A stretch of DNA of 64,000 nt from Scenedesmus sp. PABB004 (taxonomy: Eukaryota). Under the pieces are notes generated by a model. It made no database searches. It was not told the origin of the DNA and saw nothing but the letters and a program-made list of their open reading frames with translations. The stretch is from NCBI GenBank assembly GCA_014905635.1, contig JABVCE010000013.1, positions 186,001 through 250,000 on the forward strand. The letters are read 5' to 3'. Positions 1 through 64,000 of this stretch are shown piece after piece (positions within the stretch are counted from its first letter, which is position 1; every line of letters begins with the position of its first letter). Both the position numbers and the translations under genes were made by a program.

Positions 1-1014
1 CCGCATCGCGCGCCGCGCCGCGCGCCGCGCTCGCTGGCCGCGCCGCGCGGCCGGCGCAGCGCTGGCCGCCGCGGTCGCTGCCGCGCCTGCAGTATGTTGA
101 AGAGCACCACCTCGTCGCTCGCGGGGCTGGTGGCCTCAAACTTGCACTGCGTCGTGCTCTGCACGATCGCGTTCACCGCCTCCGCCGCGCCGACCGCGCG
201 CACGTCTGCGGCGCGGCGCCGCGGCGCGCCCCGTCGGCGGCCGCCGGCGCAGCAGAGGCGCCCCCGGTCCCCCGCGCGCAGCCGCGCGCTCACCGAGCAC
301 GCCGCTGCTGAGCAGGCGCCACAGCGCGGTGAGCGCCACGCCCGTGATGGGCCCGCTGACCTCCGGCTCCCGCACCAGCTTGAGGAAGGGCGCCAGGAAC
401 TCCAGCGGCTGCACCTCGGACCAGTCTGCGGCGGCAGCCCGCGCGCAGCGGTTGGCCCCAGCCGCTCCCGCACGGGCTGCGGCGCCGCGCGCCCGCGCGC
501 CGGTCCCTGTGCCACGCCGCCGCCACGCCCGGTCCTGCGCTGCCGCGGCCCTGCGGCGGCCCCGGCTGCGGCGGCCGCGCGGCGGCGCCCGCCCGCCCGG
601 GCGCTGCTGCGCCGCCGCTGCTCACCGCCCCAGTCGAAAATCTTGCGCCGCAGGGCCCGGAAGTCCTCGTAGTGCGGCTCGGGCTCCATCTGGTCCTCCT
701 CCTGCGCAGGCGGCGCGGGGAGGGCTCGCCAACCGCAGCGCCCGGGCCAGGCGCGCCCCGAACGGCCCGCCCCGGGCGCGTGCGTCCGTGCGGCCGGGCC
801 GTCCCGCGCCGGCCGCGTCCCAGGCGCGCCGCAGCGCGGGCGGGGGCGGCGCTGGCGGGGCGGGGCGCGCGGGGGTTGGGGGGATGCCCCCGCCATCGCT
901 GCTCACGTTGTACTTGCCCGGCACCACCGCCCACTTGGCGTTCTGGCGCATGGCCGTGATGACCGCCGAGATCTCGGCGTCCAGCTGCAGCGCCAGACGG
1001 TTGCATGGCTCCAT
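1..1014 (-). CDS. ARF guanine-nucleotide exchange factor GBF1/GNOM-like, 5' exons (gene continues beyond window start)
   Basis: Spliced exons give MEPCNRLALQLDAEISAVITAMRQNAKW...FRALRRKIFDW...QPLEFLAPFLKLVREPEVSGPITGVALTALWRLL...TTQCKFEATSPASDEVVLFNILQ, typical of the GBF1/GNOM DCB region. ATG at 1014, GTGAG donor at 906. Confidence 0.88.
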
Positions 1015-1462
1015 GGCGCCCGCCTGCGCCGCGCGCCGCTGCTTCACGCCCGCGCGCCGCCGCTACCGCATCGCGCCCGCCACGCGCCGCCCTGGCCTGC
1101 ACCGCCTGGCTGGCGGAGGGAGGGCTGGGTGTGCGCGGCGGCGGCGGCCGAGCGCGGCACCGAGCGCGCGTCGCGGCAGGCGAGCGGCTGCGTGACGCGG
1201 CGTCATGCGGGTGTTCGGCGCTTGGCCGCCGCCGCCCGCTCAACAACGCCTAGGGCAGGGCCGCTTCCTCAGCCGCACCCTCCCAACGCACCGCGTGAGG
1301 CGCATCCCCGCGGCCGCCGACCGCGCACCGCGACAACAGCGCCGCCGCTCGCCGCTGCGCGGCGCCGCTCGCTGCCGCCCGCGCAGTGCCCTGCTCAGCG
1401 CGCCCGGAGCGCGGCGTGGGCGCCACCGGGCGGCCCTCGGCAGCTCAGGGAGGGACAGGAGT

Positions 1463-2808
1463 ATGTCGGGCCTCCTGCAGCGCGCCGGCGCGCCCCTGGC
1501 CAGGGCGGCGTCAGGTGAGGAAGCCTTGACGAATTTGCCGCTCATGGGGCGTGCGTGCGGGCCGAGTCCGGCGCGCAGCTGGCGGGGCGAGCGCTGATCT
1601 CCTCGGCCTCTCTGGCGCGGCGTCTGCGCCCGCTCCGGGACGCGCCCGGGCGGCACAGCCCGGCTCCACGCGCAGCGGCAGGCCGAGCGCGTGAACCGAC
1701 GCCGGCAGCGGCCTGGCAGCTGCTGCTGCAGCCAGCGCGTGCAGCACGGCTGTCTCGCTGCCGCGCGGCGCCGTCTGCCCCCGCCCCTGACCCCCCTGAT
1801 TCCCCCATGACACCCCCGCGACGCCGTCGCCGCAGGCAGCGCGGCGCGCCTGTCGGTGCGCGCGGCTGCTGCGGGCGGCGCGCCGCCGCCGCGGCGCCGT
1901 GCGTCGCGCCGCGCCACGGAGCTGGCGGGCGGGGAGGCCGCCGCGGCCGCGCCCGCGCCCGCGCCTGCGCAGCAGCCGGCCGGCGGCGCCCCCGCCGCCC
2001 CGGCGGCGCGGCAGCCGCGGCGCACGCGCCGCGCCACCGCCGTGGCCGCCGCCGAGCCCGACGAGGCGGCGCCCGCGGTGGCGGCGCCCGCCGCCAAGCC
2101 CCGGCGCGGGCGCAAGACCACCGCGAGCGCGGCGGCGGCGCCCGGGCCCGCGCCGGCCGCGGCGGGCAGCGCGCAGGCCGCGCCGGCTGCGGACGGCGCG
2201 CCCGAGGAGGCGCCCAAGCGCCGCGGCCGGCCGCGCAAGACGAGCGCCGCGCTGCCGGCCGACGGCGAGGCGCCCGCCGAGGCGGCCGCGGCCGCGGACG
2301 CGGGCCCCAAGCGGCGCGGCCGGCCGCGCGGCTCCACGGCGTCCACGGCCCCGGCAGCGGGCGCGCCGCCGCCCGCGGCACCGGCCGCCGAGGCGGCTGC
2401 GCCGCCGCCGGCAGCGGCACCGGTGGCGAGGCGCGGCAAGAAGGCGGCACCGGCCGCGGAGCCCACAGCGCCGGCGGCGCCGGCGGAGGCGGCAGCAGAG
2501 CCCGCCGCGCCGGCGGCGGGCAAGCGCAAGGCGGCGGGCAAGCCGCGCGGCGCCGGGGCCGAGGCGCCCGCCGCCGCGGCGGCCGGCGGCGGCGCGGTGC
2601 TGCTGGACGACCTGGACGAGCTGCTCTTTGACGACGCCGGCGACGCCGGCGCGGGCCGCCTGTTGCGCGGCACAGCGGGCGCGGGCGACGACGACGACTG
2701 GGGCGCCGCGGCGGCGGCGGCGCGCGGCGGCGGCGCGTTTGGCGACCTGGGCGGCGCCGACTTTGACGACGCGGGCGACGACGACGACGACGCGCTCGCG
2801 TGGGGCCT

Positions 2809-2842
<34 letters not shown>

Positions 2843-3625
2843 TACGACGGCGAGCTGCTCGACGACCTGCTGCTCACGGGCGAGGACGGGGCGCCGTTTG
2901 ACCCCGAGCGCGGCGGCTACATCCGGTCGCGCGCGGGCGGGGGCGAGGCGGGGCTGCGGGACGACATGTTTGACATGTTTGACCTCGACCTTGACTTTGA
3001 CTCGGGCCTCGACGACGCGTTTGACTCGATGGGCGACCCGCTCGCCGGCTACATGGCAGACTTTGGCGGCGACTTTGGCGGCGGCGGCGGCGGGCTCGGC
3101 GACTTTGGCGGCGGCGACCGCGGCCGCGGCGGCGGCCGCGGCCGTGGCGGCGGCCGTGGCGGTGGCGGCGGCGGGCGCGAGTGGGGCACGGGGTGGAAGC
3201 CCCGCGGCGGCGGCGCGGCCGGCCGCGGCGGCCGCCGCGGCGGCGGCCGGGGCGGCTGGGACGACGACGGCGCTGGCGGCGGCGGCGGCTACAACCAGCA
3301 GCAGGACTGGCAGAGCGGCCAGCGCCAGGGCCAGGGCGGCGGCCGCTACAACCAGCAGCAGCCGCAGCAGCAGGGCTGGGGCGGCGGCGGCGGCGGCTAC
3401 GACCGCGACCAGCCCGGCCAGCAGGAGCAGCAGGGCTGGGGCGGCGGCCGCGGCGGCCGCGGCGGCCGCGGCCAGCCCGACCAGCGCGGCGGCTTTGGCG
3501 CCGGCCGCGGCGGCAGGGGCGGGCAGCAGCAGGCGCCGCCCCAGCAGCAGCAGGCGCCGCCGGCGGAGCAGCCGTCGTGGCAGCAGCAGACGCGGCCGCG
3601 GCGCATCCGCAGGGACGGCCCCTGA
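1463..3625 (+). CDS. Low-complexity protein with AT-hook motifs, acidic D/F-rich block and RGG/Q-rich tail
   Basis: Long exon 1856-3625 has coherent composition: PKRRGRPRK and PKRRGRPRG motifs, DDMFDMFDLDLDFD, and GRGG repeats. A probable first exon MSGLLQRAGAPLARAAS (1463-1514) is followed by GTGAG. The 5' structure is uncertain. Confidence 0.65.
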
Positions 3626-4692
3626 CGCGGCGCGGGGCGCTGCTGCTGGCTGGGGGCCCGCGGTCGGTCGGTCGGGGCCGCGCTTGAGTGAAGCTTACAC
3701 GACCGATTGTTGCGTCGTTCAGTGCTGCAAGTGCGCCACCGCGCCGTTATTAGTTCGCCCCTCCCCCCCCCCCCCCCCCCGCCGTCAGCGCAGCAGAGCC
3801 CCGTCCCGCTGGACAGCAAAAAGCAGAGGCCGTCGTCCGCCCGCCGCAACCCCGACCTAGACAGGTCGTCCGCCGCCCGCCGCCAGGCCCGCGCGTTTGC
3901 CCCCCGTTATTTTGTGTCGCTTTCCGCCGCCGGTGCGGCGCGGCCGCCGCGCAGGCGCGCGCGCGGCCGCCGCCCGCCCCGCGGTGGGCGGCGCCCCCGC
4001 GCCGCGGCGGCGTGCGGCCGGGCCGCGCCTCGCTCCGGGGGCCGCCTCGCCTCGCTCCGGGGGCGTCGCCCCCTCGAACAGAATGCATGCTTGCGAGCCT
4101 GCAGGTTTGCCCGCCCACGCCCAGACCCAGTTGGGTGATGCGGCGACGTAGGTCATGTGCGCGGCGACCGAAAGCAGGTGCTGGGTGCGGCGCGTGCGTG
4201 CGTGCCGCACGCGAGAAACGCGAGAAAACCAGGCCCCCCACCCCAGCGCGCGTGTCGCGCGGTTGTGTTATTCCGTTGCCACGCGCGCCCCCCGCGGCCG
4301 CCGCGCGCGCTGCCGCCCAGAGGCAGGGCCGCCGGCCGCGGGGGCGCGCGCCGCGCGCACGCGCGCGCGATGCATCGCGCGCGCAGCCAGGGCGGCGAGC
4401 GCTGCGCCTTCTTGGACATGCCTGCGAACAGGAGCACACAGCAGCACACACACACACGTGCCACGCAAACGTTCTCACCCCCCGGGCGGCCTGCGTCCGG
4501 CCGCCCCTGGTGAAAAGATGGAATGCTGCCAGCTCTCGCTCCAGCTGCTCCCCAGGCGGTTCGGGCCGGCGTCACGGCAGGTGCCCCGGCGCGGCGCAGC
4601 GGGCAGCAGCCCGCGCCCAGGCGCGCGCACGCGCCGCGCGTCCGTCGACACAGAGCACGCCGCGGCGGGGGCCTCCCGGCTGCGCCGCCTCC

Positions 4693-6778
4693 TCACGACA
4701 GCAGCGCGGCGGTGAGCTGGCGCAGCACCTCGGCCTGCCAGCCCTGGCTCCCCGGGCTGGGCGCCGGGCCCGCGGCGGCCTGCGCCGCCGCCGCCGCCGC
4801 TGCCGCCTGCGCCTGCGCCTGCGCCTGCGCCTGCTGCTGCGCCGCCAGCGTGCTGGCGAGGTTCATCAATGCCGCGATGGTGTCGGGCGCCGCGCCCGGC
4901 GCGGACGAGGCCGGCTGCTGCTGCGCCGGCGCCGCCGCCGGCGCGGCGGCGCCGCCCGCCTGCCCCTGCGCCTGCGCGAGCAGCAGCAGCTCCAGCGCGC
5001 TCGCGGTGCGCGCCGCCGGCGGCGCGTCGCTGCCGAGCTGCCGCCGCGCCGCGATGAGCTCGCGCTGCGCGCGCAGCTGCTGCTGCAGCTGAATGAGCTG
5101 CTGCTCCTGGCGCGCCAGCGTGCTCAGCACCGTCTCCACGCCCGACGAGCTCGGCGCGAGCGCCGCGGGCGCCGACAGCGCCGCGACGTGCGCGCCGCCG
5201 CCGCTGAACGCGGGCGCCGCCGCGCGGTAGCCGCAGCCGCTGCTGGTGGTCGTCACGCTCGGCTCCGGCTCCATCGGCGCCGTGTAGCAGCTCGCGCTCG
5301 GCTGGTGCGCCAGCGCCAAGGGGCCGGGCTTGCCCGGCGCGCCGCTGCCGGCGCCGCCGCTGAGCGCGGGCACGGCGCCGCCGCTGCCGCCGGGGCCGTA
5401 CAGCATGAGCGGCCGCTTGCGCTGCTTCTTGAACACCTGCTGCGGCTTGGTGAACCCGCCCGAGTCGGCGCGCGCGGCCTTGCTCGCCGTCGAAAAGTGG
5501 CGCCGCAGCGCGGTCGAGTTGGCCGCGCGGCGCTTGAACACGAGCTGGCTGCCGCCGCGCGAGAGGCTGGCCTGCGCCGCGAGCGCCGCCGCGTCCGACG
5601 CCGACGGCGCGAGGCCGCCGCCCGGGCGGTCCGAGGTGGCCATGCTGCCGACCGTGTCGTGGCGCAGCAGGCCGATCGCCGCCGCCGCCTCGACCGCGTC
5701 CGCGTCGTGCTCGTCCACAGCCATGTCCCCGTCGTCGCGCGCCGCCGCCGCGTTCTGCCGCTGGATGAGCGACCACGCGTTGGCGCACGTCAGCGGCGCG
5801 TCGCGCTCGCCGCTGCCGCGCGGGCTCGGCGCTGCGCCGGCCGCGTCGCGCGCCGGCGCCGGCGGCGCAGCGCCGGGCGACGCATGCGCGCCCGCCAGCA
5901 TCGCCAGCATCGCCGGGCTCACGCCCGGCGCCGCCGCCTGCGCGGCCGTGCGCGGGCTGCCGCCGCCGGCCGCGCCGGCCTGCTGCAGCAGCAGCTCCTG
6001 CGCGACCGCGGCGCTCGGCGACGACGGCGCGTGCGCAAGCGCCTGCTTGCGCTTCAGGTACTCGCCCAGCTGCTGCTGCATGATCGCGCGCCCCGCGTCC
6101 GTGGAGAGCAGCGCCGCGAGCTGCTCCGTCTGGCGCTGCGCCTTTGCCGCCGGGTCCTCGTCCGCGGCCGACGCCGCCTGCAGCGCCGCCATCGCGGCCG
6201 CCTGCGCGGGCCCGAGCTGCGCCAGCAGCGCGCGCCCCTGCTCGCCGCCGAACAGCGCCGCCAGCTGCGCGCCGCGCGCGCCCGCCGCGGGGGGCGCCGG
6301 CGCCGCGGTCGCGCCTGCGCGCGCGGGGCGGGCGCGGGGCGGCGTGAGCGCGCCGCCGCCGCCGCCGCTGCCACCGGCGCCGCCAGCGCGCGGCCGCGCT
6401 GCAAGGGCGCCAGGAGCCGCGGCGCGCCCGCCCGCGCGCCGGGCGGAGGGCCGCGGCGCCCCGACGACCGACCACCCCTCGGCCCCCCGCCGCATCGCAC
6501 CTTGCTCCTGCGCGTTGCCGGCCTCGCAGGCCTCCAGGCGGTCTGCGACAGGCGGGGCGGGGCCGATCGTCAGGCGTGAGCCGGTGCGCGCGCGCGCCCG
6601 GCGCCCCTGCGCGCGGGGGCGCCCCCAAGCTGGCCCTGGATTGCCCCGCCCGCCCCGCCGCCCACGGCCGCCCGCGCGGCCCGGCGGGGCGGCCCACAGG
6701 CGCAGCGCGGGGCATGCTGTGCTCACCCTGGCAGCTGGCGCCGGTGCCTGACGAGCCGCTGCGCTGCGGGCTGCTCAT
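4693..6778 (-). CDS. Hypothetical Ala/Gln-rich protein with coiled-coil segments and basic NLS-like stretch (KKQRKRP)
   Basis: Long open frame from 4693 to ~6290 with coding-like codon use. Putative exon 1 MSSPQRSGSSGTGASCQ (ATG 6778) is followed by GTGAG at 6726. No recognisable domain. Confidence 0.55.
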
Positions 6779-7080
6779 GCCGGGCGGCCCAACCCGGAGC
6801 GCCTCGGGCACCGACGTGCCTGCGCAGGCGGGCGGGGCGAGTTCAGGTCTGGACGGCACGCGAGGGGCGCTCGGGGCGCCCTCGGCGCCACCGCCGGGCG
6901 CCAGCACTCTTCGCGGCCAAGCTCGCCAGAGCGCCGCGCGGCGTGCGGGCCCCAGCGCCGCGAGGGGCGGCCCCTCGTCGCCGCGTGCGTCCCGGGAGGC
7001 GCCCCCGCACCCGGCCCAGGCTCTCGCACAGCAGCACTCCGCTCTTCGCCTTGCTCCCCCCGAATGCGACCACGGCTCGC

Positions 7081-7612
7081 GCTGCGACTGGCGGTCACGC
7101 CCGCGTGCCGGGCTCTCGAGCCGCGCCTGGCCGCGTGCGCCGCGCGGCGGGGCCTTGGCGCGCGCTGGTGCGCTCGCACGCGATGGCGGACCCCAAAGCC
7201 TGCCCTGTTACACCGCCGATGGGCAGCGGCCGCCACCACCACCAGAGCGGCGGCAAGACCGGTGTCCGCGCGGTCGTGCCGCGCGCGGCGCCCCGCGAGC
7301 GAGGGCGCCGGCGGCCTGCCCGCCAGCGCGGCGCAAAGCGCGGTCGTGCAGGCCGGTCGCGTTCAAAATGACGCCCCCTGGCCGCAGCCTCGGCGCCGCG
7401 GCGCACCGCGCGCTGGCGCCGGAGCGCAGCCGGCGGTCGCCGGGCAGGGGTGTGTCCTGCGGTGCGAGCGGCCGCCCTGGCGCTCGCGCGCTCGCGGGTG
7501 GCGGCCCGTGGGCGCGTGGCGCCGCCACGGGGCGATCCGCCGCCGCCCCGCCGCTCCGGCCGCGCGACGGCGGCGCCCAGCGCTCACGCCGCCGCGCCGT
7601 CGACCGCCGCCA
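7081..7612. repeat. Left arm of ~530-bp inverted repeat (partner 11020-11548)
   Basis: Reverse complement of 11020-11548 with few substitutions or indels. The same peptides appear in ORFs 7064..7966(+) and 10639..11550(-). Confidence 0.95.
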
Positions 7613-7754
7613 CGCGTGGTGCGCGCCGCGCCAGGGCGCACCGCGGGGGGCTGCGCCAAAAAGAGGAAGGAATGCCTCCTGTGCTCCAAAACTGTCCAGC
7701 TGCGGCGCCAGAGCCGCCGCTGCCGCCGCAGCGCGCCGTCGCCGCTGGTGGCGC

Positions 7755-8710
7755 TCACTGCGCGGCGGCCGCCACCGGCACGGGCCCGGCAATGCGGTCG
7801 CTCACGCCGACGGTTGAGCGCACGAGCAGCGCCTTGGGCCTGCGCGGCTCGCACTCGAGCACGACCAGGCGGTGGCACGTCGGCGGCCGGCGGCCGGCGT
7901 CGCCGCCCGCCGGGGGCGCCGGCGCGCCGCTGCCCTCGGCGTCCGCCGCCTTGGGCGTCGAGGTGATGATGCACGCGGCGTCCTGGCCCCGCACAAGCAG
8001 CCCCTTGCGCGCCTGCGCCACCGCCTGCCGCGCGCGCGGGCGGGCGGGCGGGTGAGCCGCCGCGCGGCGCGGGGCGGGGGCGGCGCGGGGCGGCACGGCG
8101 CGGGGCGGCACGGGGCGGGGCGGGGCGCGCGCGCGCGCACCTTGACCGCCGCCACGAGCGCGGCGGTGCCGTAGCACTCCAGCACGGTGTGGCTGTGCGT
8201 GGAGAGGCGCGCGATGACGGCGCGGGAGAGCGCGAGCGGGTCGGTGCTGCCGGACACGCGCAGCTCATTGTCGGTGAGCACCTCGCCTGCGGGGCCGCGG
8301 CGGCCGCGAGCGCGTGAGCGCGAGCGCGGGGCCGCCCGCGAGCACGGGGCCGCGAGCGCGCAGCCGCGAGCGCGGGGCCGTCAGCGCACAGCGGCCGGCG
8401 CGCAGCCGCCAGCGCCCGCCCGCCGCGCCCGGCCGGCGTGCGCTGAAGCGCACACGCGCGCCCGGCCCCGCGGCGACGCGCCGCACCCTGCATGATCGCG
8501 CCGGTGAACATCACCATGCTGCCCGCGGGCACGCGCGGCGGCTCGGCCGCGCCCGGGCCGATGCGCGTGGGCTGGAAGACCAGCATCTGGCCCGCGTTGG
8601 CGGCGGCCATGTTGTTGGCCGCCGTGAGCGTGATCATGGCCTTCAGCAGCGACTCGCCGTCGATCGCCGCGACGCGCACCGCGTCCTGCCGGGGCCGGGG
8701 CGCGCGCATG

Positions 8711-8754
<44 letters not shown>

Positions 8755-9303
8755 ACCGCGCGGCGGCGGACCGCGCGGCGGCGGCTGCGCGCGCGCGCGC
8801 CCCGCGCACCTCGGTCCGCAGCCGCTTCACCACCGCGCCCGCCGCGGCCTTGACGTCGCTCGTGCGGCCGGCGATGCGGATGAGGTAGGGCTTGGGCTTG
8901 ACGGCGCCGGGGCCGCCCCGCCGCGCGCCAAGGCCGCCGCGCCGCGCGCCGTCGCGCTGCTGCTGCTGCTCCGCCGGCTGCTGCTGGCGCCGCTGCTGCT
9001 GCTGCGGCTGCTGCTGAGGCTGCTGGCGCTGCTGCTGCCGCGCCTGCTGCTGCTGGCGCGGCGGCAGCGGCTGCTGCTGCAGCAGCACGGGCGCGGCCGC
9101 GGCGTCCGCCGCTGCTGCCGGCCGGCGGCTGGCGCGGCGGGCCAGCGGTGCGCACCCTGCGGCGACGGCGGCACCGGGGGGCGTGAGGCGGGCGCGCGGT
9201 GCGTGCGCGGGAGCAGCGGCAGCAGCGGCCGCCGCGCACCGGGCGCGGCGGCGGCGGCGGGCCGCGCCAGCGCTCCCGACCGGGCGCGGTGACCGGCCAG
9301 CAT
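7755..9303 (-). CDS. Protein with two tandem SpoVS-like (Alba-fold) domains, Q-rich linker and transit-peptide-like N-terminus
   Basis: Domain 2 ELRVSGSTDPLALSRAVIARL...VLECYGTAALVAAVKAVAQARKGLLVRGQDAACI resembles bacterial SpoVS (LKVS...P..VAGALAGVL...IQAIGAGALNQAVKAVAIAR...G.DLICI). Domain 1 LIRIAGRTSDVKAAAGAVVKRLRTE-DAVRVAAIDGESLLKAMITL is a more diverged copy. Stop at 7755; the start exon is inferred. Confidence 0.68.
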
Positions 9304-9663
9304 GGCTGCGCGGGTCGTGGGATCAGGGCGCGGCCAGCGGGTGGACAGCTGCGTGAGGCTGTCGACCTCTGCTGCTGCGCGGTGCTGGCGTCGCGGCTGA
9401 GGGCAGCAGCGCGCGCTGGTCTTCTGCTCTGTGAGACACCGCCGGGGGCTGCGCCAGTCGAGGCTCAAGGCCCTGGCCAACCCCCGTCACGTCAAACGCC
9501 TGGCTGCGCTCAGCCCGGCAGCTTCTCTCTTGCTCCCACCGTCCAGACCTCGCCGTCCCCGGCTCCTGGGCTCTGCGACCGCTCGCGCCGGCCAGCGGCC
9601 TCCCACCGCCGCGCGCGCTGCCAGCCACGCGCCGCGCCGCTGCTCGCCGCGCTGCCGGCCGCC

Positions 9664-11048
9664 ATGCAGTGCGGCGCCGCCGGAGCGGCGCGCTGCTGCC
9701 GGCAGGGCCACCGGGCCCCCGTCGGCGTGCGCGCGATGGCACCAGCGCGGCGGCCCGCGCGCGGCCGTCCGGCGGCCGCGAGCGGCGGTGACGCCGCTGT
9801 CGCTGTGGGCGGTGAGCCAGCGGCGGCGAGCGACTACGCCGCACTGCGCGGGGTCAAGGTCCTCTCGGCGGCGGACGGCTTTGAGACGGAGCTGCTGTCG
9901 CTGTGGGCGGTGAGCCGGCGGCGGCGCGCGACCCGATCGCCCCACCCATGGCGCGGCCTCGGACCCCTGCACACCCCTCCCCCGCCGCGCCCGCCGCGCA
10001 GCCCGGGCCGGACACCACGGTGGTGCTGCCGTTCCTCACCCACTTTGCCGACCTCACGAGCTGGGAGTACGCGCAGAAGCTGCGGCAGAAGGTCCTGCCC
10101 GTCATGCGGGAGCGCGGCGTGCAGGCACGGCGCGCGCGGCGACGCCATCCCGGGGGCCGGCTGGGGCCGCGGCAGCGCCGCCGTGGCAGCTCGTCATCTG
10201 GCGCGGCGCGGCGCCGCAGGTGATCACCGTGGGCCTGGGCAGCGCCGACAACGCGCGCGCGTTTGCGGCGGCGCTCGACTACCCGCTGGACGGCCTCTAC
10301 GCAGACCCCACGGGTGCGGTGCGGCGCGGCCGGCACGGCAGCGGCGGGCGGGGTCCGTCGCAGCGCGTGGCGCGCGCACGGCGCGCGGGGGCGGGGCGCC
10401 GCCACAAGCACGCCGCGCGACCGCCTGCCGCAGGCGCGTGCTACGCCGCGCAGGGCTTCTCGCCGGGCTTTTTGCCCGGGGCGGCCGTCAGCCCAGTCCT
10501 GAAGCTCCTGCCGATGCTGGCGGGCATCGGGTCGCCGGGCACGCTGCGCGAGGTCATACGGGGCTACGTCGGCGACCGCAGCGCTGGGCCCGTGTTTGAG
10601 GCGGCGCGCCCCAACCCCTTTGACATCCTCGGCACCGGCTACCAGCGGCCGTTTGAGCTCGCGACGCTGCGGCTGATGAACATGGTCGGCATTCTGCCCA
10701 AGTGTGAGCGCGCGTGGGGCCCGGCGCCGGCGCCGGCGCCGAGGCGGGCGGCGCACGCGCGGGCGCGCGGGCGCTCAACGCGCGGCTGGCCCGAACGCCG
10801 CCGCCGCCGCCGCCAGGGGGCGAGCTGAGCCCGCCAAACAGCGAGCTGCTGGTGCAGCAGGGCGGCACGCTCGTGCTGCGCGGCAGGAGCACGGTGTTCA
10901 AGCACGTGGACAGCGGTGGGTCCTCGCGGCGGGCGCGGCGGGCCCGCGTCTGCGCAGCTCCTCACCGGCGCCCCTGCCCGCCGCAGGCATTCTGAAGTAC
11001 ACTGACGTCGGCGCGCTGCTGGCGGCGGTCGACGGCGCGGCGGCGTGA
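9664..11048 (+). CDS. Peroxiredoxin-like 2 / AhpC-TSA_2 family protein, probably plastid-targeted
   Basis: Spliced product includes VVLPFLTHFADLTSWEYAQKL, ITVGLGSADNARAFA, LYADPTGACYAAQGF, MLAGIGSPGTLREVIRGYVGD, YQRPFELATLRLMNM and QQGGTLV...VFKHVDSGIL, typical of plant/cyanobacterial members. Confidence 0.85.
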
Positions 11049-11548
11049 GCGCTGGGCGCCGCCGTCGCGCGGCCGGAGCGGCGGGGCGTCGGATCGCCCC
11101 GTGGCGGCGCCACGCACCCGCGGGCCGCCACACGCGAGCGCGCGAGCGCCGGGGCGGCCGCTCGCACCGCAGGACACACCCCTGCCCGGCGACTGTCGGC
11201 TGCGCTCCGGCGCCAGCGCGCGGTGCGCCGCGGCACCGAGGCGGCGGCCAGGGGGCGTCATTTTGAACGCGACCGGCCTGCACGACCGCGCTTTGCGCCG
11301 CGCTGGCGGGCAGGCCGCCGGCGCCCTCGCTCGCGGGGCGCCGCGCGCGGCACGACCGCGCGGACACCGGTCTCGCCGCCGCTCTGGTGGTGGTGGCGGC
11401 CGCTGCCCATCGGCGGTGTAACAGGGCAGGCTTTGGGGTCCGCCATCGCGTGCGAGCGCACCAGCGCGCGCCAAGGCCCCGCCGCGCGGCGCACGCGGCC
11501 AGGCGCGGCTCGAGAGCCCGGCACGCGGGCGTGACCGCCAGTCGCAGC
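11020..11548. repeat. Right arm of ~530-bp inverted repeat; last codons, stop and 3'UTR (TGTAA at 11417) of the PRXL2-like gene
   Basis: Reverse complement of 7081-7612. Confidence 0.95.
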
Positions 11549-11651
11549 ACGCGGGCGCCAGTCGCAGCGAGCTACACGCAGGGCCCGTGACACAAACACA
11601 CACACAGACAGGGGAACGGCGGCGGCGCCGTGGCGGCCGCGCCGCGCGCGC

Positions 11652-11662
11652 GTACAGCGTAC
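11652..11662. promoter_or_regulatory. Two adjacent GTAC cores (candidate copper-response elements, CRR1/SBP sites)
   Basis: cGTACagcGTACc lies ~170-180 nt upstream of the ATG of a Cys-Met copper-binding gene. GTAC is the established CuRE core in Chlamydomonas. Confidence 0.55.
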
Positions 11663-11831
11663 CTCGCGTCGCCTGGGCTCTGCGCGTGGCCAGCTCCCTG
11701 CGTGCCTGCGTCCGCCGCGCGACTCACACCTGGGAGAGGCGAGCTGGAGCCCCCGCGCCTGACGTCTGCGCAGGCAGCGCGAAGCGATCGCGCGACCCGC
11801 CGGCCGCGCGTTGCCCGCAAACCTCGGCGCG

Positions 11832-13186
11832 ATGGCGCGTCGCGCTGGCCTTGCGGCCCTGTGCACCCTGGTGGCCCTCCTGGTGGCCCTCGCAGCGCCA
11901 GCCCTGGCCCAGCACTCCGGGATGGACCACGGCAGGGGCACGCCGGCGGCGGCGGCGGCGGCTGCGCCGGCCAACGTCTCTGACCCCTGCATCACCGCGC
12001 CGTCGGCCCCCAGCTGCGCCGACTTCAAGTACCCGCACGCCGCCGCGGTCGCCGACCTGGCGACGCTGTGCGGGGCGATGCACTTCATGGCCGCCTGCAG
12101 CGTCGCGAGGGCATGCAACGCCAGCGGCGCGGGCCCCGACAACCCCACGGGTGCGCGCGCCGCGGCGCCATACCGGGGCGCCCGGCCGCGGTGCCACACC
12201 GGGGTGCCCGGCCCGCTCGCCGCCGCGCGCGCCGACCCGCGTGCTGTGACGCGCGCGCGCTCGGGGGCGCCCAGGCCCCGGCGCCGCCAACGTGAGCGAG
12301 GAGAACCCCGACGTCTGCCGGCCCTTCAACCTCGTGGCCACCGTGTGCCGCCACGACACCGGCATGTCCAAGATGCGCGGTGCGCGGCGGGCGGCGGGCG
12401 GCGGGCGGCGAGCGGCGGGGCCCCGCGGGCAGCCAGGGCGGGGGCGCGCGCGTTTGCGCTGCCGCCCGGCGGCGGCCCACGCACCCCGCCCGCCTGCCGC
12501 CCGCCCGTCTGCCCGGGCCAGGGTGCGCCAACTACAACGCCATGTGCGCCAACGGCAGCGTGGTGGGCATGTGCCGCAACCTCACCGGCCTCGACACCCT
12601 GCCCACCACGCGCACCCTGAACGACCGGGTGCGAGCGCGGCCCCGCCCCGCCCCGCCGCACACGCGCCCGCGCGTGTCAATCGCGCGCCCTGCCGCCGCC
12701 GCGGGCGCCGCCGAGGCCGCCGCGCGCTCGCCGCGCGCCCGCGCCCGCGCCGCAGGTGCGCAGCCTGTGCACCGACATGCCCGGCCACACCGGCTGCGAC
12801 CTCTGCCTGCCCAGCTTCAGGGCCAACGCGACTTGGGGCGACTGTGACCTTCTGGCCGTCTACGGCACGGTCTGCGCAGAGATGCCAGGTGCGGCCGGCT
12901 GTTGCATGGGTGGTGTGAAAGCGCGGCGGCGCGCCGGGCGCGCGCCCACGCCCCGCCGCGCGCCGCGCCGGCAGAGATGGAGGGCTGCGCCGAGTGGGAG
13001 GCGATGTGCAGCGCCGACCACAGCCCGACCTTCTGCGCCGGGCACGACCACGACCACAGCAACCACACCGCCGACGCTGCGGCGCCGGCGGCGCCCAAGG
13101 CCGCGGCGAGCGGCGCGCCAGCGGCGCGCGTCGGGGCGCTCGCGCTGCTGGCCGCCGCGGCCGGTGCCGCCGCGCTGCTGCTGTGA
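11832..13186 (+). CDS. CTR-type copper transporter ectodomain protein (CTR3-like) without the Ctr pore domain; signal peptide and GPI-like tail
   Basis: Signal peptide MARRAGLAALCTLVALLVALAAPALAQ. Repeated CxxMxxMxxC-type motifs (LCGAMHFMAAC, CRHDTGMSKMRGC, LCTDMPGHTGC, VCAEMPEMEGC). His-rich GHDHDHSNH. Hydrophobic C-terminal end ALALLAAAAGAAALLL*. Confidence 0.8.
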
Positions 13187-13730
13187 GCCGCCGGCCCCGC
13201 GGTGGCTCGGCGCCAGCTTCCGGGCGCCGCTTGGGGCGGCGGCGGACAGCGGGCGCGCGCCTGTGCGCGCGGGCGCGTCGGCGCGCACTGCGAGGGCATA
13301 TCTTTTGTTCGAGTCTGCTCGAGGCTGGCGGCCGGCTGAACCTCAATCCCATGCACTTGCACTTGCAAGGTGCGCCAGGAAACCCTACCCGCACGCGGCC
13401 GACGTCGGGCGCCCCGCGCCCACTGGCTGGCAGCCCCGCGCGCCAGCCCGGCCCGCCGCCGCACCGCACAGCTCCCCCGGGGGCATGCGACCCTGCGGCC
13501 CGACACAGCACATTGCTGACAGAGTCGGTCCATGGTCTCACGCACGACCATCCACCGGCAGCAGCGCCAGATTTCGGCGCACGAGGTGCACACAGTCCTG
13601 CCCCGCGCATGTGCAGACCCGCCAAAACAATCAACACGATCGACAGGGTTCAAACTCGACTCTCGACTCTGACGTCACAGTGAACCGATTGAAGTGCGAG
13701 TGAGCCGTGGGTTGGCCGAGCCCGACCGCC

Positions 13731-14765
13731 TCACGCCTCGCCCCGCCGCAGCGTGTCCAGCACCGCCCAGCACGCGGCGCCCGCCGCGGCGACCATCACC
13801 GCCTGCACCCACCCCGCCGGCGCGCTCGCCGCGTCGTCGGGGCAGTCGGGCCAGAGCGCCTGCAGCGCCTGCTGCTCTGGCGCCTCCCCGCGCGCGCCCG
13901 TCGCCGCGCCGGGGGGGTCGCGGGCCCGCGGCCGCCGCCGCGCGCGCGCCTCGGCCAGCCAGACGACCAGCGTCGGCAGGCAGAAGCCGACGCCCAGCTG
14001 CAGCAGCAGCAGCAGGTCCACGCAGCTCTCAAACGCCTGCTGCTGCGGGTCGCCGCCACCGTCGCCGCCGCCCCCGCCGCCGCCGCCCGCCGCCGCGGCC
14101 CACGCCGCGACGAGCTCACGGCCGCCGCGCACGTCGCCGAGGTCGCCGCAGACCGCAGGCACGCTGCCGAGCATGAAGGCGAGCGTGTGCAGCGCGTGCA
14201 CCGGCAGGTGCAGCCGCAGCGGCAGCGGGCTGCCGAGGCTGTGCCACATCAGGGAAACGACGCCGCCGCGCCACGCAAACGCGCTGAACAGCGACTCCGC
14301 GTCGTCGCGAAACCAGCGCCCGACCTGAGGGCACTGTGAATACCCGCGGACGCCGCCAAACCAGATGATGGCACCCCGCAGTGCGAGCACGATTGGTGTG
14401 CGCGCGGCCGCGTAAAGGCCGGGGGCGAGCTGCAGCAGCGCGAGCTGCGCCGCCGCCGCCGCGGCGAGGCCGTGGCCCATGCGCTCGCACGCGACGAGCC
14501 GCGGCGTGCGAGGCACCGGCGAGCCCGGGAGCAGCGAGGCGAGCATGGTCAGGTTGCCAGGCAGCGCCATGAGCAGGAACAGCGCCGCGCTCCAGCGGTC
14601 GACCACCATCGCCAGGCTGCGCTTGCTCGCGCCCGCGCCTGCGCGAGCGCCTGCTGGCACGGCGGCCGCCGAGCCGGTGGCGCTGCTGCTGCTGCTGCCG
14701 ACGGCGGCGGCACCGCTGGCAGCGCCGGCCGCGCACGACGCTGCTGCCCGCTCGTTCCCCTGCAT
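13731..14765 (-). CDS. Hypothetical multi-pass membrane protein (apparently single exon)
   Basis: ORF 13731..14816 has several hydrophobic segments (WSAALFLLMALPG, LLLLLQLGVGFCLPTLVVWL, WVQAVMVAAAGAACWAVL). First ATG at 14765. Confidence 0.6.
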   Translation of the reverse strand: MQGNERAAASCAAGAASGAAAVGSSSSSATGSAAAVPAGARAGAGASKRSLAMVVDRWSAALFLLMALPGNLTMLASLLPGSPVPRTPRLVACERMGHGLAAAAAAQLALLQLAPGLYAAARTPIVLALRGAIIWFGGVRGYSQCPQVGRWFRDDAESLFSAFAWRGGVVSLMWHSLGSPLPLRLHLPVHALHTLAFMLGSVPAVCGDLGDVRGGRELVAAWAAAAGGGGGGGGDGGGDPQQQAFESCVDLLLLLQLGVGFCLPTLVVWLAEARARRRPRARDPPGAATGARGEAPEQQALQALWPDCPDDAASAPAGWVQAVMVAAAGAACWAVLDTLRRGEA

Positions 14766-15146
14766 GAGCTGCTGACGATCTACTCGCCACGCGGCCTGCG
14801 TGCACAGGAGCCGCACGCCAGGCCGCTAGAGCGGCGCCGGCGGCGGCGAAGCCATCTGGCAGCGACCGCTCCGCCCGCCCCAGCGGGCGCAGGCGGCGTG
14901 CTGGCGCGTTGCGCTCTGCGTGCTCTGGGGCGTCTGCTGCAGGCTGGCCGGGCCGCGCGGGTGCGGGAGCGCGCGGGCCTGCGTGCGCGAGCAGCAGCAG
15001 CAGCCCTCTGGCTCTGTGGAGCTGTGATCGGGCGTGCGACGGGAGCTCTCTCTGATAGTCGCGAGCGCGCAGGCATCGTCGGCGGCGGCGGGCGCGGCGG
15101 CGTTTCACTGCGCCCTGCGCCCTGCGCCGCCGCTCGGCGGGGCCGC

Positions 15147-17570
15147 TCAGCTCGCGTAGGTGGGGTCAAACGTGGGGTGCACCATGGTGCCGTCCACCGC
15201 GCGCAGCGCCACGTTGGCGGGGTCGACGTAGACGTTGCGCCACAGCCACTCCGGTGGCGGCACCGCGGCGGCCTGCGCGGCGACGCGGCGCGATGCGGCG
15301 CGTGGGCGGCGCGTGGGCGGCGCGTGGGCGCGCGCTCGCGCGCCCCAACCTCCCCTCCGAATCCCTGCGCGCGCCTTGCTGTCCTCCACCGCCGCGTCGA
15401 CCTCCTTCTTGACCGCCTTCTCGATCGCCTTGAGCGCCGCCGCGTCGTAGCCCTGCGCGACGAGCAGCTTGCGCACGCGCTCCACCGGGTCGCGCTCCTG
15501 AGCGCGGCGCCGCGGCGCGGCGGCGCGGCGGTGGTCAGCGCGGGTCGGCGGCGCGCGGGGCGCCGGGCGCGGGGCGCCGGGCGCGGGGCGGGCGGGCAGC
15601 AGCGGGGGCGGGGCGGCACCTGGCGCATGGTGCTGATCTCGTCGCGCGTGCGGTAGGTGCTGCCGGGGTCGGACATCGAGTGCCCGTGGTACCTGCGGCC
15701 CGGCCGCGCGCGCGCCGCGGCGGCGGCGGCAGCCGACGCTCGGGGCCTCTCGCGCGCCGCGCGGCCGCCACGCACCCGCCGGCGGCGAGCGCACGCGCCC
15801 CACGCGCGGCCCCAGGAGCCCCCCCCCCCAACCCCCAGCCCTTCCGCGCCCCCGCACGTGCCTGTAGGTGTCCATCTCCAGGATGATGGGCCCGTTGTCC
15901 AGCGCATACTCCTTGGCAAACGCCACAGCCTGAGGCGCGGCCGCGCGGTCGCGGCCGCGCGTGGGCGGGCGGCGGCGGCGGCCGCGCGTGGGCGCGCCCT
16001 GGCGCGCGGCGGCGCGCCGCCCGGCGCCCGAGCTGGCCGCCTGCGCCCCTCTGTGCCCCTCCCCCGCCCGCCCCGCTCACGTGCTTGACCGCCAGCACGT
16101 CCATGCCGTCGACCTTGAGCCCGGGGATGTAGTCGCCGCGCGTGTAGAACGTGCTGCTCTTGGCCGCGCGCCACTCGGCCGTGCCCATGCCTGCGGCGCG
16201 CGCGCGGGCACGGGCGCGTGGGCCACGGCCGGCGGCGGCGGCGGCGGGGGCGCCCCCGCCGCCCCTCACACACGCGCACACGCACATTCACGCACAGCGA
16301 CCCGCCGTCCTCGCGGCGCGCGCGCGCGCACCATAGTGGTTGTTCTCGCAGCAGAAGATGACGGGCAGGTTCCACAGGCCCGCCATGTTCAGCGCCTCGT
16401 ACTTCTGACCCTGGTTGGCCGCGCCATCGCCTGCGGCGCGGCCGGCGGCGTCGGCGGCCGCGCCGCGTGCCCCGGCGCGACCGCCGCGCGCGCGCCTGCG
16501 GGGCTGCTGCGCCTGCCGCGCCGCCGCCGCGGGCACACGCACCGTACATGGTGATGGCCACGTTGCGCTTGCCCTGGTACTTGAGCGCAAACGCGAGCCC
16601 CGCGCCGAGCGGGATCTGCGCGCCCACGATGCCGTTGCCGCCATAAAAGTTGGCCGCCTTGTTGTACCTGCGCGCGAGGGGCGGGCGCGCGTGGGCATGC
16701 GCGCGCGGCGCCGCGCGGCGCCGCGCCGCGCCGCGCCGGCCGCCGGCGCGCGGCGCGCGGCGCCCGCCCGCGCCCCGCGGCGCCGCCGCGCCGCGCACGG
16801 CCCCGCGCACATGTGCATGCTTCCGCCGAGGCCGCGCGTCGCGCCGTCGCGCTTGCCCATGAGCTCGGCCATGACCTGCTTGACAGTGCCGCCGCGCGCG
16901 AGGTGCTGGCAGTGGTCGCGGTAGCTCGTGATGACCGCGTCGTCGCGCGTGAACGCGTACTCGATGCCCGTCATGACAGCCTCCTGGCCGTCGTACCTGT
17001 GTGTGCGCGCGGGGCCGGGGCCGGGGCCGGGCGCGGTCGCGGCGGTCGCGCGCGGCGGCGGCGGCGTCGGCGGTGCGGTCGCCCGCCGCGCGCGGCGGCG
17101 GTTGCTTCGAGGAGCGGGCGCGGGGGCTCACAGGTGGCAGAAGCCGCGGATGAGCTTGGCCTTGTACATCATGTCGGCCGCGATCTCCATGCGGCGCATC
17201 CGGTACATGAGCTCATACATCGACAGCAGCTCGTCGATCGACGTCTCCACCATGTTGCTCGGTGGCTCAATGCGGTGAGCCTTGCATGGCAGCACCTGCG
17301 CCGGCGGGTCGCACATGACTGGGCGCGGCAGCGCGCCGGGGCGGGCGCGCGGGGCGCCGGGAGGGGCCGGCGATGGCCGGGACGCAACGCAGCGTGCTGC
17401 GCCCAGCCCGCCGCCGCCAGGCTCCAGCGCCCCCGCCCGGCCGCCCCACGAACCTCCACGGTGAACTTTTCGCTGCTGCCAGCCGCGAAGCCGCGCGCCA
17501 GGGCGCCGCCCAGCGCGGGCAGCAGGCCCTGCCCGCCCAGGGGTGCCCGACACACGCTCCTGAGCGCCAT
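15147..17570 (-). CDS. PDHA1: Pyruvate dehydrogenase E1 alpha subunit, mitochondrial
   Basis: [80 protein letters not shown] and [13 protein letters not shown] are spread over multiple exons. Presequence-like N-terminus. Confidence 0.97.
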
Positions 17571-17849
17571 GGTGGTGCTGCTAAGGACCTGATCTGGCCC
17601 CACGACGCGGTCGCCGGCGATTGCGCAGCAGCAGGGCGTCGGCGCCGGCGCTAGGGTTGGGCGGCGCCGCTGTTCTGCGCGCGCCGCGCCGCCACCGGGT
17701 CGCCGGCCCGCCCCGACCCCCTGCACAGCCCCAGCAGGACGCGCGCAGCAGAACGCGCCCGCCCCCGTCCTGCGATCGCCCGCACCAACCAACACCGCGC
17801 CGCGCGCCGCCGCTGCTCATCCGTCGCCGCCGCCCGCACGCGCGCCGCG

Positions 17850-18955
17850 ATGCTGCGCGGCCTGTGGGCGGCCTACGAGGCCGCGCTCGCGGCGCACCCG
17901 GTCAAGACGCAGATGGTCACGTCGTGCGGGCTCTGGGCCGCGGGCGACGCGCTCGCGCAGCGCATCGAGCACCTTGAGGCCGCGGCGTACGGCAGCGCCG
18001 GCAGCGCCGGCGGCGGCGCCAGCGCCGGCGGCGGCGGCGGCGACGCCAGCGCCAGCGGCAGCGCCGCCGCGCCGCCGCCGCCGCCGTTTGCGCTGGACGC
18101 GCGGCGCTGCGGGCTGACCGCGGGCTTTGGCGCCGCGTTCATCGGCCCCGTCGGCCACCTCTGGTGCGTCGGCCACCTCTGGTGCCCACCACCACCCGCC
18201 GGCCCCAGGCGCCCCCGCGCGCCGCCGCGCCTTGCACCATGCGCCGCGCCCGCGCCGCCCTCAACCCTAAACCCACAGGTACCAAGGCATCGACGCGGGC
18301 TGCCGCCGCCTCGTGCCCGGCGGCGGGCCGCGCTTCCTCGCGGCCAAGGTCGTCCTCGACTCGGCGATCATGGGCTCCCTCTACGTCGTCGCGTTCTTCG
18401 CCTTTGGCTCGCTCGTCCTCGACGGCGGCGGCCTCGCGGGCTTCCAGCGCAAGATGGCGGTGCGGCGCGCGCCGCCGGCAGCGCCGCGGCGCAGCGCGGT
18501 GCCCGACGGCCGCGGCGCCGCGGACCGCAGGTCGACTTTGTGCCGACGTATGCCGCGGAGCTCGCGGTCTGGCCGCTCGTGCAGGTGGGTCAGGCGCTGC
18601 CAGCGGCCGCTGGCTGCGCTCGCGCTGGCCGCTCGCGCTGGCTGCGGCGCTCGGGGGCACGCCGAGCCGAGCCGCGGCGCCCACATGCAGACGGCGAACT
18701 TCAGCGCCGTGCCGGTGCGGCACCAGCTGCTCGTGGTCAACACGTTCTCGCTGCTGGACGCCGCCTTCATCAGCTGGTGCGGCAGGCAGCGCGCGCGCGC
18801 GCGCGCGCGGCGCGTTCCCTCTGCCCCGCGCAGCGCCGACGCCGCGGCGCGCGTGCCGCGCCGTCTCCAGGGTGGGGCACCAGGAGGACTGGCTGGGCAA
18901 GGTCAAGGGCCGGCTCGGGCTGGCCGGCGGCGGCGGCGGCGGGCGCGGCGACTAG
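17850..18955 (+). CDS. Mpv17/PMP22 family membrane protein
   Basis: YEAALAAHPVKTQMVTSCGLWAAGDALAQRIE, FIGPVGHLWY, AKVVLDSAIMG and WPLVQTANFSAVPVRHQLLVVNTFSLLDAAFISW. Confidence 0.93.
18585..18690 (+). repeat. Intron sharing an 83-bp identical block (18605-18687) with an intron of the next gene
   Basis: Identical by eye to 20606-20688. Confidence 0.9.
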
Positions 18956-19563
18956 CGGGCAGCGTCGAACGGTCGAATGCCGCCGCGCAGCAGCAGCACG
19001 CAGGCTCGCACGCCCCACCAGACGCAGGCCCTCCTCGCCGTCCTCCTGGAGTGCACCGCGCGGCCGACGACGGCCGGCATGTGACACGGGAGCGCGTGCG
19101 CGCGCTTCCCAACCAAAAAACTCGCTTGCTCGCCGCCGGACGCCGCGCCGCGTCGACAGCCGCCACCGACAAGCGTAAGCACTCCGCGCGTGGAGGGGCT
19201 GCGCGATCAGCTGCACTCGGCGCGAGTGGCGCGCGCTCCGGGCCGCAGGCGGGAGCGCAGGCGCAGGCGCAAGGGCAGCGCGGGTGCGAGCGTGCGCCAC
19301 GCGCGGCTGCTCTCGGGCCGGCGCGCTCGCGGCGCGGGGCCCGCCCGCCCGCGCGGCAGCAGCGCGCGGCAGCAGCGCGCGCGGGCCGGCCCCGCGCCGC
19401 GCGCCGGGGGCCCTGCGGCCCCCGCAGCGCGCTGCGTGAGGTGCCGCGTGCCTTGAAGCTCGCCCACGCCCGCCGCTAACGGCCCGCGGGGCTCGTAGGG
19501 CTTGGGCGGCGCCGCCGCTGCTCGAACGTCGGCGCGCGCGCGCGCCGCGCGGCGCCCGCCCCG

Positions 19564-22500
19564 ATGACGGCGCCGGCGGGCGGCGGCGGCGTGATTCAGG
19601 TCGCGGCCGCGGCGGGCGGCGCGGCGCCGGCCGGCAAGCCCGCGCCCCCGCCTGCGCCGCCCGGCAAGCCCGCGGCGCCCGGGCCGTCGGCGGCCGCGGC
19701 GGCGGCGCTCGCGGCGGCCAAGCTCGGCCTGGCGGACCAGCTCGAGAGCGCGCTCGCCGCGGCGCCCGGCGCGGCGGCGCTGCGCGACCTCGACGGCCGC
19801 GGCTGCCTGCACTACGCGGCGGGCCTGGGGCACGAGGAGTGCGTGGAGGTGCTCCTCGCGGCCGCGGGCCCCGGCGCCGCCAAGGCGCGCGACCGCGGCG
19901 GCGAGCTGCCGCTGCACCTCGCGGCGGCGCAGGGGCAGCCGATGTGCGCGTACCAGCTCGCCAAGGTGAGGCGCGGCGCGGCGCGCGGGACACGGCGCGC
20001 CGCGCGCCGCCGGCCTGCTTGCCCAGCCGCTCGTGCGCCGCCGCGCCGCCGCCGCGCGCGCAGGCCTGCCCCGGGTGCTGCCTCGTGAAGGACGGCTGCG
20101 GGCGGACGGCGATCGACGTCGCGTCGGCGGCGGGGCGGGGCGAGGTGCTCAATGCGCTGCTGCTCGCGTGCGCCGGCGACGGCGGCGCGGTCGCGGTCGC
20201 CGCGATGCGCGCGCTGCTCGCCGCCGGCGCCGTGCCCGACACCTGGGCGCCCAACGGCAGCAGCGCGCTGATGCTGGCGGCCGCGGCGGACGGCGTGGCG
20301 GCGCTGGAGGTGCTGCTCGACGGCGGCGCCACGGTGGAGCTGCAGGACGCGCTGGGCCGCTCTGCGCTCATGTTTGCTGCCGGCAGCGGCGCGACAGACG
20401 CGTGCCGGGTGCGCGCGCGCGCACGCGCCGCGGCCCGCCGTGTCCGGCGGCCTGCCGCGCCGCGGCGGCGGCCGCCGCGCCCGGGCGCCGAGCGACCGCC
20501 TCGCCCCGCTGCCCCTGCCAGGTGCTGCTGGAAAGCAGCGCGAGCCTGTCGGCGCGTGACCGGCGCGGCAGGGCGGCGCTCGACTACGCGCCGGCAGGTG
20601 GGCCAGGCCGCTGGCTGCGCTCGCGCTGGCCGCTCGCGCTGGCTGCGGCGCTCGGGGGCACGCCGAGCCGAGCCGCGGCGCCCACATGGCGCCGCCCGCG
20701 CCCCGTCGCAGGCTCGGACGCCGCCAAGCTGCTGCAGCAGCGCCTGGAGGAGCTGGAGGGCGTCGCAGACCGGCTGCAGGCGCAGCTGCTGGAGGAGGGC
20801 GCAGGCGCAGGCGCGCCCGGCGGCGGCGCCGCGGCGCCGCAGGCCGGGGCCGGTGCGGGCGGCGCAGCAGCGGCTCAGGGCGGCGCTGGCGGCGCAGCTG
20901 CCGGCAAGAAAAAGAAAAAGAAGGACCGCAAGGCCAGCAAGGCCGCCGGCGGCGCCAGCGCAGCGCCCGGTGGCGGCGCAGCGGAGCCGGCGGCGCCCGC
21001 GCCGGCCGCGCCTTCGCCGGCCGCGCCAGGCGGCGCCGGCGCAGTGGTGGGGCAGGCGCCTGAGGCGGCCTCGCCAGAGGCGGCCTCGCCAGAGGAGCAG
21101 GGGCCGCGCAGCAGCGGCGAGTCGGCTACCGGGGGCACCACGCCCGCGCCGGCCTGGGCCGGCCGCGCCGCTTCCGGCGCCGCGTCGCCGGACCCGCCCG
21201 CGCCGGCGCCAGCAGGCAGCGACGAGGAGCAAGGCGACTGGCAGCTGGTCCTGCCCAAGGGCAAGCAGCGCGCTGCGCACGGCGACGCGGCGCAGGGACC
21301 GCCGGCGCACGGCGGCGCCGCGCTGCCCAGCCGCGCCGGCGGCGCGCCGCGCGCGGCGCCGCCTCGCCCCGCGGCCGAGCAGCAGCAGGGCCCCGCCGGC
21401 GCGAAGCAGCTGCAGCAGCAAGCGCCCAGCTGCGGCGCCAGCGACGCGGCGCCGGGCGCCGCCTGCGCGCCGCTCAACCCGGGCCACCGCCGGCAGGGCT
21501 CTGCGCACAGCCTGTGCAGCAGCGCCAGCGTGGCGAGCTATGACAGCGTCAGCAGCGGGACGCCCAGGGCCGGCAGCTGCAGCTGCATCAGCTCCTGCAG
21601 CCATTCCGCCCCGCAGCAGCAGCCGCGGCCCCAGGCGGCGCCGCGGCCGGCGGGGGCGGGCAGGCCGCCGCCGGTCGCCGCGCTGCCGTCGCCCGGCGGC
21701 CGGCCGGCGACGCAGCCAGAGGCGCCTGCCTCTGGCTTCAAGGCCGCCCTGCTTGGCATCGCCGCCAGCAGCGCGCCCGGCAGCAGCGCCGGCGGCGAGC
21801 AGGCGGCGGCGCCGGGCGGCGAGGGCGCAGCGCCGCCGCCGTCCAGCGCCACCGCCGCGCCGCCGGCGGGCCCTGCCGGCTGCGGCGACGTCTGCGCTGC
21901 CGCGCGCGAGCCGCACGAGGGCGCGCCGGCGCCGGGCGACGACCTGGCGGCGCAGCTGGCAGCGGCGCGCGCCGAGGCGGCGGCGGCGCGGCGCGAGGCG
22001 GCCGCGCTGCAGGCGGCACTGCGGGAGGCGGGCCGCGACCACCAGCGCGAGCTCGTCGCCGTGCTGGAGGACGCGGCGCTGCACGAGACCGCGGCGGTCA
22101 ACGCTGCGAGCGAGGCGGCGGTCGCTGACACGCTGCAGTCCGCGCTCGTGCGGCAGCTGCTCGCGGCGGCGGCGCAGCAGGCGGTGGCCACCGAGCGCAC
22201 GCGCATGCAGATGCGGCTGCAGGCGCTCGGGCTGCCGCCCGCGGTGGTGCTGCAGCTGCTGCTGGGCCCGCTCACGGGCGCGCCCGCGGCGGCAGCGACC
22301 GCGGCGCTGCTGGCCGCCGCCGCGGCCGCGGCGACCGCGGCGGCGGGCGGTGCCGCGGGGGGCGGCGCCGCGCCGGACGAGCCCGGCGGCGGCGGCAAGG
22401 CGTCGCTCCTGGGGGCGATGCTCGCGGCCGCCAACAGCGCGGCGGACGCATTCACGCCCGGCGCGCCCGCGCGCCAGCAGCTGCAGGAGCATGAGGAGCA

Positions 22501-23209
22501 GCGGGGGCACCGCGCGTCAGGCGGCGGGGCGGGCGCGGAGCTGCCGGCCGGCGGGCTCGCGCTGGACCTGCGCAGCGAGTACGCCGGCGGCGGCAGCGCC
22601 TTTGTGGCGCCGGCGCAGGCGCCGGCGCGGCCCGGCGCGGCGGCGCGCGGGGGCGCCGGCGAGGGAGGCTGGCGCCGACGCTGCAGCGGCGCCGACGGCG
22701 GCGCCGACGCGTGCGGCGCCGACGCGTGCGGCGCCGACGCGTGCGGCGCCGGCGGCGGCTGCGCGACGCGGAGCAGCAGCAGCAGCAGCCTGGCCATGAG
22801 CATCGTCGACGACGCCGAGGTGTGCACGCACGTGGGCAGCTTCGGAGCGATCGGCGGCGGCCCGCCGCCCTGCTCGCCCCGCTCGTGGGCCAGCCGCGGG
22901 CTGTCCTGCTCGCCCGCGGCGGGCGCGCTCAGGGGCGCGGCCGCGGGCGCCGGCGCGGCGCCGTCGCCGCTGGGCCCGGGCGGCGCGCTCGCCGCGCAGC
23001 GCCGCGGCCTCGCCGCCGCCGCCGCCGGCGGCAAGGGCGCGGCCGCGCCGGGCGCGGGCGACTGGCTGCCGCGCTTCTCCCTCACCGGCGGCGCCGGCGC
23101 CGGCGCCGGCGGCGGCGGCGCGCTGGGCGGCCCCGCCGCGGAGGGCGCGTGCGCTGGCAGCGGCGACCGGCGGCCCAGCCTCGTTGATCTCCTGCCTGAC
23201 CAGCTCTGA
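19564..23209 (+). CDS. Ankyrin-repeat protein with long low-complexity/coiled-coil C-terminus
   Basis: Ankyrin repeats GRGCLHYAAGLGHEECVEVLL, GELPLHLAAAQGQ, GRTAIDVASAAG, GSSALMLAA and GRSALMFAAGSG. KKKKKKDRK motif. Long final exon 20712-23209. Confidence 0.85.
20598..20711 (+). repeat. Intron sharing an 83-bp identical block (20606-20688) with Mpv17 intron
   Basis: Identical by eye to 18605-18687; both introns begin CAG|GTGGG. Confidence 0.9.
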
Positions 23210-23985
23210 GGCTGCCGCGGGCCCCGCGCACCGCGGCGGGCGAAGAAGAATGCGCGCGGCCGGGCTGCGCCGGCGGCAGAGGGGAGGGGAGGGGGAGTCG
23301 ACCGGCGGCCGCGCCGCCCAGCCAGCGCTGGGCGGGCGCCGCGGTGCTTGGCACCGAGCGTTTGGGCTGCAGCGAGCGGCGGCGCGCGCACAGCACGCAG
23401 GGCGGGGGGCGAGATCCGTCGGGGGCGCGGGCGGCGGGGGCATTCAGGGGGTTGTTGGCCCCAGACCGGGGCGGGGCTGTGCGCGCTGCCGAGGGGGCGG
23501 CCGCGGGGGAGTGCTGCCGTGCCAGCAGCCGTGCATGGCGCGCACGCGCTCAGCCGCGCCGGGCGAGCCCGCTTGCGAAACAGCGAGCGCCCGGCGGCGA
23601 CCCCGCCCCAGTTCGTGCTCGGCAGATCAGAGTTGTCGCTGCGTTGGCGGACGCCAGCCCCTGGCGTGTGCGCGGCGCGCTTGTACCTGTGTCGTGTTGT
23701 TTGTACAAAATGCCCGGGGCGTGTAGACCTATCGGTGGCCCCTGGAGGGAGCGGGGGGGGGCTCGCTCGCTGCCCGGGGATCGCGGCGCGGGCGGCGGAC
23801 CGGCGGCGGCAAGGTTAGGTTAACAAGCGGCCGGCCGCGCCCACAGTGCCCCGTGTCGTCGCGTGCAGCTTGCAGATGCCGTGCCTCCGTGTCGGGCAGC
23901 AGCAGCGGTGGTGGGTGGGTGGGTGGTGTCGCCTCGCGGCGCCGCCGCCTTGCGTGACAGCCTCGCGGCGCGCACGCGTTCATGA

Positions 23986-24164
<179 letters not shown>

Positions 24165-24723
24165 AAAAGAAGAACATTGCTTTTGTGTGAAGAGAGCCTT
24201 TCTTGTGTTTCCAGGCTGGTCGGGACCGATGCGAAGCGAAGCGGTTGATTGATCGGTCAATGGGGGTGCGTGCCGTGGACTCACAGGTCCGAAGGTTGAA
24301 GGCATGATGTGTTGATGGTGCTGGGGGCCACCGCGCGGTGGCGCCTGCGCGCAGTGCTGCGCGCGCGCGGCGCCGGCGCCCGCCACGCGCCGCCGTTCAT
24401 GCGGCGGGCGCGGGCGGCGCCGGGCTGCGCGCGCGCAGCAGGCGCCCCTGCGTGCCCTGTTGCAGGGCGTGCGTTTGTGCCTCGCAGCGGTGCGAGGCTT
24501 GTCGACGAACCAAACCAAACCACACCAAGCGCGCGCGCACACTCTTCTGACAGCCGACCGCCGTCGCAACCCGGGCCTAGGGAGGCCTGCAGGGCCCGAC
24601 CAACCAGTCGACCGGCCAGACACAGGCCAGACCGACTGCGACACAGCCTACTACAGCACGGCGCGGCCCAAACTTCCTGCGGCCGCGTCGCCCGAAGTTG
24701 GTTGTGGACAGTCGCCGCCCTCG

Positions 24724-24870
24724 CCCTCCTGCCCCTCCTGCCCCTCCTGCCCCTCCTGCCCCTCCTGCCCCTCCTGCCCCTCCTGCCCCTCCTGCCCCGC
24801 CCCTCCTGCCCCGCCCGTCCCCGCAACCGCAACCGCAACCGCAACCGCAACCGCAACCGCAACCGCAACC
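24724..24870. repeat. Adjacent (CCCCTCCTG)n and (CGCAAC)n tandem arrays
   Basis: Directly visible at about 24724-24797 and 24822-24870. Confidence 0.95.
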
Positions 24871-25516
24871 TGGCCCATGCGTCAAACCAGAAGGTGCGCC
24901 GTCGCCGAACGCAGAGCGCAGCGCGCGGCGCGGGGCAGCGCGCGCCCGCAGCCAGCCCGCCCCACCACACACAGGCTCAGGAGAACGAGGACAGACAGAT
25001 AACGCAGCGCCGCCCAGGCACACACAACGAGCAACTATGAGGCAGCCGACAGGCGAGGCGTCAAGACGGAACCACAGCGACCCAGGTCCCACGTCCCGGC
25101 AGGGGGGGCTCGCCCCCGGGTGCGCGAGGGTGGCGGCCGCGCGGCCGCCCATCACGAGCGCCCATCACGAGCGCCCGCGATCTGTGCTATCGGGCAATGC
25201 AACAAAAGGCACCGCCCTGCCCCGCGCCGCGCCGCGCCGCGCCGCCCTGGGTGGGGCGCGCGCGGACGCGCAGTTGGAGAGCGCGGGGCACGATACGGCA
25301 AAACGAGACGGCAAAAGAAGAACGAGGCAACGGGATGCGCCCGCGCCGCGGCGCCCCCAAGCGGGGGCGGCCGCGGCGCGGGGCGGTGTGTTGAGCCTAG
25401 GGTTGGGTGGGCCGGAGCGCCCGCGCAGGCCGCCCGCCGCCGGCGCGCGCCCGCCCGCGCGGCGTCGGCGCCGGCGCCGGCCGCCGCCGCCGCCGGCGCG
25501 GCGCGGCGCGGCGCCA

Positions 25517-25906
25517 TCACCAGGAGGGCGGCGTCAGGCGCTCAAACGCCAGCGGCTCAAACACCAAGGGCGCCGCCGTGGCCGCCCAGGCCTGGCGCGG
25601 CGCCGCCCCGAGGGGGGCGGCGGCGGCCTTGCGCGGCGCGGCGGCGGCGTGGCGGGCCGACGCGAGGGCGGCGAGCCAGGCCACCACGCTCGAGGGCGCC
25701 GCCGCGCCACCCGGCCCGGCGGCCGACACGCTGAGCGCGTCGGAGTCGCACAGCGCGAGCGCGCCGAGCACGACCGCGGTCAACGCCCCGTGCGGCGGCG
25801 CCTGCAGCGTGTCGTAGGAGAGCTCCATCGCGCTCGCGCCGTCGTGGGAGGCGTCGGCGGGGCTCGCGGGGCCCCAGGCGCAGCAGGGCGTCGTCGCGAG
25901 CGGCAT
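25517..25906 (-). CDS. Possible small hypothetical protein
   Basis: ORF MPLATTPCCAW...LVFEPLAFERLTPPSW, with an upstream CAG|GTGGG donor near 26070 suggesting a 5'UTR intron. No homology recognised. Confidence 0.3.
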   Translation of the reverse strand: MPLATTPCCAWGPASPADASHDGASAMELSYDTLQAPPHGALTAVVLGALALCDSDALSVSAAGPGGAAAPSSVVAWLAALASARHAAAAPRKAAAAPLGAAPRQAWAATAAPLVFEPLAFERLTPPSW

Positions 25907-26385
25907 GTTGCCGCCAAACGCGCTCGCGCTGCGAACACGCCGCGGCAGGGCGTGGCGGCGCGCGGATCGGCGGCTAAGAGAGAGCAAGGAGAGCCTCGAG
26001 AGCGGGCAAAGGCGGCCCCCGCGCGGCCAGCGGCGCGGGGCGGGCCGGCCAATCCGCCGCGCGCCCCCACCTGGTCTCCGCTTGCCGGCGCGGTCTGGGC
26101 TGCCCCCACGGTTTACGCAGCACCGCGCTGGAGCGTCTCCCGCCGGGCCGCGATTGAGGGGTTGTCCAAGCGGGCGGCGCGCTGCTGTTCCCAGCGCCCG
26201 GGCGCGCTACGGCCTACGCCGATCGAGCTCTACCGCTGCCAGGAATAGGAGGCCGGGGCGGGCGGGCGGTGGAGAGGCGCGGGGGGCGCCGGTCAGCGCG
26301 TCGCTTTTACGCCGCTGTCTTTGACCGCCGCTGTCTTGACCGCCGCCGCTGCCCGCCAGATTGGCGGGCCGCCCTCGGGCCCGCA

Positions 26386-32699
<6,314 letters not shown>

Positions 32700-33240
32700 C
32701 CTGCGGAGCCGCGCCCGCAGCGGCCGGGGAGCACCGCCCGCGGCGGCGGCGGCGACAGCGGTGCGGCAGCAGAGTGAGCAGCAGCGGCGGCGCCCCCTTT
32801 CCGAGCCTGGCCGCCGCCCGCGGCGCGCGTGCGGCGCCGCGCGAGCGCGACAGCGCGACAGCGCGTCGGCACGAGCGGGCGGCGCCCTGCGCCGCCCGTG
32901 CGCGCGCCGCGGCGGCGGGTGTGGCGCGCAGATCAACCGCTGCCGCCGCCGCGCACCGCGGCGCCTGGTAGGCCATCGCCGACGGGGTCCCGGGAGTGCG
33001 TGAATGCAGGCGGGGCTAGCTCGCCATCGCTCCGGGGGCGTGGAGTGTGCGCGGGCGCCTGCTGCTCTGCGCAGCTGCTGCGGGGCGCGTCGGCGGCGGC
33101 TGGCTGGCTGGCTGGCGCCGGGCGGCTCGCGCAGCGGCGGTGTGGCGCGCCCGGCCGGCGGTCGCTGAGCGCACGGCTGCCCCGGCCGCTCGCGTCGCGA
33201 CGGGTTGCCCGGGCCAAACCCTGCTGCGCCCCGTGCAAGC

Positions 33241-33668
33241 CTACTCGGCGTCGCGCGCACCGTCGCTGCTCGCCTGCGGCCCGCCCGCCGCCGCGCCGCC
33301 AGCCCCGCCGCCCGCCTCGGCGAGCCGGGCAAAGTAGGTCGCCGCGAACGCCAGCACGTCGTCGGGCTGCGCGTCGGACAGCGGCGGCAGGGCGGGGGCG
33401 CGCGCGGCGCCGGCGCGGGCTCAGAGCGCGGCGCGGCGCGCGGCGGCGGCCGGCCGCCGGGGCGGCGCGCACCTGTGCGCGCAGGACCTCGCGCGTCAGG
33501 CCCTTCAGCAGCTCCGGCAGCGCCTGCGCGGCGGCGGCCGCGCACGTGCGGCGTTCGCGCGCGACCCTCCGGCGCGCGCTCGTGCGAGCCGGCCCGCGGC
33601 TGGTCGGCCTCCCGTACTGCCACACGCACCTCGGGGATGGCAAACGGCTGCTGATACTTGCTCGCCAT
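33241..33668 (-). CDS. Stand-alone RIIa (PKA dimerisation/docking) domain micro-protein, ~71 aa
   Basis: Three exons (33668-33630, 33523-33473, 33366-33241) give [45 protein letters not shown]..., matching the RIIa pattern IPxxxxxLLxxxTREVLRxQPxDxxxFAAxYF. Confidence 0.85.
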
Positions 33669-34305
33669 CGCACTCTGCTCAAACTCGCTCTCGCACGCCG
33701 CGACGCGAGCGTTGACCCGCCCGTCCGGCAGCGCGTGGGGCGGCAGGCTGGTGCCGTCGGTGCGGTCTGCTGGCGGAGCTGCCGGGGGAGGCGCGTGAAG
33801 TTGCGGCGGCGGGCGGCTGGCGCCGGCGGGGCGACCGGGGACGGGGCGCGCCGCGCGGGTGTGACGGCAGCGGGCGGGCGCCGCGATCGCTGTGGCTGGA
33901 GTGCTCGGGATGCACTCGTCACTGCCAGCGCCGTTGCGCACGCAGACGGCGCCGCCGCGCCCCCCGCCGCCAACAAGCGGCCGCCCGTGCGCCGCCGCCG
34001 CTGCGCCGCCGCTGCAGGCCCCCCCGCTCCGGTCCCGCGCCCACAGAGCCCCGCGCCGTCGTGCACACCACGCGCAGCCGCCCAGTGCCGCGCGTTCAGC
34101 CCGCGCCCGCGCCTGATCCCCCCGGGCTGCGCGCCCACCCCGGCGCCGCCAGGCCCGCAGCCCGCCCGCCGCGCCGCGCCCCGGCCTCGAGGACTCCCAA
34201 ACTCGCTCCCGCCCCCGCGCTCGGGTCGAGGCGGGCCGCCGGCGCGTGGGGAGGCAGCAGAGCAGCAGCAGCAGCAGCGGCGGCAGCGGGCAGCCGGCGG
34301 CCGCG

Positions 34306-34665
34306 ATGGGCACGTCGCTCAAGGGCGTCGGCATTCCCGTCAAGCTGTTGCACGAGGCCGAGGGCCACACCGTGACGGTGGAGCTGAAGAGCGGCGAGAT
34401 GTACCGGGGGCAGCTGCACACCGCGGAGGACAACTGGAACTGCCAGCTCAAGGACGTGACCGCGACCGGCCGCGACGGCAAGTTCAGCCAGCTCAACCAC
34501 ATCTACATCCGCGGCAGCCGCATCCGCTTCATCGTCGTCCCCGACATGCTCAAGAACGCGCCCATGTTCAAGCGCATCGACCCGCGGCACAAGGGCAAGA
34601 ACCTGCCCATGGGCGCCGGCGGCCGCGGCCGCGCCGCGCAGATGCGCGCGTCGCGCGGCAAGTGA
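34306..34665 (+). CDS. SNRPD3: Small nuclear ribonucleoprotein Sm D3 (intronless)
   Basis: [27 protein letters not shown]...AEDNWNCQL...[24 protein letters not shown]. Confidence 0.97.
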
Positions 34666-35230
34666 GCGCGCCGCGGGCGAGGGGAGGGGGGGGGGGACGG
34701 CGGGGCGGACGGTGCGCACTGCGCGGGGCGGGCGGGGCGGGCGGGCGGGCGGGGCGGGCGGGCGGCGGGCAGCTGCGCGCGCGCGCAGGCCCGCGCGCGC
34801 GCGCGCGCCGCAGCAGCGGCGCGTCGGCGGCGCGCGGGGCGACCAGCGGCGCGTCGCCGCTGCGGGGCGCAGCAGCTGCCGGCACGGGTCGCGGCGCTGG
34901 CTGCACGCGATGGGAGCGCGCTCGCGCGCGCGATCGGCGGGCTTGGAGCGTGTGCCCCGCATTCCCTGTTAACAGGCAAGACCCCGAACCGCCGTCGCCG
35001 CGCTGTCCCGCTCGCGCCCCTCGCGCCCCTCGCCCGCGCCGCCGGCTGCTGCCGACGCCGCCGCTCCCCAAAACTCTCCGTCTCAAACTCTCCGTCTCAA
35101 CAGCAACAGCAACAACAGGAGGTGTTGTACAGCCAGGCACGCGGCACGCGCCGCAACCCTCGGGCTCGCCGCCGCTGGACCGCGGAGTGAGCGGCGCAGC
35201 AGCCCGGGGGCGCCCCGCGAGCACGCGCGG

Positions 35231-36350
35231 TCAGAAGCCGCGCGGCAGGTAGCGCCCCTTGTCGCTCAGCGCGCGCAGCGCGAGCGCCAGCTCCGAGGGG
35301 TCGCTCGCTGCGAACGCGGCCGGCTCCAGCCCCGGCCACAGCTCGTGCAGGCGCGGCAGGCTGGGCTCGAGCTCCTCAAACAGCAGCACCGGCTCCTCCT
35401 GCACCATGCCTGCGGCCGCGCGCGGCGGCGCGGCGGCTCGGCCCCCGCGGCGGCGCGCGCGCGGCGACGGTCGCGGCTGGGGCCGCGGCGCGGCCGCCGG
35501 CCTGCGCGGCGCGCGCGGCGCGGCGCACCCGCGATGTCGGCGCCGGGCATGCCCGCCGCGAGCGCGGCGACGCGCGGCGCGACGACGTCGGTCAGCACCG
35601 CCGCGTCGCAGCCGAGCAGCGGCCCCGGCGCGAGCTCGATCATGCGGGCGACGTCGCACGCCGGCAGCACCCGCTTGAGCAGCAGCAGGCGCTGCGCGAC
35701 AAAGTCCTGCTCGAGCTCCACCAGCTGCGGCCACCGGTCTGCCAGCTGGCGCACGCGGTGCTCCGACACGAGCATCAGCACCGCCAGGCTGCGCACGACC
35801 TCGGCGCTCGCCGCCGCGCCCGCGCCCGGCGCGCTGCGGCGGCGGCGGCGGCGGCCACGCGGGGCGCGGGGCGGCGTGTGTGCGGGGCGGCCCGACTCCG
35901 TGCGCGCGCTGGAGGCGCCAGCGCTCGCACCCGGCCGCCGAGCGGTCGCGTTGCTGCCGCAGATGGGTGCCGCGCTGCTGCAGCCACCGGCGGTACAGGG
36001 CGCCGACGTGCCAGCCGCCCTGCGGCGGCGCAGCGCCGGGTCAGCGCGCCGGCGCCCGAGCGCGCGGCGCGCGCCGGCGCGCCCGGCAGCGCGCGCCGCA
36101 CCGTGCCGGCCCCAAACGCGTTCTGGGAGAGCCAGTTGAGCACGCCTGCGAGGGGGCCTGCTGCGAGCTCGATGTTGGTCCTGATGTGCAGGTGGTCGCG
36201 CGCTGCGTCCTTCTCGCTGCGGGAGCCAGCGCGGCACCGCACGGCGCCGCGCCGCGGCGGTGCCGCCACGCCGGCGACGCTGCTGCCGCCACCTGGCCGC
36301 CGCGAGGCGGCGGCGCCGCAGCAGCACCGCGGGCTGGCGGCGGGCAGCAT
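35231..36350 (-). CDS. Hypothetical probably plastid-targeted protein with mTERF-like helical repeats
   Basis: Transit-like N-terminus (MLPAASPRC...AVRCRA). Repeats of the form RLLLLKRVLPACDVARMIELAPGPLL / RVAALAAGMPGADIAGMVQEEPVLL. Stop at 35231. Confidence 0.55.
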
Positions 36351-36627
36351 CGCCGGTGCCCGCCGCTGCCGCTGCCGCCGCTGTCGGCGCTACAAGGGGC
36401 GGGCGGGGATCACGTGCAGCGCCACGGTGACGGAATGGAGGAGCTCCGGTGTGCGGGCGCGAAGATCGCCAGCAGCAGGGCGTCTGTTAGTGCCGGCCGG
36501 CCGTTGCGCCCAAGCCGCTGCCGCCGCCGCCAGGGTGCCCAGGCGCCCAGGCGCCCGCCATATCACGTGGGAGCGCCTCCTCCCGCCAATGGAGCGCGCC
36601 TGGCGACCCACCGCGCACCGAGGGGCG

Positions 36628-38472
36628 ATGCGGCAGCAGCGGCGCCAGTGCTGCCAGCGCGGCGCTGCCGCGCCCGGCGCCGCCGCGCCGCGCCCGTGCC
36701 CCCTCCGCGGCCTGCGCGGCCAGCTGCACCCAGGCCGTCGGACGCGCCCGGCGGCGGCGGGGGACGCGGCGTACGCGGAGCTGGTCGAGCTGGTTGACGC
36801 GGCAGGCGGCTTCGTGCACCCCGCGCTGCGCCCCGGCCCTGGCGGCGCCGGCGTCGTCGCGGCCGCCGACGTGCCGCCGCCGCGGGGCTCGCTCGTGGAG
36901 CTGCCGCTGGGGCTGCGGCTCACGCCCGAGGCGGCGCAGGAGCTGCTGCTGCCGCTGCTCAACGCGGGCGGGCTGCCGACGATGGCGCTGCTCGACGAGG
37001 AGGCGCAGCTCGCGCTCGCGGTCGCCTGGCTGCGCGGCGCGGCGCCGCCGGCGGACGGCGGCGCCGAGCCCAAGTGGCGGCGCTACGTCGCGGCGATGCC
37101 CGCGGCCAACCCCGCGGGCTGGGCGCGGTCGCCGGCGGCGCTGCAGGCGGACTACGACGCGGCGCTCGCCGCGCACGGCCTCGACGCGGCGTGGTGGCGC
37201 TACTTTGTCGCGCAGGCGCGCGCGGCGGGGGACGGGGCGGGGAGCGGCGCGCGGAGTGGCGGGGCGCGGGCGCGGCGCGGGCGCGCCGCCGACAGCCGCC
37301 GCCGCCGGCGCTGGGCGCGCAGGTGCAGCAGCAGATGGCGCTGACGGCCGCGACGCTCGCGGAGCGCTACGGCCGTGCGCTGGGCGGCCTGACCGAGGCG
37401 GACGTGCTGTGGGCGCTGGGGCAGGTGCAGCACCGAAAGGTCTCGATCGACGGCCAGGTGGGCTGCACTGGCGGCGCGAGCAGAGCCTGCTGGCAGCCGC
37501 GCCGCGCAGCGAGCAGCGGGCGGGTCGCACGCGGCCCGGCGCCGACGCCGGCGCCGGCGCGCGCGCGGCGCGCGGCGCGCAGGCGGTGCTGGAGCCCTGG
37601 TCGGACCTGCTGCGCCACCCGCCGCCCGGGCAGCCGGGCGGCGCTGACGGCCGCTGCGAGCTGGAGTGGACGTACGGCCTCGACCGCAGCGGCACGGCGG
37701 TGCTCAGCCGCGGCTGCGGCGTGCGCGTGGGTGGCGGCGGCGCGGCGCAGCCGGACGACGGTGGCGGCGGCAGCGACGCCGCGCCGCTGTTGCTGTCCGC
37801 GGGCGAGGAGCTGTGGGCCAGCAGCGGCGGCGGCGAGCTGTTTTCAAGCTTCCTGGCCGAGCACGGCCACTTGGCGCCGCTCGCCTGGTACCTGCAGCAC
37901 GGCACCGTGCCGGCGGGGCTGGCGGGCGTCGCGATGCGGTGCGGGCGGCGGGCGGCGGCTGGGCTGGGGCCCTGGGGAGGGGGGGGGGGCAGGGGCGGGG
38001 AGCGGCTGGCGTGCTGCGCTCACGCGCCCGGCCGCCGCTGGTGCCGCCGCGCAGGACGTCCGACATCCTCGACAGCTGGCGGCGCACCGTGGCGAGCGAG
38101 GCGGGCGCCGGCCCGAGCGGCGGCGCCGCCGGCAGCGACGCCGGTGGCGGCGGCGCCGGCGGCGGCGGCCGGCCCACGGTGCTGTGGGACTATCTGACGC
38201 AGCAGTACCAGCAGGACGCGCTCACGGTGCTCGCCGCGGCGCCGGTCCAGCACCAGCAGGCGCTGCTGGCGTGGCTGATGCGACCCGTGGTGCGCGTGGC
38301 GGCGGTGGACAGCAGCGGTAGCGGCGCCGGCGGCAGTGCCGGCGGCGGCGGCGGCAGCGGCGTCATCGTGCCGGACGTGGACCCGCTGGAGTTGATCGAG
38401 GCGCTGGACGCGCTGCTCATCGCGGCCATCGACGCGGCGGAGGAGGCGGAGGCCGCGGCCGCCGAGGGCTGA
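36628..38472 (+). CDS. Rubisco-LSMT/SETD3-like SET-domain protein, degenerate
   Basis: ELVELVDAAGGFVHPAL...GVVAAADV...LVELPLGLRLT, LALAVAWLR, KWRRYVAAMP, DVLWALGQV and LEPWSDLLRH (canonical PxxDxxNH). Confidence 0.65.
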
Positions 38473-38706
38473 GCGCTGAGGGCTGGGCGCGCTGCGGCCG
38501 CGGCGGGCCCGCGGCGCGGCGCGCAACGCCCCGACGTTACCCGCGCGCTCCCTCTCCGCGAGGGCAGAGGGCGTAAAGGAATCCGCGGCGCCCCCAAAAC
38601 TGTCGCTGAAGCTACAAGTACAGGCCGCGCGGTCCCCGCGGCCCTCCCACGCCTGCTGTACACGCGCTGGCAGCCGCCGCCGCGGTGCCTCGAAGCGACG
38701 CGCCCG

Positions 38707-39283
38707 CTAGCAGCAGCCGCTGCGGCGCTGCGACGCGGCGCGCGCCTCCTGCAGGCGCAGCGCCTCCGGCCCGCCGCGACTGCCGGGCCCCGCGAGGCCG
38801 GGCGTGTCGAGGATCGTCGCCACCTGGGCGCGGGCGGCGCGGGCAGCGCGGGCGGCGCGGCGCGCGGCACCGGTCGGCGGCCGCCTGCCTGCTGCCCCCG
38901 CCGCCGCCACCGCCGCCGCCTGCCTGCTGCCCGCGCCGCCGCGCCGCGCCCGCGCCGCGCCCGCGCCGCGGCCCGGGCCCGGGCCCGCTTCACGCGCTCC
39001 AGCAGCGCTCACCATGCCCCACACCAGCGCATCATACACGCCTTCGTCGACGCCCCCGCAGTCGGTCTTGGCGCTCGTCTCCTGCGCGCGGCGGCCGGCG
39101 GCATGGACTGGGCGCCCGCCCGGCGGCCGCGCTGGCGGCGCTGCCGGCGCTGCCGGCGGCGGCGGCGGCGGCGCCTGGGGCGCGGCGACGCGGCGGCGCC
39201 GGCATCACCTTGAACAGCAGCCCCCGGCCGCGCGCAAACGCGGCGCCGTCCTCGGACGACACCGCGCGCGCGCCGCCCTGCGC

Positions 39284-39317
<34 letters not shown>

Positions 39318-40103
39318 GCGGGGTCGCCGCGCGCGGCTGCGCGCGGCTGCGCGCAGCGCGTGGCGCGGCTGTGCGCGGCTGTGCGGCGCTGCGCGCGGCT
39401 GTGCGGCGCGGGGCGCACCAGGTCGATCTTGTTTGCGACGAGCATCTGCACCGCATCTGGGCGCGTGCCGTAGGCCTGGAAGTCGGGGAGCCACTTTGAC
39501 CCGATGCTCTCCAGCGTCTCCGGCCGCGTCACGTCGTACACTGCCGCGCCACGCGGCGCCGGGCGGCGGGCGGCGGGGTGGGTGTCCGCGCGGCGGCGCG
39601 GCGGGCCAGGGCGGGCGGGGCGCGCCGCTCACCGTACACGACGCCCTGCGCGCCGCGGAAGTACCTGCGGCGGCGGGGACCGCGGCCGGGGTGGGCGCCC
39701 GCCGCGACGCGCCCCAGCGCGCGCGGCGGCGGCGCGCGCCGCGCGCCGTGCGCCGCGGGCGCGCACATCGGGGTGAGCGCCTGAAATCGCTCCTGACCGG
39801 CCGTGTCCCAGAGCGAGAGCGCGACGCTGACGCCGTCCACCTTGAGGCGCTTGATGCGCTGGTCCGTGCCGACTGTTGCTGGCGTGGTGGGGTCGAACGA
39901 GTTGCTGAACATGCGCTCCAGCAGCGCCGTCTTGCCCACCGCCGTGTCGCCGCACAGGACGATCTGTGGCCGTGTTCGGGCGCCGCGCTCGCGCCGGGTG
40001 GAGCCGGGAGGAGGAGGAGGCGTCGCTGCACGGCGCATGCACGCGCGCCGCGGCGCCGCCGCACCTTTATGATCACTTCGGGCTCGTCCTCCGATTCAGA
40101 CAT
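38707..40103 (-). CDS. Rab GTPase, Rab18/RabC-like
   Basis: GDTAVGKT, WDTAGQERFQALTPMYFRGAQG, VANKID, ETSAK, ILDTPGL and C-terminal SGCC prenylation motif. Confidence 0.9.
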
Positions 40104-40522
40104 CGTCGCCACGCCACCGGCCGTCCGCGAGCCCGAAAGCGAGCCACGCGCGGGGTGCGGCGTTCGGCCGCCGCTGCCGCCGCTGCCGCGGGCGTCCTGT
40201 GTGCCGCGGCTGCCGCACCCCACTCGGCAATTGCGCTCGGCTACGCTCGCACACTGGAGGGGCGGGAGAAGAGCAGGGCAGCTCGGCGGCTGCGGCGGCG
40301 CAGCGCGCTTGCGCTGAGCCCCGGCGGCGCATTAGCCCTGGCCCGCGCAGCGTTGGTCGCGCGGCCACTGCCGCGCGCGTCCACGGACCTGCGGGCGCGA
40401 CGCTGCCGCCGCTCGGGGCAGCGACCGCTCAGGCGCTGCTCCGACTCGATCGGCTTCCCCGGCCCACCGACTTGATCCGGCCGCCCTTCGCCCCACTGCG
40501 TCCCGTGCACGACCACGGTGCC

Positions 40523-43500
40523 ATGAAGCCCCTCGCGACCGGCGCCCAGCGCCTGCTCGAGCTGTCGGCGCTCGGCGGCGCCGCGCGGGGTGCGGCAGCG
40601 GCGCCAGCGAGCGCGCCTGATCTGGGGCCCGCGCGGCGCAGCGGGCCGCCTGCCTGAGGGCCGGCCTCTCCACGCACCCCCAGTCGCGCGCGCACCTCCA
40701 GCTGCTGCACGTGCCGTCGCCGCCGCCTCCGACGCGCGACGCTGCTGCCCCTGCTGCGCCCGCGCCGCGCAGGAGGCCCCGCCGGCGGCGGCGCGCTGGC
40801 GGCCGCGCTGCGCGCGTCGGCGCCGTTCAGCGCCTCCGCGCCCGCGGCGGCAGCAGCGGGCGCCAAGCCGCCGGCGCCCCCGGGCGCCGCGGCCAGCGGC
40901 GCGGCGGCGGGCGGCAAGGCCGCCGCGCCGACGCCCGGCGCGCCGCCGACGCCCGGCGCGGGCGTCCCCGAGCCCAGCGGCGGTGTCGGCGGCGTTGCCG
41001 GCGGCGGCGGCGGCGGCGGCGCGGGGCGGCTGCTGGCCGCGGCGGCGATCGTGGCGGTGCCCGCGGGGGCGTACTACGCGTATGAGCAGCGGTCGCGCAG
41101 CGCCGAGCCCGGCGGCGCGGCCGGCGCCAACGGCCAGCAGGGCGGCGGCGGCGGCGCGCTGCTGCCCGCGCGGCTGGGCGAGGCGCTCGAGCGCGCGCGC
41201 GGCGCGGCCGCGGGCGCGCTGCCGCCGGCGCTGGGCTCGCTGCTGGGCGGGCCGCGCGGGCGCGACGCGCTGGTGGAGCAGAAGCGGCGCGACGAGGAGG
41301 GCGGGTTCACGCTGCTGCCCCCGGGCGGCGGCGGCGAGGGCGGCGCGCCGGCCGGCCACGCAGAGCCTGCAGCCGAGGCGGCGGCGGCGGGCGGCGGCGG
41401 CGGCGCGTCCGCCGCGCAGGACGCCCTGAGCGCAGCGGCCGACGAGTTCCCCGGCGCCAGCCCGGGCGGCAAGCCAGGTGCGAGCCCGCGCCACGCGGCC
41501 GGGGGCGCCGGGGCGGGCGCGGCGCGCGGGCGGCTGAGCGCGCGCGCGGCACCGCCTGCGTGCGCGCTGGCGGCAGGCGCGGCGGACGGCGGCGCGCCGC
41601 GCGTGCAGCACGTTGACATGGGGCCCATTCACGCGCTGTTCAGCGAAGTGGCAGCGACGGGTGAGCGACAGCGCACACACGCACCACGCGCACGTGCACG
41701 TGCACGTGCACGTGCACGTGCACGCACACACACATGCCGTCATGCAGCAGCGCATGGGCTGACGCGTGGCCAGGGAGCTCTCGCCCTGCGCTGCCGCTGC
41801 GGCCGCGAGCTGACGCCTGCCGCCCCTGCCCGCATGCTGCGCCCCTGCCTCCGCAGGCCTGTCGGACACGCCCCCGCCAGCCGCGGCCGGCGGCGCCGCC
41901 CCGAGGCCAGCCAGGAGCGCGCCGACCGCGTCGTGGCTGCGATGGCGGCGGTGGCGGCGGCCACGGCGCAGCCGCCCCAGCAGCCGGCACAGGCGGCGCC
42001 CAAGCCGGCGCCGGCGCCCAAGGCGGCGGCGCCCAAGTCGGCGCCGGAGCCCAAGCCCGCGCCGGCGCCCGCCGCCGGTGGCGCCAGCCCCGCCTCGGAC
42101 TCGGAGCTCGGCCGCCTCGCCGCGCAGCTGGGCCTGGGCGCGGACGTGAGCCCGTCGGGCCTCATCGCCGCCGCCAACGCGTCCGGCCTGGGGCCCTACA
42201 GCAGCAGCAGCGGCACGGCGCTGCCCGCGCAGGTGTGGGGCCTGGGGGCGCAGCACGCTGCGCTTCGCTGCGTGCCGCCGCCGCCGCCGGCCACGGGGGA
42301 GCCGCCGCCGCCGCCGCCACCGCCGCTCGCAGATGGCTCAGCTCAACCAGGCCACGGCCGACGCGCGGCTGCTGGGCGGGGTGCTGCAGCAGGTCGCTGC
42401 GCACCAGGCGGCGCTGGACGCGCAGCTCGCGGCGGCCAGGCAGGAGCGCGAGTGGGCGGAGGCCGAGGCGGCCAAGCGGGTGCGCGTCTGTCAGCCTCGG
42501 CGGCGCACTTCTGCGGCGGCAGCCGCGGCGGCGCCTCCCGGCGGCGCTGGGCGTGGCAGTGCGCGCGCCTGCTCACGCGCGCCGCCGCTGATGCCGCCGC
42601 CGCTGCAGGAGGCGTCCCTGACCGAGCACTTCAAGGAGCTGCTGCGCGAGCAGGGGCGCATCCACACCGCGGCCACCGCCGCCGCCGTGCGCGCGGCAGA
42701 GGAGGCGCTGATGGCGGGTGAGCGCGCGCGGGCGGGCGCGCGGCGGCCGCGCCGCGCAGAGCCGGCCCCCGCAGCGCGCCGCCCGGCCTGCGCGGCGCAG
42801 CCCCGCGCGACGGCGCGTGCCGGCCCCGAACCCCGACCCCGCGCCCGGCCCGCGCCCTCTCGCCGCCGCGCAGACACCGCCGCCGCGCACAACGAGGAGC
42901 GCCGGCTGCGCGTGGCCGAGATCGACGCCCTGCGCGCGCAGGTCAACGCGCTGGCGCTGGCCTTTGAGCAGCGGTGAGCCGCCGCGCCCGGCCGCGCCCG
43001 GGGGCCGGCGCACGCGCCGAGCGCCGCGCCATTCACGCCGCTGCCGGCGCGGCGCCGCTGCCCCGCGCGCGTGCGCAGCACCGCGCAGGTCAAGTCGGCG
43101 CACGAGGTCCACAAGATCAGCCTGGGCGTGCTGGCGCTCAGCCGGGCGCTGGAGGAGGGCCAGCCCATCGCGCAGCAGCTGCAGGTGTGCGCGGTCGGAG
43201 GGCTGCGCGGCGGCGCCGCGCCGCCTGCCGCCGCGCCCGGCCGCTCAGGCGTCGTCGCCGCGCCCGGCGCTCGCGCGCGTGCGCAGGACCTTGCCATCGG
43301 CTGCCCCGGCGACCCTGTGGTGGCGGCCGTGGCGTCGTCGCTGCCGCCCGGCGCCGCCGCGGCGGGGCTGCCCACGCTGCAGCAGCTGCAGCGCTCGTTT
43401 GGCGGCGTCGCGGCGGCCGCGGCGGAGGCGGCCTACTTCAAGGGCCAGGGCGAGGGCGGCGTGCTGGCGCACCTTGCCGCCAAGCTGGCCGTCAAGCTCA

Positions 43501-43855
43501 AGGCGCGCTGCCGGCGCCGGCCGGCCGCCGCGCACGGCGGCCGCGCGCAGCGTGCGCGCGCAGCGCCCGCGCCACGACCCTGCTGCGCCGCCGCGACCGC
43601 CCGCAGGTCGACGCGGGCGGCGCCGCGCCTGGCGGCGGGCCAGACGGCGCGATCTCCCGGGCGCGCGCGCTGCTTCAGCAGGGCAAGCTGCTGGCGGCCG
43701 CCGACGCGCTGGCGGAGGCGGGCGGCGGCAGCCAGGCGGCCGCGGTGGTGCAGGAGTGGGTGGACAGCGCGCGCGCGCGGGCCGTCGCCGACCAGGCGGT
43801 GCGGCTGCTCCAGGCGCACGCGGCCGCCAACGCGGCGGCGGCGGCGCGCGCGTGA
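40523..43855 (+). CDS. MIC60: MICOS subunit MIC60 (mitofilin)
   Basis: Presequence-like start, single TM segment (LLAAAIVAVPAGAYYAY) and coiled coil. C-terminal mitofilin domain GLPTLQQLQRSF...GGVLAHLAAKL...AISRARALLQQGKLLAAA...EWVDSARARAVADQAVRLLQAHA. Confidence 0.85.
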
Positions 43856-44049
43856 GGCTGGGCGGGCTGCGGGAGGCGGGCGCTGGCGGGCCGCCCCGAG
43901 GACTGAAGCGCACGTGCGCGGCTGAGCCCTGCCGCGGAGCCCTCCCGCCGACGGCGGCGCGCCAGGAGCCGCTCCTGGTGCCGCGCCGCGCAATCGCCCG
44001 ACGCCGCCCCGCCGCTCGCCGCCCGCGCAGCCAGCCCCGGCCGCGCCGC

Positions 44050-44051
<2 letters not shown>

Positions 44052-44098
<47 letters not shown>
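44052..44098 (+). repeat. (CAG)n tract between MIC60 and CFIm25
   Basis: Directly visible, about 15 units. Confidence 0.9.
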
Positions 44099-44099
<1 letters not shown>

Positions 44100-44269
44100 C
44101 CGCTCCCCGCCGCCGCCGCGGCGCCGGCGCAGCGTCCCGCCGCTGATCGCCGGCTACGCGTGCGTCTGATCTGTGCGGTCGCCCGGGAAGCGCAGCCGCC
44201 CCAGCACTCGCGGACGCGAGGGCGCAGGCCTTGCATCAGCAGCAGCCGACCGCCCGGGAGCGGGCTGCG

Positions 44270-45924
<1,655 letters not shown>

Positions 45925-45930
45925 TAGCCC

Positions 45931-48237
45931 TCAATAGTCCTCCTCGTCCAGCGGCGCGCCGCCGTCCTCCACGCCCTCGTCCTCGCCGCCGGGCTCGTAC
46001 GCCTCCAGCTCGGCCTGCCGGATGGCGCGCTCCTGCAGCTCCGCGGGCTTGTAGTCACGGTGGTGGATGCGCGCCTGCGCGCGCGCGCGCGACGCGCAGC
46101 GACGGGTTGACTCGGCCGCCCGCCTCTGCCGCGGCGCGTGGCGCGGGAGCGCCTCCCCTGCCCGCCGCGCGCGGCGGCGCCGGCGCCGCGGCGCGCGCGG
46201 ACCTTCTCCGGGCGCGGCTCGTCGCCGTCCTGGCGCGCGCGCTTGCGCAGGCGCACGTTGCCGTCGAGCTGGCAGTAGCCCACGTGGTCGTCGTGCATCA
46301 GCAGCAGCAGCGTGTCCGGCTGCTTGTTCTGCGCGATCGCGCGCGCGACCGCGCGTCGGCAGCAGCAGCGGTCGGCCCGCTGCGCCGCGGCGGCCCCGCG
46401 CGCCCTGCCGCACCCCGCCCCGCGCCCCGCAGCGCCCCGCGCCGCCGCACCTGCAGCTCAAACGCGTACTCGCAGTCCCAGCTGTAGTCGCCCTCCAGCT
46501 CCGCCACGTCGGCGCCGTCGGGCAGCGGCTCGCCCGCCGCGGCCGCCGCCGCGGCGGCGCGCGGGACGAGCAGGCCCATCGCGGGGTCGCCGCCCGCCGC
46601 GCTGGTGGGCTGGTAGGATTTGATCATGCACCGCGACACAAACGACGCGCGCGACGCGGGGTCCCGGATCTGCGCAGTCGCGCGGCGACCACGCGGCGCG
46701 GCGAGCGCGGCGCAGTGGGCGCGCAGCGGGGTGACCGCGCCGCCCGCCGCGCACGGCTCGCCGCCGCCGCGGCCGCCGGCGCGCGCCGCGCGGCGCGGCG
46801 CGGCACCTGCGCGAGCGTGGCGCTGTCCTGGCCCGGGTCGCCGGTCTCAAAGTTGAGCGTGACGTACTTGTCCTCCCAGCCGGCAAAGTCAGGGAAGATG
46901 GGCACGACGCTCACCGCGGTCAGGCCGGGCTTGGTCGGGTGCCGCGGCGCGCCCGCCGCCGCGGTGAACGTCGCCTGCGCGGCGGCGGCGGGGCGGCGGC
47001 GCGGGCGGCGGCGCGGGCGTCGCGCGGCCGCGGCCGCGGCCGCGGCCGCAGCGGCGCGCGCGCCGCCGCGCGCCGCCGGGGCGACCGCGCCGCCGCCGCC
47101 GCACCTCGATGTCTGCGAGCTGCTGCTCGCGCGTGAGCTCGGCCGGCGCGGCCGAGGCCATCGCGAAGCGCCCGCCGCGCGGCGCGGCCGAGGTGGGGTT
47201 CTCCGCCGAGCTGGTGAGGTACGTCGTGGCCATGAGCCACGTGGGGCCCTGCCCGCGCGTCGCGCGCTTGACGCGCAGCGGCGACGCCGCGCCGCCGCCG
47301 GCCGAGGGCAGGCTGTCCACGTCCGCCAGCAGCGCCTCGTCCGCGGGGTCCAGCCGCCGCCGCTGCTGCGACGGCTGCCCCGGCGCCGCGTCGGGCTGGT
47401 CGTAGCGCTCCAGGTCCAGCAGGCTGCGGCGCGGCGGGGCGGCGGCGGGGTGAGGCGGCGGCGGCGACGGGCGCGCGGCGGTGCCGCCGCGCGCGCCGCC
47501 ACTGCCGCTCCCGCCGCCGCGCGCCCGCGCGCCGCGCGCGGCGGCGCGCGCCTGATCGTCACGCCCGCGTCCGCCGGCAGCAGCAGCTCGCGGCGGGGCT
47601 GCTGCTCTATGCTCGTGACGAAGAAGCGCGACAGCCGGTCCGGCTCAAAGCGCGAGACCAGCAGCTTGGGGTCTGCCGGGATCTGCGCCGCGGCGGCGGT
47701 GCGGCGGGTGGGCGAGCGCGCGCGCGTGCCGCCCGCGCCGCGTGCCGCTCGCGCCGCGCGCGCTGCTGCTGCGGCGCGCCTCTGGCAGGTCGTTCTTGAA
47801 GCGGAGGCTGCAGATGAAGGGCGTGTCGCGCCGCAGCCGCTCCAGCTCCGCGGTGCCGTCCGCCGCGATGGCCGGCACGGCCGCGCCCGGCGGCGCCGCA
47901 GCCGCCGCCGGCGCCGCCGCCGCGCCGGGCCGGCCTTTCGACGGCGGCCGCGCGCTGCCGCTGCCGCCGGCCGGCCGCGGCCGGTGCTGGTGCGGCTGCT
48001 GCTGGCGCTGCTGCTGCTGGTGGTGGTGCTGCCGCTGATGCTGCTGCTGCCGCGCGGGGTCGGCGGCCGGGCGCTGCTGGGGCGGCGGGCCCATCCTGTG
48101 CGAGGCGGCGGCGGCGGCGACGGGCTGAGCAGGCGTGCGCCGCAGCCGCGCCCGGCTCGCGGCGCTGCGGCGCTCCCCGGGGCGCGCGCGCACCCGGGCG
48201 GCGGCGGCAGCGGCGGGGCGCCCGCCACCTGCGCCAT
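45931..48237 (-). CDS. PAF1: RNA polymerase II-associated factor 1 (PAF1/ELF7 homolog)
   Basis: FICSLRFKNDLPEIPADPKLL, PTWLMATTYLT, QQLADIEATF...HPTKPGLTAVSVVPIFPDF and GYCQLDGNVRLRKR. Confidence 0.9.
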
Positions 48238-48776
48238 GGTCGCGGGGCGCGGCAGGCCCCGCTGGGGCCCCTGTGCGCCGGGACGGCGGCGCGCTCGGTG
48301 CTGCTGCTGCTGCTGCCGTGTGCAGGCGGCGCCCCCGATCGGGCAGCGGAGGCTCGAGGGCTGCGGGAGAGCCCCTCTGGCGAGCGTCGGCGCAGGCGGG
48401 TCGCGGCGGCCGGCGCGGGCGGAGAGAGCAGGCCTCGTCGGCGGGCGCCTCGGTGCGCCTGCTCCGGTGGCACGGGCTGAGGCGTTTGAGGTCCTGGGCG
48501 CGCCGACGGCGGCCGGGCGGCCTCGACGGCGCGGGCTGAACCGCGCGAACACATGAATCTGACCGCCTGCTCGTTCTGCTCCACCCGCTCACTGCGTTCA
48601 GAAGTCGCGCGCTCCTAGTGCGTTGCGGTGCCCGGTGCAGGGCTGCCCAGCGGGCCCCGGGGGCAGCTACGCCTTCGGTTGTGTAGCAAAACGTCGGTTG
48701 CAGGCCCGCGCAGCGGGCTGCCCGCGTGACGTGCCGCCAATCCGGTTCGCCCACGGCACCCGCCGGCCGGGACGCG

Positions 48777-51700
48777 ATGCAGGAGATGATGGCGCAGCTG
48801 CAGCTGCAGCACGCGCTCGCCGGCGCCGACGAGGCGGCGGCGTACGAGCGGCCCGGGCCGCAGGACGAGGACTGGGCGGCGCCGGCGGAGGGGGACGACA
48901 ACTTCAAGGTGCGGGGCCCGGCGAGGGCGCGGCCGGCGCGGTGGCAGCGGCGGCGCGCAGCGCAGCGCGCGGCGGGGACGGCAGCGGGGGCGCGCGCTCG
49001 GCCCGCTGACTGCCACGCCGGCCGCCGGAGCGCGCGCGGCGCGGCGGCCGCGCGCGGCGCGGCGCGGCGCGGCGCGGCGCGGCGCCAAGCCGCCCACACG
49101 CCGCCGCCGCCCCGTATCACCGCCCCGCGCCGCGTCCGCCCGCGCAGGTCGTCATCCGCGTGCGGCCGCCGCTGCCGCGCGAGCTGCAGGGCTATCGGGA
49201 GTACCAGTGCACGAGCCTCGTCGACGCGCGCAGCGGGCGGCTCATCACGATCAGCGAGAACCTGCCTGCCGTGCTCAGCGGCGCGGCCAACGCGGACGGC
49301 CTGCTCTACGCAACCTACAGGCGCGGCGCGGCGGCCGGCAGCGCCCAGCGGCGCACGGCGGCACGCGGCGGCAGCGCACGGCGGCGCACGGCGGCGCACG
49401 GCGGCAGCGGGCAGCGACGCACGGTGCCTGTCCCCCTGGAGCTGCCGCGCGCGCGCGCGCACCGACCCCCGCCGCGCGCGCCGCGGCCTCCCGGGCGCAG
49501 GTTCACGTTTGACAACGTCTACGACCAGGACAGCAGCCAGCAGGCGGTCTACGACCAGTCGGCGCGCCCGCTCGTGCTCTCCACGCTGCAGGTGCGACCG
49601 TGCGACCGCGCCGGCGCGCGCGAGTCGCAACGGGCGGCTGCCGACGCGCCGCGCGCCCCGCCGCCGCCGCCGCCGCCGCGTGCACCGCACGCGCGCAGGG
49701 CTACAACGCTGCCATCATCGCGTACGGCCAGACGGGCACGGGCAAGACGTACACGATGGAGGGCGAGCTGGAGGGCCCGCTGCGCGGCATCATCCCGCGC
49801 AGGTGCGGCGCGCGGCGGGGGAGGGGAGGGGGCGAGGCAGCAGAGCAGGGGCGCGGCGCGCGCGCCGACGCGCCGACGCGCCCGCCCGCGCCCCTGCGCC
49901 TCGCCGCGCCCCCGTCGCAGCGTGGAGGACATCTTTGCGGCGATCGAGAACGACCCCGAGCCGCACGCGACCAAGTACCTCGTGCGCGCGAGCTACCTGC
50001 AGATCTACAACGAGGTGCGCGCCGCCGCACACAGCGCAGCGCAGCACGCACAGCATGCGCAGCGCACGGGGTCGCCCGCGGCGCGAGCAGCCGCCCACGG
50101 CCACGCACGGTGACGCGCGGCCACGCACGGCCGCGCATGGCCGCTCACAGCGCCGTGCTCGCGCGCGCGCACCGCGCCGCAGGTCATCAGCGACCTGCTC
50201 AAGCCGGAGAAGGTCAACCTCATGATCCGGGAGGACCGGCGGCGCGGCGTGTTTGTCGACGGCCTCAGCGAGTGGGTCGTGCGCTCGCCGGCCGAGGTGT
50301 ACGGCCTCATGATGCGCGGCGCGCAGCAGGTGCGCGCGGCGCGCGTGCGGCGCGCCGCCGGGGTCCGCGGCCGCGCCGCCCCGCCCGCGCCGCGCCGCGG
50401 CCGACGCCGCGGCCGACACCGCGCCGCGCCGCGCCGCGCCGCGCCGCGCCGGCCGCGCGCACAGCGCGCGACGGGCGCGACAAAGATGAACGAGGTGTCG
50501 AGCCGCAGCCACGCGGTGTGCATCATCATCGTCGAAAAGTGCACCACCACCGCGGCGGGCGCGGGCGGCGGCGGCGGCGGCGCGGCCGCGGCCGCGGCCG
50601 CCGCGGCGGCGGGCATGGGCATGGACGGCGTCGGCATGCTCATGGCCGCGGCGGGCGGGCCGAGCAGCCGCAAGGCCGTCGCCGCGGCGGCGGCGCTGCA
50701 GCAGCAGCTGCAGCACAGCATCAAGGCGCGCGGGGCCGCGCGGGGCGCGCGCCGCGCCTCGCTGCGCGGCCCGCCCACGCGGCCCACCCGCCCGCCCCGC
50801 GCCGCCGCCGCGCAGGTGGGCAAGCTCAACCTGGTCGACCTGGCGGGCAGCGAGCGCGTGCACATCACGGGCGCGACGGGGAAGCGGCTGGAGGAGAGCA
50901 AGAAGATCAACGCCAGCCTCAGCGCGCTCGGCAACGTCATTGCTGCGCTCACCGACCGCAAGGTGCGCGCGCGCGGGCGGGCGGGCGGGCGGGCGGGCGG
51001 GTGCGTGGGTGGGGGCGCCTCGGACGCGCCGCGCAGCCTCGGGCGCGCGCGCGCGCGCGCCCACGCGCGCCCCGTGCGCGGCGCGGCGCGCAGGAGCGCG
51101 CGCACATCCCGTACCGCGACAGCAAGCTCACGCGCATCCTCGAGGACAGCCTGGGCGGCAACTGCAAGACCACAATGATGTGCATGATCAGCCCCGCGAT
51201 GGAGGCCTTTGCGGAGAGCCTCTCCACGCTCAAGTTCGCCAACCGGTGCGTCGCGCCACGCGCGCTGGGAGGAGGAGGGGGCGTCGACTAGGCTGCGCGC
51301 GTCGACTAGGCCGCCGTTCCCGCACGCGCCCACGCGCGTCGCGCCGTCGCCCCGCCGCTGCCGCTGCCGTCGCGCAGCGCCAAGAACATCAAGAACCAGG
51401 CCGTCGTGAACGAGGACGCCGACCAGCGCACGCTGCTGCGCAAGTACGAGCGCGAGCTGCGCCGCCTGCGCGCCGAGCTCACGCGCCGCAACAAGGAGCT
51501 CGTCGACAAGCGCCACCTGCTCGAGGCACGCGCGCGCGGGGGGCCGGCGCGCTGCGCGCTGCGGCGGGGCGCTGGGCCGTGGGCGCGGCCGCGCCGACCC
51601 GAACCGACCCGACCCGACCCGCCGGCCCGCGGAGCGGCGCGCAGGTGGAGGAGCAGAAGCGGCGCGCCGAGGCGGACAAGCTCGCCGCGCTGACGGCGCT

Positions 51701-53136
51701 CGAGACGGCGAGCGCCGAGTTTATGCGTGAGAAGCAGGAGAAGAAGGAGCTGGAGGCCAAGATCGCGGCGATGCAGAGCCAGCTGCTCATCGGCGGCAAC
51801 AAGCTCGAGGACATCCCAGCGTTCCGCACGCTGCTCGCAAAGGCGCGCCGGCCCGCCCCCCGGGCGCGGCGCGCGCGCGGCGGCGCGCGGGGCGTGGGGG
51901 CGCCGGCCGTGGGGGCCTGGCGCTATGCCCGGGGCGCGTGTGCCTGACGTCGCCCGCGGCCGCCGCAGGAGCACCGCCGCATCCGCGGCGAGTACGAGGC
52001 GCGGCTGCGCGAGCTCGAGGCGGAGCGGCACCTCGTGGAGGAGGACCTCGCGCAGGTGGACAAGTACAAGCAGCTGCTGCTCAAGCAGCGCGACATCATG
52101 ATCGCACTCACCGCGCGGCTCAACGAGCGCGACGAGCAGATCATGACGCTGCAGGCGCGCGCGCGCGCGGCGCGCGGCGCAGGGCGCGCGGCACAGGGCG
52201 CGCGGCGCCGGCCGTTGCTGCGCTGGGCGCCAGCGCCTTTGCTGTCTGCGCTGAGCAGCTGCCGCCGGTGCGCAGGAGGAGCTGGAGGCGTACGACCGCC
52301 ACCAGCGCCTGCTGGAGGACGCGCTCGACTCCAAGACTGCGGAGCTCATCGCGCTGCGCCGCGCGGCGCTCGAGGCGGCGGCCGCCAACGTGCAGCAGGT
52401 GCGGCGGCGGGCGGCTGGGTGGCCTGGCTCTGCGCCGCGGGCGCGCTGGCGCGGCGGGGCCGCGCCCGAGCGCCGCGCGCTGCCGCGCAGAGCCCCGGCG
52501 GCGACGAGTCGGCGGAGCTGGTGCACCAGGTGAAGCAGCTGCAGCTGGCCAACGCGGAGCTGCAGCAGCAGCTGCAGCAGCAGGCGCGCGCGGCGCTGGC
52601 GGCGCGCACGACGGGCGGCGGCGCGGTCGCGGCGGCGGCCGCCGCCGCCAACAGCCTGGCGGTGGTGCAGCAGCTGCAGCAGCAGCAGGCGGAGGCGGAG
52701 CATGAAGCAGAGAAGCAGGGTGCGCGCGCGCGTGCGTGCCCGCCAGGCTCTGCTGGGCTGCCCCCGGGCAGGGCCCGCACGCGCCTGCACCCGCGCGGCG
52801 GCCGCTGCCGACGCTGCCGCGCGCCCGCCGTGCGCAGCCGAGGAGCTGGCGTCGATGCAGGTGCAGCTCGACTTTGCGACCAAGGAGAAGGTGGCGCTGC
52901 AGACCATCCTCGCGGGCAAGGTCCTGCCGCTCGCGGACGAGCTGTCGGCCGGGCTCGCGCACCTGCGCGCCGCCGCGAGCAGCGGCGGCGGCAGCGCCGC
53001 CAGCGGCGACAGCGGCGACGCGGAGCTGGGCGGCGCGGGCGAGCGGCTCGCCGCGCAGGTGACGATGCTGCAGCGCCTGCTCGCGGCCACGGTGGCGGCC
53101 ATGGCGCGCGCGAGCGGCACCGCCGCCGCGCGGTGA
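48777..53136 (+). CDS. N-terminal motor kinesin with coiled-coil tail (about 15 exons)
   Basis: [28 protein letters not shown] (P-loop), [19 protein letters not shown] and [23 protein letters not shown]. Subfamily not assigned. Confidence 0.96.
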
Positions 53137-53635
53137 GCGCCGGCGGCAGCGGCGGGGCGGCAGCAGTCCAGTCAGTCAGCAGCGGGGCGGCATCTCAGCA
53201 TCTGCAGCAGCGGGGGCTCGGATTGATTTGATTGCAGAACTCTCCTTTCCGCGGGAGTCGCCGGTCGGCCCGCGGTCAACGCTCGGGCGCGGGCGACGAG
53301 GCAGGGCGCCGGCGCGGGGCGTGGCCCCGACTGGCGCAGGCTGCCGGCAGCGCGCCCTCGCAGGCGCTGGGCAAGGGCGCGCGCGTGCGGCCGCCGCGAG
53401 GCGGCGCGCGGCGCCCGCGCGCGACGAGCGCCGCCGCCGCCGGGCGCACGGTAATGCGCCGCCGTGGCGCGGAGGGCCGCATCAAGCTCGGCGACGGGCA
53501 CGGCGTGCGCAGCTGGGCATTTGCGCAGTCGTGTCGCTCACACGCTGGCCGCCGAGGCAACTGGGCCCTGAGCGCGTCGGGCGGTGCGGGGGACCGCGGG
53601 AGGCCTGCGCAACTCAGTTCAACTGCCGGGTCAAC

Positions 53636-54649
53636 TCAACAGTTGAACCACGCCGCCGCCTGCTGCGCCTGCTGCACCGCCTGCTGCGCCGCCTGCAGCC
53701 ACGCAGCCGCCTGCCGCTGCGTAGACGTCTGTGCCGCCTGCTGCACGGCCTGCTGCGCCGCCTGCAGCCTGGCAGCCGCCTGCGCCGCCTGCTGCGCCAC
53801 CTGCTGCTGCTCTTGCAGAAACGCAGCGGCCTGCGCCTGCTGCTGCGCCTGCAGACACGCTGCCGCCTGCTGCGCCGCCTGCTGCGCCGCCTGCTGCTGC
53901 GCCTGCAGCCACGCAGCCGCCCGCGCGGCGTGCGGCGGCTGCTGCAGCCAGGCAGCCGCCTGCGCCGCCGCCTGCTCCGCGGCCTGCTGCGCGGCCTGCT
54001 GCTGGGGCTCTTGCTGCTGCCGCAGCGGCCGCTTAGGAGTTGGGAGGTATGTGAACCTGCCCTCCTTGCGGCGCCGCTGCCACTGGGGCTTGTACTTGTG
54101 CTTTATGCGCAGCCACCGCTCCGCCGCCGCCGCGGCGCCGTCGGCCAGCGCCCGCTGCTGCCGCCGCAGCTCAGCCAGCACGTCCGCGTGCTTGGCGTTG
54201 GCGGGGTTGCAGCCCTCCGCCGCCGCGACGACCTTGCGCGCATTCGCGACCGCCGCGTGGATGCTGCTGGGCACGTGCGGCCCGCTTGCGGGCGGCTGCA
54301 CCGCGCAAGCGCTGGTGTGCTGGCCGTGCCCGCCGGTGCCCCAGACGAGGCCGCACTTGGCGCACGCCAGGAACCGCACCGCCGTCGCCAGCTCCTTTGC
54401 GGCAGTGCGCACCAGCCGCGCGGCGGCAGCGCGCACCAGCCGCCGCGCCATGCCGCCCGCTCGCGCCGTGCCGGGCGTCGCGCCGCGCCGCACGGCGAGG
54501 AGCTCCTCGCGCCGCGCCTCAGCTCCCGGCGGCCGGAAGTGCTTCAGCGCCGCCTCCCAGCTTGGCGCGTTGTTCTTGAAGCATTCCACCACCTCAGCCG
54601 GCACGCCGGCGGCGCCGCCGTACGCGCCGCCGGCCTCGAACTTGACCAT
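53636..54649 (-). CDS. Orphan intronless protein with zinc-knuckle-like motif and Q/A-rich repeat tail
   Basis: Open frame MVKFEAGG...CAKCGLVWGTGGHGQHTSAC...KHKYKPQWQRRRKEGR, then ~7 QAAQQAAA(W/C/F/R)LQ repeats. Start codon uncertain. Confidence 0.55.
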   Translation of the reverse strand: MVKFEAGGAYGGAAGVPAEVVECFKNNAPSWEAALKHFRPPGAEARREELLAVRRGATPGTARAGGMARRLVRAAAARLVRTAAKELATAVRFLACAKCGLVWGTGGHGQHTSACAVQPPASGPHVPSSIHAAVANARKVVAAAEGCNPANAKHADVLAELRRQQRALADGAAAAAERWLRIKHKYKPQWQRRRKEGRFTYLPTPKRPLRQQQEPQQQAAQQAAEQAAAQAAAWLQQPPHAARAAAWLQAQQQAAQQAAQQAAACLQAQQQAQAAAFLQEQQQVAQQAAQAAARLQAAQQAVQQAAQTSTQRQAAAWLQAAQQAVQQAQQAAAWFNC

Positions 54650-55141
54650 GCAGCCGTGCGCGGGCAGCACGCAGCGTCGATCGGGCGGCGCTGCAGCGCG
54701 GCGCGGCGGGGCTGCTGCGCGGCGTGGCGTGGCGAGGGTGGGCGCACCACACGGTCTGCTCACTGAGGCGCGTGCGGGAGCGGCGTCCGGGCTGCCGACG
54801 GGCGCGTGGGGCTGGCCGGCGCGCGGCGCTGCCGCCGGCGTCGCGGGGGCGGCGATTGCGCAGCGCCTGGTGCGGGGCGGAGGTGCGCACGGTATGCGAT
54901 GGGCGCGGGCGTCGCGCGGCGGGCGCGCGGCGCTGTGCGTCACGCGCTGAGCACAGCGCCCGCTCGCGCGCCGTCGCCCGATGAGCCGCCGCGCCCGCGC
55001 CGACCCTCCACACGCCGCCGCAGCCCGTCCCCGTCGAGCAACCGTCGTTACCCACCAGCAGCCAGGCACGCCCGGCCCGTTGGCGGGCGAGCAGCAGCGC
55101 GGCGAGCAGCAGCGCGCCGCTGCTGAGCGGCCCGTTGCGCG

Positions 55142-56244
55142 ATGGCAAGCACGCGCGCGCGCTCCCTGTACGTCACGCTCAAGGAGGAGGCCGGTTTCGA
55201 GCCCCAGATCTTTTACTGTGAGCCGACCGAGGCCGTGCTCGACGCGCTGGTGGGCGCCGGGGGCGCCGACGCGACGACGGCGGCCCTGTCGATCAACAAC
55301 CACCGGTTCGAGGCCACCAACCTCCCCACCGACAGCGTGCTCGGCTCTCAGCTGATGTGCGCAGCCAGCCGCTGGCAGGGAGCCGGCGCGCTGCGCGGCG
55401 GCCCGCAGCGCGCCGCGCGCCGCGGCGCGCGGCGCGCCCAACTGCTGCTCTCGCCCGCGCCCCTGCAGGCACCGCGGGCTGCTCGAGCGCCTCAAGCAGC
55501 AGGTGGCTGCAAACGGCATTGACCTGAGCACGCACGAGGTGGTTGGGGGGCACCAGCGGCTCCGCGTGTCCAACCTCGCCAACTGGCTGGGGCCGAACGA
55601 CCTCAAGCCGTACGCCACGTTCAAGGTCCGCGCCGCCGCCGCCACGGCCCGCCGACGCCGCCGGGCCGCGGCCGCCGCTGCCGCCGCGGCCCGCCACCAT
55701 CGCCGGGCCGCGGCCTCGGTCCGCAGGCGCGGGACCTCGAGGGCATGGGGCTGCCGCGCGAGACGGTGCAGCAGCGCGCGCCCGCCTCGGGCCTGCACGT
55801 CGACACCATCAACAGGGACCTGTACAATGGGCTCAAGAACCGCCACCAGCAGGACAACATCGCGGTGCTGCTCACCTGCGCCGCGGCCAAGGACGGCGAG
55901 CTGGTGCCGGTCACGCTGGCGTGCGAGTGGGCAGGCAAGAGCAAGGTGAGCGCCCGGGGCGCCCCGGGCCAGGCGCGCCGCACCGCAGCGCGTCGCGGCG
56001 CGCCAGCGGGCGCGGCGCCGGGCCCGACGAGAAGCCGCCGCCGCCGCCGCAGCGCGCGTACGCAGAGATCATGCCCGGCGGCACTGTCGTCATGATGGGC
56101 ACCGCGGCGTTCAAGGTCCGCCACCAGGTGTGCATCGTGCCGGGCAGCGTCGCACTGCGCGTGCGCACGCTCATGGTGCCGAGGCTCAACCAGGCCGGCG
56201 CCGCCCACCTCGTGCCGGTGGCGACGGACGCGATGCAGGGGTGA
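55142..56244 (+). CDS. Orphan ~260-aa globular-looking protein (4 exons)
   Basis: Exons 55142-55356, 55469-55625, 55727-55945 and 56053-56244 have GT-AG junctions and join into an uninterrupted frame with normal amino-acid complexity. No domain recognised. Confidence 0.7.
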
Positions 56245-56340
56245 GGCACGCGGCGGCAGCGGTGGGGCTGCGCGTGCGTGTGGGTGTGCGTGTGTGGCCG
56301 GCGCGGCGCGGCTGCGGCGCGGCGCGAGCGGTCAGCACAC

Positions 56341-57168
56341 GGTCGCTGATGACCTGCGGGGCAGCGTGCGTGGCGCCGTGTGTGCGGCGGCACGTGCGCG
56401 CGTCGGCGCTGCCCCGCGCTTGCAGCGTTGACAGCACGAGCGGGCGCGCCGACTGGTCGTAGACCGCCTGCTGGCTGCTGTCCTGGTCGTAGACGTTGTC
56501 AAACGTGAACCTGCGCCCGGGAGGCCACGGCGGGGGTCGGTGCGCGCACGCGCGCGGCAGCTCCAGGGGGACAGGCACCGTGCGTCGCTGGCCGCTGCCG
56601 CCGCGTGCCGCCGCGTGCCGCCGCGCGCCGCCGCGTGCCGCCGCGTGCCGCGCCGCGCCTGTAGGTCGCGTAGAGCAGGCCGTCCGCGTTGGCCGCGCCG
56701 CTGAGCACGGCGGGCAGGTTCTCGCTGATCGTGATGAGCCGCCCGCTGCGCGCGTCGACGAGGCTCGTGCACTGGTACTCCCGGTAGCCCTGCAGCTCGC
56801 GCGGCAGCGGCGGCCGCACGCGGATGACGACCTGCGCGGGCGGACGCGGCGCGGGGCGGTGATACGGGGCGGCGGCGGCGTGTGGGCGGCTTGGCGCCGC
56901 GCGCGCTCCGGCGGCCGGCGCGGCGGCCGGCGCGGCAGTCAGCGGGCCGAGCGCGCGCGCCCGCTGCCGTCCCCGCCGCGCGCTGCGCTGCGCGCCGCCG
57001 CTGCCGCCGTGCCGGCCGCGCCCTCGCCGGGCCCCGCACCTTGAAGTTGTCGTCCCCCTCGGCCGGCGCGGCCCAGTCCTCGTCCGGCGGCCCGCCGCGC
57101 TCGTACGCCGCGCCGTCGTCGGCGGCGCCGAGCGCGTGGTGCTGCAGCTGCGCCATCATCTCCTGCAT
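56341..57168 (-). pseudogene. Inverted partial duplicate of the kinesin gene (exons 1-3 plus a short piece of exon 6)
   Basis: [13 protein letters not shown]...GDDNFK / [19 protein letters not shown]...LYATYR / FTFDNVYDQ...LVLSTLQ match 48777-49591. The 19 nt ccgcaggtcatcagcgacc match 50177-50195. No P-loop exon. Confidence 0.9.
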
Positions 57169-57491
57169 GCTGCGGGGCCTGTGGGTATTCGTGGACGCCA
57201 CGGATTGGCCGCACGTGCCCTGGGCGAGCTGCAGGGCGAGCGAAGCGCCGCGGCGGCGGCGGCGGCGCCCCCTTCTCCATTCCTATCGGGCTGCGCCGCG
57301 CCGCCGAGCTAGCCACAGGCGCCGAAACAGGCTCGCAAGCCGGGATCTTGACTGTCACTGCAGGAAAAAAACGCGACATCGCGCTTGCCGCGTGAGGTTG
57401 CTGCCTCAACGCGCACGCAATTACGAGTTCCTGCCTCTTCTCCGCCCACGAAGCAGCCCGCAGCGCGCGCAGGCACACCACACGCGCCAGC

Positions 57492-60434
57492 ATGCAGGCC
57501 CTGCGCTCCTCCGCCCGCGCCCCGGGCGCGGCGCGCGCCGGCAGGGAGGCGCAGCGGTTGCCCCTCGGCCTCGTCATGCTGCCCGTCCGGCCGGCGGGCC
57601 TCGTGGCGCGGCGCGCTGCCGCCGGCGCGAGCACATCGCGCAGCAGCCTGCGCGGTGGGCGCCGCGGGGCGCCGCGCGCCGCGCCGGCGGGCGCATGACG
57701 CGCTCCCGCAGGCGGGCGCCAATGGGGGCCTCGATCTGAGCCCGCCCCGCGCGCCCACGCGCAGTGCAAGCAGTGGCCGCTGTGGCCGAGAACGCCGTGG
57801 CCGCACCCAAAGCCGCCGAGGGTGCGCGCATGGCGCCGGCAGCCGGCGCCCGCGCTGGCGTCGTGAACTCTGCGCCCGCCCGCCCGGCCGCGGCGGCGGC
57901 GGCACCGCGCGGCGGGCCCGCCGCTGCCGTCGCCGCGCCGCGGTCCGCAGCGCGGCCAGCTCGTGCGCGCCGCCGCCGCCGCCGACCGCCCGCCGCGCCG
58001 CCGCCGCCTCTCCCCGCGCGCGCAGGCCAGGCGCGGCCGATCTTCCCCTTCACCGCCGTCATCGGCCAGGTGCGGCGCGGCGCGCCGCGCGCGCGCCACT
58101 CGCTCCCCGCGCCCCCTCGCGGCGGCCGGGCGGGCGCTCGGCGCCCGCCCCTTTCGCTCCCCACGCACGCTGCGCACTCGCGCGGGCGCGAGCGCCACGG
58201 CCGCACCCTCGCCCCCTCGCGCCGTCGCCGCCCGCCTCCCTCGCCCGCCCGCCTCGCCTCGCGCGTTTGAACTCACACTCACACTCAAACCCGCGCGCCC
58301 GGAATTCAAACCCTCCCTCCTCCCTCCTGCAGGAGGAGATGAAGCTCGCGCTCATCCTCAACGTGATTGACCCCAAGATCGGCGGCGTCATGATCATGGG
58401 CGACCGCGGCACCGGCAAGACCACGACCATCCGCGCGCTCGCCGACCTGCTGCCCCAGGTCCCCGTCGTCGCCAAGGACCCCTTCAACTCGGGTGAGACG
58501 ACGACGCGGCGGCGGCGGCGGCGGGGGTTGGGGGGGGGGGCGCTGGCGGCGGCTCGTGGGCCGCGGCGCGGCACGTCGCTCCGCGCGCCGCGCCCGCTGT
58601 GTCGCGTGCGGCGCCCGACAAACACGCACACAACACCCCCCCCCCCCCCCAGACCCGTACGACCCGGAGCTCATGAGCGAGGAGGTGCGGCAGCGGCTCA
58701 AGGCGGGCGAGCAGCTGCCCGTGGGCAGCATGAAGATCCCCATGGTCGACCTGCCCCTCGGCGCGACCGAGGACCGCGTGTGCGGCACGATCGACATCGA
58801 GAAGGCGCTCACAGAGGGTGCGGCGGGGGGCGGCGCGGGGGGCAGGAGGGGGGGGGCAGGAGGGGCCAGTGAGAGGGCGCGCGGCGCGGCGGAGGGCGCG
58901 GCGGGGGGCGCGCGGCCGACGGCACCCCGCCCCGCCCCCGCCCCGCGCGCGGCGGCCAGGCGTGAAGGCGTTTGAGCCGGGGCTGCTGGCCAAGGCCAAC
59001 CGCGGCATCCTCTACGTCGACGAGGCGCGGCGCGGCGCGGCGCACGCAGCACGCAGCACGCAGCACGCAGCGCGCAGCACGCAGCACGCAGTAGCGGCAG
59101 GCCCGCGCCGCGGGCGCGCTGCCCGCGGGGCCTCGCCTGGCCCCGCCCCACCCCCAGCCCCTCCCCGCCGCCCGGCCCGCGCGCTCGCCCGCCCTGCCCC
59201 GCGCGCTCACCCGCCCTGCCCCTCGCACCGTGCCTCCCACCACCACCACCACCACCCCCCCCCCCCCCCACACACACACACCCAGGTCAACCTGCTGGAC
59301 GACCACCTCGTAGACGTGCTGCTCGACAGCGCGGCGTCGGGCTGGAACACGGTCGAGCGCGAGGGCATCTCCATCAGCCACCCTGCGCGCTTCATCCTGG
59401 TCGGCTCGGGTGCGCGCTGCTGCCGCCGGCGGCGCGCGAGCTGCGCGGCGCGGGGCGGCCCGGGAGGCGAGCGAGCGGGCGGGCGCGCCGCGCTCACGGC
59501 CCCGCCGCGCCGCCGCGCCGCCGCGCCGCGCCGCGCCGCGCTGCAGGCAACCCCGAGGAGGGCGAGCTGCGCCCGCAGCTGCTGGACCGCTTTGGCATGC
59601 ACGCCCAGATCGGCACCGTGCGGGACCCCGAGCTGCGCGTGCAGATCGTGAGCGAGCGCAGCACGTTTGACGAGAACCCGGCCGAGTTCCACAAGCGCTA
59701 CGCCGACAAGCAGGCGCGACACGCGCGGCGCGCGCGACGCGCGCAGCGGGGGCCGCGGCGGCGCGGCGGCACCGCGGCGGCTGCGCAAGCGCCGGCGCCG
59801 GCGCCCTCCCTCCTCTGCTCTCTGGCCCCCTGGCCCTCACCCGACCCGCCCCGCGCGCGCGCGCGCACACAACACGCACAACGCACGCGCGCAGAACGCG
59901 CTGACGCAGCGCATCGTGGACGCGCGCGCCAAGCTCAAGAGCATCTCCATCCCCTACGACTTCCGCGTGAAGATCAGCGCGATCTGCAGCGAGCTCAACG
60001 TCGACGGCATCCGCGGCGACATCGTGTCCAACCGCGCGGCAAAGGCGCTCGCGTGCTTTGAGGGCCGCGACGAGGTGGCGGTGGAGGACATCTACCGGTG
60101 CGGCGCGGGGCGCGGGAGGAAGGGAGAGGGGGGGGGGGTGGCGGGCGCGTGCCCGCGGCGGGCGCGAGGCGCGGGCGGGCGGCGGGCGGGCGGCGTGGAG
60201 CGGGCGGGCGGCGGAAGCCCAGCGGGGCGCAGCGGCGCGGGGCGCGGCGGCGGCGGCGCGGCGCGCCTCTCACCCCGCCCCGCCCCCGCCCCCGCCCCCG
60301 CCCCCGCCCCGCCGCGGCCGCGCAGCGTCATCCCGCTGTGCCTCCGCCACCGGCTGCGCAAGGACCCCATGGCCGACATCGACAACGGCGACCGCGTGCG
60401 GCAGGTGTTCAAGCAGATCTTCGCGATGGAGTGA
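57492..60434 (+). CDS. CHLI: Magnesium chelatase subunit I, chloroplastic
   Basis: [105 protein letters not shown] and [10 protein letters not shown]. Confidence 0.98.
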
Positions 60435-61741
60435 GCAGCGACGGCGGCGCGGGGGCGCGAGCAGCGCGGGCGCACGAGCAGCAGCGTCGCGGCGCGTCGC
60501 GGCACGCGGCCCGGACGCCGCGGGCGGCGGCGCGGGCGCGCGCGCGGCGCGCGGCGCGCGGCGACGCGCAGCACGGGCGGGGCAGCAGGTGTTGTGGCGC
60601 GCGTTCACTGAGGGGCGGCGGGGGGCTGTTGACCTCAGCTGCCACGCGGGCAGCTGCGCAGGCGGGCGGCGCGTGCGGGGGCGGGACGCGGGCACGGCGG
60701 GGCGGGCACCTGGGCGCGGGCGGCGGCGGCGGCTGCAACGAGCGGCCGCGGTCTGCTGGGCATCCGGGCTGGTCGGTTGCAGCCGCCCGCTGGGGCCCCC
60801 GCCGTGCATGTGCCAGCACACGCGAGGAGCGCCCGCCGACCGGCAGCGCCGCCGCGCAGCACGCAAACAGCCTACACCTGCCAGGCAGTGCCCCCCCCCC
60901 TCCCCTTGTACACGCACGCGCGCCCCGCCCTCTTGCCCAGCAATCCACGGGGCCAGTCTTGCCTGCCGCGACGCGCGCACACGCCGCGCCGCAGCCCGCC
61001 CCGCTCCCGCCGCCGCAGCTGCCGTCCCGGCGTCCTGGGGCGCCGCGACCGCACCACCTGCTGGGGGCACACGCGCAACAGCACACGCGCGCGCGCACGC
61101 GGCGGGACGGCGAGCCGCCGTCGGGGCGTGAGGGCGGTGCGGCGGCCCGGCGCGGGGCGCTGTGGCGCTGGGCGCGCGCGTGCGCGCGGCGCGGCGCTGC
61201 CCAAATCGCAGTGCAGAGTCGAGAGCAATCACTCGTGTGGGTCATACCCATCACACCCCACGCCATCCATCACTCGTGAGCGCGCGGCGCGCGCGGCGGG
61301 GCAGCCCCTGCTGCCCGCCCCGCCGCCGCGCCGCTGGCTCGGCCGGCTCACCGTGCCGCTGAAATCGTACAAATGCCGCTGCACCGCTGCCGCAGCGCGC
61401 GCGCGCGTGGCCGCCAGAGGACGTGTAAGCTGCACCGTCCTCTCGGCGCGCGCGGCGCGCGCGAGCGCGCAGCGGCGCCGGCGCCGCCTCACTCCCTGCG
61501 GGGTGCGTCCCGCCCCAGCCGCGAGCGTGGGCGGCGGCCGCCGCCGCCCGGCCGCTGCCTGCTGCCGCCGCCGTCGCCGGGCACGCGCGCACTCCGGGTC
61601 GCGCTCCCCCGTGTCGCCCGCGCCGCCGCCGCTGGCGCATGGGCTGGGCGCAGGCGCTGCCGCGCGCTGCCTGCCGCGCGCGCTCCGCTCCGCGCGGCGC
61701 GCGCGCCCCGGGTCAATTCGGTCGCGCTCTCCACGTTGCGC

Positions 61742-62312
61742 TCACTTCTTTTTCGAGCCGCGCACGGCGACGCCCGCGGTCGTCACGCCGCCGACCTTGG
61801 CGTGCTGGTCCTCGCACGCGGCCTCGTCGAAGGGCAGCTTGGGGTGCTTGTTCTCCCAGTGGAGCTGCGGGCGGCGCGCGGGCGGGTCGGGCGCGCGAGC
61901 CGGGGCGGCCAGGAGCGCGCGGGCAGCGGTTTCGTCCGCGCCGCGCGGCGGCGGCTGCGGCGCCTGCCGCGCGGCAGCCGCTGCGGCGGCCGGGGGCGGC
62001 CGGCGCGCCGCGCGGGCGCGGGGGCGCCGGGCGGCGGGCACGCGGCGCGGCGGCGCGGCCCCCGGCGGGCGGCAGCAGCGGTGGCGCCGCTCCGCGCCGC
62101 GCCGCGCGCCGCGCGGAGCGCCGCCGCACCTGCATGCTGGTCAGGGAGGGCGCGTTGGTCATGCAGATGGGGCACTTGTACTTGGCGTGCCCCACGGCGC
62201 CGCCCTTGCGGTCCTGGAGGCCGGCCTTGCCGCCGCCCATGTTGGTGGTCGCGGCGTGCACCTTGGCCTTGATTTCCGCGGCCGTGTGCTTGGCGGGCTT
62301 GGCCTTCCCCAT
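61742..62312 (-). CDS. MBS: METHYLENE BLUE SENSITIVITY-type small C2H2 zinc-finger protein
   Basis: MGKAKPAKHTAAEIKAKVHAATTNMGGGKAGLQDRKGG..GHAKYKCPIC...MQ|LHWENKHPK...VRGSKKK, two exons. Confidence 0.88.
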
Positions 62313-63173
62313 GGCGAGCGGCCGCGCTGGCGCGCTGGCGGGGGCGGGGCGGCGCGCGCTGCGCTGCCGGGCTCGTCCTGGCGGGCGCTCGCTCTCGCCT
62401 GCTCGCGCGGCGGCGGTGTGTCACGCTGCGTCGGTGCTGTGAGATCGCACCGCGGGCGCGCGGGGCTGTGCGAGCGAGCGTCAAGCGCGGTTCTCCCTGC
62501 TGCTGCTCACCTCAGTGCCCCGCCGCTACCCGCCGCTGCCACACGCCGGTCTGCCGACAACAACACTCGCCGCACCGACCGCCCTGACGCGCGCCAGCAG
62601 AACGCGCGCAGCAGCAGCACCGTTTGGTCACAGTCGAAAGGCGCTGCTGCGGCGCCGCCACCCTCAGGTGCGTCCCCACGCTGCGTTCCGGCTGGCCGGG
62701 TGGCCGCGGCGGCGGGGTCACTCGGCAACGGAGGCGCTGGCGGAGAAATCTCGAGGCGCTGCCTGCCCGCGCCGAGCACCGGCCACGCCAGGCGCAGCCG
62801 GGCCCGGCAGGGGCCGTCCCGGACCCCCTTCGTGGCAGGGAGCGTGCGGGGCCGGGCGCCGCACCGCTCGTCGCGCGGCGGCGGGGCCAAACGCACGCGA
62901 TGCTGCTGTCCCGGCTCTCCGGGCGCGCGCGCGGGGCCCCCGCGCCCCCCGATCGGGGCCCTTCGCTCACGCCCCCGCCGCACGCTGCCCGTCCGCCGCA
63001 GGCCACGCCCGGGCGGCGCCGGTGGGGCGGCAACAGCAGGGGACGGCGGCGCGGCGATACCCCGCTGCCGGGGCATCTCGCGCCCTTGGCCGCCCCCGGC
63101 GCGCCCCTACGCGCGCCCTGCGGTGCCCCGCGCGGGTCGGCGCGGGCGCGGACCGCAGCACGTGAGCGCAGCG

Positions 63174-64000
63174 ATGCCGCCGGCGGGCGCGGCGGCGCCG
63201 CCCGCCGAGGAGTGCGCCGCCGCGGCCGGCGGCGACCCCGCGGCGGCGGCGCCCGCGGCGCCCGCGGCGCCCGCGGCGCCCATGCGCCGCGTCGCGTCGG
63301 CGCCGGCGTTCAAGCACGCGCACGCGCACCCGGCGCCCCTGGGCGCGGCGGCGGTCGCGCTCGCGCAGGCCGACGCGGAGGCGGAGGCCGCCGCGCAGGC
63401 GGCGGCGGCAGCGGCCGGCGCCGCGCCGGGCAGCGGCCGCGGCGCCGGCGCGCCGGCGCGGCGCGGCCTCTTTGGCTGGCGCGCCGGCGCGGCGAGCGCG
63501 GCGCGCGCGCCTGGGCGGCGGCGGCGCCCGCCGCAGCGCGCGCGCCGGCGCCGCCGCCGCGCTGCGCGACGTGCGCGGGCGGGCGGTGCAGCTGCCTCGA
63601 GGTCTACGTCGTGAGCCGCGCGTTCAGCGAGTTTGGGGGCGACGTGATCAAGCGGCTGCCGCCCGAGGCGAAGCAGCACCTCGTCGACATTGGCATCTGC
63701 CACTACATGACCGTTTTCCGAACGCCCGACGGACAGCTCGTGCAGTTTGACTTTGGCCCGCTCGGCGGCGACGTGCAGAAGGCGCACGGCCCCGTCGCGG
63801 CGCTCCTGCGCCGCGCGCACGCCGCGGCCGCGGCGGCGCAGGCGGCGGCGCGCGGCGGCGCGGCGGCGCCGCAGCTCGCGTGCGCGGGCGCGGCTGGCGG
63901 CGGCAGCGGCGACGGCCGCGGCGGCGACGGCGGCGGCGGCGGGCGCGGCATGGCGCACAGCGCCTCTGTGCCGCTGCTGCTGCCGCTTGCGAGCCTCGAC
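63174..64000 (+). CDS. Hypothetical protein, 5' part (runs off window)
   Basis: Low-complexity N-terminus (MRRVASAPAF), then globular exon LEVYVVSRAFSEFGG...GICHYMTVFRTPDGQLVQFDFGPLGGDV. Confidence 0.65.

Follow-up and report, generated by a model that had tools for sequence, protein, structure and literature searches.

An inverted copy of the 5' region of a kinesin gene beside the ChlI gene of Scenedesmus sp. PABB004

Known systems of inverted gene segments

Segments that change their orientation are known from bacteria, as shufflons and as invertible promoter or gene segments of the Hin, Gin and Fim type. In human, inversions reportedly toggle between inverted segmental duplications (bioRxiv 10.1101/2021.12.20.472354). 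On yeast chromosome XIV, a 24-kb flip/flop region lies between 4-kb inverted repeats of genes (PMC9731477). In the Drosophila melanogaster group, inverted duplications were found at 17 of 29 inversions. Their median length is 321 bp, the maximum is about 1.9 kb, and the duplicates, which are 88±5.4% identical, are mostly partial gene copies presumed dead (PMC1885836). The yeast and Drosophila data are used here and below as given in the accessible parts of the two studies.

We analysed a stretch of 64,000 nucleotides from the green alga Scenedesmus sp. PABB004, called the window below. The genome, whose assembly amounts to 39.8 Mb, is very compact and has 78.5% GC.

Structure of the kinesin locus

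The window contains an inverted repeat formed by the 5' end of a kinesin gene, arm A (48729-49621, forward strand), and its inverted copy, arm B (57216-56390, reverse strand), with 6768 nt between them. A sequence-only reading of this DNA had described an inverted copy of kinesin exons 1-3 with their introns and had named PAF1 and CHLI as the neighbours. Alignment of the arms confirmed the copy, and the Pfam and structure matches given below confirmed the neighbours. The features of the locus are the following.

46627..48588, reverse strand: Paf1-family gene (Pfam Paf1, E=9.4e-14)
48729..49621, forward strand: arm A, the working 5' end of the kinesin gene (protein P0001 and exon borders of relatives); motif 48729-48744, ATG 48777, exon 1 48777-48908, intron 1, exon 2 49148-49321, intron 2 (GC donor), exon 3 49502-49592, first ~29 nt of intron 3
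49699..53136, forward strand: kinesin body, from exon 4 with the P-loop to the stop codon 53134-53136 (Pfam PF00225; end of P0001)
53636..54649, reverse strand: putative gene Y, a 337-codon ORF starting MVKFEAGG (codon periodicity, ORF, tandem repeats)
55142..56244, forward strand: gene X, four exons, 260-aa protein (codon periodicity; protein P0102)
56285..56389, reverse strand: relic of downstream kinesin sequence (exact match and collinear chain to the parent)
56390..57216, reverse strand: arm B, inverted copy of the kinesin 5' end (alignment to arm A); motif 57216-57201, ATG 57168, exon 1' 57168-57040, intron 1' 57039-56832, exon 2' 56831-56658, intron 2' 56657-56510, exon 3' 56509-56419, intron 3 piece 56418-56390 (~29 nt)
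57493..60431, forward strand: gene of the Mg-chelatase subunit ChlI (PDB 8osf, E=2.2e-25; AAA_lid_2, E=2.1e-13)

The N-terminus of the annotated protein P0001 coincides letter for letter with exon 1 of arm A, and the exon borders of this arm match those of the transcript-derived proteins P0002 and P0003 of relatives. Exon 1' of arm B is one codon shorter and keeps the frame. The three copied exons contain neither stop codons nor frameshifts, as had been stated from the sequence alone, and all splice sites are retained except the donor of intron 3, where GT is replaced by GC.

The same reading had included the kinesin promoter in the copy. Homology upstream of the start codon does exist, but it is limited to about 48 nt. 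A 27-nt block (positions -48 to -22) is 81% identical between the arms and contains a 16-nt motif that is present in the window at the two arms only, and positions -21 to -1 are unrelated. At the other end the copy is longer than had been described, as the homology extends about 29 nt into intron 3 and then continues as deleted relics to about 56285. The outer flanks of the arms show 47-52% identity, which is the background level for 80% GC. A search of the rest of the window found the arm sequences nowhere else, so both ends of the segment carry otherwise unique sequence.

None of the 101 database matches listed (one of near length and 100 shorter, 30-1036 aa) is an annotated protein built on arm B; in the near-length search the query was an intron-containing ORF, low-complexity words dominated the candidates, and P0001 was the sole scored match. 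No Rfam families were found in the window.

The relic beyond arm B consists of collinear pieces of the parent region 50015/50023-50463, which come from intron 5, from the start of exon 6 (acceptor and 13 nt) and from intron 6. It is about 9% diverged and riddled with deletions. A 19-nt exact match (56359-56341 to 50177-50195) was reached in none of 300 shuffles. The chain score is 125, compared with 82±5.8 for shuffled sequences (maximum 104; 0 of 200 reach it) and a maximum of 112 for natural controls (0 of 72). By its alignment to the parent, the copy is shown to have originally extended at least about 1.7 kb into the kinesin gene. It lacks exon 4 with the P-loop, intron 4, exon 5 and the greater part of exon 6. 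Since several deletions took these exons, arm B is unable to encode a motor; it holds only residues preceding the P-loop and is not a member of the kinesin motor family.

The body of the kinesin gene encodes a kinesin-2-like motor (Pfam PF00225, E=1e-33 and E=7e-33 on two ORFs) followed by a coiled-coil tail, and P0001 terminates at its stop codon. The closest solved structures are KIF3B (3b6u, E=2.3e-79) and OSM-3.

Two further genes lie between the arms. Putative gene Y, whose product ends in Q/A-rich tandem repeats, is probably a real gene. It has no Pfam family and no homolog among 8000 scored candidates, a search in which alanine-rich words interfere; the best Atlas score, 0.79, is a lead only. 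Gene X runs towards arm B and ends with a stop codon about 40 nt from the relic. Protein P0102 is 100% identical over exon 1 of gene X and maps to 55142-56241; this map was taken from the tblastn rows of P0102 only, as those of P0001 were swamped by low complexity. The gene X protein matched its own sequence and one weak SLBB-repeat protein. It has no confident Pfam family, and P0102 gave only a sub-threshold SurA_N. No recombinase or transposase domains were observed in X and Y (Pfam, E<=1 or E<=0.1), the ORF of Y and the exons of X giving no families at E<=1.

Both outer neighbours are head-to-head with the arms. The candidate ATG of the Paf1 gene, at 48554, is about 220 nt from the kinesin ATG, and the candidate ATG of the ChlI gene, at 57493, is 324 nt from the ATG of arm B. 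In five related metagenome loci (L001-L005, 2-4 kb), tblastn of the window ORFs detected kinesin exons only, without Paf1 or ChlI. TGTAA, the chlorophyte polyadenylation signal, is absent from 48-58 kb and occurs five times in the 64 kb, and thus is useless for placing transcript ends.

Divergence between the arms

The identity of the arms differs between segments. It is 90.7% in exon 1 (12 substitutions and a 3-nt gap), 93.3% in intron 1 (with 31 gap columns), 98.3% in exon 2, 91.9% in intron 2 (with 32 gap columns) and 96.7% in exon 3. The exon 1 peptides differ in amino acids and are the same two peptides that the sequence-only reading had compared. In exons 2-3 there are six substitutions, exactly those it had listed, and all six are synonymous. 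The comparison of synonymous and nonsynonymous sites that it had proposed gave sd=6 and nd=0 (S=66.8, N=197.2). The three differences in exon 3 belong to this set; in the conserved end of exon 1, both differences are synonymous as well.

The argument that neutral decay should leave nonsynonymous changes holds as a statistical point. For a copy that has always been neutral, the probability of six synonymous-only differences in exons 2-3 is 0.004-0.026, and that of eight such differences, with the end of exon 1 added, is 0.0007-0.008. The deficit of nonsynonymous changes is real statistically but modest. This suggests that the copy has been coupled to its parent by recombination or that it was functional at an earlier time. 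Indeed, given the synonymous-only pattern (8 of 8), a simple dead scar is insufficient without one of these additional steps. On the other hand, 6 of 66.8 synonymous sites differ, compared with 6 of 281 positions in clean intron stretches (Fisher P=0.014), and this excess is not predicted by simple homogenisation through conversion.

Within the 0.83-kb arm, indels are confined to simple repeats, and deletions are restricted to the part beyond exon 3. The longest identical run between the arms is 118 nt. It was considered as a candidate for a recent conversion tract and rejected, as this length is not clearly above chance given the constraint on the exons (hand estimate, P about 0.04-0.3).

Origin of arm B and alternative readings

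On balance we think that an inverted duplicate of the kinesin 5' region was truncated and that arm B is its best-preserved portion, a pseudogene fragment rather than a dedicated switch cassette. The sequence-only reading had mentioned an inversion or duplication scar of a formerly functional paralog or allele as the more mundane possibility, and such a scar, of a formerly longer or functional copy, is favoured by the evidence. A local rearrangement may have generated the copy incidentally. The likeliest event would be a staggered-break micro-inversion of the 6.8-kb segment with the kinesin gene, Y and X, which would leave inverted duplicates of the breakpoint sequence at both ends; alternatively, a replication template switch could have produced it. 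In the former case the segment would be inverted relative to the ancestral order. At 0.83 kb, the intact block probably still has sufficient length for recombination with arm A, and infrequent gene conversion or re-inversion would then expose changes in arm B to selection on the working gene. Another possibility is that the copy belonged for a time to a working paralog, which would equally produce synonymous-only motor exons.

The Drosophila duplicates, as far as these are described in the accessible part of that study, share several features with the arms. In both cases sequence that was ancestrally unique and mostly genic is found as inverted copies at the segment ends; the copies comprise partial genes with exons and introns, and the non-parent copy decays through substitutions and deletions. 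The size is modest, with 0.89 kb preserved of an original 1.7 kb or more, against the median of 321 bp and the maximum of about 1.9 kb; the identity is 91-93%, against 88±5.4%. One copy is degenerating, with exons 4-6 deleted. However, the Drosophila inversions are much larger than the 6.8-kb segment, whose inversion relative to an ancestor is presumed here. Moreover, most Drosophila copies are visibly degenerate throughout, whereas the kinesin motor exons show no nonsynonymous change. With these reservations, the locus would fairly probably add another case to the known inversion-linked inverted duplications. It would then be a clean small example of a local rearrangement that leaves an inverted gene fragment in a compact high-GC algal genome. 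The decay of this fragment would be uneven, as the part long enough to recombine with the parent stays coding-clean and the remainder is deleted.

The arrangement also resembles the human toggling and yeast chromosome XIV cases, in that a multi-gene segment lies between inverted repeats of gene sequence and its re-inversion is structurally possible and tolerable. The geometry pointed out by the sequence-only reading holds. A crossover anywhere in the arms would restore an intact kinesin gene, now headed by arm B and beside ChlI, and would move genes X and Y whole. Thus homologous recombination between the arms might occasionally re-invert the 6.8 kb, within cultures or over evolutionary time, with no dedicated recombinase. 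Each arm would in turn head the kinesin gene under the Paf1-side or ChlI-side bidirectional promoter, giving two slightly different N-termini, and selection would maintain the coding capacity of both arms, whereas the relic, never in use, would decay. The deficit of nonsynonymous differences would fit this, and so would the abrupt change from a preserved arm to a decayed relic, which would be used in neither orientation; indeed, a clean arm next to a deleted remainder is also what is expected of a used cassette. The 118-nt identical run would be usable for homologous recombination, and the yeast 24-kb region provides a precedent (PMC9731477). However, the yeast arms, according to the cited part of that study, are 4 kb long, contain complete functional genes and stay nearly identical through continual homogenisation, whereas the kinesin arms are 0.83 kb of a gene fragment and are about 7% diverged, with 90.7-98.3% identity in individual segments and with indels, and the locus is known here from a single reference orientation. 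In addition, if only crossovers occurred, exon 3 of arm B would remain unprotected because, by geometry, the inner end of the arm always stays with the relic, yet all three of its differences are synonymous. We regard such recurrent re-inversion, as judged from the sequence, as rather unlikely. If the orientations did interconvert, a green alga would be swapping promoters by passive inversion, and a eukaryotic nuclear gene could exchange its promoter and N-terminus by inversion with no recombinase needed.

The synonymous-only pattern, the open frame, the conserved splice sites and the upstream motif unique to the two arms would also be explained if arm B, 324 nt from the start codon of ChlI, were independently expressed from the ChlI-side bidirectional promoter and were under direct selection. 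The product might be a short N-terminal kinesin fragment from exons 1-3, continued either by splicing over a hybrid intron of 66 nt, itself in frame, to the 'VISD' relic or by read-through, and ending at a stop near 56187; alternatively, the transcript might be antisense to the gene X 3' end. Such a fragment would be without the P-loop and every motor element after it, its tail past exon 3 would consist of relic or low-complexity sequence, and neither a gene model among the 101 database matches listed nor an Rfam family supports it, which makes this reading quite improbable. An assembly artefact or misplaced haplotig is suggested by the character of the arm differences, which, affecting synonymous sites, residues under no constraint and simple repeats of the introns, resemble those between two working alleles. 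It is very improbable, as the junction of the gene X 3' end with the deletion-riddled relic is not something that an assembler makes of two haplotypes, the copy is 6.8 kb away rather than in a contiguous palindrome, and the assembly is contiguous (77 contigs, N50 1.3 Mb, as given in the accessible part of PMC12571836). Finally, a programmed switch of the bacterial type, in which a site-specific recombinase would swap the promoter and the N-terminus, had been proposed by the sequence-only reading as shufflon-like, and it does not survive the comparison. Inversion would indeed swap the promoter-proximal part and the N-terminus of one gene, but the likeness is one of geometry only, inverted arms that include a gene's 5' end. 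The locus is nuclear and eukaryotic; the Pfam searches of X and Y gave no recombinase, invertase or transposase, and the flanks are Paf1 and ChlI (46-60 kb region); the arms are long, diverged exon/intron copies with fuzzy ends rather than short specific sites; unrelated genes lie inside the segment; and one of the two supposed cassettes is joined to the relic of deleted exons. There is also a second inverted repeat in the window, non-coding and 97.8% identical (7074-7616 and 11554-11020), which encloses a 3.4-kb segment with a coding signal on both strands and without transposase. As it too brackets a multi-gene segment, inverted repeats look like the result of a general structural process here, and a dedicated switch seems extremely improbable.

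For annotation, the interpretation of arm B as a truncated duplicate flags two things at this locus: a pseudogene beside ChlI, and gene models in which in-frame introns are taken for coding sequence.

The two arms and the segment between them

The inverted copy of the kinesin 5' end, noticed in the sequence-only reading, was recovered by repeat search and pairwise alignment. The working 5' end (arm A, 48729-49621, plus strand) matches the copy (arm B, 57216-56390, minus strand), and the arms lie 6768 nt apart.

Identity between arms A and B, by region
Exon 1: 90.7%, one codon missing
Intron 1: 93.3%, 31 gap columns, within a simple repeat
Exon 2: 98.3%
Intron 2: 91.9%, 32 gap columns, within a 10-mer repeat
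Exon 3: 96.7%
Outer flanks of both arms: 47-52%, the background level at this GC content

Exons 2-3 show exactly the six differences listed earlier, all synonymous, and the 88-residue products of the two arms are identical. The exon 1 peptides and the neighbours, a Paf1-family gene and ChlI, are also as originally described. The proposed copying of the promoter holds for about 48 nt upstream of the ATG and no further. This region contains a 27-nt block with 81% identity between the arms (hand count), and a 16-nt motif inside the block occurs without mismatches only at the two arms within the whole window. Over the 21 nt directly preceding the ATG, the arms are unrelated.

The units between the arms were delimited by codon-position GC periodicity and translations.

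Units in the interior
49699 (start of exon 4, the P-loop exon) to 53136 (stop): kinesin body; periodicity and translation
54649-53636, minus strand: gene Y (putative), 337-codon ORF with a Q/A-rich tandem-repeat tail (repeats at 53648-54002)
55142-56244, plus strand: gene X, four exons; periodicity and translation

Thus the arms enclose a three-gene segment rather than the kinesin body alone. Gene X is backed independently by a 260-aa database protein with 100% identity in exon 1 and the same stop. Gene Y shows clear minus-strand codon periodicity; it has no Pfam family, homolog or Atlas lead, and so lacks independent support; it could be a gene restricted to this lineage, or a miscall. A Pfam search of both genes found no recombinase, transposase or any confident family.

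A second inverted repeat was observed in the window at 7074-7616 and 11554-11020 (about 535 nt, 97.8% identity, sharp ends). The sequence surrounding it has no codon periodicity, and the enclosed 3.4 kb carries coding signal on both strands. A Pfam search of 17 ORFs from this region gave no transposase or confident family, and one sub-threshold match. The PABB004 assembly (39.8 Mb, 77 contigs, N50 1.3 Mb, 78.5% GC, 7,092 genes) contains 1.31% repeats, and has the lowest repeat content and the smallest genome in its comparison group (PMC12571836). Two inverted structures in 64 kb of such a genome suggest a general rearrangement process, not a kinesin-specific device. Tandem arrays of an 8-10-nt unit are present at 23919-24211 and 30341-30517, 6.2 kb apart, with a mutual match of 62-72%.

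Decayed kinesin sequence adjoining arm B

Past exon 3 of arm B, an acceptor is followed by GTCATCAGCGACC, the start of an exon of the intact (parent) kinesin gene. The exact match of 19 nt (56359-56341 to 50177-50195) was reached in none of 300 dinucleotide shuffles (mean longest match 12.9). A chain alignment allowing long skips in the parent yielded collinear blocks.

Blocks of the chain alignment (parent coordinates, matching positions)
50023-50033: 11/11
50116-50129: 12/14
50172-50195: 22/24
50196-50201: 5/6
50381-50398: 17/18
50437-50453: 16/17
50454-50463: 8/10

The chain score, 125, was reached by 0/200 shuffles (82+-5.8, maximum 104) and by 0/72 natural 145-nt control segments taken from other parts of the window (maximum 112); the reverse-complement control scored 71. 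Shorter blocks beyond these resemble noise.

Comparison with the parent and its deposited protein P0001 shows the make-up of the relic. Exon 3 is followed by some 29 nt of intron 3, then by an intron 5 that begins at its donor but is shortened, by the acceptor with the opening 13 nt of exon 6, and by fragments of intron 6. The P-loop exon (exon 4), intron 4 and exon 5 have been deleted, as has most of exon 6, and about 840 nt of parent sequence have shrunk to about 130 nt. Judging from this collinear remnant, the copy formerly spanned at least 1.7 kb of the kinesin gene and is now dead as a motor gene. Among the matches listed (lengths 30-1036 aa), 0/101 are database proteins built on arm B.

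Origin and persistence of arm B

Arm B is probably a duplication or inversion scar of a formerly longer copy. This more mundane alternative of the sequence-only reading is the best supported, given the relic with its deleted exons and the three-gene interior. The shufflon-like switch proposed alongside it found no support: Pfam gave no recombinase family for genes X and Y, the interior holds three genes, the longer copy has collapsed, and a second repeat exists. As its origin we prefer a micro-inversion affecting the kinesin/Y/X segment, which would have duplicated the kinesin 5' region, or alternatively a replication template switch, because the anatomy resembles inverted duplications at Drosophila inversion breakpoints (PMC1885836). 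There, 17 of 29 inversions bear inverted duplicates of sequence that is otherwise unique and mostly genic (median 321 bp, maximum about 1.9 kb, identity 88+-5.4%), most of them presumed non-functional, and the authors' explanation is staggered breaks with filled-in overhangs (PMC1885836). The arm B copy would later have decayed by deletion.

The hint drawn earlier from the synonymous changes was a fair one. In exons 2-3 (Nei-Gojobori S=66.8, N=197.2) there are six synonymous and no nonsynonymous differences, with P = 0.0003-0.003 if both copies are neutral and P = 0.004-0.026 if only arm A is under constraint and arm B evolves neutrally (transition bias 1-2, CpG hypermutability 1-20 fold). Exon 1, in contrast, has eight nonsynonymous and four synonymous changes (Fisher P=0.013 for exon 1 against exons 2-3). 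In relatives' transcript-derived proteins P0002 and P0003, exon 1 is conserved with the kinesin only at its end (…EEW…GDDNFK). All amino acid differences between the arms fall in the unconserved part, and both differences in the conserved end are synonymous, which together with exons 2-3 makes 8/8 (P = 0.0007-0.008). The nonsynonymous deficit is a real signal, but suggestive rather than decisive, since the events are few and the case was picked out in scanning a very large number of windows. One oddity is that synonymous sites are more diverged than non-repetitive intron stretches (6/66.8 vs 6/281, P=0.014).

The clean motor exons could reflect infrequent conversion or re-inversion between the arms, exposing damaging arm B changes to selection on the working gene; arm B may instead have lain within a working paralog for an earlier period, or the pattern may be due to chance. 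The intact 0.83-kb arm contrasts sharply with the deleted remainder. This agrees with exposure through arm A and equally with passive flip/flop, in which the 6.8-kb segment re-inverts through the arms, as in a region of yeast chromosome XIV. However, the yeast arms are almost identical (PMC9731477), whereas those of the kinesin are about 7% apart. Moreover, with crossovers only, exon 3 of arm B would by geometry be left without protection, because the inner arm end always stays with the relic. We consider passive flip/flop unlikely.

The kinesin gene model and its genome setting

GC content is about 80% along the whole window, and the genes contain introns. Protein search recovered P0001, a 979-aa protein annotated 'Kif3c [Scenedesmus sp. 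PABB004]'; its N-terminus is identical letter for letter with arm A exon 1, and its C-terminus corresponds to the stop at 53134-53136. The model translates kinesin introns 2 (49322-49501, 180 nt) and 6 (~50330-50464, ~135 nt), both in-frame, stop-free and Arg/Ala-rich. As both stretches are absent from P0002, P0003 and the related metagenome locus L001, they are most likely introns. Stop-free in-frame introns can mislead gene callers in an 80% GC genome. Among papers mentioning PABB004, no title or abstract opening refers to the kinesin inverted-repeat locus.

The intron 2 donor is apparently GC (CAG|GCGCGG) in both arms (49322 in arm A, 56657 in arm B); the intron 3 donor has the GC form in arm B (56418) and GT in the parent. 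In L001 (a contig of 1986 nt), exons 2, 3 and 4 are contiguous, introns 2 and 3 are absent and an intron-1-like gap is kept; it either comes from a relative with few introns or is a partially processed transcript picked up by the metagenome assembly. The usual chlorophyte polyadenylation signal, TGTAA, occurs only five times on both strands of the 64 kb and is absent from 48-58 kb; another signal may operate at transcript ends in the window.
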